Assembly (NCBI GenBank): GCA_026023565.1
Contig: JAPETS010000020.1
Coordinates: 310,001-374,000 of the forward strand
Direction: 5' to 3'
Length of the DNA: 64,000 nucleotides
From: Cirrosporium novae-zelandiae
Lineage: Eukaryota
This document shows, piece by piece, positions 1 to 64,000 of the stretch; within the stretch, counting starts at the first letter, position 1; every line of letters begins with the position of its first letter. The position numbers and the translations under genes are program-made. Below the pieces are notes generated by a model. It saw nothing but the letters and a program-made list of their open reading frames with translations. It did not search any database and had not been told where the DNA came from.

Positions 1-492
1 GTCTATTTGATTCTCCCGCCTTATTGGGATACATGTGCGGTCAAGTAATATGTAGGGTATAATGCCCAAATCGTGAATAGAAGCTTCATTGATTTATAAG
101 AGAGGGCAGAGATAGAACAAGGGACAAGGGGAGAATACGACCAGTTCGGGAATTGGAAATTGCGGGGAAATAATGTGCGGGGAAAGCTTGTGGGGATCCT
201 TTGATTCACCGTTAATTAAAGAAGTCTGTGTTGATCCTGATTTATAGTTCTTTTCTCAGAACCAATTCCCTGTGTAGGATATGATGAGGTAGAAGACTGC
301 ACAAATAAAGATGCATCGTGGGCGTTGACTAATGGACTAACAACGAGCACGGACCAGAATGCCTTCTCCTCCCCAACAAGAGAGATGATCTACGGAAATA
401 TGGAGCATTCTACAATAAACAATCATCCGTATCCAATTAACGTTAATCAATTCATATGGTATATATAAGGACCAAATACTAAATACTAGCCA

Positions 493-1905
493 CTATTCCA
501 GTGCCTTGTACACGGTCGTTTCAATGTCAGCACATAACCGAAGTACTGGCATATCTACATATGGTAAAATCTGAGAGCAGATCATTCCTGCAACTCCCTT
601 TTCCCTGTCACACCACCACCACAGGTTACATATTCCAGACCACATCGCAGTGCTAGTGGACCGTCCAGTAGCACCACCACCTGTAAGCATGAAAGTTAGA
701 CCCCAACCTTGTGGTGGGTTTCCAGGGACAGGGTAGATTTCTGGGACAGGGTTTGTAATTGGAGGCTTAGACGCGGGAATTCCCTTCCGTCCAAAGTTGG
801 GGAAGTCGGGGATTTGGTTGCGGAACATTTCATCCACAGTCGACTTCTTCAAGATCTGTACACCCTTTGTAGGCGAAGTTCCGTCATTGAGCAAGGTTGC
901 TAGAATTTCTACAGTGCCGTTAGTTATATAATTAACCGGAATCGGTGGATGCTGATAGCTTACGGCAATATTCGCGTGGATTTGCAAAAGCGCCTGCTCC
1001 TCCGCTGTTGAAGCAAGACGCGATATCTTCCTTGCTCTCAACGATCAATGGGCGCCGCAAGAGGTGGTCATGGCGGCTGAGTTTGCCATCAGAGTCGCGA
1101 GCATTCATGTGGGCCAAATTGGCTTTCATCGATTTCGTAGGCAACATGGAAATATTCTCGAGACCGAGGGGCTGCAAAATATATTTTTGCAGATAGTCAT
1201 TCAACGATAAACCAGTAACACGTTCAAGAACGATACCGGCCCAATCGATATTAACCTAGCAAAGGCAGTTTAAGTAAACGAGGTATCTGCAAAGGTGTGC
1301 ATCTGGAAAGTAATTAGGACTTACTCCATATTCCCAATCCTCTCCTGGTTGATGGACCAGTGGTTGCAGCATGTCGTACATATGACCGGAGAATTCATCA
1401 TAGCTAATGGGTTTGCTATAATCTCGCAGGTTGTCGTGGAAAAAAGTATATCCAAATCCAGCTGTTATTTCAATCAGCTTATGGCCCTTCATCATTCATA
1501 TTCTTCTTTCTCACCTGTATGCGTAAGCAGCATCCTCAAGGTAATTGATCTCTTCTTTTCCACCAAAGTCCCATCATCCTGTAGGACTTTAACCGCCTTC
1601 AACTCTGGACACAACTTCTCAACCTGTTCCCCATCGTCCAGTGCCAATTTCCCCTGCTCTACTAGCTGCATGCAAGCAATACCTACTATCATCTTTGTGC
1701 AAGATGCAATCCAGTAAACGCTATCGAGTGTCATGGGCTCAGTAGAGCCATAACCACGCCGTCCTGCTGCATGTGCGAAAAGTTCTTTTCCATCTTTACC
1801 AACAACAACAACGGTCGCACCAGGAATGCCCTTGACGTTGTCCACGCAAGCTTCTTCGGTCCTTTGGCGAAGGCTGGAGACTGTTTCGGCAGAGAATTGA
1901 CCCAT
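493..1905 (-). CDS. Beta-lactamase family (class C / LovD-like) serine esterase/transesterase, 4 exons
   Basis: Joins ORFs 1492-2013, 1256-1495, 932-1204 and 493-1041 through GT..AG introns. Motifs: SxxK (WIASCTK), LLTHTAG, PGEDWEYG, SGGAG, WSGICN.WW.DREKG. Probable ATG at 1905 (MGQFSAE). Confidence 0.9.
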
Positions 1906-4900
1906 GATGAGAGGAATATCTGTAATCTTTTCAGGAGGATATGTCAACAAATCCCAAAAATTCCTCTTTGGCTTGCGTTTCTTACGAATATATACTGCTG
2001 TAGTAACTTTCACTGAAAGCCGTGCCTGTTATCAAGGACTGCTTTGAACAAGCCATTTGTCCGCTTCTTGGTAATCGTCCTAAAAGTTACCAAAAAAGGC
2101 ATATGCGGCTCCAGATACGGTGCGGATTCCTAGGCATTGCGGATCCGCAATTGAGCTCAGAGGCGTCAGACGCCTACGCGCAATACTTCCCTACAGACTT
2201 TGAATCTTTGGCATGTGTCAAGTTGAGATTTGTTCCTCGTATCTGTTAGATAAATTTAAGGAAAAGGATGTTAGTGGGGCAGAGGATTGCGTGGGTCTTG
2301 TGGAAAGTAGGTCCGAATAATTAAAAGATATCGTTTTTATCCAATTGTACCATAAAAGCACATTCCTAGTAGCCAAGGATGCGATTGGATCCTTGGTCTT
2401 AAAAACACCATCTACTGCGTTGAGGTGGCGCGATAGCTGCTAGTAAATAAGCAAGGATATATACTTTTGTAGAACAAGCCAAAACTTACCATGCTCTCGA
2501 TGGATCCATCAATGCTTCTTCTCCATTCCAAGCTACCTTAACCCTTTTAATACCCTGAAACCATCGTCAGAGTGTCCGGTGCGCACATGGCACATATGGC
2601 GTGTTATTATTATCGTGATGGTCTATCTGTTTTCGCTGTCAAAAGTAAGAATCAACCCAGTAGAAAATAAATGTCAAGTACTAATCCAGTGTCTGGTAGT
2701 CAGATGACTTTGTAGACCCCAACCTTTTACCTTTTACTCTCTACACCGTTTTTCTATATGCTCATATCTACCCGTAGCTCATTATCCTTCAACCTTGCAT
2801 GGTTGTCTATCCACGCCATTTCTTGAGCGTTCAATTCCGACATCCTCCATTGCTACGCTCACTTTATCTCTCCTTCCCTCTTCTTCTTTATCTCAACGCT
2901 TAACACCGTCGGTCCATATGTCTTCAGGTCTATTTCTTGGTTCTTATTTATATATCTCTAGGTTTTTTTCACATCTACTGGATGAAGATGGCCTATGTCA
3001 TATGTCAAATTGACTTGCCATAAGACGTCAACAGTTGGATGAAATTTGAATAGGATGAACTCCATAATGAAATTCTATTAGCATAGGTTATCATCATATA
3101 GATACCTAGGTAGTTGTGCCTCACCTCAAGATGAAAGTTTTCCGCTTTAGGAGGTACCCACACAAGCTTATTCCCTACTTTGGACATCCAAGGGGAAGAA
3201 ACCAATAATAATGATTATTCAAAAGAGGACTTTACCCGGATAGATCATGGGCAATGGAGCATGGTTCCTAATAAATTTTGTTTGACAATGGATAATGGCT
3301 GTGGCTTCGGTGTCCCACAATTAATGTGAATTTACCTCATCCTTGTTGCGATAAACTCATAATCCCGGGATGCAAAGACATGGATACCAGCAATTCCATA
3401 TCCCTTCCAACATCTCCAGTAAGCCAGGAGCCTAGAAGTGGAATGTAGACCCGACGACTATATCGTATGAGATTTAGCAATGGAAATCGTCGTATTTACT
3501 ATCTGACCTGCACAGCCTATAATATAATATATTGAGTAATAATGAATATATATACTCACTTTGATGAGAGGCTCGCATGAGAGCGAATTTTGAAAAGGAT
3601 AGAATAACCCTAGGAATAGTATTGGATGATACTAGTCGTTAATATGATATCAGACTCGATGGCTAAAAGATCAATTTGATAAATAGAGCATGTTGTATGC
3701 ATAATTCTTAGATTAGCTGTCCCTCATCCTGAACGTCTTTAAATCCGAAGAGATAGACCACTTTAGAAGCTACCTACCGTTACCGTTAGTGTGGAACCAA
3801 AGCCCCCATAGGCTTCATCAAATAAATAGGAATAATATAATGCAAATAAACTCCACTGAAATAAGCCTGGAGGAGGTCTTGCATAAAGAAATAGCCGCTG
3901 AACGCTAGGCTAGGCAGGTGTTGCTTCACAGCGCATGTAATTAATGGCATGCGCCAGCAGAGCGCATCACTGGTTGAAAGGTAGCGAATGCATAAAGCCC
4001 GGCTCAAAACATGAAGCTATTTTTATATTCTTAGATACCCACTGAAAAATGGTACAAACAAATCGTTGTATGTCCAGTTTGAATCTGGAATCCTTGACCA
4101 GATATTCATTAACAGTGAACGATAAAATGCAAAGCACATAGATAGAAATGTCATATCTATTTCGAAGGGCAAGTGTCCCTCCATGATTCTTTTATAATGT
4201 CCCCACATCATAACGCAATATTCACCCTCTTCTGATATTGGTTGGATCTAATCCAGTCTTCATAACCACCAATCATTTAACCTGTGTCACATCAATATAT
4301 TGCATTGGCTTATCTGCACGAGTCTCTTTTTCCCATCAGGCGGTATTTTTATATTCATATCGAGGAGAGTCTAGATTTGCTTCTTCTCGAATGGTAGTGA
4401 ATTCCTGGCGATGAGTTCACGGGAAGGCTTTGCGGATTGCGACATGTATGGAGCTTTCTAAATGGAATTCTAGCCGTTATCGAAGCAACTGGGCGAAAGC
4501 TGCGAGTACTCGAGTATAAGTTGTTGGTTGAAAGCTAGACAAATGAACTAGCTGTGTTAGCTAGAGTTGTAAGGATAAATTAAAGCTTCATTGTTATTGA
4601 AAATAGAGGTAATTCTTGATCTCATTGTGCGACGGGAAAGACGGAGGACGCATGGGTGTCACGAAAGGGTTGAAAGCCGTAAATGCTAAGAAATTAGGGC
4701 TTCTAGGCGAGAGGTACGCACCACTACACCTAATTCACTTCCCCGGAACCCCCGCCTGGTACCTTTATCTTCTCCAACCTTGCAGTCTGTACCAACGAAC
4801 TACCTCAGAACACGATCCTTTCCCACTACTTACCAAGTACAATACATGTTTTTTTATGTCTTTTGCGACTTGATGTTTCCAGAAGAGGTAGCCCAGCATT

Positions 4901-5758
4901 TTCAGAAACAATGTCTCATCCAACGGAACCAAACGTTTGCTTTCTGGATATCATTGGGCCAACCATGCTCCTACAAAAAGGTAACAAATGGTCAGATTTA
5001 ACATGAATAATTTGTTTACAGAATGATTGGATTAAATCCTGGAGCAAGGTGAGACCGAGATTCAAGTGTTAAGCAGAGATAGAACCCACGAAGTCGCACC
5101 GGAGATTACACAATAATCCCATCAAATAAAAGGACAGGAAGACAAAGTGCAATCAAACATCCTTGATGTCATGGTGCACATTGATATGCTGGTTAAAGGG
5201 AAAGGGTCAAGAAATGTTGACAGACATGCAATATGCAGCAGACCCTTCCCCACCTATCTACGGTCATCTGCCATGGATGGATATGCTCCCCCGGAAATAT
5301 AATTCATCTTGATATTACCTTTTCAGCACGGGGACTCTGGAGATAGGTTAGAAAGATCCTCGATCGACATTATGATTAATCAATAACCCCTACAGTTCTC
5401 GGATCAACCCTTTGACGGCATCTTTGTCTTTCCCCACGGCTCATTCAGGTACAGGACGGTATATTTTTTATGGATCCGTCGAGGTCATTTCTCAACTATT
5501 AGAACTAAAGAGTGTCATCCCCATGATTCACGAGGCTGTCTTGCTAAGAGCAAGATAATTTCGATTTTATCTACCCTTGTCAAGGTTACGCTCGTTTTCA
5601 GCAAAAGGATCCCACCGAGAACACATTTCCTATCATTCTTTCATGTCTTTAAGATAGAGGATAGAATTGCAAAACTATTTTTCATTTCTAATCTTTCTTT
5701 AAGCACGGTATTAGCTCTATCACTCATTCACTTTTGATGTTACAATACTAGCAGAATC

Positions 5759-8313
5759 ATGGAAGCTCTTATAATCACGGTTCTTTTCGCGCTCGTCTTT
5801 CTTAGGGTAGAGGCAGATCCAACCTATTCGCCGGGTCGAGCTCCAGCTTTGCCCCTTGCAGTTCGATCTCCCTACACCAGTGCATGGAGTACTACAGCCT
5901 CAAATGGAACTTTGAACAGCAATAGCGTCATGTTTTGGCCTGGTAATGACGTTGGCTGGGAAGGCATAGTCAGTGTCGATGGGATATTCTACGAGTACCT
6001 TGGGATAGGCTCTAAGAATCTACCGAATCTTACGGATTTGACATCTGCAACTCCCTTGACAGTCAGTTATGACTCGCAATATTCAAATTTCACCTTTGCA
6101 GCTGGTCCCGTTACAGTTGAAGCAAGCTTCTTCTCCTCAGTCATTCCCAAGGATCTCTGTAGGACAAGCATTCCGTTGAGCTATTTCACCGCTTCGGTAG
6201 TCTCAACAGACTCTGCGCCACATGACATTCAATTTTATAGCGACGTCAATGCGGCCTGGATAACCTATGAATCCGATGTGGTGGTAGAATGGGATCTCTA
6301 TGAAGGAAGTACGCTTGTCAATGGCACAAATTCGACCGGACAGTCTTCTCCAATCTTTAGCTGGCTCGTTCATTTGCAGCAAGCGTATGAATTTTCCGAG
6401 AACAACCAATTTCCAGGATGGGGAAATTTTACATATTCTTCTACCAAAGGCCAAGCCAAGGCTTTCACATACGAAAGCGGTTTCTCAACAGACCTTCGTT
6501 ATAGGTTTGTGACGTATGAGAACCTACAGAACACCATTGACCAAAGGGCTCGGGGTTCAGGTGATCAAGAACCGGTATTTGCATTTTCCCATGACTTTGG
6601 TTCTGTAACCTCTGCTTCGGTACTATACACGATTGGATCAGTTCAACAACCAATAATTCGGTACTTGACTTGTGGTGGGGTGCTTCCTCTACAACCTTGG
6701 TGGGAATCTTGCTATGGCGATATTTATCAAATGATCAACTATCATTATAACGATTTCGCCAGCAGCGCTGCTTTGGGGGCAGCATTCGAATCGCAACTGA
6801 AGACCGATATCGACAAGTACTACCGTACTGAGGACGTCAAGGTATTCAGTAATAATAGTAATCCCGGTCGTGATCCGGTGTACTACCCCAATGGCACTAA
6901 GGGATTCATCCAGAGCACCGACCAGTTTGGACAAGAATATATCTTCAACCCTAATGATGGATTTGGTTTCTTGGATCCCAATAATTTCAGCGGTATAGCA
7001 ACTCCTGATGTTATGGAAGCGGAGTCCTATTATTCAATTGTCGCTCTATCTACCCGCCAGGTCATGGGCGCTTATGTTCTTGCTGTGCCTCCAGATCTCT
7101 CTTGTTTAAATAATTCGGACCCATCGGTCCCCCTAATGTTTCAGAAAGAAATATCCTCGGATGGAAACGTCAATACCGTCGATGTTATGTATCCAGCCAT
7201 GCCTTTCTTCCTATACGCAAATCCAGAACTTCTCAAGTATAACATGAACCCACTTTACCAGAACCAGGAATCTGGATTTTATCCCAATGGATACTCGATG
7301 CATGATTTAGGATCAAATTTCCCTAACGCAACAGGTCATGTCGAAGGAGACGACGAATATATGCCCGTGGAAGAAAGTGGCAACATGATTTTGATGACGT
7401 ATGCTTACTACAAATTTTCTGGAGACTCGTCCTATCTATCACAACACTATGCCAAGATGAACCAGTGGGCCCAGTATCTTCTAGAGTATAGTTTAATCCC
7501 AAGTAACCAACTTAGCACAGGTCAGTGTTCCTCTTTCCTGTTTCACTAAATTGACTCACAAATACTATAGACGATTTCGCCGGCACACTTGCAAACCAAA
7601 CAAATCTCGCACTAAAAGGTATCGTAGCCATCAAGGCCATGGCAGAGATTGCCAGCATTGTCGGCGCATCCTCAGATGCGGCCAACTTTTCCACAACAGC
7701 TGCAAATTATACTTCTCAATGGGAAGGGTTTGCCATCGATCCATCAGGGAACCACACCCTCCTAGCATACCAGTCCCGCTCCTCCTGGGGTCTATTATAT
7801 AACCTTTACCCGGACAAGCTCCTCAACCTTGGTACAATCCCCCAGTACATCTATGACATGGAAAGCAACTGGTACCCCACGGTATCGCAAATCTTCGGCG
7901 TCCCGCTCGATAGCAGACACTCCTACACGAAATCTGACTGGGAAATGTGGACAGCAGCGGTCTGCTCGCAGAGCACACGGCGTCTAATCATTGATGCGTT
8001 GGCTTACTGGTTGAACGAAACGACCACAAACCTGGCTTTTACGGACCTTTATGACACTATTACTGGAGTTTATCCGGTTAGCGATGGAAGCACGATCGAG
8101 TTTATTGCGAGGCCGGTGCAGGGTGGACAGTTTGCGCTGCTGGCATTGGGTGCTGAGGGAGAGACTGCGACTACGGGGACTGGTAGTAATAGTACGGTTC
8201 AAGTACGAAGGGCGGATGCTTTGCAAAGGAGGACTGCTGCTGCATCACGGCGTGGAAAACCTTTACGAATGCCACCTATCGCTGAGGCAAAAATCGCTGA
8301 TATTAACTCATAA
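5759..8313 (+). CDS. gtaA: Secreted glutaminase GtaA-family protein (DUF5127/DUF4965/DUF1793 architecture), copy 1
   Basis: Signal peptide; PALPLAVRSPY, KEISSDGNVNTVDV, HDLGSNFPNATGH, MPVEESGN, STDDFAG, YNLYPDKLL, TKSDWEMW, ARPVQGG. One intron 7521-7570. Confidence 0.9.
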
Positions 8314-9438
8314 TAAGCAACGCTCACTCAACAATTTAGGTCATATCATGTCATAAAGCCAGATCTAGAAATAACTATACGCATAATTTATCCAATACAA
8401 TTTACACAACTCTTACCTTTTATCTAGCCTAACACTTCCCAAGAGATTTTGTAACGTTCAAACACAGAAACCAACTATTGAGCCTGTACTGGCTGGACAT
8501 TTAATCCTCTAAACTTAAAGCCCTTACCCTTCAAATTTCATCTACACGAGTTCCATTAACCTTAATATCAAACGAACTATAGTAACTCCAGCTCTCCAAC
8601 TCTCTCCAACTAACTTCGTGATGAACCAATCAATCAATCAATTAATTAATAACTCATATCCTTATCCTCATCCTCATCCTTAACGGTTAGTTGGTTTGTA
8701 TAGCAAGTAGGAAAGGGAAGTAAGACCATTCATTTTATACACTAATTATTCTAATTTTATGCACGCACTCTATAAGTATACTGTCCTGTACGGGCATTAA
8801 TTAATGAGTAATTCGTCTATCGGATCCCGCTAATTAATTAAGAGAGCGATCGGGATCGGGATCGGGATCGGGATCAGAATTGTTGGACCCGGGTATACGT
8901 ACGGGTATACATAGGGGTTACGCACGAGCCTGAGTCTTGCATGTGCGGTGGAATTAATAATAACCTCGGATAATTAGTCGGATTTAGATTCGGATTCGGG
9001 TTTGAGTTGTGTGGGCGATGGTTAGTTAGGAGGGAAGGATAGGAAGGAGTTCAGTTTTTTTTTGGTATTGGGTAGAGAGTTAACAAATTAGAAGGCAAGC
9101 CAAAAGGACATGGGACACACCCCAGTGTTAGGATATATCTATAACCCCTACAATAGCTAATTGCGCGGTAACAGTTTGCTTTATAACATTCTTATCTAAT
9201 TACTATTACTGGAAGGTTGGTTGGTATATCTAAAGTGGTTTTGATCTGGGCAGAAATCTATTTGTTGGTACAGTACATACATAAATCATTGATGATATCC
9301 TCCTATCCATAGCGACATGCCCCCCCCCCCTTTTAATACAAATGCTTTTGTCCAAGCCATGCATAGTACAATAGGGAAACTAAAATGCCCCCCCCCCTAA
9401 ACTCCAACCCCTTTTCCAAAAGAAAAAAAAATATAACC

Positions 9439-10790
9439 CTATCGTGTACAAGGCTCCATCCTCTTCTTAAACTCTTCCACACGCTCCATCATCCATCCAG
9501 CTACATACCCCCTTTTATATTCCTCCTGTGGCTTCCCGAGCCGGATATCCTTGCCTAGTCGGCACCGCTTAGGTGAAAACAAGTACTGGATACAGTTTGG
9601 TTGGTCCTGACAGGCAGCACGGCAGGCTTCGAGGGTGTGTTTGGGTGAGAGGGTTGGTTGCCAGTCGTGTGAGAGATTGTCCCAGTCTAGAATTTTTGAG
9701 GAGAGTGAAGGTTCGATGAGGTGGTTGAAGACATCGCCGTGACGCATTAGGCTTGGAGAGGACTGTTTTTGCGATGTTAGTGGGGTTGAAGTTGGGTTTG
9801 AGGTCGGATGTGCTCTCCAGGTGGTTTACTTACGTTGCGCTTGATCCAGTCCTGTTCAAAGTGCCACATGGACGTGAGATCTTCTGAAGACATGTGATGG
9901 TAAGTCATAACAGGATGGCAGTACTGTCTTCTAGTGTAATCAAGAGATGACGGGGTCTCGCCTTGAAAGCTCGGCCACGACGATAGGAGAGTTATGTTCA
10001 CTTCTTCAAGCACCTTTGCCATTACGAAATCTCCCGCCCATTCCCGGGCAGTCATCTCATTATACCGTTGCGTTCTGCCTACCATATGCTCGGTAACTAT
10101 ACGCAAGGCAGCGTTCGAAAGAACATATCCAGAACCACCATGGGCAAAGGGTTGGTCCGTAATGTAGTTCAGGCACCCGATGTAATAGGGGACGGTCGGG
10201 TCAAACTGTTGAAGCCACTGCAGAAGATTGGACCAGACCAGGTAGGTGTCTGCCTCGATAAACACAAACCACTTTGCGTCTGGCATCGTCTTCCAAGCTT
10301 CATTAAGGATAGGCAGGAACTTCCATTTGTCCAAGTTCCAGGCTTCTTGATAATCCCATATTTCTTCTTTTATCCACTGACTGTCCGGGCCTTTGAATTG
10401 CTGCAGCTTATGATAGTGTTCAAAATCGGGGTTTGTGCGTTTGATCTCGTCGTCAACCTGCGCAAGAGCGTCGTATATGTGGTAAGGCCCAAGGTCTTGT
10501 TCTAGATCGGAATATATGGCGACATGAGGCGTACAGCGGAAAGTAGTCAAGAAATGCGTTGGCACTTTGCGATAAGCCTCCGTTGCACCCGTCTTCATTA
10601 TCACCATGATGTCGTCGGCACCAGGAAACTCGCTGCAAACAACATCTTCAGCATCAAGAGATCCTTCGACCGTCCCAGGAGACCAGCCACGGGAGACGTT
10701 TAGGATCAGGACAAGGTTGACCAACAAAAAGGCTGCTAGCCAGAGTCGAAGGGACTTAGATCGCCATGTGAGAGAAAAGAGGGAGGTCAT
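9439..10790 (-). CDS. Glycosyltransferase family 31 (Fringe / core-1 beta-1,3-galactosyltransferase-like) type II membrane protein with C-terminal Cys-rich PAN-like module
   Basis: N-terminal TM segment; KTGATE, WNLDKWKF, KWFVFIEADTY, FAHGGSGYVLS, WAGD, TYHH; C-terminal CRAAC..CIQY..C. Intron 9763-9833; probable ATG at 10790. Confidence 0.88.
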
Positions 10791-11568
10791 AGTAAAGGAA
10801 GACTTGTATGAGGGACCCAAGAGCAGGACGTCGAAGACATGATATAAACCATCTCTTCGTGTTTTGGGCTGAAACCAGGTGGGTGCTGTTGAGGATAATG
10901 ACAGAGGCCCTATAAATGGGGGTATGGGGGAATGGGAATAGGATACCCATGGCAGGCGTTTATTACCCTGTATCCAGGCTGGGGAATTGTCGCATATTAA
11001 CACGCAATTGTAATTGATTAAAGTGGAGATCAAGATGTATCAACTCAGCTTCAAGACAAGATAGGACTAGTGTGCCCTAGATTACGCGGCCAATCCCACC
11101 AGTTCATGGAGAGTCGGAAAACTTGCGCGATGCCAATAGCTGTATAAGCGCCCGGGGAAGAATCTCCGGCGGCTACTGTGAATTTGATTACATATGTAGT
11201 TACTCTACTGGTTTCAGACGACGAATCATGAATATATTGTCGCGAGATCAGCCATTGCAAAAAAACACCTAAAGGCACTTCCTCTCTCCCTGGCGCTTGT
11301 TCCAGTACTAAGCTTTTCTTCTATTTGCTTGATATCTCTGGCCCCATAAATGCCCTTCTCGACACTTCAGCAGTTGACACTGTAAATACTTTGGCCTGTT
11401 GCTACTATTTCAAGTCTAATATCTTATGCAGGTTCAACATGATAACCGCTGCTGTGCCGCATTTGGTGATGTTTGCTGGCCCAGACTTGATTTATTATTG
11501 TTATTACTTCCCTTGCGCGCTTTTCATGTCGGCTGCTCACAAAACCCCTCTCTCCTTTCGCTATCATC

Positions 11569-12516
11569 ATGCGGTCTCTGTTTTTCTTCATGTTTTCTGT
11601 CCTCCCTTTTCTCGTACACCAAAGTAAAGCTGAGAGTTCTACGGTGTATGCAGATGGCAACTTTACCTTTCCTGACCGTTTTCCTCTCTCATTCCAAGAA
11701 GGGACCACTATGGATATAACCTGGACCACAGTCTATACGCGAAGCAATCTTTTTATTTCCCAGTATGATCATGACGCCAAATCTGTTTCTATAGCCAGTA
11801 TGCTCTTCACTGCAAAAGATAGCAGAATCACCCTAAAGTTTCAGCCATTAACAAAGAATTACAAACCAGGCAATCAAAAGGCGACATCATTTTCCTAGGT
11901 AGTCGAGACAGCCTACGAGAACCTCACCCTACCATTCCACTTTCACATCGTCGATACCAAAGGGACTGAAAAGGAGCAAGTACTCGGAGGATTCTGGAGT
12001 ACAGGATTCTACATCCTCCGCGACTCGGCCTCCACGACGACGAGCATAATAAGCAGTTCTATCGCGGCTATTCCCACTGCCAGTTCCACAATAATATTCC
12101 CCATAACCTCTGTTCCCCAATCCGAAGCCTCCACGGCCTCCACCACTCTAACACCCACATCCACACCAATTATTCCCAAAGGCACCGGCATGTCCCTTAG
12201 CACAAAGATCGGTCTGGGTGTCGGGATCGGTATCGGAGTACCCATCTTAATATCCCTTGCTGCCCTCGCCTTCTTCTGCGGCCGCCGGATCCATAGAAAC
12301 ACCACCACGACAGATACCCCCTTAATTTTCCAGAATCAGGCACCGCTCTCATATCCAGACCAAACACAGTTATCGCGGTTCCCGTTTTCCCGGCCGCCAA
12401 TTGCAAGGGTGGTGCAGGACTGTCCCTTTGGGTTAGCGGATCGGAATTCGGTGTCGGGACATGAGTTGGATAGTAAGGAGCAGAAGTACTATAGTGGGAG
12501 TGTGCGTCCGAAATGA
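11569..12516 (+). pseudogene. Mid2-like cell-surface protein (signal peptide, Ser/Thr stalk, single TM) with an in-frame TAG
   Basis: ORFs 11569-11898 and 12190-12516 share a frame; in-frame intron 11798-11869. A single TAG at 11896-11898 (FS*VV) is followed by open sequence GGFWSTGFYI, a Ser/Thr-rich stalk and the TM IGLGVGIGIGVPILISLAALAFF. Confidence 0.65.
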
Positions 12517-12979
12517 TATTTTATGACAACAATAAAAATATGCATAATTATTTATATATATTACAACCTATTATAACGCTTAGGATAAGGGCGCTATGGC
12601 TCAAATATAGATGTATAACTAGATGTGAATATGATAGGAGAGATGGGGGAGAGGTGAGGAAGTTGATTTATCACATAATACTAGTATAGGCATCAGTGTC
12701 ACTCTCCTCTCTTCTTCCGTTGGTGCTTTGTGCTTTGTGCTATGCTTTGATGGATGTCTTTGAGGTTGGTCGTGGCTTGTGGGTGGGGGGGCATAGGTAA
12801 AGGCCATTCATGCATGCATTCACTTCCTAAAAGCTAACAGAAAAGAACAATTGATACATATTACCCCACCCAGTGCGACCGATCTCAATCCCAATCACCA
12901 GCGCCCTTCTTGGTACAGCTGAGTTTTCAAGGCTTGTTAAGGATGTTCAGCTAGCTGCCTGCCCCTGCCCCCGCCGCGC

Positions 12980-14098
12980 CCCGCATAAGGCTACAAATAA
13001 TAATAATATATATAGGCTAACATGACGGTGTGGTGTGTACCCTATAAGAAGCAACACTAATTAATATTAATGCGACAAATTACCAGTGCTCTAGGGGTTC
13101 GAATCTAAACCTGGCTGGTGTTTATAGCATCTGACACTATGTAGGCGAGGCAGCTAGTCGTGTAACTTCGATAAGGCTGAGGATGAATGAATGAATGTGA
13201 TTTTTGGAAGAACAGATGGATAGATAAATGCGGGAAGGAGAAAGAGAAAGCTTTTGCTCCCTTTTTTTCTTGGGTTTGGCTTGTTTATGAAATAATTAAT
13301 ACTCGTTGTTTATTGCCTCATTTTGGCTCCACAGATATCCACTCTATCCCGTTGATCATTTTTGAATGGCTCCACGTCCTCAGGGCTACGGCCAAGTTAG
13401 CCGCCAAGTTAACGGCCAGGGCGACCTCTATACACAAGGGTACTATGTGCAGCAAATCGGGGGTATGAAATACGAAAACCGCTTCCAGAGTCATCAAACA
13501 TGGACGCTGCAAAAACCAGCTCCCGTTTATAAGAATAAAGGTCAGGCGAAGGTCAACGGAGGAGGGCAGCGGCACAAGCAGCAAGGGGGGAAATATATAA
13601 CCCAGCAACCGTGAGTTTGGTATTTCGTGTTTAAGCTCGGGGATAATTTTTCTTTTTGTATCTTTATAGCCAGATAGAGAGAAAGGAAGTTAAACTGAGG
13701 TTCTTTTTTGCATTTTCGCAGAGCGAAACAGCAGATGAAGGTGCCACCACCGAAGAAACCACAGCCTGCTTCGCAGGGTCGTCAGAATAATAACTATAGT
13801 CAAGATGATGATTTCTGGTGCTGTTGATGTCGTTGCTGTGGATGTTGTAAATGGGGATAGGATGGGATATGGCCGATATTATACGAAGGGGGTGGGAGAG
13901 AAAGATCTGGTTTTGGCTTCTGTGGACCTAGGCAGTATGCATCCGTTTAATGATGAGTTATTGAAGAGTAAGGTTTCTGCTTATTTCGTAGGCCGCACGA
14001 TCAACCAACCTATGTTTCATGCTTTTAGGCGAACTTATCAAAACCACTAACCGAGAGACTCTGGCGGTAATTTAGGATGGGCTGGAAGCTTGATAAGG
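12980..14098 (+). repeat. Diverged inverted duplication, left copy (partner about 20572-21630)
   Basis: Reverse-complement matches across promoter, gene, intron and 3' flank: CGTGTAACtTCGATAAGGCTGAGGAT vs CGTGTAACgTCGATAAGGCTGAGGAT; GGATATGGCCGATAT; CGTTTAATGATGA; CCGCACGATCAA; AAAACCACT. Ends approximate. Confidence 0.85.
13366..13827 (+). CDS. Small Gly/Gln/Tyr/Pro-rich protein with Cys-rich C-terminus (CYSTM-like), copy A
   Basis: Exon 1 13366-13610 (MAPRPQGYGQ...YITQQP), intron 13611-13721, exon 2 encodes AKQQMKVPPPKKPQPASQGRQNNNYSQDDDFWCC*. The intron position is shared with the paralog at 20838-21237. Confidence 0.75.
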
Positions 14099-14386
14099 CT
14101 TGTATTATTTTGTGTAAGGATGTAGAATTAATCTTATGAAAGATGTGCTATTTATACTATCTAGTCTTGACAGAACAAAGTGGGGTCATGTACACTACAG
14201 TACATTTCTGCCTGAGGCATCCGCAATAAATCACGATCGGAGCTTTTATTTTATGTATTTCTTGGGGTTTATGATGGAAACCCGAAGGATCCATCAACTA
14301 ATAATCAGAAGATATAGCCTAGAGCATAAAACACCTTCATCGTTGGTGGTTTTTCCGCGCATGGCTCACCGGAACATTAATTAAAA

Positions 14387-15430
14387 ATGCTGCTATCAAA
14401 AATTCTACCTGCAGTTGCAGTTATGGCTACAGCTTCAATATCAACGTTATCATTTGCTATGAATATTACTATCCTACAACCAGACAAGCCATTTGTACTT
14501 AGAGAGCTCCCAGAGTCTCACGCAACTACAGATGGGGATGCAGTTGTCGAGCTGTTCCAAAACCTCGGCCGCACGACAAGCTGGAAGCTTGTAGAGAAGG
14601 TGAAGTTCGAAGGAGATACATATGAACCAGAAGGCATAGTACGATTTGGCGATAATAGGTATTTTGTGAGTGCAGGCGAATATACTGCCTCAACCGTCAA
14701 ATACAACACCACTATCAATGGCACGGATCGTACTGCAGGTGCCGGATTCGCACATCTAATTATATTCGATGGTAATGGTAGTCGAATTGCTGATGCAACC
14801 ATCACCGAACGTGGAGCTATTGAGTATCATAATGGTGGCCTGGACTGGGACGGAGAGTATATCTGGGCGACAATAGCGCAGTATCGACCAAATACTACGG
14901 CTACAGTCATCAAGATAGATCCCCGTACACTTCAAACGACCAAGATCTTTCATGCTAGTGACCATCTCGGAGGGATAGTTCACGATACGAAAACTAACAA
15001 CATTGTGACACTAAACTGGGGAGCACGTAATTCATCCACATGGAACCTCGACCAAAAATTTAACAAGTTTCCTCTATTTACCTCCCCACAAGCAACTTCA
15101 AGAAATCCAACATACTTCATCGACTACCAAGACTGCAAGTTCTTGGGGCATTCTCAGATCTATGGTGGTCGTGCCATTATGATTTGTTCGGGGGTTGCAA
15201 CTATCAATGACTTCAATCTCGGAGGACTTGCGATAGTTGATTTAGAGACCATGGTTCCTCTGGCAGAAGTCCCGATAACGATGACAAGTGACTTGGATGT
15301 TCCGGTGACTCAAAACCCAATAGATGTGAATGTGGTTGAGGGACAGCTACGGGCTTACTTCCTGCCAGATCAGCACAATTCGACATTGTATGTATATGAG
15401 GCGCAGATACAGAGTCCATATGAGTTTTAG
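14387..15430 (+). CDS. Secreted beta-propeller-like protein, probably DUF6454 family
   Basis: Intronless 347 aa ORF with signal peptide; EPEG, YHNGGLDWDGEYIW, AQYRPN, DHLGG, IDYQDC motifs. Family recalled, not searched. Confidence 0.75.
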   Translation: MLLSKILPAVAVMATASISTLSFAMNITILQPDKPFVLRELPESHATTDGDAVVELFQNLGRTTSWKLVEKVKFEGDTYEPEGIVRFGDNRYFVSAGEYTASTVKYNTTINGTDRTAGAGFAHLIIFDGNGSRIADATITERGAIEYHNGGLDWDGEYIWATIAQYRPNTTATVIKIDPRTLQTTKIFHASDHLGGIVHDTKTNNIVTLNWGARNSSTWNLDQKFNKFPLFTSPQATSRNPTYFIDYQDCKFLGHSQIYGGRAIMICSGVATINDFNLGGLAIVDLETMVPLAEVPITMTSDLDVPVTQNPIDVNVVEGQLRAYFLPDQHNSTLYVYEAQIQSPYEF

Positions 15431-15798
15431 GGAACAATAGAAAGGAAGGTTGTATATAAATATGTTTCGGTAATATGTAATACATTTTCTGCTATTGGCC
15501 GCAGGTAGTATTTGTAGCCTGAGGCAGAAACCAAATAAACATGTTCCCTGATCATTTCCTCCGAACTCGGAGCTGAGCAACAGTTAATAATTAAACAAGA
15601 TCTTACTCCTTCGTCCTTCGTCATCAGCTCTACGCCCTTCAAATGACTCAACGACATTTGTAGTGCTAGCCCTCATAGGATGTCTAATTCATAAATAAAC
15701 TGGCCTTCCGCTCTTCAAATCAAACATGAATTGGGATTTTTCGTGCCAGCTTCTCTTGCATCATTAATTACAACATCCTTATTATCATAGACAACAAA

Positions 15799-16317
15799 AT
15801 GCATTTCTCAATCAACCCCGTACGATCAACCGAGGATCTCGAAGCCACAAAATGTCTGTTCAAGGCCTACGCTGAGCACCTTAACATCGATCTAACCTTC
15901 CAAGACTTTGGAAATGAAATGAATTCAATGCCAGGAAAATACGCTCCCCCCAACGGCGAGCTTCTTCTTGCTCGAGACGCTAGTGGTGTACCCCTAGGAT
16001 GTGTGGCTGTTCGTCCACTTGCCTCGCAGAGCTGCTGTGAGATGAAAAGACTGTTTATATCGCCTACAGGACGAGGTAAAGGACTTGGGAAAGAGTTGGT
16101 CAAGGCTGTGGTTGAAACTGCATCTGGGTTAGGTTATACGGAGATGAGGTTGGATACGATACCTTCGATGGTGCAAGCCATTTCGATTTATGAAAAGGCC
16201 GGGTTTGTTCCTATTAAAGCCTATTATAACACGCCTCTAGAGGGAACAATCTTCCTATCTCGGAAGCTTGTTTCTACTGATGCTGCTCCCGCTGCACCTC
16301 TTGATGGAAGCTCCTAG
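15799..16317 (+). CDS. GNAT family N-acetyltransferase
   Basis: CEMKRLFISPTGRGKGLGK acetyl-CoA motif A; MRLDT, AISIYEKAGF; intronless 172 aa. Confidence 0.92.
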   Translation: MHFSINPVRSTEDLEATKCLFKAYAEHLNIDLTFQDFGNEMNSMPGKYAPPNGELLLARDASGVPLGCVAVRPLASQSCCEMKRLFISPTGRGKGLGKELVKAVVETASGLGYTEMRLDTIPSMVQAISIYEKAGFVPIKAYYNTPLEGTIFLSRKLVSTDAAPAAPLDGSS

Positions 16318-16606
16318 ACCATCTCAAGCTCCTATACTCCTTGAAGACACTCAACGAAGGTATCAGACCGAGTTCACTAGCACTAAGTATTGAAAAAAGA
16401 ATCAACGGCTCAATGTTTTGCAATGGTCCTAATACCAACATCTCGAGCAATCGACTGCATAGTTGCTCCCAGGTTATTCTATTCAAAAAGGTTGTATGAA
16501 TGAACGTTTATTCATCAGTTTAATCGTAGATTGATACAATAGATCTATCAACATTTACAACGAAGCGAACTTGTCAATCATTAACACATGAAGAGCATGG
16601 GTTAGC

Positions 16607-18523
16607 TCAGACTTTCAATCCACTCAAAATCTCCTTTTTTATTTCCCGCTCCTCCGCACCGAGGTTGTCTTTAAATATGTCATCAATCTGCTCCAAAGTC
16701 TTTCCTTCTAGCTCTGGGACAAGGAAGTAGGAGAATACGGCAGCGAGGAGACAGAAGGATGCAAAGAAAATATAGGTGCCATATCCTATGCTCTCAATCA
16801 TAGGCGGAACAGCAATTCCGATGATGAAGTTCGCGAGCCAGTTGATGGCTCCAGCAAGGCCTACGCCTTTAGCGCGGCGAGCAGAGGAGAAGATTTCAGA
16901 GGGTACCGTAACCCAAACAGGCCCGTATGACAGACCGTACATCATCATGTATAGGTAAACAAGAGCCACTCCGAACCAACCAACTCCCATATGGCTAGAC
17001 CAGGACCCTTGATATTTGCCAACAATACCGGCCATGATAACATGAGGGATGCACATACCGAGGACGCCAAATATAGCGAGGCGGCGTCGGCCAAAAAGGT
17101 CCATGTTAAAGAGGGTGATGGCAACACCAAGGAATTGCTAGATGTTGATCATGCCAGTTAGAAGAGACACATTTCTGAGGACTGACCGAGAGTAGCGAAA
17201 AGAGTTGGCGCATAGTAGACGAATGCATTAATACCGGAAAACTTCGATATGATCAACATGTGCCTACACCTGGAAAGACTGAGAATGCGGCTTACCTATG
17301 CAAAGAACGGTAGTCCTATAGCAACAATGGAACGTTTAATGCACTTTCGCTGAAAGAGATCTGCCCACTCTTTAATTTCAAGAGAAATTCCAGAATCGTT
17401 TGGATGCTCCCTCTTAAGTACTTCACGTTGGAACTGAACCTCTGCAAGGATTCCTTTCCATTCAAGCTGCACGCGGTAATCGTCTCTTGAAAGCCGACGA
17501 AGTTTCACCAAGCTGGCTAAACATTCTTCCTGGCGGCCTCTCATCGCTAGCCATCGTGGACTATAAGGGAAGAAATGGATGAAAATCCCTAAAAAGCCGG
17601 CGGATATCATTTGAAGAAGAAAGGGTAATCTAAAAGCCCAGTCGCTCTTGATACTTCTATAGTTTGATGCTAGAGTCAGCCCAAATATCTACAATTGCAG
17701 GCCAGGCCGACGAAGTGACAGCATATTATTTTCTACAAGAAGACATTTCTATGAAAGCTATTAACCTACCGAGTACCATATGCAATCCAAAAGGAGACTA
17801 CAGCCCCTACAACAATAGCTAGTTCTTCAAGAGCCAAGAGTATGCCCCGATGTTTTGGAGGTGCGATCTCTGTGATGTACAAAGGGGCGCCCATGGCAAG
17901 CTACACACATGTTAGCGAAATATCACAATATGACGAGCTTTCTCCCTACTGTTCCAACTCCAACTCCTTCAATTGTCCTGCCAACAACGAGGATTGTATA
18001 GTCTGGAGAGACAGTCTGTATGATGGCCCCTATGAAGAAGATCACAACAGCAACTGTAAGGCCCCATTTCCGGAATATTCGATCGGCTAACTTGGGGAAA
18101 AACAGACAACCTACAAAGGCGCCTAGCTCGAGCATAGCAGTCATGAAACCAGTGTGAAAGCCATACCCGGGAGTCCCGGGCATTGTTTCTGGATACTGTT
18201 TTCGGAATCGATCCATGGTTAAGATGAGGGATATCACACCTTGATCTATATGGAAATTCAGTTACGGTTTAATGAAAGTGGGCAGTAAAAGGTGAATAGA
18301 TGGATGCTGGTATACCATAACCAAATGAAAAGCCTCCTACGCTAGCCAAGAGGGCGGCTCCAAACACATATGGAAAACGAATAACACCTTTAAAGCCATT
18401 GTCTCCATAGGAAAACGTATCACAGAGCGCAATACTCAAATCACTGCTAGAAATATCACTAGCCCTGTCGTGGTGGTCAACCACCTTGGTGTTAGTCTTG
18501 TCTATACTGGAGTTTCGGCTCAT
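16607..18523 (-). pseudogene. Sugar porter (MFS) pseudogene
   Basis: Motifs GGFSFGYDQG, EIAP, PYSPRWL, FSGINAFVYYAP, GRRRL, PELEGKTLE. Lesions: TAG at 17296-17298 (PFFA*), a frameshift near 17160, and TAG at 17138-17140 (INI*Q). Confidence 0.85.
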
Positions 18524-20571
18524 ACTGGGGGGAGTACGGTTCGATATGAGAGTGTTATTGAGATAACAAATGCCTTCAGTGCCGTTGTGGTGAAAACTTC
18601 TCCCAATATATACACACTGAGTCTGACTGCGGCGAAGCCAAAATCCAGTCGTGGAATTAGATGGAAATTGTATAGAAAGTTGAGTGTGGATCCCTTGAGA
18701 TCTGAAACCCAGACATGAGAATTCAGATCTGAGTCTGGTTTATCTACGTCTTGGAATGATTCTATCTTTTTTCTTGGAAAAGGAAATGCTCAGATATCAT
18801 GTTTACAGTACTACTAGATAATTGATGTTATCGATGTCTTGGTTATTGGCATGAATTCACCAACAACTTGACGATCAATCGACTTGTCCTCTCGAGGGGC
18901 GAGACTCAAGAGCATCGGAAATGGAATATGGGCGGAGCTGTACTGTGGTAATAATTAAATTGTGGTGTAACAAAAGAATATTGAAGATGGAAATGGTCCA
19001 TTACGAGTAGTTGCATCGGCCTATTCCTTGTCAGAACTAGGACTATCAGAACAAAAAGGGTTAGCTGCCCTAAATAGTCGGAACCACAACCATCGGGGAC
19101 CCACCATGATGTTGCAACAACAAATGTCAACGACCATCTCAAAGGAAAATCTGAAAACGACATCTCGATAAGCACAACCCAGGAAATCATTAGGTGGTAC
19201 TTAATCTATTAGCTTATGCTACATGCCCACTAAGTCTAGTTGAGCCTTTCACCGATAGCCTCATTACGACACTCTCCACATTTCCATCTCTTTCTTCTAG
19301 ACAGATACCTTCATTCCATGTTATTGGTCCCTCTAATTCCCTTATACAATGTTTTCGGAGTCTTCGGTTCCTGAATAAGTACAGTTCTGCTTTACGAGCT
19401 ACTTGAGAAAGATCGAGTTTTGCCTGACCAAGGCGAGAAATAAGCAAAGCGGGAGATATATGATTGATATACGACCTACTTTTGGAGACGGGATATTTGG
19501 GGACCCTCCAATGTTTATTTATTACTCGCTTATACTCCATTCTCATATTTACAAGGCGTTGCATTGTTTACTGGGAGCTGCATACTCTTTTGAAATTTCT
19601 CAGTGTTGGTTACTTATTATCCGTGCATTGCCTCTCGGCAGAGACTTGAGTTATGCAACCATATCCTTCAATTATCGACCGAGACAGCTAACAAACTGAC
19701 TCATTTTGTCCTGAAATCTCTTTGCACTAGGGAATGACTCCACAATCCTTCACTGAGATCACATTTTTCTCTTCAACTAGAAGGTCGTGTGATGTATTAT
19801 TGGAGTATAATCCCTCTCATCTAAGAATCACTTACAAGGCAGGAGACGCTGCATCACGATCAAATCACAGGCTGATAAATTTTCGACATCATCACCATAG
19901 CCGCTCTCACGCCTCACCTTAGACCATTTTTATAAGGCACTGTTTTACTCCATATGCATAGTACTACTTCTCATAAGCCAAGCCACACCTACATACAAAT
20001 ATGTTTGATCGAAGCACGTAATGCTAGGACCTATGAGGTATGTTTCTAATTTTGAAATTGAGGCAGTGTAACTGACAGCTTAGAAGCAGGTAAGCATAGC
20101 GTATGCTCTCTTCCTTTCAACCACTTAACATTAGTAAAATAGGATGAGTGCTGTTAGACCTTCAACGAACAAACCCAATTCGACACGGAAACTTTCTTCA
20201 TATTCACATCTCACACAGCGGTACCCTGACTAAATGCTTCTCCGTTAGAATTTCAAGATATATCACTTGAATTGTTCTTCATAACATCAACGACACAGCC
20301 CATAGAACACTTCCTTATTAGGGTCCAGATAACAGCTATAGCGGATAGAAAGGGGCATCGGAACACGGTGACTCGGATGACAGAAGATAACAAAGCAGGT
20401 GATATAATAACAATCAAGTCCCCATCAATAATTCCGTCAACAATGCCAATCGGCTGTGAATCGCTGTGGTGTTATTCAGCCTCTTTTTAGGTTCTGGAGG
20501 ATATAAATCTCACCACGAACCCCAACATAGAGCATGAGACCTGCCAGCTCCACCATAGCTTTCAAAGTAAT

Positions 20572-21630
20572 GCTTATCAACTTTCTAGTTAATTTCAAAT
20601 TACCATGAGAGTCTTTTAGTCAGTGGTTTTAATAAATTCACCTAGAAACACAGAATATAGTTTGATCGTGCGGTTTACGAAATGAGTAAAAATCTCACTC
20701 TTCAACGATTCATCATTAAACGAATGCATACATACTACTTACATCCACAGAAGCATTAACATCAGAAACCAAAACTAGGCATTTCTTCCACCCCCTTCAT
20801 ATCATATCGGCCATATCCTATCCCATCCCCACCCTCGTCAGCAGCAACAGCAGCAGCAATCATCATCCCCCCCATAACCATTATTCTGATAACCCCGCGG
20901 AGCAGGTCGTGGTCTATTAGGGGGCCTCCTCATCGGCGCATGTCTCGCCCTACGGAATCAAAAGAACCCTCAGTTGAACTTCCTCTCTATCCAAGCGCTA
21001 ACGAAAATACCAAACTTACGGCTGCTGGTTTATATATTGTCTTCCTTGATGAGGAGGGTACTGATTCCCTCCTCTATTGGCATTCGCCGGACCTCGATGA
21101 TAGTAAACGGGGGCTGGCCTTCGAGGCATCCCTCCGTGATGATACTGGTGGTGGTCGCCGTAATGCATAATCGGGTTTTGCTGCATATGGTACCCGTATC
21201 CATAGCCTTGGCCGTAGCCGTGAGGACGTCGATCCATTATTCAAAATTATCAACAGAATAGAATAGATATAGATATATCTGCCGAACCAAGAAGGAGGGA
21301 GACAGAACAAACAAACGGGTATTATTCGTCAAAGAAAGAAAAAACGAATAACAACGACCTCTTCTCATCTATTTATTTGTTTTTTGCTTACAAAAATCAC
21401 AAATCTTCCCCGATCGGTCCTAATCCTCAGCCTTATCGACGTTACACGGGTTTATCCCACCACACCACGGAGAAGAACACTAATACCGGTGTGGCCAATC
21501 ACTAGCGCTCTTGGGAATCGAACCCAACCTAGTATTGATTGAATCCGGCACATGGGAGACACACACACCATCTGCCTAACATAAATTATTGATTGATACT
21601 CGTAGCATTATACGCCACCTTATGCACCTT
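20572..21630 (-). repeat. Diverged inverted duplication, right copy (partner about 12980-14098)
   Basis: Same matches as the left copy, over promoter, gene, intron (shared GGAAGTTnAACTGAGG..TTCTTTT) and 3' flank. Confidence 0.85.
20838..21237 (-). CDS. Small Gly/Tyr/His/Pro-rich protein with hexa-cysteine C-terminus (CYSTM-like), copy B
   Basis: Exon 1 21237-21020 (MDRRPHGYGQ...YINQQP), intron 21019-20950, exon 2 encodes ARHAPMRRPPNRPRPAPRGYQNNGYGGDDDCCCCCC*. Confidence 0.8.
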
Positions 21631-22130
21631 AGGTTTGCTCGGTCACGGTGCTTGGAACTCGAGATTCCATAGCGTATTAATCTAAGTTAGGCACCTCCTG
21701 TTCAGCAGGCTTTGGAGAAGAGTAATATTGCTTCATAGGCAAGTAGTATGGGTAAGGAGCTTGGTTTTTGGAAATTTGAAGCAAGTCTAGTTGGCTGAAA
21801 AGGGGTCATGACCGTTCAGGATGAGTTTGATGGTAAAGAAGAAATACTTACTTTTTCTTAAAGTAAGGAATCTGTTCAATAAGGACACCACCAAGCAAGT
21901 GCTTCTTCTCAATTTCCTCGTCATTATAATCAGGGACACGACAGCCACTACCGGGATTATCGTTCTCATTTTCTTCTTCGCTGGCGTCATCATCGCCATC
22001 ATAGTCCTCATATTCATTAAACCATTTACTCTTCCTGTGGAGAAAAGGCTAGGCCACTCGAAAGGTTCGGAACAAAAATTGCAGGTCCTCAAAATCGTCA
22101 TGTGTACATGCACATCATAACAGAGGTGCA
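21630..22130 (-). pseudogene. Degenerate gene fragment with an acidic tract
   Basis: A minus frame absent from the ORF track reads HDDFEDLQFLFRTFRVA*PFLHRKSKWFNEYEDYDGDDDASEEENENDNPG...LIEQIPYFKK, then a GTAAGT donor. Interrupted by stops. Confidence 0.35.
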
Positions 22131-22290
22131 GACACAGATTTAGGCATCAGGCCGAGGTGTAGGAGCATGTCTGTCACACAAGTGCTCAATTCGAACCACG
22201 ATAAGTAGATCCACCTTTTTCTCAGCTATATCAAATCGGTCGAACCGCTGAGCTACAAAAACAGCATAAGCATCATTTAAAGCCTCCATC

Positions 22291-23346
22291 ATGGTCAAAG
22301 AACCTCCTTTCTCGGAGACTGTCGCCTTATTTCCAAAGACTCGATCTGAAACGACAAATTCCTCAGTCCAAATTCCTGAAATCCAGTCGTCAACGTTGAC
22401 GAGACTTGAATGGCAGAAGCACGAGGCCATAAAATCACTTTCTGTTCAACATCTCAACAGCATATCCAAACATCTCTGGCTAGCGGGCCGCGCTTTTACA
22501 AGTCCTGTCGAGAAGTTTGCCCTTCATCGCCTCAAGGCTATCGGCTTCGAGCTCTCGCTCATCGAAGATGCAGGGCTTCATCTTTTATGGCAAGATAGGC
22601 AGATCTATCTCAAACCGCTCCCAGACTTCCTCTTAGACTACAATTTCTGGAAAGCGAACCTGTGCTCATCAGACGATCGGAACGAAGCCGATTATCTAGG
22701 TATGTCAAATCTAAGGCTTATTCATTTGTTTAGGATAGAGGTTGAGACTTCATCATTTGTAGAAGGGACCAACGGCGCTATTGGTCTCCTCCTCTCCTAC
22801 ACCTGGCTCATTCAGTGGGAAAGCGATTTAAAAATTGCTCAGGCCAACGACCTTCTCGACAAGACAATTAGCTATTCCGCCTGGATGGCATTCCGTACGT
22901 CCTTCCTGTCCATCTTTCACCGCAACCAAATATCACTCCCAGCTTTAGCCTGGCGCTACGATTTCGGCAACCTAAGCTTAGACCGAATCAACAATATCTG
23001 GAGCTTCTCTTTACGACGCCCCTTAAATTCTGAATCGGCCTTTTATGGCTACTTTAATAACTACCGCCTTAATAATCCGTTTTTCGGACCGATGTTCAAG
23101 GCGTTTTTGGTTATGTCTGTTTATGCTACTATGATGCTTACAGCTATGCAAGTGGGATTGGCGTCGGGGTTGTTAATGCATAATAATACTTTTCAAAGAG
23201 GTTGTTTGATGTTTGCCGCATTTTGTATTTCGACGACGGTTACGGTGACTCTCATAACATTTATACTTGTTTACGTGCCATTCATTTTCAATCGTATGGT
23301 TATGTGGAGAAGTTCCAATCAAGAACCAAGTATAAGGGAGAGCTAG
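22291..23346 (+). CDS. Fungal DUF6601-like membrane protein
   Basis: HLWLAGR, LHLLW...IYLKPLP.FLL, GLLLSY.WLI..ESDLKIA, LTAMQVGL and C-terminal TM helices. Probable in-frame intron 22700-22762. Confidence 0.8.
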   Translation: MVKEPPFSETVALFPKTRSETTNSSVQIPEIQSSTLTRLEWQKHEAIKSLSVQHLNSISKHLWLAGRAFTSPVEKFALHRLKAIGFELSLIEDAGLHLLWQDRQIYLKPLPDFLLDYNFWKANLCSSDDRNEADYLGMSNLRLIHLFRIEVETSSFVEGTNGAIGLLLSYTWLIQWESDLKIAQANDLLDKTISYSAWMAFRTSFLSIFHRNQISLPALAWRYDFGNLSLDRINNIWSFSLRRPLNSESAFYGYFNNYRLNNPFFGPMFKAFLVMSVYATMMLTAMQVGLASGLLMHNNTFQRGCLMFAAFCISTTVTVTLITFILVYVPFIFNRMVMWRSSNQEPSIRES

Positions 23347-23479
23347 CTTACAGGAATTTCTCTTTTACAATAAAGCTTAGCCTTTTGTTGAACCTATTAT
23401 GGGAAATAGCAAAGTATGTTTCAATCTCTCTCTCAAGCACAGCTACAACTATAGATATACCAACATAATCACGCATATA

Positions 23480-25960
23480 ATTATTCCGTATTCGCCCCCC
23501 CCCCCCCCTTATATATATCCACCGCTGATCCGTTGATTGTGTTATACGGCCAACATAAAATAACTGCTTAGCGGTTAACAATTTATAAAACATTTCGATT
23601 TAAAAGTTCTACACAAACTATTATATTACATTATTCAACGAGTTTAACTTTCATATAATATAAATCCTAACATCTATCTATTTTCTACCCATTCCACTGT
23701 GCCCCCCGCTATCTACCTAGCAGATTGAATAAACAACAACTTTTCCATACTAATTTATTTATTTATTTGGGGGGCCTTTTAATAAGGTGGATGTGATGTA
23801 GAACATGTTATCCATATGACATGACATGACATATGGGGAGGAGGGCACTTTGTATCCTTCTTCTACATGAATTATTATTATATACTTTTCCCATGCCCCT
23901 TTTTTATCCATCTATCCACCCCTCTCTCTCGCTCTTTGTATAGCTATTCTTTATTAGGTTTTGTGCAGGGGGGGGGGGGGGGGGCACGCTATAGTACCTA
24001 TTACCCTCTCCCCCCCCCCCTTTTTTTTTTTCTTTCCACCCCCACACTTCTTCTTATATATTCACATTTTGTTTTTAAATTTTTTAATTACAAATCGTTA
24101 GTCTTACGTGGTGGAGGAAAGAAGAAAAGGGGGTTTTGATTCTAATCAAGTAAAAGAAAAGTGGGAAGGGTAAGGGTAAGAGGGTAAGGGTAAATAAAGG
24201 TGTGTCTGGGTTATAGGAACACCCTTTTTTGGGGAAAGGGGGGGGGGGGGGGATAATGAGGTGAGGTCTCTCGGGGTTTTGCTGTTTGTTGGACTTGGGG
24301 GTAGTAGGGGGGTTGGGACTGTGGGAGTAGGGAGTTGCTGTAGTAGGTGGAGTGGGTGCCACCGAGCCATTCTCAGGAGTCATGACATGCCCTGTATGGG
24401 AGGTATCCTTCACGCAGATTATACTTTCCCACGCTTCGTTCACTCATACGGCAACCCCCCTCCCTCTTTCCTTCATTCCATCTCTACAACAAATTCTCAT
24501 ACATTACTTAAATTTATACATATAGAAAAAAAAATATGGACATGTCTTCTTAACTTACCTACATAAGCACTTAGAGATAGATCTATATATTTTATTGAGA
24601 GCCATATAGGTTACCTAGATAGATAGATAAATAGATAAATAATTCCCCTAGCCTCTAACCTAACCTAACCTATTTATTCATCTATCTATCCATGACGTAA
24701 CACTATAACACCCCCCCCACACATAAATCCAAAATCCAAAATGAACCTTAACCTCACCCTCAACCTCACCTACCGTTAAAACCCCGCCGCCGCCGTGGCC
24801 ATCGTCGTCATTAGAGCGGCTTTGAAAATTCCTAAGCTACAAGTACCTAAAAAGGGGGGGGTTTTTGGGACTGTTTTCTTTTTTTTTTGTTAGATAAGGA
24901 TAGGACCTTGGATTTGAATGGATGATGTTAGGTGTGGGTTTGAAAGAAAGAAGAGAAGCTTTCTTGGTATACGGTTAGTAATGTAGTAAATAGAGAAGCT
25001 CTAGAAAGAAAGAAGTGATATATATATAAAAGACAGTAATATATCTATACTAGTATACTGACTTAACTCAGTACAAAGCTTCCACCCTCTCCCCCCCCAC
25101 CCCTCTTCCCGAAGAGCCACTATAAACCATATCTATATATCCATACATACATACATCTATACAAAGAAAAGCAGAGCAGAACTAATACCCAAAAACCAAA
25201 AAAAACCAAATATGTTTATTTTTTTTTTTTTTAATTAGAACTAATCAAAATAGCTAAAATAAGCTATGGGGTAAATTATATGGATATGGATATGGATATG
25301 GGTATAGGATATAGATATAGGGAAGGTATATAACGTATAACTTATAAATTCCATGAATGCATATCTTCGTTCTCCTATTGGTTCTATGGTACGAGATAGG
25401 AAGGGAAGGGAAGGAAGTCCCCTTAAGACTAGATTTTTTTTAGGGGGGGGGGGGGTAAAGAAAGCGAGGAGGAGGAGGAGGGAGGGGGGAAGGGAAGGGA
25501 AGAGAAGGGATGAGATTGGTTATATTTACCTAAAAAGGGTCAGAAAATAATTGTTTGTTTGTTTGTTTGTTTGTGGGAAAGGGATAATAAATATAATAGA
25601 TTTAATTTAGTAAAGTGTTAAGTAAGATATAGAGGGAGGGGTGTTAGGGTTGCTTTAAGCAGACAAGCAAGCAAGCAAGCAAGCAAGCTGCAAACTGGGG
25701 GCTGAGTTAGTTAAAGAGATTATATAAAAAATTCGATTCCGAGGGTGGGTGAGTGAGTGAGTGTGTTAATTACGTTTGATACATACTGCTTATTCTATCT
25801 AGATCGGGGTAGTGGACAATTGTTGGTCATGTTCTAATAGGGATACAACTTCTCCTCCTCCTCAACGGCCTTAGGATAGATAAAAAGAGGCTTTTAGTGC
25901 TTTAGGACTCCCATCCCCTCCCCCCCCCTCCCGTTTTCCCGCTCTCTCTCCCCTATCCCT
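23480..25960. repeat. Low-complexity intergenic tract (poly-G/C/A/T runs; TAGA, TTTG, GCAA and GGATAT microsatellites)
   Basis: Directly visible homopolymers and short tandem repeats; no credible ORF. Confidence 0.8.
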
Positions 25961-27751
25961 TTACCCACTCCCAGTTCCACACCCCTGTAAAATCCCACTC
26001 GGCACCAAAGATCCCACAAGCAACATCCCAATCCAAGGACTCCTCACCAATCCCCCAATCTCCTCCGAAGCCAATCTCATCGCCTCCTTCATACTACCGG
26101 TACCGGCACCAGCACTAGTAGTAGTCGTAAATCCTTGATCCTGAATCCCTGAACTTGGGGTTGAGATTGGGGTTGCTGGTATGTATGATTCTCCGTTTTG
26201 GAAGGCATTCAGGGTTACCCCGCTATATAACGAAGGAGCTAGAATAATGATGAGCGTGCTGATAAGTTGGAGGATTGCGAAAATGTTTGTTGGGGATCTT
26301 AGGAGCGAGAGGGGCTTTGGGTTTGTTGTTTTGGGGGGAGGCGTTTGGCGTAGGGGGGAGAGAGTGAGGCGGATTGCGGATTGGAAGAGGAGGGAGAGTG
26401 TGGATGCGGTGGATAGGGGGAGGGTTTGAGTTAAGACTGTGGCAATGAGGGTGGTGGTGGTGAGCGTGTTGAGAAGAGTGGTGAGGAGTTGGGGGGATGT
26501 GAATGTGTGGTTGTGGTCTTGTTTTTCCTTGAAGACTTTATCTTTGTGGGATGCATTTTTGGAAGACAAGGCGACTCTGCCGCAGCATCCTGCATAGTGA
26601 CAACCGATACGACCGATAGCCTCACCGAGGGGAAACACTAGAGCTAGAGAAGCGAGCAGGTGAGTTCGATCCGAGGGATCCTCTATAAAAGGGATGAAAT
26701 TGACGCCTAAAGCACCGGCGAGCATGGCACCTTGAAGCCAGAAGCCACTTCGTGCGAATAGTTTCGAGCTGACTTGTCGATGGCTACCATTTTCAGCAAT
26801 AATAGCTGGGATACGTGCGCCCGCCAAAGCGATAAGGCCCGCTGATAGAAGCTGGAGACTCAGCTGGAAGGTGTTGGAGTTCTCAAGAGGGGCTTTTGGG
26901 GAGGTATGTGAGAAGATAAAAGTGGTGAGAATTGCTGTAGTGAAGGAGGCCGCACTGAAGAAGAGGCCGTAGAGTGGGAGCTTGTATCTCTGGAATAGGA
27001 GGAGGTGGGCTGGTTTTTCGGAGATGAAAGTTAGAATCTTTAGGGTTGATAGGTCAGACCGGGCAATATTGAAGATAAAGCGAGTATAAAGAAAGAGGGA
27101 GATGATGTTCATCCATAGTAATGGGTTTGAGAGGGTGTATTCTCCCAGAAATGAGGCGGCGTATACGATTGGTGGGACTCGGAGGAAAAGGAGCGAGAGC
27201 GTGTTGATAACGCGGACCCTGTAGGCCAAAGACGACGTGTCTGCTTTGAGGCCTTGATAGACCAGCATGCACGCTAGGTCCGAGAAGAGCTCTGTGAAAA
27301 GTGATGCGTAAATGGCGTAAATCGGTCGCAGTGGCAGCCGGAATTGGAGTTGATAAAGTAAGTAGCCAAGAGATGAGAGATGGTGGACTACGTATCCATT
27401 GGAGTAGTCCAATCTATTCAGCTCGGATATCCAGAGAACACCCCGCGAGGCCAGGCAAACTTGGCCTGCTGGAGATGATTTTTGTGGTTGGCCGAGGACG
27501 TCGTTGTCACTGGACGATTCTTGCAACGCTTGAAGACATATAGGAGTTGCAATAAGGGTAACGAATACGCCTATAGCGAAGGTCAAGTATCGCACGAGTG
27601 TCTGCTCTGCTTGCAAATGCTTATAGAGATTTGGGCTGACATGATGGAGCACCTTGCGACCAATTCTTTCTAGAATATAATAGGAGGAAAAATAAATTAA
27701 GAGTGATGACATGGACAGATAATCTGTCTCGGCTATGAAAGTGGTCTCCAT
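25961..27751 (-). CDS. Polytopic membrane protein: TLC (TRAM/LAG1/CLN8)-like N-terminal domain fused to a prolipoprotein diacylglyceryl transferase (Lgt)-like domain
   Basis: Intronless; probable ATG at 27751 (METTF), TATAAA about 50 nt upstream. TLC-like VVHHLSSL, FTELFSD, LFLRVP. Lgt-like LPLYGLFF, LAGARI, GFWLQGA, PLGEAIGRIGCHYAGCCG, SPQLL, SAIRLTLSPLR in canonical order. Confidence 0.75.
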   Translation of the reverse strand: METTFIAETDYLSMSSLLIYFSSYYILERIGRKVLHHVSPNLYKHLQAEQTLVRYLTFAIGVFVTLIATPICLQALQESSSDNDVLGQPQKSSPAGQVCLASRGVLWISELNRLDYSNGYVVHHLSSLGYLLYQLQFRLPLRPIYAIYASLFTELFSDLACMLVYQGLKADTSSLAYRVRVINTLSLLFLRVPPIVYAASFLGEYTLSNPLLWMNIISLFLYTRFIFNIARSDLSTLKILTFISEKPAHLLLFQRYKLPLYGLFFSAASFTTAILTTFIFSHTSPKAPLENSNTFQLSLQLLSAGLIALAGARIPAIIAENGSHRQVSSKLFARSGFWLQGAMLAGALGVNFIPFIEDPSDRTHLLASLALVFPLGEAIGRIGCHYAGCCGRVALSSKNASHKDKVFKEKQDHNHTFTSPQLLTTLLNTLTTTTLIATVLTQTLPLSTASTLSLLFQSAIRLTLSPLRQTPPPKTTNPKPLSLLRSPTNIFAILQLISTLIIILAPSLYSGVTLNAFQNGESYIPATPISTPSSGIQDQGFTTTTSAGAGTGSMKEAMRLASEEIGGLVRSPWIGMLLVGSLVPSGILQGCGTGSG

Positions 27752-28319
27752 GGCTTGAGTGACTTGAAAAAGTTGAAGCAAAGGAGCTGGGAGACTCGGA
27801 TTTATATCTATATTAACAAAGAAGGCATTTATCGGATATCTCCTTCGCCCAGCTCCGTCTGACTCAGAACTAATGCGTCTGATAGTCAACAACAGGATTT
27901 CTGCAAGAAGTCGCATTCAAAAGACTCAAAAGAAACCCACCAAAAGCCTTTATGGAATAGGGTCAATATATATACAGGGTAGTCTTGTGGATAGAAGAAG
28001 GCCATGTCTGTCAGATTGTACCAAATTATCAGTGCTAAATGTCAAAATCGGCCGATCCAAGCATCGAAATAATTAAAAAATACGGATTTCTTATGGGGGT
28101 CAACTTCGAGATTCCATAAAACTAAAGGGTGATAAGGATATATTTCCAGAAATAAACCAAAGCTAAACTAAAAAACCAAGGCTCGCCGAGCTGCCCGTTT
28201 CTGTATAGCTGCTTGTTGCGGAGGTACGTTAAACCCAATCTATGAGACCTCAAGTTCATCTTCCCTTTGAAAGAATCCTCCAATCTGTCATTTTATGAGA
28301 ATAATTGCAAAATTCTGCT

Positions 28320-30211
28320 ATGACGGAGGAACAAGGACAATCGAAAAGTGCTTCCAAGTATCAATTGAGAAGTGTCTCTTACCAGAACGAAAATTGCGAG
28401 ACAGACATATCAACTTTCCAACCAACTCTACGGACTTACCTCGCCTTCTATGCTCTTTGTGTTGTTGTTCTCACGGAGTCCCTTGATGGAACTTCAATTG
28501 GTGTGATACTGCCAGTGAGTAGAGCCGAACAACTTCCAACTTTATAACGAGGGGTTAATGCAAATTAACAAATAGTCAATAGCCCAGGCTATAAAGAGCA
28601 GTACAACAGCAACGTTTAGTCTTGGCACCAGCTTTCTTCTTGCTTCTACAATCTTTCAGCCCGTCTTCACGTCACTCTCATATATATTCGGGAGGAAGCC
28701 CGTACTCCTAGTAGCTCTTGTGTTATTCTTGACAGGTGCCGTTATTGCTGCTCTGGCAAAAGGCGTAACTGTCCTACTTATTGGTCGTTGTGTGCAAGGG
28801 ATTGGAGCTGCGGGAAGTATCACATTGACTGTTGTGACGTTGACCGATATCGTACCATTGAGGCAACGTGCAAAATGGATTGGGGGATTAAATGCTATAT
28901 GGGCGATAGGTATGGAATGTACTTCATCTTGTAAATTTTCATGTTTGATGGAGAAACTAGGCTCCGTGAGCGGTCCCGTTATTGGCGGTGCTTTTGTGCG
29001 AGTGACTTGGGTAGGTATTCCCAATCTTGTCTGAATATCGATGTGTACCTTTCACGTGGTTGGGCTTTTGGTCTCGAGATCCGGCTAACCCTAAGTAAAT
29101 GTAGCGCTGGATATTCTGGATAAATGTTCCTCTCGTGGCCACAAGTTTCACATGCATCGCGCTCTTCCTTCACCTCCGGGTTCCCAAAGGTCCACATAGC
29201 TCAAAGTTGATCAGAATTGACTATATTGGAATAATTCTATTCCTCTCATCCACAACCGCATTCCTAATACCGCTTACTTTTGCAGGAACAGTATGTCCAT
29301 GGTCATCTTGGCGCATCCTACTTCCTTTTATTCTAGGCATCACGGGATTCGTCATCTTCATTTTTTATCAGAGATCGATAGCATCCAACCCGATGATCCG
29401 TCTCTCGGTCTTCGCCAACCCTACCGCCAACATAGGCCACGCTGGAACACTCGTTCATGGTATTCTTCTGTGGATGCTTTTGTATTACCTCCCACTGTAC
29501 TATGAGGGTGTGCTAGAATACAGCCCCATGATGACAGGAATTGCTGCTTTCCCCGAGACCTTTACTGTAGCTCCTGCGGCGATTGTAACTGGTCTCGCCA
29601 TTAGCAAATGTGGTCGATACCGCTGGGCGCTCTGGGCTGGGTGGTTAATAACAACACTTGGTATGGGTCTGCTATGCCTTCTTGATATCAACACTTCAAT
29701 TCAAGGCTGGGTATTTATCAACCTTGTTCCTGGTCTCGGGCTGGGGATGCTGGTCCCTGCAGAGTCATGTTCGATCCAGGCTGCCACTAGCAGCGCCGAC
29801 GCAGGATATGCAATAGCCATGTACTCATTGATTAGAGCGAGTGGACAGACGGTTGGTGTGGCAATCGGAGGGGCAGTGTTTCGGAACACTTTGAGTCATA
29901 TCCTACAAAATCAAGATATGGGAGCTGATGTTACTGTTGAGGGACTGGTGGAAGTTATCCGAGGGCTTCATGGAGATTCGCCAGATAAGATAGAAGTGAA
30001 GAAAGCGATAGTCGAGGCGATGAAGATGGTCTGGGCAGTTGGATGTGCATTAGCTGGGTTCGCTGCATTGTCGATGGTATGGGTCAAGGAACTCAGTTTG
30101 GATAAAGGATTGGAGACTGAGCACAGCGTGAACGTTGGAGAGAGAGGCGTGGAGTGCGTCACTGAAACAGGTGACGTGAAGAAGAATAATAATAAGAAGA
30201 ATAACTCGTAA
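28320..30211 (+). CDS. MFS drug/H+ antiporter (DHA2-like, 14 TM)
   Basis: SLDGTSIGVILP, SYIFGRKP, GRCVQGIGAAG, DIVPLRQR, GPVIGGA, WRWIFWINVP, IDYIG, YYLPLYYE. Introns 28515-28575, 28910-28960, 29011-29104. Confidence 0.9.
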
Positions 30212-30837
30212 TGCCAGACGAATAATACGTACACAATTCGTATAACATGAAAAAATTGATTTCTTGTTGGAGATAAGATGGTTGAACTAAGCTTGAGTGG
30301 CATAGGTGGCTTTGTTTGTTTGTTTGGGGGGGGGGGGGCTATTCCTATCAAGATTAGGCGGGGTAAACAAGCCCCCAAGCCCAAGGCTATGCCCATTCGC
30401 CCCAAACCCCAAATGCCATACCCCACCATGCCCACCATGCCCACCCCCAGCAAACTTATGCTTGTAGTAGGTTGGCTTTACATAACGTCATTCATTATTG
30501 GTCACAGCTGAATTATTATCTATTCATTCTTAGTTTCAATGCAGAGATCTTCATAGATATGGGGAAAAGGTTTCTATCAACGCAATCAGGGTAACACAAT
30601 GATTATTCACTATTACTTGTAGTAGTAGAGTAAACATGTTCCTATGCCCCCCTCCCTCAGTCGTCTCCCAACGCATCTTTCTTTTTTCGCCATCTCGACT
30701 TCCCATCATTGGTAAATCAAGCCGATAGAGGCGTTAGATCAGCTACGACTTCTAAGCTGATCTCACAAATCAAGACTCTAAGAAAATATAAACAATTTAA
30801 ACTATCTCTGAAGCTAAATTGCCAGGGACCTGAAAAT

Positions 30838-31788
30838 ATGTTCCCGAATAACCTTCTGACTCGAGTGGCTCAGAACAGGATCTGTACCGTCTGTACTTCC
30901 CAACCTTCCTTCTCCGATTCAAGACTGAGCTGTTAACTGTTACTCTGCATCTCCAGGCTCTCGGCGTGAAGCTTGTTGTGGGTCCAGAAATAGTCCACAT
31001 ATCCAAATCTGCCGGCTATGATTCACTTTTCATTGACCTAGAACACTCGACACTGTCGCTAGGGGATACGGGCAAACTGTGCATTAATGCACTGTCGGCT
31101 GGGGTTACACCATTCGTGCGTGTCCCACATCAATGTGGAAACGGCTTTGTCCAGCGAGTGCTGGATGCCGGCGGCATGGGAGTTATATTTCCGCATATCC
31201 ATAACCTTGGTAAAGATGCCATTGGTTTAGTTAAAATCTTCAAGGTGTTGGACTGACAACATGTCAGCCGATGTGAGAGATGCCGTAAAGATATCCAAAT
31301 ATCCACCTCTGGGCAAGCGTTCGCTCACAGCAGCACTTCCACAATTTGAATTTGCCTTGACTCCAGCCAGCACGATCACGACTGAGGTCAACAAATCCGG
31401 TTCTACTGTCTTCTTGATGGTTGAAACCGAAGAGTGCCTCCGAAACATTGACGAGATAGCCTCGGAACCTGGGGTAGATGTATTACTTGTTGGCTCAAAT
31501 GACCTAGCTATTGAGCTTGATACATTGGGTAACTGGGATGACCCTAGGTTCATTGAAGCCCTTGAAACAGTTGGGTGTGCTGCCAAGAAACATGGCAAGA
31601 TATTCGGAATCGCTGGTCTATATCACCGGCCAGATATCTTAAGTCGTGTTGTGAACGAAATGGGTGCAAGATATGTACTGGGAGGCCTAGATATTGGAAT
31701 GATAACTTCTGCAGCCTGTCAAAATTTAAAGCTTCTGCGGTCCATTCAGGGATCCAGTCCGAATTTACCAAGGCAGTCCTCGGATTAG
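30838..31788 (+). CDS. HpcH/HpaI aldolase / citrate lyase family protein
   Basis: GYDSLFIDLEH, PFVRVP, RVLDAGGMGVIFPH, YPPLGKRS, MVET, GVDVLLVGSNDL. Introns 30889-30956 and about 31210-31268. Confidence 0.92.
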
Positions 31789-33699
31789 AACCCTGAGTGT
31801 CGCTCTAAAGCCACTTGGGTGGTCTTACATGATAACTTCAACGCCCTCAAGGCACCCTTGTTTCTTTAGGGCTACAAAGCGCCAGTATCAGAATTCCCTT
31901 TTTCTAATAGGCTTGTCTAGCGGCTTTGGAGGCATTACTCTATGTTTGGGAGTATAAAGTCTACTTACCTAACATTTTCATAGAAATGAATGATTCAGTT
32001 TGTCATGTGTCCAGCAAAGACTGGTTCCCATAACATTATTTTAACGGAACCCATTGGTCTTATATTAGTAAAAAGATTTAAAATTGATCAAGGTGAAGAA
32101 TACTCACGTGGAACCCCATATACAAGTTAAACTGATACTAAGAATGTTCCCCAAATCGCGATTAGGGTGAAAAAAAAAAACAACCAAAGCGTTGAAGACT
32201 TACGAAATTCATCCAATAAATTCCATCTTCGAGAAATACAAGGGAAGGGCTTTAACAAAGCTACACTTTACTTTCCTTGCTCATGTCTCCATTTCCGTCA
32301 CGGCGAGATGCTTGCGAAGTAGCACCGAGAAGAACGGTATGACATCCAAGTATACTCGGAAATCCAGCGACCTTTTAAATGGGTTTGATGACAAACCTCG
32401 CCACAGTCAATATTTATTCGCCACCAGTCCCTATTCTGGTTGTAGCTGAGTATTGATTATACTGGGGGATCTCTCACCAAAAGTCAACAATAGCTTGTTG
32501 GCGTCGCTCACTGGAAACAGCGTCAAGGGCAAACAATGGTTCCCTGTATATCATACGAGGGCTTTAACATGTTCCTCACAATTACTAATTCCGAGGCGCC
32601 ATCACTATCCATCTCCAGGCTTCGGCCGTCTCTTACGTAGGAGATCACCCTGGCCGCGTTATCCTTGACGAATATTGTTAAGCCATCTTTGTGGAAAAAG
32701 TATTCTAGAAGATTTTCTAGCCAGCATTCCACCTCCAGTTAAACCAACCTAACAACTCCGAAAATTATTTCCTAGGTATTGTCAGTTTTCGGAAATTGTT
32801 TCACGGATCTTTCTATAAAGATGGAAAAGCGCTATTGAAGTTGTAATGCTCGTTCAGGATCAGGAGATGTCACATTTGTTGTACATGTCGTCGTTTAACT
32901 GCCGGCCAATTAAGGAAGACTTCCGACGTTGCTTGTCACTGAGTCGCTATGGTGTATAGACTTGTACACACAACCAATTTCTAAAGAGGGACTGGAGTAC
33001 AATAATATCTATTCTAAATCGATTAACTTCTAGGTGCCATGTCCTGATTTGGAGAGATCTGGGCAAGGTCATAGCTTCACATTCGAGATTGATTAAAGAA
33101 CAGTCTGCTATGCCTCTAGAATTGGCTGGAGGGAAGCTGGATAATAAATTTGATGTGCTCAAGGGATACGAGTTCTTTGGCTGCGGCGATATCCGGATGC
33201 CGTAGGATAATAGCAATAGTCCCAAGCTCGAGGTATAGACTTCATCCCCCTAGATTTCCGAGCTGCCACGGCAAGGAAATTTGGAAAGAAGTTAACTTTG
33301 AATGATGGTGGGACAAAATTTAATAACAGGATTTGGCTAATGCATCTATCTGGTTCATGTAACACCGGGAATGTCTCAGTATGTGTATGACTGGCTGGTT
33401 GATAGGAGGTGGTCAATGTATAATAATGACGGACAAATGGATTATTAATATTTACATATCAAAAATCATGCGGACAGCAACCAGAGTCCCGACAAGACCA
33501 AGTAAACAAAGGCATGGTACTTGGCAGATTATTATGGGAAGTTCTCAGTCAACTTGACAAAGTGTAATTAGATATAACTCGGCTTACCGGGGTTAAATCG
33601 GCACCGGATCGGGGCCGAAGAGCTCAAGGTCATTGTTTCTAAAGCATTGGATCGATGTCTGATAGAGCCTCAACAAATTAATAACAGGACTGTTTCACA

Positions 33700-35233
33700 A
33701 TGGCTTCATCAGTATCTGTTTCATCCAAAAACCAATTCAGACCTTTTTCGGTATTATTTATCGGCGCTGTACGTATCTTTCCTTCAAGGTTTCCACACAA
33801 AGCTAGAGTCCGGCACTGACAGTCTGGTTTTCCGGTCCTAGGGCAACATCACCTTTGGGAATGACAATGTTCGCTGGAACCATTCACTGCGTCTCGAGGT
33901 ATAGCTTTTGAGCCTCTTCCGCTCTCTAGATTTCCACTCATCTGAACCTTCTGAACAGAGACATCTCGGTACGCGTTTACAGGTGGTTGGCATTGTGGAT
34001 CCATCCATTCCACGGGTCCAACATGTCCTGACTCAGAAGGCATCATCCGCTGCCGCACCGTGCTATGCGAAAGCTAAGCACTTCTCCGATCTCCTCAGTG
34101 CCCATGAATATCTGAAAGATGATCTACCCGACCTGATCATTGTGGCCACTCCTCCCCATCTTCGTGGGACGTTACTCCCAGATCGTGACCTTGAAAAACG
34201 CGTCATTACACTCTTTGGTTCGTCGCCTGCGCTGTTTTGCGAGAAGCCTGTCTCTACTGCATACCCCCATTTTTCTTCTGGAGTGGCGACAATGTTGGAA
34301 GAGTCGGGGAATACCATATCCGTCGGCTACATGATGAGATATCTAAAGGTAATCCAAAAGGCTATGCAAGTGATTCGGAACAACAATCTTATCATAATGT
34401 CCGTTGTTGCTCGATATTCAACTGCTTACTCGAAGATGAGGAAGTTTGACTGGTGGGATAAATCGAAACAATGTGGTCCTATCGTGGAACAGGCAACCCA
34501 CTTTTGTGATCTATGCAGATACTTCGGCGGGGACATTGACCTAGACTCAGTACAAGCCATAGCACTGGAGCATTATGAACGGCCAGGACATCTAAGCCAT
34601 CAGGATCCGGCAATTGATGAGTCAAAGGTCCCAGAAGCAGAGAGAATCCCCCGAGCTACAACTGCAGTCTGGTGAGATCTAATGCCCGGTTCAATGGCCG
34701 GGGAACAGCGTCTAAACCTGATTGCAGGAAATACGCCTCTGGGGCTTTGGGTTCTCTCACCCACATAATCGCTCTTCATGGGATCAGTTACTCGAATGAG
34801 ATTGTTGTGACTGCTGACGGATATCAACTCCGTCTGGTGGACCTATATACAAAACCTACACTGTTTGTGAGGTAGGTAACTTTATATTTGGCCAAGGCGT
34901 TATATGAACTAATCCCACGTGCTTCTGTTAAGGCTAACCTAACATCTATGTAAAAGGACACCAGCATCGGATCAGCGGGAAGATGTCTATACATATCCCG
35001 GTGACGATCCTTTCTACTCAGAATTTGCTAGTTTGATTTGTGCTATTGACAGTCGAGAGTCTCCTTTGAATACCTTTTCACCGAGTGTGAGTTGTAGCCA
35101 CTTACGGGATGCCGGCGGACCAAGTCAAATCCTTTCAAGTTACCGAGACGCCTTTAAGACATATGAGTTTACATGGCGGATTCGGGATAAAAGTGAAGAG
35201 TCGAGCAGGAAGCTTCGGGAGAGCAGACTGTGA
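33700..35233 (+). CDS. Gfo/Idh/MocA family NAD(P)-dependent oxidoreductase (yeast YMR315W-like), multi-exon
   Basis: FIGA/GNITFG, WNHSLRLE, ATPP, FCEKPV, VGYMMRY, GPIVEQATHFCDL, RATTAVW, DDPFYSE, YRDAFKTYEFTW. ATG at 33700. Confidence 0.9.
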
Positions 35234-36051
35234 TGCTAAGAGCTCCCTCATGCAATAGAGTGCTCCACCTAGCTAAATAGAGATGGCAGCCCCAACTAAG
35301 GAAGCGGTATCCTGGCGGTACGGCAACGCAGAGGTAAGTTCTATTGAATTCAATACGGCCAGACGAATGAGACGATGAGGTTGTTGAAGACCGACATTTT
35401 ATCGATTTTTGACCAAGTTCATTGATTCTCCAACGGCCTTGGTAGTAGTCAATGAAGCTAGTAGATACCTGAACGGACATTTCTCCTATTCTAGTTGTTA
35501 CTGTAGCCATTAAGCTCTTGACAGCAAATGCATGATTATGGGGTTTTCTCGGTAGGTTCAGGATTGAACTTTTGACAGGATCCGAGAGTCCGAGGGAGTC
35601 CAAGAGGAATTAGGTGGTAAGTATGTATAGTAAGCGAGGCTGATGGGGGGTTGGCGTTGGGGGGTATATCGGGCTAAGCCAAAGCCAAGGGTTTCTTGAC
35701 TTTATTGTTAGTGCCTAAGGATATTCCCCGAGACTTCAATCGGATTTCATCTTGTCAACGAGGGTCTGCATTTGGTGATAGCATACTCGAGTAGACTAAA
35801 TCAGTAATTACCTTGTTCAAGGCTTTGGCCGAAATCGGTGAGCTCCAGTGCCAGCTTAATTGATTGATTGATTGATTGATTGATTTGATTTTATAAGTGC
35901 GGGGAAAACATGAACCATGATCCAATCAATCGAAGTGGGCGTAAGGGATCATCATGCTAAATAATGTCAGCAATAAACAATTCAAGAACATTGGGGGTCA
36001 AAAAAATACTGATAATTTTATTCTTGATTATTGTATTGCCTGAGGTCAGAC

Positions 36052-36140
36052 CAAACAATAACAATAACAACAACAACAACAACCAAACAACCAAACAACC
36101 AAACAACCAAACAACCAAACAATCAAACAATCAAACAAAT
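36052..36140 (+). repeat. (AAC)n and (AACCAAAC)n tandem repeat
   Basis: aacaataacaataacaacaacaacaac followed by repeated aaccaaac units. Confidence 0.85.
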
Positions 36141-38076
36141 CCATCGATGCAGCAATCAAGTGACCCCGCCGTTGGTCAGTTGCTTGAACGCCTTGACCCA
36201 CAGCAAAATGTAGTTTTTTGTGTAAGACTCAACGTTCCCTTCAGCCCAGCCCTTAATCTCAAATTGCTTTTGACCACCACTTTACACCCTGCATCCAATG
36301 GAACTCGCATCTGCCTGCTCAAACAAATAGCAGCATTAAGGAACACAGTCAGGCCTGGCGGCGAAACGCCTGATGCTTCATTGCCAGCCATGGACCGCCA
36401 GATTCGGTCGATCATTGATCTGCTGCTGGTGGTGGTGAAGAGACTGAAATTAAAAAGAAGTTCGGCAGTGGCGTTGATCCAGTGGGTCTTGACGTTTGAA
36501 AATGTACTCGAGTAGACATGATCCAAGAGCTCAAGCCGCCAGTTGCGGGCATGGTTGGAGTATGCGGATACACACTTTAGGATCTCCTCAGATATATGAC
36601 AACTGCATATCGTATTGTGTGCCGTCTCGACGACATGTTTCAATTTCGCATTTCCAATTTCCAGCCTGAAGTGAATGCATGGGCAAGCCCGCCTTTAATA
36701 GGAGGGGCTCAACGTGACCCTGGCTCGAGGCTCGAGGGCAAACAAACCCTCATGTTGACCTGGTGTGGAAATTTACGACGTGCATCTATGTTATTTCAAA
36801 GTCATTTACGTGATACTTCGGACCATCATCTTCCAGCTGTCGGGTACAGAATCCAAAGTTGAGGTGCAAATTATAACGGATTGGCAGGAATCAGATCTGC
36901 TGTGCATCCTAAAAATATCCAGCGAGATTAGTTAGACTGCATCAGCTACTTTACTTGCAGCTGGGTCAAGTGCTGACGGATGGCTGCAGTGCAATAATCT
37001 CCGCCATTGCTGTGACTCGCTGTGAATCGCTCTGAAGAAGAGGATGCTCGCACGTCAGACAAGCTTAATCCTGTCAGCAAGACTGGCGATATTGGGCGGG
37101 GGGGGTTCTACGCATGGTTTGCTGGCTGGTAGGCTTTGCCCACCTCAGCCATATTTGAACCATGAATAGAAGGATAGGGCAGGGATAAACAATAAACTAA
37201 CAGCTCGCTCGGCAGCGGTGGAGTAATCTGACGAATGAGCAAAGTCAGTAACAAAAAGACTTTTTTCTTTTTTTGGTTAGATTTCTTGGGTCCTTGGCCC
37301 TGGTTGACATTTTCTGACATTTTGATTCACAAGAAGCTTTTTGATGTTTTTACGTTAATTAACCACGGGAGAATTTACAACCTCTTGAATACGAAATTCC
37401 AAGTTTAGTGTCGTCTCTCCATATCAAGTGGATCTTTGTAGTCAAGTCTCGGCACTGTTAAGCTTATTTTCTTCGGCGACCGACATGACGCTAATCTCAA
37501 CTTCAACATCAGACACTCTCACATTCACACATCACGTTCACTTGACTTTTTCAGCGGAGGTACGACAGTACGAAAGTACGAAAGTACGAGCTGTTGCTTG
37601 AACGAGATCTGCAGGTCTTCCATTTCCCGTTGTTTCTGTCCAGCTTCCCGGTGCTGTGCCTCCTCCCTTTACTTTCTACTTCCTTATTCGGTACCCCCCC
37701 CCAATTCCCTTCTTCCTACAGGCCCGAACCATGCTGGAAATCATTTGCATCCTTCGCTTAATCTCCCACGAGCATAGCCATCAGCCATCCATCTTTTTTT
37801 CCCACCTGCAGAGAGGGGACGACATGCCGCTAATGCTAAGAAAAAAATATACCCACAGTCAAACCTGCTTGGCCTCAATAGTCTCGACTAGCCTCTGGGG
37901 TGGTCCCGTTTGTTCTCTCCACTCGCGATGATGACACGCCGGTTTTGTTGCTATTGTCGGCACTTCGGCCTCAATTGGACATCCTCTCCCCTGTCGATCT
38001 TCCTACTATATATACTGCCTATGCGCTTGGTGACAATGAGGACACAGCGCTTGTTTACTTTCCATATCTTGTCACC

Positions 38077-40010
38077 ATGCTTCCTCTCATTCTTTTGATT
38101 GTGGGCCTTGCCTCTCTCTCGTTCGCAAAAACAGTTGAATATAATTGGAATATTGGTTTTGTTACCGCTGCTCCCGATGGTTATTCGAGGCGCGTCATTG
38201 GAATCAATGGCCAATGGCCATGTCCGCAGATTGATGTTGATGAAGGCGACCGCGTGATTGTTCATGTTTGCAATGAGCTTGGCAATCAATCCACCAGTCT
38301 TCACTGGCATGGCATCCATCAGACCGGCTCCACCCATATGGATGGAGCTTCAGGTACTAGCCAATGTCCTATTGCCCCAGGACAGTCCTTCACTTATGAT
38401 TTTTTGGTATGTATACCAACAGCCTGTTGCTTGCGTGCAAGGTATTGATCCCTTCTGTAGGCGGAGAAAGCTGGTACCTATTGGTATCACTCCCACAACT
38501 TGGGCCAATTTCCTGATGGCCTGTGGGGACCACTGATCGTTCACGACCCTAACCCTCCCTTTTATTTTGACGAAGAGATTACCCTCACCTTATTTGACTG
38601 GTATCACGAGGAAATGCCATACCTCATCAATACCTACGAGTCCCAATCCGGCATAGCTGCGGATGGAACCCCGACACCCTCCGGTGGAGCGCTCATGAAT
38701 GCAGGAAAGAATATCTCGATTTATGTGAAGCCCAACAAGACTTATTTTATCCACGTCGTTTGCCCTGGTAACTATCCGGGACACGCTTGGTTCTTTGATC
38801 AACATCCGCAAACGACTGTTGAAATTGACGGCGTCTATACGCAACCAACTCAGGTGAACAACGGATCCATGCAAGTTCGCATTGCTCCGGGACAGCGGCA
38901 AGGAGTTCTCATCCATACCAAGAATGATACTAGCACGAATTACGCAATCTTCGATACCATGGATGTCAACATGCTGTTCATTAACAAAGGCATGTCGCCT
39001 CCGTCAAATTATAACACCAACGTAACGGGGTGGCTGGTTTATAACGACAGCGCGCCGCTCCCCCCTCCTCCGATATTGTACTCGCTGGATAACTCCGACT
39101 TTTATGACGATCTTGATTATATCCCGTTGGACGAGGAACCGATTCTTGAGCCAGTCGACCATCAAATCATTCTTGACACCAATTCCGCGAATATTAGTGG
39201 AATCTCCAGGTACGCTTCCAGCATGTTTTGCTCTTATCACCACTTCACTAATCGTATGTGCCAGATTCACTGTTAATAATGTCACATTCCTGGGGCAGCA
39301 GGTCCCGTCTCTCTACAGCGCCCTGAGCCTCGGGGAGAACTATTCTACAAACCCTCTCATTTATGGCCAGGTCAATCCTCTTGTCGTCAAGCATAACGAC
39401 ATTGTCGAAATTGTGATTAACAATCTCAACACCAATCTACACCCATGGCATCTGCACGGGCATCAGTTCCAGGTTTTGGAAAGAACGGCGCCAAAAACTG
39501 GATCGTGGCCGGGTTACTACTCAAATCATTCTCAAACTCCAGCCAGGCGAGACACAATTATGCTTCAGGACGAAGCTTGGGCAGTGATTCGATTTAGGGC
39601 TGACAATCCGGGGTTCTGGGCTTTGCATTGCCACATTGAATTCCATGTCATGTCTGGATTCATGGCCACCATCATTGAAGCTCCCGAGCTTCTTAACATC
39701 ACACTGCCAGAAGATCATATCAATGCTTGCAAAACATATCCAATGAAGTATGAGGGCAATGCTGCTGGTAACGTCGAGGAGCCTCTGAATCTAACCGGTG
39801 CTGTTACCGAGGTTCCTACCGTGGAATGGGGGTATGTTCTTACCGATGACTTTCAAGTGTGAAATCTTTCTAACAATTCATAGTGCATTGTACCCTCCCA
39901 CCTCGAGTGTAGCCTCCAAGCGTAGTATAGCACGCCCCTTCTCTCCAAACCCCTATGCGAAGCGCCGATTAAGGCGCTCATACCCTCCTTCAAAACCATT
40001 CGACTACTAG
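38077..40010 (+). CDS. Secreted multicopper oxidase (AA1; Fet3/Abr1-like laccase-ferroxidase group)
   Basis: Signal peptide; all four copper motifs present (LHWHG, YWYHSH, HPWHLHGH, HCHIEFHVMSGF). Introns 38407-38460, 39210-39264, 39832-39883. Confidence 0.95.
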
Positions 40011-40906
40011 TCGCTTTGGTTTTCCGATCATGCGTCAAGATTTAACATGTCTTCCATTAGCTTGTTGAGCATGGGTAGGAATTAATATTGCATAGAAGTT
40101 GGAGGGGGTGTTGCCAGGGAGGTGGGGTGGTGCTAATAATACAAATAAGGGTAACATTCTTGTAAATAGTGTTGTCAAATTACCTTGAGAAGTTCATCTT
40201 CAAAGGAGATTGTTAAAGTTGTTATATATTTATTAGCATGGTACATTTTAGGTGTTTTTCAAAATTAAGGTCCAGGTGCCTTGCCTGTCGTTCAAAATCG
40301 CGATTTATCTTTAATATCTTTTTGCACTAGATTTTCCATTGGTTAGTTGTTTGGTGTTTTTAGAATTTTCAATAATACGAATCTCTCTTATGGCCTTTAG
40401 AATCTTCATGTTCATCGGTTTTGTCAATTCGGTGCGGCTGCTAGGTTGACTTGTAAGCGGGACGTTGGAAAACAAGCCTTTAACGCTCATTAGCAGAACA
40501 TTCCGAAGGTCATTGTCCTTACTTTTCTGCATCTTACCATGCTAATAGATGATTATTGATAAGTCACCAGGGATGGAAAATGCTCAGGTCATTGGATGCC
40601 TTGTTGGACGGCTGTTCGCTGTCGGTTGGTTCATCGGTCATAACGGCTTTCCCAGATAAGAGCCCATCGTTCTCAATTCAAGAGGAGAAGCAGAGGTTTC
40701 GACGGACATCCCCACTCTCGATCAATGAATCCGATTCATTCTACACATCAATCTTTACCGAGAATATGGTGAGGGGTATGGAACCTCCAGCATCAAATAC
40801 TTGGGATGTGCTCTTTTCATATCAAGATCTTACCGCTGCAGCCAGGCTCACAAACAGCAGGAGTCTTGAACGAGGACTGCACATATTCGATTCTACATGA
40901 CAGCCG

Positions 40907-42546
40907 ATGGCCATGGTCCTGCCGAATGAGAAGAACGAAAACACCTCTGGATCTTCCGCGGAATTATCTGGCTTAGAGGACTCTACATATTCCCTAAATA
41001 TTAATAAACCCCCTGCGAACGTATGGGATGTGGAAAGGTTGGGGCCAGCCACTGATGGGATGGTTCCAATTGACAAAGCCGCAAAAGAAAATACCGACGA
41101 AGAGCAATGTTCTGATGCCAAGTCGAGGATCGTAACCGATGCTGATGGAAACACTTATCCTGAAGGTGGACCACAAGCCTGGCTTGTGGTCTTTGGCGCT
41201 TTCTGTGCTTTGACTTCGAGCTTTGGAATATTGAATATTCTCGGCACGTTCCAAGCCTACCTCAGCGAGAACCAATTGCGAAACTATGATGAAGGCAAAA
41301 TTGGGTGGATATCTGGGGTCTTTTCCTTTCTGACGTTCGTTGCCAGTTTCCCACTAGGTCCAGTGTTTGATAAATATGGACCTCGATGGTTGATATTCAT
41401 TGGAAGCATTCTACTCATACTCAGTGTCATGCTGCTTGGAGTCTTTACTAGTATGTCTCTCCTTCGAAGATGTGCAAATATCGGTGCTAACTGATACTCT
41501 GTAGAGTACTGGCATTTTATGCTCGGGTTTGGCATCCTTGGGGGCCTTGGAGCTTCACTCCTCTTCACGCCATCAATCTCAGCAATAGCACATTGGTTTC
41601 TGATAAGAAGAGGTCATGCAACAGGCCTTGCTGCCCTTGGCCCCTCTGTTGGCGGTATGACCCACTCATACCAATATATAATACTATCAGAGTGTCTGAG
41701 CAATAAAAGCTGATGATCTCAGGTATTGTTTGGCCTTTGATGCTGCAACAACTCTTCACAAAACTTAGCTTCGCATGGAGTACGCGGATTCTGGGATTCT
41801 GCCTTCTTTTCCTCTGCATCCTCGCCAATCTTTTGATCCGCTCTAGACTCCCTCCCCGTATGGGTGCTAGCGTATGGCCCGATCTTCGGGTTTTTAGAGA
41901 TCGCACCTTTACCTTGCTGGTCCTAGGTATTTTCTTCATGGACTGGGGTCTCTTCATCCCTACCACCTATATTTCCTCCTACGCCTTATCTCAGCCCAAT
42001 ACTTCGACCGCATTCTCCTACCAGGTCCTCGCCTTCCTTTACGCAGGATCCTGCCTTGGGAGATGGCTTGCAGGCTACATAGCAGACAGGGTTGGACGCT
42101 TTAATACCCAGATCTTAGCGCTAGGGGCATGTGCAATCGTCAATTTTGCACTCTGGCTTCCAGCCGGTGACAGTGTCCCCATGATCTGTCTATTTGCTGT
42201 TGTCTTTGGTTTCACCAGTGGTAGCAATGTTAGCTTGACACCCGTATGTGTTGGCCAGCTATGCAAGACGGAGGAATATGGAAGATATTATGCGACCTGT
42301 TATTCCCTGGTTGCCTTTTCGTAAGTCTATTATGCTTTACCTTATAGTCATCTTCGGTACACTAAAATAAATTTCATTTTTAGAGCTCTCACAGGAATAC
42401 CAATTACGGGGTCTCTCATTACGGCCTGTAATGGGAGCTATTGGGGTCTCATTGTTTGGACAGGCCTATCCTATGTTATCGCTGCAGTACTGGTGGCCTC
42501 TGCACGTGTCAGAAAAGTTGGATTTGGTCTCAAGACAGTCTACTAA
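40907..42546 (+). CDS. MFS monocarboxylate-porter family transporter (Mch4/Mch5-like)
   Basis: [62 protein letters not shown]; three introns; TAA at 42544-42546. Confidence 0.9.
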
Positions 42547-43044
42547 GACATCCGCATTTTATAACGATACTAGAGAGTAGACGGCAAGGTGTTCTTGTTG
42601 GTTAGGGACATGAAAGCTTTGAACTTTTTCTTTGTCTTTTTCTTTTTCTTCTTTAAAAAATGACAAAACGTAACTACCTAGGTATCTGCCTTTGTATTTT
42701 ATACCCTGTGTTGCGGGTACTGTATAATTGGAAGCCCGACAATAATTACTCGTGATATCATTGGCCGACCCCGCTATCAGGCTATCAGCCCAGATAGGCT
42801 AAGCGCAGATATCGGTATTTCAGGCTATTTAACAACATTAACCCGAGCCTTAATCGTTGGCCATACGTTATACTATCCCACCGGAAATTCACATTCGAGG
42901 ACATGCCAACACGCATCATGTATGAGCTAATGGCTATTCTCCACCCCCAAATGATCAATTTTATGATTTAAACAGGTAAGAGTCTCCTCACAATCTACCA
43001 CAGTCGGGTCTATTATTCGATTGCTTCATTGAAGACATTCTAAG

Positions 43045-45091
43045 ATGCTTTCTGCCAAGGACAACCGCCTTATATTCCATTACGACGCCGAAGACGTTTG
43101 GATTGAGCCATGGGGTGAAAATGCACTACGAGTACGGGCTACAAAGGTGCAACATGGTATGCCCAAGGAAGACTGGGCTTTGCAGGCACCAACCCCCACC
43201 AAAGCAGACATTACTGTTGGAGAGAAGGAAGCCTCTATTGTGAATGGGAAGATCAAGGCTATTATCACTGCTGCTGGAAAAATAACAGTCTACAACTCCA
43301 AGGGAGAGCTTCTACTGGAGGAATATGCTCGTCATCGGAATGATGTCCGTGACCCAAAATGTAGTGCCCTGCTGGTGGAAGCAAGAGAGTTCAAACCAAT
43401 ACCCGGCGGGGATTACCATCTTACATTGAGATTGGAGTCGGTAGATAAAAACGAGAAAATCTACGGCATGGGCCAATATCAACAGCCATATCTCGACCTG
43501 AAAGGTCTCGATCTTGAACTAGCACAACGGAATTCTCAAGCCTCGGTGCCATTTGCCTTGTCTTCGCTCGGTTACGGTCTCCTATGGAACAACCCTGGAA
43601 TTGGCCGGGCCGTTTTTGGAAAGAATATCATGAGCTTTGAAGCTTACTCTACACAAAAACTTGATTACTGGGTAGTCGCCGGCGATTCTCCTGCAGAAAT
43701 TGAAGAGGCGTATGCCAAAGCAACGGGCACTGTCCCCATGATGCCAGAATATGGTCTGGGTTTTTGGCAGTGTAAGCTGCGGTATCAAACCCAGGAAGAG
43801 CTGCTCTCTGTTGCACGCGAGTACAAGAAGCGGAACCTTCCCATCGATCTCATTGTGATAGACTTTTTCCACTGGCCTAAGCAAGGTGAATGGAAGTTTG
43901 ATCCAACGTACTGGCCCGATCCAGGTGAGCTTTGAATATGACCACCTAGTGTAGCTAGCTTATATGTTGACATCAATTTTAGACGCCATGGTCAAAGAAC
44001 TCAAAGAAATGAAGATAGAACTGATGGTCTCCATCTGGCCCACAGTGGATATCGAATCGGAAAACTACAAAGAAATGGTTGAAAAGGGATACTTGATCCG
44101 CAACGACCGCGGCATCCGCGTAGCCATGGACTTTCAAGGAGAAACAGTGCACTTTGATGCGACTAACCCCGAGTCCCGTGCATACGTCTGGGACAAAGCA
44201 AACAAGAACTACTACTCCAAAGGCATCAAAGTCTTCTGGCTCGACGAAGCCGAACCTGAATACAGCGTCTACGACTTCGACAACTACCGCTATTGGCTCG
44301 GCAGCAATCTTCAAATCGGAAATATCTACCCCCTCGAGTACGCCCGCACGTTCTATGAAGGCATGACAGCCGCGGGCCAGACCAACATCGTCAACCTGCT
44401 CCGCTGCGCGTGGGCCGGCAGCCAGAAATTCGGCGCCCTCGTCTGGAGCGGCGACATCGCATCGTCATGGTCTAGCCTCCGAAACCAGGTCGCCGCAGGC
44501 CTGAACATGGGTATCGCAGGGATTCCCTGGTGGACAACCGACATCGGCGGCTTCCACGGCGGCGACCCCACCGACGAAGCCTTCCGAGAACTATTCGTCC
44601 GCTGGTTCCAGTGGGGCGCTTTCTGTCCCGTCATGCGCCTCCACGGCGATCGGGAGCCACAACAACCACAACACGGAACCACCGGCGGAGCTACATGCCT
44701 CTCCGGCGCCTCCAACGAAGTATGGTCCTACGGCCCCACGGTCTATGAAATCTGCAAAAATTACATGCAGATCCGCGAGGAGCTCCGCGAGTATACCCGA
44801 TCCCTAATGAAAGAGGCGCACGAGAAGGGAACTCCGGTTATCAGACCGCTGTTCTATAACTTCCCTGCGGATGAGAGGGCTTGGACGGTGGAGACTGAAT
44901 ACATGTACGGTCATCAGTACCTGTGCTGTCCGGTGCTGTATCCGGGAATAAGAGAGATGAAGGTGTATTTGCCGAAGGGGGCACGGTGGAAGGAATTTAG
45001 GGGAGGGGAGGAGGGAAATGAATATGATGGTGGACAAACTGTGTTGGTGAAATGTCCGCTTGAGTTGATGCCTGTGTTTGTGAAGCTGTGA
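43045..45091 (+). CDS. Glycoside hydrolase family 31 (alpha-xylosidase/alpha-glucosidase), no signal peptide
   Basis: YGMGQ, GFWQCKLRY, VIDFFHW, catalytic FWLDEAEP, WSGDI, WTTDIGGF, RWFQWG, MRLHG. Intron 43925-43982. Confidence 0.95.
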
Positions 45092-45119
45092 AGTGCCTTC
45101 TTTCTATTTTTCAAAATGC

Positions 45120-46142
45120 GAATTTCTATCTAGGAATTACCAAGTGCCCATATCTGATACACTCGACGAAAAGAAAATACGAACCCCGAAAACTCAATTG
45201 ATAACATAACAAATACAATACAGTACAGTACAGCCCCCCCAATCACCCATCCAATCACATTAACTATCTTGTTTAATCTTAATCAGATAACTAACCCACC
45301 ACCGGGGCCTGAGTACTTATTAGTAGGAGCACACGTACGTACACATACGTACACAGATATGTAGGAGAAGAGAAAAGAAGCACGATGCGGTGGTGGGCTT
45401 GCGGTGGGTTATAGCGTTGGTGGTGGTGGTGGGCACGCGGTGGGCTACGGGACATCCACCTTTACTTTCACTTTCACTTTCGCTTTTTATCCTTAATCTT
45501 TTATCCAGGGTGGTTAACCTCTACTCTCCTACTCTCCTACTCTACCCCCTACTACTACTCTAACTATTTACCACACACCCTTTTATATCTATCTATCTAC
45601 TTATCTACCTACTTAATTTAACTTACCAAAGGTACTAATTAGTTCTATTGGGGGGTTAGTTACCTAGTATAAAGTATAAATATAAAGTATAAATATAACA
45701 AAAAAAAAAAAACATCGGTGGGAATATATATATCTTATATCTTATATTTTATATCTACCAGAAAAAAACTAAAATCATTGGTTTTTTTTTTTTGTTAATT
45801 CTGGTGGTGGTGTGTGGGGAGGTTTGGATATATATAGTGATGAAATCTTTTTTTGGTTTGATTATTTTATTATTATTATTATTTGGGGGGGGGGTTGAAG
45901 GGTGAAGGGTGAAGGGGGTATTTTGGATAAAAGGGAGGGAGGGAGAAAAGGTGGATGTTTTTTTTTTTTGAGGATTTGGGGATTTGGTTAATCACTTCAC
46001 TTCGATTTGGTAGCTTTGTATTGTTTGTATTGGGATGGGGGTGGGTAGGTACGTAGATATGTATGTACATCTCGGCCGTAAAAGAAAGAAGACTAATAAC
46101 TATTCCTCCGCTACTCCCTCACTCACTCACCCACCCACTCAC
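45120..46142. repeat. Low-complexity tract between convergent GH31 and permease genes
   Basis: (CTACTCTC)n, (TTTCAC)n, (CACT)n and poly-A/T/G runs. Confidence 0.7.
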
Positions 46143-47780
46143 TCACTCCTCCTTAACCACCCTCCCCTCCCCCTCCGCATACGCATCAACAACACAACTC
46201 CTAAACTTCCTCGCCGGCACCCGCCTCGCAAACAACAAATCCAACTCCTCAAACGTCCGATCCTTCGTCTCCGGCAACCTCCAAAATGCCCACGCCAAAA
46301 ACACCAAACACGTGCCCGCCCAAAAGAACCCCGTCTTCCCATGCCAGTTGGCCTCTGTGGGGTTCACCATGTAAGGTTCGATGACGTTGCCCGTGATTTG
46401 GCAGATGTAGTAGGAGATGCGGGAGAGGCAGACGGATTTGTTTCGGAGGCGGGTAGCAGAGACTTCGGAAATTATGGCGTAGCAGACGGGTCCCACGGTT
46501 AGGTAGTAGACTAGGAGCCAGAGGAGCACGAAGCCCGCTTGGCAGTAGCTGCTCGTGGTGCCGTTGCCGGCTCCCGCGGAGACGCAGCCGACGATGAGCA
46601 TGCAGAAAAAAAGGATTGCGAGACCCCAGACGTAGATGGTGCGCCGGCCGATGCGGTTTAGGAAGAACCAGGAGATGATGGTGCCGATGGAGGCGAGGCC
46701 TAGGCCGCCCAGGTTGAATTTGAAGGCGTTGGAGTCGGAGAGGCCGGCTTGTTCGAAGAAGTAGACGGGTGTGCCGCCCAGGGAGGAACCGCACCATACC
46801 TGGGCTGCGAAGGTGAGGCAGGCAATTTCGGTGCGGCGGAGGTCGGTGCCTTTGAAGCAGTCGAGGTAGCTGGTCCCTGTTTCGGTTTCTAGCTCGATCG
46901 AGTTCGTGTGCACCATCATTGCAACGGTGTGTTTTGCGTCGAGGGCGCTGAGCGAGGACGAAAGGCGCCGCAAAGACCTTTCGGCCGCCTCTAGCTGGTT
47001 TGTCCGCACCAGCCACCAGGGGGACTCGGGTGCAAACCAGAAGAGGCAGAGTAACGGTAGCGGGAAGCACCACTGCACAGCGAACGGGATGCGATATGCC
47101 CACTGGTCTTTGCGGTTTACGAGCCCCTCCATCACCCCTGCGGCCATCAGCTGCCCAAACGCCCAACATAGATTCACATACACGGTTAGATACCCTCTTA
47201 GCACCATGGGACACACCTCGGACGCATATGCAGGCGCCATGGTTGCAAACACCCCCCACGGAAGCCCACATAGGATCAACCCTACCAGCAACAAAGTCGT
47301 CGACGTCGCAAAAAACAAAAAGAAAATAAACGCCGTGATCATGACCATCGATACCAGCAGCACCCGTCGGTAGCCCCACTTATGCGTCAGGTACCCGTTA
47401 ATGAACGCCCCAAATACCGCCCCGATGGTCGGCGCCGCCCCTAGCGCGGATTGCCACGCACCCGAGAGTTGCCACCCTCCTGATTCGGTATACGTCCCGT
47501 ACCGCTTTGCAAAGGCCTCCTGCGCGTACAGCGAGTTCACGAGTACGATGTCGTAGCCTTCCATGATGATGGAGGTGGACACTAGCACCGACCAGAAGAT
47601 TGCCAGCTTGTGGGTTTTGAAGGCCTCCTTGAGCGTGAGCGTGTGCTCCGCTGCGGCTGCTTCGCGCGCTTTCGTGTGCAAGTCATGGTTGTCTTTGGAG
47701 GTGATGGTTGAGAAGGCTTCGATGTCGATGGTTTCGAGGTGGGAGGGGAGGGTCTTTTCTTCTTGCTCTTGATCCTTCAT
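46143..47780 (-). CDS. Maltose / alpha-glucoside permease (sugar porter MFS)
   Basis: IIMEGYD, CGLPWGVF, AYASEVCP, YLTVYVNLCW, WAYRIPFAVQW, PESPWWL, RRTEIAC, PETKDRTFEELD, VPARKF. Probable ATG at 47780 (MKDQE); intronless. Confidence 0.93.
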   Translation of the reverse strand: MKDQEQEEKTLPSHLETIDIEAFSTITSKDNHDLHTKAREAAAAEHTLTLKEAFKTHKLAIFWSVLVSTSIIMEGYDIVLVNSLYAQEAFAKRYGTYTESGGWQLSGAWQSALGAAPTIGAVFGAFINGYLTHKWGYRRVLLVSMVMITAFIFFLFFATSTTLLLVGLILCGLPWGVFATMAPAYASEVCPMVLRGYLTVYVNLCWAFGQLMAAGVMEGLVNRKDQWAYRIPFAVQWCFPLPLLCLFWFAPESPWWLVRTNQLEAAERSLRRLSSSLSALDAKHTVAMMVHTNSIELETETGTSYLDCFKGTDLRRTEIACLTFAAQVWCGSSLGGTPVYFFEQAGLSDSNAFKFNLGGLGLASIGTIISWFFLNRIGRRTIYVWGLAILFFCMLIVGCVSAGAGNGTTSSYCQAGFVLLWLLVYYLTVGPVCYAIISEVSATRLRNKSVCLSRISYYICQITGNVIEPYMVNPTEANWHGKTGFFWAGTCLVFLAWAFWRLPETKDRTFEELDLLFARRVPARKFRSCVVDAYAEGEGRVVKEE

Positions 47781-48729
47781 GGTTTGGTGCTTGGTGAAGG
47801 TGCCGGGGGCTAGAGTAAGTGCGTAAATATTTTTTGAAGATGAGTAAACAAGTAGCTTAAGTCGAGTAATCGTCAATTGTTCGATTGATCATAACAAAAA
47901 ACAATTCTTCCTCGAAAAGAGATGAGAGAAAGAGAGGACAATCCATCTTCTAAATAGTTCTCGACGGGCAAGGCCGGTATGAAGAGAATTCCAAAAATCC
48001 CCCATCATCATCTAGTTTCTTTTCCGTATCTTGTCTTTTAGCCTAGTACGGACTCTCCCACATCTGGGGAATTATCATGGGATCTAATTGTTTTTCAAAT
48101 TTACCCCAGATTTTACCCCGGACATCATGGGTCATCCATGTTTCTTTTTGTTCTGCCCTGTGCTTTTTTATGGGTCCTCGCAAAAGTCCGGAGAAGGTTG
48201 TTCGTTGTGTGTGGGTTGAGGAGGTGGGGAAGAGTGTGGGATAGGGCCTTTTTTTGCTAATTAGTTCAAGAGTCCGGTGGGATATCTAGTAACTATTAGT
48301 TAGATTAATTACGACTTCCCTCCTTTGCTCTCCCGGTGGAATTCCGTCGTCCACCGCAAACTATCTTCCAACTTTTGTGTTCGGCGAATGTTGGTCTAAT
48401 CGGTATCTGGCAATATAGCCAAAGTCGTCACTTTTTTGAAACCATTATTATCCTTTAACGATATCATTGGTATGGCTTGTACGTATGGGGGGTGTTTTGT
48501 GTAGATCTGTACTGACTGCCTCGCAGGGTTTTAAGACCCGGTCCTGTTTTGGCAGTACCAATGTAATATGTATGTATGCCTTGTATTCTTTCATCCGTCA
48601 CAATCATGGTAACGGGTTTACGCTTATAAGCAGCTGTGAGATATAAGAAGGATGGTTATCTACATAGTAATGCAACGAAGTTGTGTCTATAGCCCTATAA
48701 AGGGGCCGTGCTCTATCTATAGTCTAATA

Positions 48730-48779
48730 CAAACTAGACAAACTAAGCAAACTAGACAAATTAAGCAAACTAAACAAAT
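48730..48779 (+). repeat. Degenerate 9-bp tandem repeat (CAAACTAGA/CAAACTAAG)
   Basis: caaactaga caaactaag caaactaga caaattaag caaactaaa. Confidence 0.7.
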
Positions 48780-49812
48780 CCATAACAATCATGGCATCAA
48801 CACTTGATATCCCTCTCACATATTTAGTCAAATCTCCCTTGTCCACCACCTCATCAACCGCGAAAGAATCTGAGAATCGGGTCGTAGAGGCCTTAGGCGG
48901 AACACCTCCTGTTCCCTAGGCATCCACTACGTTTGTCTTTGGACGTAAATTTGGCGTCCAGCCCGCCGACATTGGTGATGTTCTAGGGGTTTCTGGACAG
49001 ATATCTAAATGCGATATCTCCTAGTTATCGAAGTTCTTTGACTGCTTGCACGACCGAATAACACCATGGAAAGGTATTCTAGAGTCTAGTGTATTTGATC
49101 CGAATCTAGTAAATATTAATTACCCTTACTTCCCGTTCCATTTAGGCCACTTTCACATACCTATAAATTACGATACCAGTTGATTATTTAATATTTCTAT
49201 ACAAATAAATGAATTTAGGTGTTGGAGTTGATTCCTATTTTTTTATTCATCCTCTTTCTATGTAAATTGTATATAGCATCGCATCTCACCGACAACTAAT
49301 CCAAACCAAACCAAAAAGATGCTTCTATCATAAATGCTAACATCTGCTTTGTACAACTTGCTTGATTGGGTATTAAGATATATATATATATATATCCGGT
49401 GGATCCATCCCGTACACACAAATGGGGCAGGGTGGTCAATTAATCCATCAATCAGTCATTATATTTCTAGAAATGAAAACAGCCAAAAAATGCAAATGCA
49501 AATGCCGCTTTCGCTTTGAAAACACGGGGTGTGGATATGACGAATAAATGCTATCGAGTAGGGAAGGGAAAATGGGGATGAAGAGGGATCCATTGACATT
49601 ATTTACTAATGCTTCTTTCTCTTTTGGTGGGTTGATGGAATAAGTTGCAGAGCCGTAAGTCGGTCCATTGATGGTCGTAGAAAAGGGTCTGGAAAGTTGG
49701 CCGTTGTGATGATTTTGATGTGGATGTTGAGCTAAGCAGAGAGTACGAACGTGAAGAAAGGTCATATGTAATCGTATATGGCTCATTTACATCTCAGCAT
49801 TGGCATCCTTCA

Positions 49813-51917
49813 TTACCTTCTACGCGTAGAAAGACCATTTGCTCCTTTCGACAGCGCAATCGATGCAAAATGACCTCCAATAGTTGGTCTAGCTCTGAAC
49901 GAATTGTAGTACCCACTCGTAGTGTAATAACGATCACTGAATGGTACCGTGTTCAATCCATTTGCAATGTAAGAATATAGGTTGTTGATTAACTTATCCC
50001 GGGTGGTATCGCCCGCAGCGGCGGCAGCCCACATCTGCCAATCTGTCTTGCCCCATGTGAGGGCACCATCGAGAGGTACGCCGTAAGTGGAGCCAACAGT
50101 TTGATAGAATTCGCTTTGCATATCAAGAGCGGCGGTGTCGAAGGTGTTTAGGTCGAGAAGCTTATCGGGGAAGAGATTGAATACCATGAACCAGGTGGAA
50201 GATCCATATTGAAGAGTGAAATAGGTCTGGGAAGTATCGGTTCCCAGACGCTCGTTGTAAATAGTGTGTGCAAAGGATGTTCCGATAGAAGAGTAGTTTG
50301 ATTGGGAGGTGAGATTTCCATAGGCAGAAAGGCCAACGGCAGCTTTAATTCCAAGATTGGTTTGATTGGCAATGGAACCAATTGCATCGTTGGTGGACAA
50401 CTGCTTTACTGGATACAGGCCATTGTCTACAAGGTAGTTGGCATATTTCAGGAAGAGGGCGCTGTACCCATCAGCCCAGTCGGTGTTTCCGGAGGCTACT
50501 TGATATGCGTAGGCGAGAATGAGAACATTTCCAGTTTCTTCAACAGGCATCTTTTCTTCCTGTGACAAGGGGTGGCCAGTTGCGTTGGGGTAATTGCTGC
50601 CAATATCATGAATGGCATATTCTTCGTCCCATACTCCGGAGGTGACGTATTCTAAAACGGGTTCGAGCAGCAGTCGGATCCATTCTGGATTGAGTAGATA
50701 GAAAATCGGGAATGTCGGGTATATAACATCCACAGTGTTAACATTCCCGTCGCTAGAGATTTCTTTTATAAAAGCCTTGGCGTCACTGGTGGAGAGAGTG
50801 TCGGCTGGAATCGTGAGGTCGATGCCACCTAGAATTTGGCGTGTGGATAGTGCCAATATGGCAGTATAATTGTCCGAAATAGAATCCCCTGCGCTTGATA
50901 TGGTTGAATCGACGCTGTCCGCTTCACTGCTTGCGCTATCGTAGTCATCCAAGAAATGGGCTACAGCAGGAACGGTATTCGCATAAGTTGCTCGATAATA
51001 GCCAGTTTGAGCAGATCCCAGATAATTGACAGCTGCTTCTCTGACATAACCTATGGCAAAGGTGACAGAGGTTGAGTTGTCCAAAGTGCCCAGGTCGTGC
51101 GCAAAGGCAGTCACACCGCCAGCTGTCCAGGACGAATGCCCACTCGACAATGAACCGCCAGAGACAAATTCACTACGAATTGTGGAGGCATCCCCCGAGG
51201 CTGATGTAACACTAGATCCTTCAGTAGCATAAACAGCCTCGCCCCAAAGAGCCATATCATTTGAATTTTGAGAGTATCTGGCTCGCCCATTAGCACTTAG
51301 CTGGTAGGCATAAGTGCTCCCAGAATTCGTGTAGTTCCAAGTGGTACTACTTGATTGACCCGTCCATGTATCATCAATATCAGAGTATATTTGCACTGAC
51401 GGAGAACTGCTGCCCGTGCTGTCGACGGATACAGTAAGATAGGAGAATGGAAGGGACTGGCGAACGTAGTTATTTAGCGAGACGGGGGATAGGAAATCGA
51501 GTGTGATATTTGCGGTTCCAGCCTTCAGGGAGAAGATGGAATGTGTAGATGTATATTCGCCACTGAGAACCGTTGCCGACTGAGTCCCCGACTCTGGATT
51601 GGGTACTCCAAACAGATTATATGTTTCATTATTGACACGAGCAATCACCGACCATGTCAAGTTATTGCCTGCCCAGAATTGGGGTGAGCTTGAGGGTAAG
51701 TTTGAGGCTTGACTACCCGGTAACCATGCTACAAGGATATTAGCTTCTGATAGAGGTCCGATTTGAAAGGGTATATACCTGAGAGGTAAGGATTCCGTAC
51801 TGCCAGAGGATACGAGGGAGGAAGTATGGGGGTGAATGTGGCACCACTGCAGGTCACGGTAAGTAAAGACAATACAGAAAGCGTCCAAACGCCCAGCTGT
51901 TTTGAAAGATCTTTCAT
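49813..51917 (-). CDS. gtaA: Secreted glutaminase GtaA-family protein, copy 2
   Basis: Exon 1 has a signal peptide and PPSYPLAVRNPYLS; intron 51778-51729; then AWLPG, KEISSDGNVNTVDV, HDIGSNYPNATGH, MPVEETGN, FNLFPDKLL, KTDWQMW, RPTIGGHF. Confidence 0.9.
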
Positions 51918-53728
51918 GGTGAATGATAGCGAACGATAGACCCAGAAACAAGAGTCTATGAAAGATGATTGCTAGGGGGAAACAAAAGGAACGGGTCTAG
52001 AGCAGTATTATATGGAAACCAACAATTCTGGCAATATCCAACCGCCTTTCCATTTCTTTTCCTCACCTGGGTCCCTTTGATCGAAATCCATCGCGCTCTA
52101 GCACTGGTTAAGCACGCCATTGCAGTAGCTAGTTGCTCCCAGTATTGAGTGTTTAGTAGTCTTTACACACAGGGGCAGTGGTGTACATTGAAGACTAAAA
52201 TGACGAGAGTAACATTGAGTAGCATGGGGCCTTGAAAGACAGTGGAGCACGAATGGACAATGAGTCGCATCAGTCGCATCAGTCGCATCAGTCGCATGTT
52301 TAATGCAGGACGAGAAAGAGACATGGGAAGGTTGTCAGGATGGGCTGGGTATGATAAGGTTAAGCATATATCTGATCCACTAAGAATAGTATTAATGACC
52401 AACTGTTGATCAGTTGACGCCGGTGAATGTCTCCCAACCTCAATAGAGTCATTTAGATGACTTTTGATATTGCTTGGAGTCTAGGAAGATGTTCACCGGA
52501 TATACACTGCCAAGGTATTAAAGGGGGACTAGTGTCAATATTTCTCCGCATTTCATAGTGAGAAACTGTCATGCCTCGAAATACGCCATAGCAACCGGCC
52601 ATGAGGCAAGTTAAGAGATGGATAGCGGGTGCTCCCGCTGACGGTGCCGCCGATATTGTAGTTGAAATATTTGAGGTTGATGGTTTTGCCAAGAAATGCC
52701 AACAACCACCATCCTGACCATCCCGACTATCCCGACTATCCCGACACCGCTAGACCTGCAAACATTGCAAACTCGAAGACATGGTAACAATGACGAGAAT
52801 CCTTTCAATCATTTCATCATCTTTCCCACAGCACTGTAACCTTTCGTTGATCAATCCTTTAGGAATCCAACAACACATACTACACATTCAGCACACTGCA
52901 GTAGTATCAGGAACATGGCAGCATGTGGCACTATCTGATAGGAGATTGACCTTCTATTCTGTGAGGTACAAAAGCAACGGTGAGTTCAAGGTTTCTTGTA
53001 CAGTCTGTTCACATTCTTCCATCCAATTGCGTGCAAATTCTTCAAGGATTCCTGTTTCATCTAGCATCATCGGGAAATTGCACTCTGTACCTTGCTTTAA
53101 CGTCTAAATATCCCTGCTCTATGATGTGGCTAGCTTCGACCAAGTCACTATCCCCGTCTCTGACTATTGGCACAAAGTTTTATCCTGTTGTGCTATTCAA
53201 AACAATAATTCTAAATTCACTTATTTGTATATGAACTACGTTATCCCAATTTCCATTGCCGACATGAAATGTTTCTCCATCAACCACAGAGGAGCGCCTA
53301 CGGTATTAACTAGGTATTAACTCCTTTGAAGATGACGAATCGGACCAGGTTTCTGGATAGATTCAGTGTTCTCAATAAATTAAGCTCAATCTACAGTACC
53401 CTGGACGCCGTACGCCAAGATCTCACAGGGAAACATGTCTTACACATCGGCGCACAAATCCAAGACAGATGAACATCCAATATAATCTTTACATAGGAGA
53501 TATGGACAAGTTCGTCAACAAAATTACGACGTTTCGTTTGATATACAGCATTAAGCCCTTGAAATACTGTGTAGTTAAACAACTAGGTTCTTAGTGGGTG
53601 CCAAAAACAGCAACGTTTACCAATTTATATCGGGAAGTCTCTACACAAAATGGGCACAGGTATGCTTGTAGAAAGCTAAATACTATTGATCTAGGGCTGT
53701 AGGTTTAGTCGAGAACGTTGAAACCTTT

Positions 53729-55612
53729 CTAAGTCGTGTACTTGAAAGCTACATTCTCTTGATCTGTCAAATCCAGCCAATCTTGGTCACCACCATTCTG
53801 AGAGATTTCATTGGCTCGTCGACGATTACTCATGTGGCAGATGGCACCATAGGCCAGAATCATAGCTATTGCTACGACATAGCAGACCTATAGATACCTA
53901 AGAATGAATGTTGATCACAAAATAGGTATGCACTTACGATCATCGCCACAGTCCCTCCTGTATAAGCAGGGGCTTGGTCTTCGCGAAATGTTTGAGGACC
54001 GATTATATTGCCTATAGCCCAGGAAACATAAAACCAGGCAAAGAGAGTTACCCTTTAGAATTGATCAGCGTAATACTCCTGGAGGGTTTACTACGTACTT
54101 TTTTGTATGACCGGCAATGTTAACCTGATAGATAGACACAAGAGTGATATATGGAGCCCAATACGTGCTTCGAAAGTTAGTTTAGGACCCATTTTTCGTC
54201 AACCCACTTACTCACTAAAGTATACTGTCAAAACGTCAGTAACGCTATAGATTTCAAGGACACGAAAACTCACTAAAGCCCAATCAGCTGACCAGCAAGA
54301 TTAGTCCTTGGAAGGGTGTAGCAAATAATGGCCCCGATGAGAGGGAGTAGTACCGATGCTGCAACATACAACGTCCGGAACTTCCTTGTCGTTGCGGCTA
54401 GGTATGATAGTGCAATACCCGACAGTGTGCTCATGGCCCCTGGCGGCATGGCAAGAAGGGCTGTTTTTTCAGAGTCGAAGCCCAAGCCTGCAATGATGAG
54501 AGTGTTGAAGGTTGTCAGGCCACCGTTGGGAACTTGAAGAGCGATTATAGCAATCCAAATCAACCAAGTTTTGATATCAAAAATTGCTTCGTATACCTGT
54601 TCCAGCTTGAAGCTCTTTGCCTCAACGCCAGTATTATCTGTAGCCTTTCGTTGAATGAGCATGTATCGTTCACGACTCGAGAGCCATTTAGCCTCGAGTG
54701 GGTTATTAGGTCTGAAATTACTGTCAGCGACTGAAAGTAAAATTTCGGGTCTATGAGACACACAGGAAGAAATATACAACAAAAGCCCAGAGAATAGTGA
54801 ATGCGCCGAGCGTGAGGAAAATAATCTTCCATGCTGCAAATGACCCTTTGTGATAGCCTACAGCCCAGGCAATCAGGCCATTGAGGATAGGAGCAATTAC
54901 GTTCAGAATAATACTGTTCCTTTTGGGCTGCTCTTCGGGTCGATACCACATAGCAACAACAAGCGTGACAGCTGGAATGAGCAAGGCTTCGAACCCTCCG
55001 AGCAGAAAACGGCAAATGAATAGGCCTCCGAAATTAGTACAAGAAGCCATACACATCTCCAGAATACCCCAGCAGAGAACATTGAATGCGAAGAAATCGA
55101 CAGCTGGCAATCTAATATAACAGATGATTCAGCGGTCAGCCATGTCGATGAAATGTGGTTTGGAAGACTCACTTCTGCAAGCAGTACGCTGCTGGTCCCA
55201 TGAAAGCTAATCCACCGAAGAATGGCGCCGATCCGACCCATGAATACTGCTGTCCAGTAAGGTTCAAGTCGCCTTTTAGATCATAGATTGCAGCTGCAGA
55301 TATCGCTGTCTTGTCTAGCCCTGAAAGCGTCGCACAAACAAAGAGCTATCCAACAATTAGACAATTAACTACATTGTCTCCAGATGGGTATCCAAGTGGC
55401 TCACTCACAATCGGAACCAATCTCCAATCGACCTTTCTCATCAGTTTCTTATCGTCTTCAATGATCCAGGTCTGTCCAAGCATGTCATCCGCATTCTCAG
55501 CAATAATAACAGCAGCAATATCAACATCTTTCTCTCTACCAGCTTTGACTGCTTTGACAGCAGCTTCGGCGGTTAGCCCGGTAGTAGGGAAATCAGGAGT
55601 GATCTCTTCCAT
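53729..55612 (-). CDS. MFS anion:cation symporter (Dal5/allantoate-permease family; probable sulfonate transporter), multi-exon
   Basis: RKVDWRLVP, LSGLDK, CRFLLGGFEA, MWYRPEEQ, AKWLSSRER, VPNGGL, NIAGHTKK, NIIGPQTF, WLDLTDQENVAFKY; TAG at 53729-53731. Confidence 0.9.
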
Positions 55613-56119
55613 TTCTCTAATCGACGCAGTTAACCTTAGGAGGGGTATAATAAAGGAAGTAATTCATGGCAAATGGAGGGTATAAAATATCAAGACCTTC
55701 ATAACAATTTATTTGGCGATGCGCATTTGAGAAGAGATTGTTTCCGATATCTTAAGCAATACCTTGTTTGAATTTTGCACAAGCTAATTGAGATAAGATA
55801 GAACTCCCGAGGAGTGTATTTTTCTCTAGTTAGATAACCCATAAAATACTAATGAACCACTGTGCCGATCATTGACATTAAAGTTATCGATATTCGAACG
55901 GTGATACGCGAGAAGCGGAGAAGTTCGAGATAAATCCTTGGGTATCCAACTTATACAACCAGGATCTTGAGTGCTTAAAACCGCCTCTTAACTACCCGAA
56001 AAGGGCGCCCAAAGCCGAGATATCAATATCATGTGCCTTACATTAAAATTACGATATTATAAGCCAGCTACACACCGTACTTGAAAATGATATATTGAGA
56101 TTTTTTCATGCGTGCCACC

Positions 56120-57271
56120 ATGCCTGTAGCCATTGATTCCCCCAAGACTGATAAGCGACCTCTTTACCCCGATTATTTACGTATGTACTCCTTAACTTGT
56201 TTCGCTATTCATTACAGTTCTCCTGTTGACATCTCTGCAGCATTTTACGACCCTCTCGAAAAGGTCAAAGATGTTGGTCCTTTCGACTTTATCGACCCTG
56301 GTTCCCGGGCTAATCCACTAAAACCAAACCTCCTCTCCCACGCCTCTAAAATTATTGATCTCAGTCCTCACTGCGGAACAGAGCTACAAGGGGTCCAAAT
56401 CTCAGATCTCTCCACGGAAGGTCTCGATGAACTAGCTTTGCTCTGCGCCGAGCGAGGTTGTCTGGTGTTTCGCAACCAGAAATTCACCGATCTAGGGTTC
56501 GAAAGCCAGAAGAAAATCGCCTCTCACTTCGGACCCCTCCACATCCACGGCTGGATGCCGCATCCAGAAAAAGGCCCTTCCGAATTTGTCATCGTCTATG
56601 ATTCCAAAGACGACTTGCGAATCCGCAAATCCTGGGCCGGAAAAAGCCCAATCCAATTCCACGTCGACCAGTCCCCGGAACCCCAACCACCCGGCCTAAC
56701 ATTTTTCTGCATGCTAGAATCACCCCCAGGCGCTGGCGGCGACACAATAATTTCCAGCACAGTCCGAGCCTTCGAAAGACTCTCACCACGCTTCCGCAAG
56801 CGTCTCGAAGGCCTCACCGCCGTCCACAGCACCGCAAATCCCATCTCCCGCGAGATCCGCGACAACGGCTCCAAATCCGTTCTCCGACGTCCAATCACCC
56901 GCTCCATCCATCCCGTCGTAACCGTCCACCCAGTCACAGGTCAAAAGTCCCTCTTCGTGAACTCCTCATACACAGAACGCATCGTCGGCTTCGACCAAGA
57001 GGAATCAGACGCCCTGCTTAAATTCCTCTTCGATCATATCAACAGGGGCCAGGATTTTAGTTGTAGGGTTAGGTATGAGCCGGGGACGGTGGTCGTGTGG
57101 GATCAACGTGTCACGCAGCATAGCCAGACGCTGGATTATCCAGTCGGGGAGAGGAGACATGCGTTTCGGTTGACGCCGTTGGCGAATGTGCCGGTGGCTA
57201 GTCTGGTTGAGGAGGAGGTGGAGTTGGAGGGAGAGGGTGATGAGGAGAGGAGGTTGTTGGGGGTGTTTTGA
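56120..57271 (+). CDS. TauD/TfdA Fe(II)/2-oxoglutarate dioxygenase (Jlp1-like sulfonate dioxygenase)
   Basis: ERGCLVFRNQ, FHVDQS (HxD), GGDT, HPVVTVHPVTG.KSLFVN, WDQRVTQH. ATG in GCCACCATG context at 56120; in-frame intron 56181-56240. Confidence 0.93.
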   Translation: MPVAIDSPKTDKRPLYPDYLRMYSLTCFAIHYSSPVDISAAFYDPLEKVKDVGPFDFIDPGSRANPLKPNLLSHASKIIDLSPHCGTELQGVQISDLSTEGLDELALLCAERGCLVFRNQKFTDLGFESQKKIASHFGPLHIHGWMPHPEKGPSEFVIVYDSKDDLRIRKSWAGKSPIQFHVDQSPEPQPPGLTFFCMLESPPGAGGDTIISSTVRAFERLSPRFRKRLEGLTAVHSTANPISREIRDNGSKSVLRRPITRSIHPVVTVHPVTGQKSLFVNSSYTERIVGFDQEESDALLKFLFDHINRGQDFSCRVRYEPGTVVVWDQRVTQHSQTLDYPVGERRHAFRLTPLANVPVASLVEEEVELEGEGDEERRLLGVF

Positions 57272-57349
57272 GGAGAATGTCTCTGGGCTGCCTGGTCATA
57301 GTTCCATCGTGCCCTATACAACAAAATATATATCTCTTTCTTGAAAAAC

Positions 57350-59560
57350 GTAAACATGCAAGAGCATCCATCCCATCCCATCTACCATTCACTCATTTCA
57401 TTTCACTTTCCCCTAGCTATAAACTAAAAGGACTTGATTAATTAACTACCCCTCATCCCATCCCTCATCCCCGTGTTACATAGCATAGCCTAAAACCACT
57501 AGAACCAATCAATGGATCAATCAATCAATCAATCAGTAAATATACGTCTCTCTCTTCTCTCCCCCCTCCTCACCCCCTCTTCTCCCCCAAATCCAAAATC
57601 CTAAATCTTCAAACCAAAAGATCCATATACACCTCCCTACTTACCTACATACAATACAACACGATACAATTACAGCATAAAAAAAAACATACGAACACTC
57701 CTATCCTATTATATTATGTTATATAGATAAATATTACTACTCACTACCAACCTTTTTTCTTTTTTTTTTACTTTTTATATCACTTTTATTTTGGAGAATT
57801 TGGGTTGGATTTGGATGTTTACTTGTTTTTTTGGTTTGGTTCAGTTGGTTGGTTGATAATGCTGAAAAATAATGAAGATGAAAGATATCGATATTTGATG
57901 GGTTGTCATTGTTGTTATTGTTATTACTGTCAGGACTTCAAGACGTGATGTTGTGTTTTAAATATCCAAATCTAATCCAAATCCAATCCCACATCCCACA
58001 TCCCCTTACCAGCTGTCATCCCTTATCACCTATCATCCCCCCCCGCCAAAACCACCATACAAATAACATATCCACCAAAACCCCCAGAAACTCCACGCAT
58101 CCGAAAAAAGGGAAAAAGGGGAAAGGAAAAGATATTCAAATAGATAATTAACTAATAATAATTGGACGACCGAGCGATTCGAAAAAAAAAATGTTTTGTT
58201 TAATAAATTTGTTTTTTGTTTAGTAAGCTATACATAAGCTGTAATGTGTAATTAGTTATGTTAATTATTTTTATGTAGCTATGTAGAATGAGGAAAAAGG
58301 AAAAAAACCTTTTTCTCGTTTTCTCTTTTTCATTTCTTTTCAGGATTAGGAATAATTATAGATACTGGGTCGACTATATCTTGATACGGCATATACTGTA
58401 AAGAGAGAAAGGGCTTAAAACATTATGAACAACTGTCTGCGTAGGAATTTTTTTTTTGTGTAGGGTTGCTTTTGGAGGTGATATACATACATACACATCC
58501 AACCAAACCGTTCAAGCTGTACCTATATACCTATATAACTATATAACTATATAACCATACACGTAACCATACACGTAACCATCAATACCCCCCCCCCCCC
58601 CCCCAAAACTAAATCAAATTAAATCAACTCAAACCCAACAACAACAACAATAAAACCTTATAACATCCCATACCACACTCAACACGTATCTACCTATACC
58701 CAATAACACCTTAAAAAATAACCTACCAACCCACCCGCTTTTAAATTCATTCATTCCAAATGCCTTCCCTTAGGCACACACAACAGCTGGATATACTATG
58801 GATACTATAGATCAGATCAGATCAGGTGACGTGGCCCACGCATCTAGTCTAGCCCGTGCTCGTGTTCGCACCTCCCACCCTCCCTCCCTCCTTATTTATA
58901 TACCTAGGCTAGATATTCACGGCTAGTTTGTTTGTCTGTAGATTTGAATGAATGGGGCAACAAATTTAATGAATGAATTAACACCTTTTTCTTTAGTATG
59001 GGATTGATTGATGCGGAGAAGTGTTGAAGGATAATTTCGGAGGATTGTGTGCTGAGGGTGGGTTGGGGATGGTTATGTGGGAAGAAAGTGCCTTGTTGAG
59101 GGTTGGTATGGTATGTGTTTTGAGGGGGTTGTTAGTCTGGAGTCTAGACTTGATTGGGTTGGACTGGAAGGTGTTGAGTATGTTGGATCTTGGTTCGTAC
59201 GTATAAGTATTTATGTATGTGAGCTGTGGCAAATGTACAAATAAATCAAACGAGACTCGGTTATCTTGGGGTTTGGGGTGTACTGTTTTGGGGGTGTAGG
59301 AGGTTAGTTTTTGGCCGTGATGGAGTTTCGTTAGTTATAGGTATTGTTATAATGCTTCGCGTATATTAAGCCATGGTATGGTAATCAAGTAACCTAGACG
59401 TCTTTTGATAGGGTAGCGGGGTTTGGGGGGTTGTGCGTATGTATCATGATTGTGAATACTGTTTTTTGGGGGGGTTGGAAAGGAAAAGGACTTGGGGTTT
59501 GTTGTTTATCAAGATGAACAACTAGGTTACAATGCATGAATGAGTAAATGAGTGACCAGG
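57350..59560. repeat. Long low-complexity intergenic tract
   Basis: Poly-C/A/T runs, (ATCA)n, (CAA)n, (GATCA)n, (TATAACTA)n; C-rich then G/T-rich strand skew; no credible ORF. Confidence 0.75.
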
Positions 59561-60195
59561 GGTTGATTTCGATTAACATTCGACAGCTGGATTTCTTTTT
59601 GGTCTTTGTTCGGCGGTAATTACGATATGCGCTTAAAGTTAATAAGGCTTGGCGGCTGGCGTTTAGAGCGCCTATACGGGTAGTTATAGTTTAGAGCATA
59701 TCACACTGCATATATTCTGTACACATTGCTTATCCACTCAATCGAATGTGCATTACCACGAAAATTTGGTAGACCAAGTTTATTTTCGAGAGGGTTGAAT
59801 GCAATGCCAAAAGGAATGAGAAAGGGCGCAAAGAGATTAAGAAAGACGTGTTCGAAGTTAGGGCCGTGGTAGTAAAAGAGCGGACGATAGTTATCGGAAT
59901 ATTTTTATTGAATTATTGGAAAATGAATGGGTGTTCCAAGTAAACCAATTGATGAGTGAGTATTTTTATAGCCTGTCGAGTAATATATTTGAGTCTCATG
60001 GGACAATGATTTAAAGGATATCAGCAAAATAAATCTTCAATTGAACATCGAAAGTTTATGGTATCCATCAAGTTGGCTGTACATTGAGAAGTCCATCCGT
60101 GAAACTACATCTAGCATGCATTAGTACTCTTGAATGAAATAAATCGCTAGGCGCGACCGAAAGTTGCTAATACTTCACAATTTGTCGAATTCAGC

Positions 60196-60708
60196 TTACC
60201 GGTCAAATAGTGTGGCATAGCCCTCAACGTTACCAAAAATCGCCAAGCCACTCCCTATAGCTTTACATTCTCTGTAGTCATGTCCTTGGCGTGTAGCGGT
60301 TCCATCTTGCCGGAAAACGTTTCCGACGATCATAATGCCTTTGCCCTCTTCTATGACACAAAGATATGTGCTTCTGCCTTTGCTGCCTTTGTCCGCAAGA
60401 TACTCCACACTAACTGTTATGGGTTCCCAGATTTGGTCGTCATCCACAACACGATGGCCGTCGGCGTTTCGGAGTGAAAATTTATCCAGATCAAGGCGCT
60501 GGTATCTGCTGACGGCATTTTTTATACTCAGCATCGGGTCCCCTGGGGTTACTTTGTAGACGACAGGGGCTTGGTCCGGCCCTAAATGATGGAATTTTGT
60601 TGGCAATGGTGGTGGGAAACTGATTCAAGTAAAGAAGGGGATTATACCCGTCACTGTAACTGGAATCTCATTATGTTGAGGAACAACGGTTCTAGGAAGG
60701 GACTGCAT
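60196..60708 (-). CDS. Ubiquitin/SUMO-like domain protein with a C-terminal HET-s-like two-repeat amyloid motif (148 aa)
   Basis: Exon 1 60708-60648 (MQSLPRTVVPQHNEIPVTVT), intron 60647-60582 (GTATAA..TTTAG), exon 2 60581-60196. N-part resembles a SUMO-type beta-grasp; C-part aligns without gaps to HET-s repeats R1 and R2 and the terminal GNxxGxxxFWD tail. Confidence 0.7.
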
Positions 60709-61841
60709 ATTTTCAAGTCTCGTCCAGTGATAATTGAAAATGATAATAAGTTGATTTGTGGTTCATGAAGGGGTTCGTGGGTTAAAAAGGTAGAAAATCG
60801 AATGGTTCGTTCACGGCTCGTGAAGGTCAGTAAGAATATCTATAATTTTAATAAAATGAACTCCCTACAAGGTATATCGTTAGACAGTACTAATGGAGAT
60901 AGTGTTATGATATTGAAAAACCGTCATGCTTACCGAGATCCTGAAGCCACTATGCAGTGTTGGTGGGTCATATCCGTAGCTAACTGGGTTATAATTAACT
61001 AAATGCCTGTGGATTAACGTTAATGTTGTCTGCATAATTTTTTTTCTTCTGGTCACTTTTTCTGTATCTGTTTTTCCCCGAATGGCTTCCACGGAAGCAT
61101 GGGCGTCCCCTGCTCCAACCACCCAGGTTGGATGGAAGATCAAATGAGGAGGTGTGAACGTTCTTGTATGAGATTATGCAGGTATCCTTGGTAGTAAACC
61201 AGAAAAGGACCTTCAAGGAATGAATCGGCAGATGATAAGGATGCTATTGTCGGTCATATTCGAATAAGGGGAAAGGGCTTGGTTAATCTATCCCAAGCCG
61301 AGCAAGTTAGGGATTCACGAGATAAGCTATGCTGCAAGTATACTGTATATGCTGCAAGTACGAGCAGAGATGAACATGGCAAATATGTGGCAGTACATGT
61401 AGTTTGATGGTTTGATACCAAAGTACTGTCTAGTGGATGCTGTGGAACTTGATGTAAATCATCGCAGGAAGATTGTTCTTGGCTGATCTCAGGTAGGCAG
61501 TAGGGGTTAATCACAACCAAACGTTGAGGCTGAGAGGCTGATTGGCGACTCATCTGCAGACTAGGCCGCCCCCCCATTTCAACACACATCACACATCCTT
61601 CATCAACATTTTCCACAAGCACAATCAAATATTTCGTGCGTTTCCCTACTCTCCCAAGGCTACCCTGTCCAATAGTTGGCAATTGAGCAGATATCACGAT
61701 TTCTTTCTTCCTTCCTTATCCTCCCCCCTTTGGAGATTCTGTTTTGCTAACTTGACCTGACTTCAAGCTCCTTTTGCCTTCTCGTCGTCGCCCATACCTA
61801 ACTAGCCTTTTGATTTTTACCGACCTCCATCTACTCACCTG

Positions 61842-62700
61842 ATGTTTGATCTGGACCTGATGAGGCTCTTCGCAAATGCTGCCCAATCTACCGATTATAC
61901 CTTCCATGTCACCAAAACCATCACAAAATTGTCTCGTAATATGCAGGATAGTTGAGTGACGCTTGATACACATAAGATGGATTCAAAGGCTCATGGGGCT
62001 TGCTTTGAGGATTTGCTGTAATGAATGCTTGCCAATACCAAGTGTAGATGCTGCTCTATGCTTACCAAGGCAGAACCGTTACCGGAAACCATTGATAAGC
62101 TGAAAGCTAATGCTTCCGAGAGATCCATTAAAAGGTACCCATATGTTTGGTTCAAGTACAAGGAGAAGATCTTACTCGGACTATTGGCGAGTTTAGAGGA
62201 GCAAAAAGTACATAACAATAGGGCGCATGCAGGAAGCCAATGCTATATCCATAAGCCATACGGGACCAACTGGCAAAATCTGTGGGGCCAGCCCAGAACC
62301 ATCAAATATGACATGTCAAGATATCCATCCTTAGAGATAACTCCCGTGCTTCAGCTGGCTCCTCATAAGTTTGACGTTGTTTTGATGCCACCATCCACGC
62401 TACTAGTGAGTCTCGGAACATTGCATCTCGACACGACAAGACATTCTTCAAGCCGTCCACATTGCTAGTGAGTCCTGCAATTCTTTGCCAACAACTTGAA
62501 TAGGAGCCTAGAATTTTCAAGCAGCTTGTGGGTCTTAAGATGCCCTGGCACCAGAACTTCAGCACGACTTTCGGCGTATCCGAGTCCTTGGTGATTCTAG
62601 AGACGTAGACAGTGATATTAGAGGTTTAGGTGTAGCAATCACAGCAGGACACCCCTACGAAGATGCACTAGCAGCAAGATACTCTCAACAGGACTAGTAG
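61842..62700 (+). pseudogene. Decayed SesA/HeLo-like N-terminal domain gene with C-terminal amyloid-motif-like repeats
   Basis: Frame from ATG 61842 reads MFDLDLMRLFANAAQSTDYTFHVTKTITKL...SIKRYPYVWFKYKEKILLGLLASLEEQK, with stops at 61953, 62019 and 62022. Bases 62560-62694 read QHDFRRIRVLGDSRDVDSDI...GHPYEDALAARYSQQD. Confidence 0.5.
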
Positions 62701-64000
62701 TGTCGATACTAATTTTGTTCTCAAGCTCATCTAGGAAGGATCATAAAAGGACGATCATGTGCAGTTCCCCGTGTGAAGAATAACATTGTGTCAGATGAAA
62801 TATTCCCTAGCACAGGTGGTGCATTGGGGTTGGGGGATTTCATGCAGAATATAATAGTTTCAAGTACCTTTGGTCGATACTTGACATGATGACTGCCTTA
62901 TTTCCTATTGAAAGATTCATAGGATTAAAACTAACCTTGGGGAGTATTTCACCTGACACCATAATACATGTGTTAATGATACTTGGTATAGTAACCCCTA
63001 TGAAATATGAGATAGCTTTGTTTCGAATGGTCGCGATTGCTACTTACCCAACTGTAATTCAGTTTTGGATGGGGTTCAGATGCGGGTGCCAGACAACGGA
63101 ATTGAGATATCCCGTGTACAAAAATTAAAAGGCAGGAGTAGATCTATGCCTTTCTGATGTCCGAGGGACGTCTGGATCCTCGGAAGTTCTCTGAGCACAG
63201 GTTCTGGGCACGATTTGGGAACCATGATGCAGTCCCTAGTCAAAATTTCGAACCTCTGAGTGAGGCCCTAGAACTTTGCGGGGGCATAAATCCAATTCTA
63301 TCCCTCGTAAAAGAAGTCTGCAGCCTGCCTTCCACCTGTGACTGTGGATATATTTCCTGGTTCACAGGAATTATGCAATGCATACTTCTCTGTACATGAT
63401 TGGATGGAACCGTGGCGCCATGCATTTCGGCAACAAGAACGAGAGAGCCATGCATTGGTTGTGACCCGGGAATTTCTTTCGATGACTTTGCTTATTCCGG
63501 GCGCGGACGACGTGAAGTTAACAGCATTGCATTCCAGCCCCAAAGGGATAAATGAAGCTTAGCGATGGGCAAGTATTTCGTCGGCCATCACAATTACGAC
63601 TACATCCATCTTTATTGAAAACTTTAACCTTGCAAAGGGAAACAATAGTCTTTTACTGTTATACAAGACCCTACGGCGTCATAAGGTCTTCTTGATATCA
63701 TCGACCAACTTTTCTGCATGTGCGTCTGCTGCAATCACAAGTATCTGACTTCGCCCAGAGATCGAGATGAGAAAACTTACATGTAGCACCCTGTATCTTC
63801 CCTGGTCGATCAAAAGTGAAAGAGTTGGTAGCTATAACTTGAAGACTTGTAAGGCCGAAGACTTAGGCTTCGGAGTCCATGGTGACATACCCGGAGGTCG
63901 ATAATCCCATCACACCCAGTAGGACACGTAAGATGAGAAATTGAGCTTATAAGCCTGAGGTTCACTCATATTCTAGACCGCAAAATCATAGGAACTGACC

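Follow-up and report, generated by a model that had tools for sequence, protein, structure and literature searches.

A predicted two-exon gene of the ascomycete Cirrosporium novae-zelandiae, lying within the 64-kb stretch of DNA that was analysed as a whole (the window), is read here, with a probability of roughly 0.4, as encoding a real orphan ubiquitin-like (Ubl) protein with an ordinary beta-hairpin tail. The product would be a small, lineage-restricted protein in which a non-conjugatable beta-grasp head is followed by a glycine-punctuated, strongly hydrophobic tail of about 60 residues. This tail would consist of a pair of beta-hairpin units, ordinary beta structure that may pack on the head or pair with a second copy to give a small Ubl-type binding module, and its likeness to HET-s and to the HRAM motifs would be a loose pattern match, implying no membership. 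The gene model, the short internal repeat and the lack both of relatives and of an NLR in the window are shown; the beta-grasp fold, suggested by a language-model structure of low confidence, and the way the tail behaves are inferred.

Gene model and coding signal

The gene lies on the reverse strand near one end of the window (Table 1). A previous reading of the DNA, made from the sequence only, had restored a 66-nt intron to obtain a product of 148 aa, and this reconstruction held, the proposed protein being letter-for-letter identical to a database protein (P0003) that stands in NCBI as [quoted passage not shown]. Because the spliced product and P0003 are identical, the public annotation, an automatic model, contains the predicted intron. 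In the protein index P0003 is a single member, from one contig of 599,686 bp. The exon 1 product, MQSLPRTVVPQHNEIPVTVT, takes in the proposed first beta-strand; left unspliced, the exon 1 frame reaches a stop after 31 codons.

Table 1. Coordinates, within the window, of the two-exon gene, the parts of its product and the long open frames around it
Feature	Position	Strand	Description
ATG	60708-60706	(-)	start of the two-exon gene
Exon 1	60648..60708	(-)	61 nt, ends in the first base of Gly21; encodes MQSLPRTVVPQHNEIPVTVT
Predicted intron	60582..60647	(-)	66 nt, GT..AG, GTATAAT...TTTAG
Exon 2, coding part	60199..60581	(-)	residues 21-148
Stop codon TAA	60196-60198	(-)	
Probable beta-grasp (ubiquitin-like) head	60388..60669, intron inside	(-)	residues ~14-85; from ESM Atlas structural neighbours
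Unit 1	60316..60378	(-)	residues 89-109, GRSTYLCVIEEGKGIMIVGNV; Gly107 = HRAM position 19
Linker	60289..60315	(-)	residues 110-118, FRQDGTATR, 9 aa, one Gly
Unit 2	60226..60288	(-)	residues 119-139, QGHDYRECKAIGSGLAIFGNV; Gly137 = HRAM position 19, His121 = position 3
C-terminal tail	60199..60225	(-)	residues 140-148, EGYATLFDR, with Gly, Tyr and Phe
Stop-to-stop frame	60199-60624	(-)	
Stop-to-stop frame	62025-62465	(+)	
Stop-to-stop frame	61257-61715	(-)	

The two-exon model is probably a real gene. It is set against a doubtful alternative in which the gene is spurious, a chance or decaying frame in a gene-poor stretch that was made into two exons by an ab initio predictor, and in which the HRAM and Ubl likenesses would be meaningless. 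The splice signals point towards this alternative, the donor GTATAAT having A, not G, at +5 and no CTRAY being found towards the acceptor in the last 40 nt of the predicted intron. The donor comparison is partly circular, because the four other likely introns in which G stands at +5 had been chosen by eye; the sole intron of the window that was fixed objectively is that at 7521-7570 (50 nt, donor GTCAGT), located in the first copy of the glutaminase gene GtaA by aligning it with the second copy, which has no intron. These two paralogous GtaA genes (DUF4964/DUF5127/GtaA_6_Hairpin) occupy positions 5738-8310 (+) and 49816-51996 (-).

The surroundings of the gene are also compatible with a spurious frame. 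No Pfam family was found in the 47 other ORFs of at least 55 aa between 57.1 and 63.7 kb. When the 6.7 kb around the gene were simulated with a Markov model, 155 of 1000 runs produced an open frame of at least 142 codons, and the length of the frame is thus by itself weak proof of a gene. Three stop-to-stop frames lie in the same stretch (57300-64000), however, with lengths of 142, 147 and 153 codons, and three frames of at least 142 codons were matched in only 1 of 1000 simulations; the stretch is therefore not random sequence, which tells against a spurious origin. The two frames neighbouring the candidate have negative codon scores (-0.03 and -0.08), and the RIP indices of the gene flanks are unremarkable.

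The coding signal of exon 2 can be cited on both sides. Its codon log-odds score of +0.109 bits per codon falls at the low end of the range of the Pfam-supported reference ORFs (0.071-0.255), which are the same 13 window ORFs on which the codon table was trained, and it is exceeded by two of the 15 unannotated window ORFs, whose scores run from -0.155 to +0.183 bits per codon. This modest position suits a spurious frame. On the other side stand the phasing of GC over codon positions 1, 2 and 3 (0.60, 0.39 and 0.48) and the rise of local GC in the gene (0.476, against 0.406 and 0.429 in the flanks). Taken with the coding score, the phasing and the GC rise describe a protein-like gene, as expected if the orphan protein is real and its tail ordinary. 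A further point against a spurious gene is that the hairpin across the splice junction (IPVTVTG / PDQAPVVYKV) reads as a continuous beta1-turn-beta2.

The probable ubiquitin-like head

The head of about 85 residues probably folds as a beta-grasp, a lead of moderate weight that comes from structure prediction. The ESM Atlas model of the exact protein (pLDDT 0.57, pTM 0.41) has beta-grasp families in all ten of its nearest clusters, including ubiquitin, SUMO2-like, Rad60-SLD/SUMO and ThiS/MoaD, with TM scores of 0.46-0.57 by the query and of 0.74 by the SUMO2-like entry. Such a set of neighbours would be unusual for a random frame and argues against a spurious gene. A single-sequence AF2 model was unusable (pLDDT 32.5); the element order that it predicts at low confidence, beta-beta-helix, agrees with a beta-grasp.

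Profile and sequence searches gave no counterpart to this structural signal. No Pfam family at all matched the protein at E<=10, and hence neither HET-s_218-289 nor ubiquitin did, the latter result extending to Rad60-SLD and the other Ubl families. No NCBIfam family was found for the 148-aa protein, and a phmmer search of the PDB matched no Ubl chain. The SUMO-like N-terminal domain proposed from the sequence alone was supported in outline, its fold being probable from the ten of ten beta-grasp neighbours of a low-confidence Atlas model, and found no sequence-profile match.

The head also lacks a C-terminal Gly-Gly, as had been claimed and as the sequence bears out, which makes conjugation in the usual way impossible. 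Within the ubiquitin/SUMO/ThiS beta-grasp superfamily, the likeness lies in the Atlas neighbours of residues ~1-88 and in the element order, whereas the candidate differs from these proteins by having no profile match, no Gly-Gly and a tail of 60 aa after the head.

The C-terminal tail and the HRAM template

The tail was compared with the HRAM rules, and numbered, according to Daskalov, Dyrka and Saupe (2015; PMC4518210). In that scheme a unit measures about 21 aa and has an invariant Gly at position 19, and each effector carries two units. Core positions 5, 8, 10, 16 and 18 are hydrophobic, the strands alternate polar and hydrophobic residues, the loops span 6-18 aa, and a short segment with aromatic residues and glycine follows the second repeat (PMC4518210).

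Judged by its sequence, the tail loosely resembles the HET-s prion motif. Both units have Gly at position 19 and Asn at position 20 (2/2 in each case) as well as Gly at arch position 12, and both are hydrophobic at positions 17 and 21, a pairing described in PMC4518210. In unit 2 the core is hydrophobic at five of five positions (Y, C, A, A, F), provided that Tyr, Cys and Ala are taken as hydrophobic, polar Arg-Glu stands at arch 1 and G-S-G at arch 2, and position 3 is occupied, in this unit only, by His, a large polar residue as in HRAM3. In unit 1 the core is hydrophobic at four of five positions, with Glu at position 10, and L, C and I fill positions 6, 7 and 9, where the template wants polar residues. 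Unit 2 fits the HRAM rules well, and unit 1 does so in its second half only. The 9-aa linker lies within the 6-18 aa range, and the 9 residues from the end of unit 2 to the C-terminus of the protein form an aromatic/glycine tail of the expected kind.

On these features rests a second alternative, possible though doubtful, in which the protein acts in amyloid signalling. The two units would be the r1 and r2 rungs of a HET-s-type beta-solenoid templated by the r0 of an NLR encoded outside the window, and the payload assembled by the fibril would be a beta-grasp domain in place of the pore-forming HeLo. It is unlikely, in particular, that an NLR beyond the window templates the HRAM-like tail and that the fibril formed in this way presents its beta-grasp domains in an array, serving as scaffold, decoy or platform for recruitment. 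In favour of amyloid signalling speak the paired Gly19 and Asn20, the cores of 4/5 and 5/5, Gly12, the hydrophobic 17/21 positions, the His of unit 2, the linker, the aromatic/glycine segment and the C-terminal placement of the whole. The same traits weigh against an ordinary tail, since unit 2 agrees with the template at almost all positions, the two units have G12, G14, I17, G19, N20 and V21 in common together with the 17/21 pairing, and the linker and terminal segment are as in HRAM proteins. A two-unit element that is unable to close on itself, moreover, has the look of a stacking motif.

Other positions depart from the template. Position 15 holds Ile and Leu, not the preferred R/K, and opposite charges are found at none of the six positions 4, 6, 7, 11, 12 and 13 (T/D, L/R, C/E, E/I, G/G, K/S); the basic residue and the charge pairing are both statistical tendencies and not absolutes (PMC4518210). 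Positions 15-18 are wholly hydrophobic in both units, and so are positions 5-9 of unit 1, whose first half (L, C and I at 6, 7 and 9, E at 10) breaks the expected alternation. The tail contains 17% Gly, and its mean hydropathy places it on the folded side of the Uversky line. These hydrophobic runs, the 0/6 charge pairs, the missing basic residue and the folded-side hydropathy favour an ordinary beta-hairpin tail, and the broken alternation, position 15 and the charge positions count against the amyloid alternative.

Profile searches agree with an ordinary tail. The sequence-only reading had named the lack of a HET-s profile match among the findings that would speak against it, and PF11558 indeed gave no match to the protein at E<=10 in Pfam. 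Its proposal of a HET-s-type HRAM motif is retained in part: a portion of the HRAM template is present, and against it stand the absent profile match and the deviating first half of unit 1. PF11558 matches only 38 of 155 HRAM proteins (PMC4518210). No HET-s chain appeared among the PDB matches of the tail at E<=10, and the PDB does contain HET-s fibril entries, such as 2KJ3 (cited in PMC4518210).

The best PDB matches of the tail were instead to beta-hairpins of globular enzymes, namely a ferredoxin-NADP reductase (E 1.3) and GdmN (E 0.9). These matches are at chance level and kinship with either enzyme was rejected, but the kind of structure hit, together with the lack of a Pfam or NCBIfam family and of a HET-s chain, is what an ordinary tail would give. 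The reductase match aligns STYLCVIEEGKGIMIVGNV (60316-60390 (-), residues 85-109) with the final strands of the barrel that binds FAD in PDB 8hfq_m (E 1.3) and includes five consecutive identical residues; the protein bears no other sign of a reductase. An Atlas model of residues 86-148 alone had no feature match and only neighbours at TM <=0.35. The reading as an ordinary tail suffers from a vague mechanism and from the lack of positive structural support in the models (AF2 pLDDT 32.5; Atlas tail TM <=0.35).

The repeat itself is shorter than had been described. Both units end in G-x-G, four hydrophobic residues and G-N-V, with a spacing of 30 residues, and they are identical at 7 of 21 positions (Y5, G12, G14, I17, G19, N20, V21). 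The match of the complete 21-mers (BLOSUM62 score 19) was equalled in 1506 of 5000 shuffles and is not significant, a result that goes against the amyloid alternative, whereas that of the last 10 residues (GKGIMIVGNV / GSGLAIFGNV; score 32) was equalled in 6 of 3000 shuffles, with a window length chosen post hoc. Other lengths gave 97 (8 residues), 90 (12 residues) and 696 (15 residues) of 3000 shuffles, and the best local self-match, free of any window, was equalled in 39 of 1500. The two C-terminal pseudo-repeats claimed previously therefore persist as two units separated by a linker of 9-10 aa, with a repeat of some 10 residues, not 21, that is weaker than described. The "identical 17-aa spacing" of the repeats to the following G-N, also put forward, is a product of the points at which the strings were cut and adds no independent evidence.

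The frequency with which such a pattern arises by chance was estimated with a loose pattern, which asks twice for Gly19 with at least 4/5 hydrophobic core positions, the two glycines being separated by 27-39 residues and the second one lying 8-20 residues from the C-terminus, and with a strict one, which adds [ND] after both glycines. Among 200000 random C-termini of window-like composition, 2551 carried the loose and 30 the strict pattern, and shuffling the last 80 residues of the protein itself gave 5013 and 39 of 200000, respectively. The window ORFs of at least 60 aa include 8 of 377 with the loose pattern and 1 of 377 with the strict one, the latter being the candidate, which passes by construction. 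These rates are used by both readings of the tail: the ease with which both patterns arise supports an ordinary tail, and the rarity of the strict pattern (30/200000) supports an HRAM. At this rate a proteome of 10000 proteins would hold about 1.5 chance look-alikes, which weakens the case for amyloid signalling; true HRAM proteins, counted species by species, are of the same order as these one to two (PMC4518210, Table 1). The extra identities between units 1 and 2 raise the odds of a real repeat, and a real hairpin repeat need not be an HRAM.

Known systems, neighbourhood and relatives

Among the nearest known systems are the HET-S/HET-s prion-forming domain and HRAM1-5 (PMC4518210). Like these, the candidate has two units of about 21 residues at its extreme C-terminus, Gly19 followed by Asn, a mostly hydrophobic core, Gly12, a 9-aa linker and an aromatic/glycine tail. 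Unlike them, it has a head that is not HeLo, HeLo-like or sesA, no match to PF11558, neither a basic position 15 nor charge pairs, a first half of unit 1 that is continuously hydrophobic, no nearby NLR in the window and no relatives.

HRAM-type motifs also occur on effectors that do not form pores. According to Wojciechowski et al. (2022; PMC9815663), the HRAM3-like motif "NLR12" is found as a single unit on PNP_UDP effectors, and the His at position 3 of unit 2 in the candidate is the HRAM3 hallmark. The NLR12 proteins described there have one unit and an enzymatic PNP_UDP domain and are encoded beside NLR genes, whereas the candidate carries a pair of units, lacks an enzyme domain and has no NLR beside it in the window. 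The known carriers of HRAMs are HeLo, HeLo-like, sesA and, with a single HRAM3-like unit, PNP_UDP proteins, a list that argues against a Ubl carrier. Another motif from that paper, PUASM (FxGxGxQxxGxGxF), was considered and rejected: both units of the candidate have its G-x-G-4x-G spacing, but neither its Gln nor its last Gly nor its flanking Phe.

A link between the beta-grasp fold and NLRs exists in the Crinkler N-terminal domain. In one of the Atlas neighbour clusters (row 4), 41% of the members carry PF20147, the Crinkler domain, which belongs to the ubiquitin (beta-grasp) clan and which PMC9815663 reports at the N-termini of fungal NLR architectures, a point in favour of amyloid signalling by a Ubl protein. 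The candidate itself has no match to PF20147 at E<=10, and what follows a Crinkler head is an effector or toxin domain rather than a short tail of repeats. In the literature searched, which includes PMC9815663 in part, a paper whose supplements may bear on the point, no case was found of an amyloid signalling motif combined with a ubiquitin-like domain; the word "ubiquitin" was not found in the accessible portions of PMC12261475 and PMC12881547.

If the tail were a true HRAM, fungal NLR-amyloid signalling would extend past HeLo-family executioners and PNP_UDP enzymes to a ubiquitin-fold module, and amyloid-driven clustering would be suggested as a general recruitment device, like ASC specks. 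Among HRAM carriers the protein would be the first that neither forms pores nor acts as an enzyme, in a fungal class unsurveyed for such systems, and its very small size would make it a tractable test protein. If the tail is not an HRAM, the case shows the ease with which a loose HRAM template is matched. With one to two strict look-alikes per proteome by chance, motif calls made by eye on orphan proteins need a partner NLR or a profile match.

No such partner was seen in the window. The neighbouring NLR with a matching R0 that had been suggested was not found within the 64 kb, of which 60 kb lie on one side of the gene and only 3.3 kb on the other. NACHT, NB-ARC, HeLo and HET domains were not found in the 27 of 63 window ORFs of at least 120 aa that were scanned, which include 15 of the 16 ORFs of at least 250 aa, the omitted one overlapping a sugar transporter in another frame. 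The scanned ORFs encode glutaminases, MFS and sugar transporters, a multicopper oxidase, GH31 and TauD proteins and others. A tblastn search of the tail against the window for an r0-like motif yielded nothing above noise, the best match being a 51-aa frame at E 0.82. The missing partner, like the missing profile and homologue, counts against amyloid signalling; an adjacent NLR is present for 98 of 155 HRAM proteins and absent for 57 of 155 (PMC4518210). Because only 38/155 HRAM proteins match PF11558 and 98/155 have an adjacent NLR, the negative Pfam result and the missing NLR neighbour are weak evidence.

The search for Ubl+HRAM homologues, proposed along with the motif, returned none among 1.84 billion representatives: phmmer found the protein itself and seven false matches, and no true homologue. 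A word-indexed search of an index of 5.8 billion clusters recovered, at similar lengths, the protein itself alone. Among the longer proteins of that index, where 12 candidates had words in common with residues 86-148, none matched this tail at E<=10; as a 21-residue r0 is unable to reach E<=10 at such a database size, the absence of longer matches is weak evidence. The lack of relatives in both collections is what a spurious gene predicts. Cirrosporium novae-zelandiae, however, belongs to the Xylobotryomycetes, a little sequenced class, so that true genes may also be without relatives.

The seven additional phmmer matches (P0004-P0010) were rejected as homologues because they are summed weak matches to repeats. 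Six of them, of 593-3363 aa, bear surface or protease domains of bacterial type; P0010 (414 aa), the seventh, was matched through its own internal repeat. These mostly long proteins carry Calx-beta, cadherin-like, Peptidase_S8 or trypsin domains, and their phmmer E-values, summed over internal repeats, go down to 4e-9 for the 148-aa query, a case in which whole-sequence E-values mislead on repeat proteins.

Follow-up and report, generated by a model that had tools for sequence, protein, structure and literature searches.

A locus of Cirrosporium novae-zelandiae, a fungus placed as an isolated lineage in the Xylobotryomycetes (PMC6712537), raises the question of whether a broken stretch of DNA beside the Ubl-HRAM gene is the remnant of a second gene with an amyloid motif. 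A preliminary description had read the stretch as a decayed SesA/HeLo-like gene with HRAM-like repeats. In our reading, to which a probability of about 0.6 is given, it is a pseudogene of a HeLo-like/SesA-type HRAM effector which formerly made up a two-effector pair with the Ubl-HRAM gene. This is the likeliest explanation because the N-terminal part has weak profile support, the repeat remnants lie at the expected end and on the same strand, and the total length is close to that of the genome's own intact HeLo-like HRAM gene.

Layout of the locus

The window, i.e. the whole stretch of 64,000 nucleotides analyzed, corresponds to G000:C42:310001-374000, C42 being the contig label used for coordinates. 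The broken stretch, hereafter the relic, occupies positions 61842-62734 of the plus strand and is divergent to the Ubl-HRAM gene on the opposite strand, with 1,134 nt from ATG to ATG, in keeping with the divergent gene about 1.1 kb away described earlier. The features of the locus are as follows.

60196-60708, minus strand: Ubl-HRAM gene (148 aa), unbroken, with a predicted GT-AG intron at 60582-60647; M1834_003240
60226-60378, minus strand: HRAM pair of the Ubl gene (R1 60316-60378, 9-residue loop, R2 60226-60288), located with a hand-made model
61842-62213, plus strand: relic of an N-terminal helical domain, SesA/PF17111-like; three stops in 124 codons, first among 7,356 windows by profile score, no Pfam match
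62214-62556, plus strand: linker region, frame uncertain, several stops
62557-62619, plus strand: HRAM-like repeat 1, LQHDFRRIRVLGDSRDVDSDI, by motif comparison
62620-62643, plus strand: Gly-containing loop of 8 residues between the repeats
62644-62734, plus strand: HRAM-like repeat 2 and tail; TAG TAG inside the repeat, tail in another frame
63679-64000, minus strand: 3' end of a decayed GMC oxidoreductase gene, which runs past the window to about G000:C42:374970

The letters, breaks and layout of the relic can be read directly. All of the peptides quoted in the preliminary description are present within it, the helices in one frame and the repeats in another. The frame starting at the ATG at 61842 extends over 124 codons, carries both LFANAAQSTDY and KRYPYVWFKYKEKILLGLLASLEEQK, and is interrupted by stops at 61953 (TGA), 62019 (TAA) and 62022 (TGA). 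A second frame contains QHDFRRIRVLGDSRDVDSDI (62560-62619) and GHPYEDALAARYSQQ (62647-62691), with 8 codons between the 21-residue units, while a third holds TSSVDTNFVLKLI followed by a stop (62693-62734). Approximately 115 codons separate the 124-codon N-terminal frame from repeat 1, which is in a different frame. Altogether, three or more stops interrupt the first 124 codons of the relic, further stops follow downstream, and the frame changes. The linker includes a short direct duplication (62391-62412 and 62453-62474) and two GTGAGT donor-like sites, and showed no likeness to the linker of the intact gene of a cluster on another contig, C32, discussed below (31 of 40 shuffles scored as high).

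One Logan contig, with a depth of 350, spans 59500-64000 without any difference, the breaks of the relic being present there too. Since this contig possibly derives from the same sample, it argues against an assembly error and not for other alleles. A search of sequencing runs returned one run with the sequence, possibly the source itself, and no RNA run among those listed. No classical RIP signature was seen at 61-63 kb (TpA/ApT 0.64-0.86), and no DNA-level duplication was found between the Ubl gene and the relic. An inverted repeat of 23 nt with 87% identity (62785-62807 and 62940-62962) is located directly downstream of the relic.

The GMC oxidoreductase relic is convergent with the HRAM relic and likewise carries stops and frame changes. 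Decay in this genome is both local and general, in that the GMC relic adjoins the HRAM relic and the NLR gene of the C32 cluster has three stops. A HET-domain gene (PF06985) lies about 13 kb downstream of the relic at G000:C42:385390-387204 (minus strand). Elsewhere in the window there are two glutaminase A-type genes, at 5738-8313 (plus strand) and 49813-51996 (minus strand), and a match to the LGT family at 25961-27916, which is unusual in a fungus.

The Ubl-HRAM gene

The neighbour had been described as an intact Ubl-HRAM gene. Its protein is identical to the C. novae-zelandiae record M1834_003240, and "intact" holds in the sense of an unbroken predicted frame only. Two repeats of the His3 type are present, with Gly19 and the core pattern, R1 being off at position 10. 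With the hand-made HRAM model this pair scored 42.3 and the control pair of the C32 cluster 42.0, and these are the two best pairs among 358,948 starts (182 kb). The fold was assigned as ubiquitin/SUMO-like by Atlas structure search (TM 0.50 by query, 0.74 by hit). A single-chain model of the protein had a pLDDT of 32.5. Both the Ubl and the HRAM part of the earlier description were borne out by the fold assignment and the pair score. In its predicted layout the gene is effector-like, with two C-terminal repeats as in the relic.

The gene is present in single copy in the genome, without a paralogue. Searches for relatives of the protein returned only the protein itself; none of 243 stretches from metagenomes and none of 142 from prokaryotes could be confirmed, and a PDB sequence search was blank. 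An Atlas search with the Ubl tail gave nothing above the naming bar. A DNA pattern of the Ubl repeats had seven matches in metagenomes, and the six that were translated proved to be short chance frames. Relatives are scarce in part because the lineage is isolated. In the low-complexity DNA that separates the TauD gene from the end of the Ubl gene (58000-60000 of the window), the GC skew turns from -0.28 to +0.48.

The N-terminal domain of the relic

Based on Pfam and NCBIfam searches at the model cut-offs, the relic has no match, including to SesA (PF17107) and PF17111 (HeLo-like; this model bears the name PigL_N in the Pfam copy used). It is not among the 9 SesA matches (stops read through) or the 13 PF17111 matches of its genome, and HHalign gave its N-terminal domain a probability of 0.7%. 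The SesA and Helo_like_N profiles, with which the preliminary description had proposed to check the assignment, did not recover it. A first HMMER profile, in which two rows were wrongly framed, gave no signal at the relic.

A second, home-made BLOSUM-averaged profile was built from 16 domains of the SesA/PF17111 type, 14 of them from this genome and the other two being database matches found with an alignment that already contained the relic; some members were chosen by eye and one parameter set was used. The background consisted of 7,356 overlapping windows of 124 codons, taken from 71 kb around the locus and from 16 other loci. The N-terminal frame of the relic scored 24.4, which was the highest value of all 7,356, followed by an unrelated coiled coil with 23.1, the best among the 7,329 windows not overlapping the relic on its strand. 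The score was equalled by 4 of 3,000 residue shuffles and by none of 3,000 block shuffles, and when the two halves of the frame were scored apart, 1 and 6 of 1,000 shuffles, respectively, were as high. True members, each left out in turn, scored 59-99 as compared with 24.4 for the relic, whose DNA scored 22.6 when read in antisense. The assignment to a decayed SesA/HeLo-like gene consequently stands as weak profile support with first rank, but no standard threshold was reached. The SesA/HeLo-like superfamily is marked by a four-helix bundle whose first helix is hydrophobic; a single-sequence model of the relic's domain was all-helical at low confidence (pLDDT 36, pTM 0.21). A similar end helix is shared by a family of short fungal helical proteins.

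Attempts to find relatives of the relic were negative. A phmmer search of 1.84 billion representatives produced one match, a repetitive Ig-like protein, which was rejected. A word search confirmed 0 of 65 candidates, an alignment search gave 3 of 7,503 with repeats in none, and a search of the organism's own genome returned the locus itself and one unrelated coiled coil only. The KEK-L helix pattern had 16 matches in the genome as compared with 13 for a control pattern.

The HRAM-like repeats of the relic

The published HRAM motif is characterized by Gly19 and hydrophobic residues at positions 5, 8, 10, 16 and 18, with His3 typical of HRAM3, and by loops of 6-18 residues between the repeats (PMC4518210). 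The relic agrees in having two repeats near the C-terminus, a loop of 8 residues, and a stop about 10 codons after repeat 2 in a shifted frame; neither the invariant Gly19 nor the hydrophobic pattern at positions 5, 8, 10, 16 and 18 is preserved. Repeat 1, which had been placed in the register of the Ubl gene's R2, fits at His3, Phe5, Ile8, Val10 and Arg15 but not at Asp16, Asp18 and Ser19, and a strict model leaves the repeat pair at chance level. The Ser codon AGT reported at the site of the invariant Gly is present, at position 19, and Asp16 and Asp18 are not attributable to a transition. The second repeat, AGHPYEDALAARYSQQD, is recognizable after the loop by its 8-codon spacing, His3 and Tyr5, with Ser14 and Gln16, but it is cut by TAG TAG at positions 18-19, so that its core positions 5, 8, 10, 16 and 18 read Tyr, Ala, Ala, Gln and stop. 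His3, the HRAM3 trait, and an aromatic residue at position 5 are found in both relic repeats, and His3 is also found in R2 of the Ubl gene. The tail VDTNFVLKLI-stop, in the shifted frame, resembles by eye the HRAM tails published in file S1 of PMC4518210.

The hand-made HRAM model is a position-class model written from the text and file S1 of PMC4518210 with the candidates known beforehand. The relic pair scored 14.1, a value that 1,203 of 358,948 starts equal or exceed. For the chance tests, the 687 nt that follow the helical domain were compared with shuffles and real tiles. A strict HRAM pair was at chance level, with 284 of 600 shuffles and 510 of 926 tiles as good; allowing transitions these counts were 37/600 and 93/926, and allowing transitions and one frameshift they were 9/600 and 21/926 (p about 0.01-0.02). 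The local likeness of the 687 nt to the Ubl tail was equalled by 14 of 2,000 shuffles and 14 of 926 tiles, while BLASTP of the relic repeat frame against the Ubl protein gave nothing. The canonical HET-s domain (PF11558) had no match in the genome, and controls gave none either. As for the second amyloid-motif gene that had been postulated, remnants are present at the expected end and on the same strand, but a motif emerges only with decay tolerated. From these comparisons the ancestry of both the domain and the repeats is weakly indicated.

Among 359,668 21-mers, five unrelated ones match R2 of the Ubl gene equally well or better, and the best non-self match to the Ubl repeats is at 63827 (plus strand), outside the relic. 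Single motifs of such quality thus arise by chance, and the relic has to be judged by where its elements lie, how they pair and in which order they follow. The possibility of a third HRAM gene at 63375-63889 was rejected, since the 63827 motif overlaps the antisense of GMC pieces which are collinear and individually weak (E 0.06-5); the frames at 63375-63889 match nothing, and the 21-mer at 63827 is probably an antisense chance product of the GMC pseudogene. A further HRAM-like 21-mer, AMHTSLYMIGWNRGAMHFGNK, is situated between the relic and the GMC remains (63375-63437, plus strand); 35 of 358,948 starts score as high, and it is probably due to chance.

Search for a matching NLR

None of the 47 NACHT matches of the genome is located on C42. 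One of the 18 NB-ARC matches is, namely an NB-ARC-TPR NLR gene at G000:C42:445890-449129, 75 kb from the relic, which has its own long N-terminal domain (hydrolase-like by eye) and no HRAM-type single repeat in its open frame. No NLR was found among the 29 long frames scanned in the window, the remaining genes being metabolic. The His3 pattern matched none of 30 NACHT and 12 NB-ARC loci searched with 1.5 kb flanks, 23 weaker matches lying outside this set. In a single-repeat scan of the 30 NACHT loci, the Gln3-type repeat of C32 alone stood out (27.4, next 19.1), and it was also the best single repeat with the hand-made HRAM model. The same NACHT match was seen at G000:C35:424358 and C47:424359, and the near-identical coordinates suggest that a contig is duplicated in the assembly.

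In the C32 cluster (G000:C32:228-231 kb), a PF17111 gene carrying two HRAM repeats of the Gln3 type stands head to head with a NACHT gene. There the decay is reversed, in that the effector exons are open whereas the NACHT NLR, with the matching single repeat, has three stops. The shared signalling circuit proposed for the relic and the Ubl gene was not substantiated, as both genes have the two-repeat layout of effectors and none of the NLR loci searched carries a single repeat that matches theirs. A receptor may have been lost or may be unlinked elsewhere in the genome. An adjacent NLR was reported for 98 of 155 HRAM genes and was missing for 57 (PMC4518210), so a missing NLR is common.

Comparison with known systems

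The relic was compared with HELLF/FNT1 (HRAM5) and HET-S/NWD2 (HRAM1) of Podospora anserina and with the HRAM1-5 set of Daskalov et al. 2015 (PMC4518210). Its layout is like that of HELLF, HET-S and the HRAM1-5 set, with a helical N-terminus, two 21-residue repeats, a loop of 6-18 residues and a short tail within about 280-310 codons. The rows of file S1 that come closest by eye, Cocmi1_10342, Cocsa1_192976 and Melbi2_547107 (PMC4518210), share with the relic a His3 repeat, a short loop and an acidic-start tail with Phe. Unlike HELLF/FNT1 and HET-S/NWD2, the relic is broken, has lost Gly19 and two core positions, and has a divergent neighbour that is not an NLR gene, and no N-terminal single repeat was found at its locus.

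Two-effector clusters with a common motif have been reported for sigma and PP (PMC3321046, PMC5485727), and both multi-effector clusters and pseudogenised members have been described (PMC3321046, PMC4344463). As in sesA/sesB/het-eN (sigma) and HELLP/SBP/PNT1 (PP), neighbours with different N-terminal domains have a similar C-terminal motif; the present locus differs in its HRAM motif, in a ubiquitin/SUMO-like domain in place of a lipase and in the missing NLR. In the nwd2 pseudogene of het-s strains one head-to-head member is likewise dead while the frame of the other is kept, but there the receptor was inactivated by a recent insertion, whereas here the presumed executioner is far decayed (PMC4344463). 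The C32 cluster also has an HRAM pair gene head to head with a partner and one broken member. It differs from the relic locus in its Gln3-type motif, its NACHT NLR partner and its open effector exons, and it has no likeness to the 3' part of the relic.

In the HET-S and HELLF models, the single repeat of an NLR templates the two repeats of the effector into a beta-solenoid, whereupon the membrane is damaged by the helical domain (PMC4518210; bioRxiv 2020.07.06.188508). By analogy with the HET-S/NWD2 and HELLF models, the ancestral protein of the relic would have been of the HeLo-like/SesA type, about 290 codons long and ending in two His3-type HRAM repeats, which the single repeat of a shared receptor would template into a beta-solenoid amyloid. 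Amyloid formation would release the helical domain, leading to membrane damage and cell death. The membrane targeting ascribed earlier to the decayed effector is extrapolated from its putative family only. The locus would represent a two-effector cluster, with a helical executioner and a SUMO-like second output, whose NLR was lost or is unlinked. At present the relic would be without a product and the frame of the SUMO-like gene still open.

Alternative explanations

A real SesA/HeLo-like domain relic, for example of a truncated STAND gene, might be followed by repeats which are chance look-alikes, and there would then be no second amyloid-motif gene. We regard this as unlikely. In its favor, the repeat evidence emerges only as the model is relaxed (from 284 to 37 to 9 of 600 shuffles), Asp16 and Asp18 are not transition-derived, and five unrelated 21-mers do as well against R2; but chance would have to place two His-x-aromatic units in one frame, at the published spacing and just before a stop in the expected place, and the stretch downstream has no NACHT or NB-ARC match. 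It appears quite improbable that the relic is non-coding throughout, or a decayed gene of an unrelated kind, with both likenesses being by-eye pattern-matching. Every standard search was blank, the margin of the profile, for which some members were selected by eye, is thin, and the antisense frame reaches 22.6; yet two signals measured separately (p about 0.001 and 0.01-0.02) follow each other in the right order on a single strand, next to a clear HRAM pair.

A different arrangement, very unlikely in our estimation and drawn from the analogy of HET-s to HET-S, is a pair that needed no NLR, with the Ubl-HRAM protein as a harmless, prion-capable trigger or adaptor and the relic as its executioner. 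The head-to-head layout is that of nwd2/het-S (PMC4344463), the interval from the TauD gene to the GMC relic is seen to leave no room for an NLR, and both genes have His3 repeats, unlike the Gln3 system of C32. However, upstream triggers bear one N-terminal repeat and not two C-terminal ones (PMC4518210), the missing NLR is a common condition (57 of 155 published HRAM genes), and the arrangement rests on one genome. The relic is best taken, on this balance, as the probable pseudogene of one of two paired HRAM effectors.

Significance of the locus

A dead HeLo-like gene alone is ordinary, as dead members of such loci are already known (PMC4344463), and the novelty is mostly in the Ubl gene. In the parts of the literature covered, the amyloid-controlled effectors named are HeLo, HeLo-like, SesA, SesB, Goodbye, NAD and PNP_UDP, with no ubiquitin-like domain among them, and a search whose scope excluded most subscription papers revealed no paper joining a ubiquitin-like domain to an amyloid motif. 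In the accessible text of PMC9815663 the ubiquitin clan comes up solely in connection with Crinkler domains at NLR N-termini, and the supplementary tables of that paper may list Ubl-linked motifs. If the relic is real, the Ubl-HRAM gene once belonged to an amyloid-signalling locus, and a stray resemblance is then an unlikely explanation for its repeats; the relic lends modest support to the HRAM reading of that gene.

As an amyloid-controlled effector, a ubiquitin-like domain would extend the outputs of fungal amyloid signalling past pore formers and enzymes. It is highly doubtful that HET-s-type amyloid signalling has here a cargo of a new kind, the ubiquitin/SUMO-like domain, in an NLR-free pair, with the Ubl-HRAM protein triggering a HeLo-like executioner. 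Were such a pair real, the surviving Ubl-HRAM protein would be harmless and prion-capable, paralleling [Het-s] independently, and any strain that keeps an intact allele of the relic would be killed by, or incompatible with, this one.
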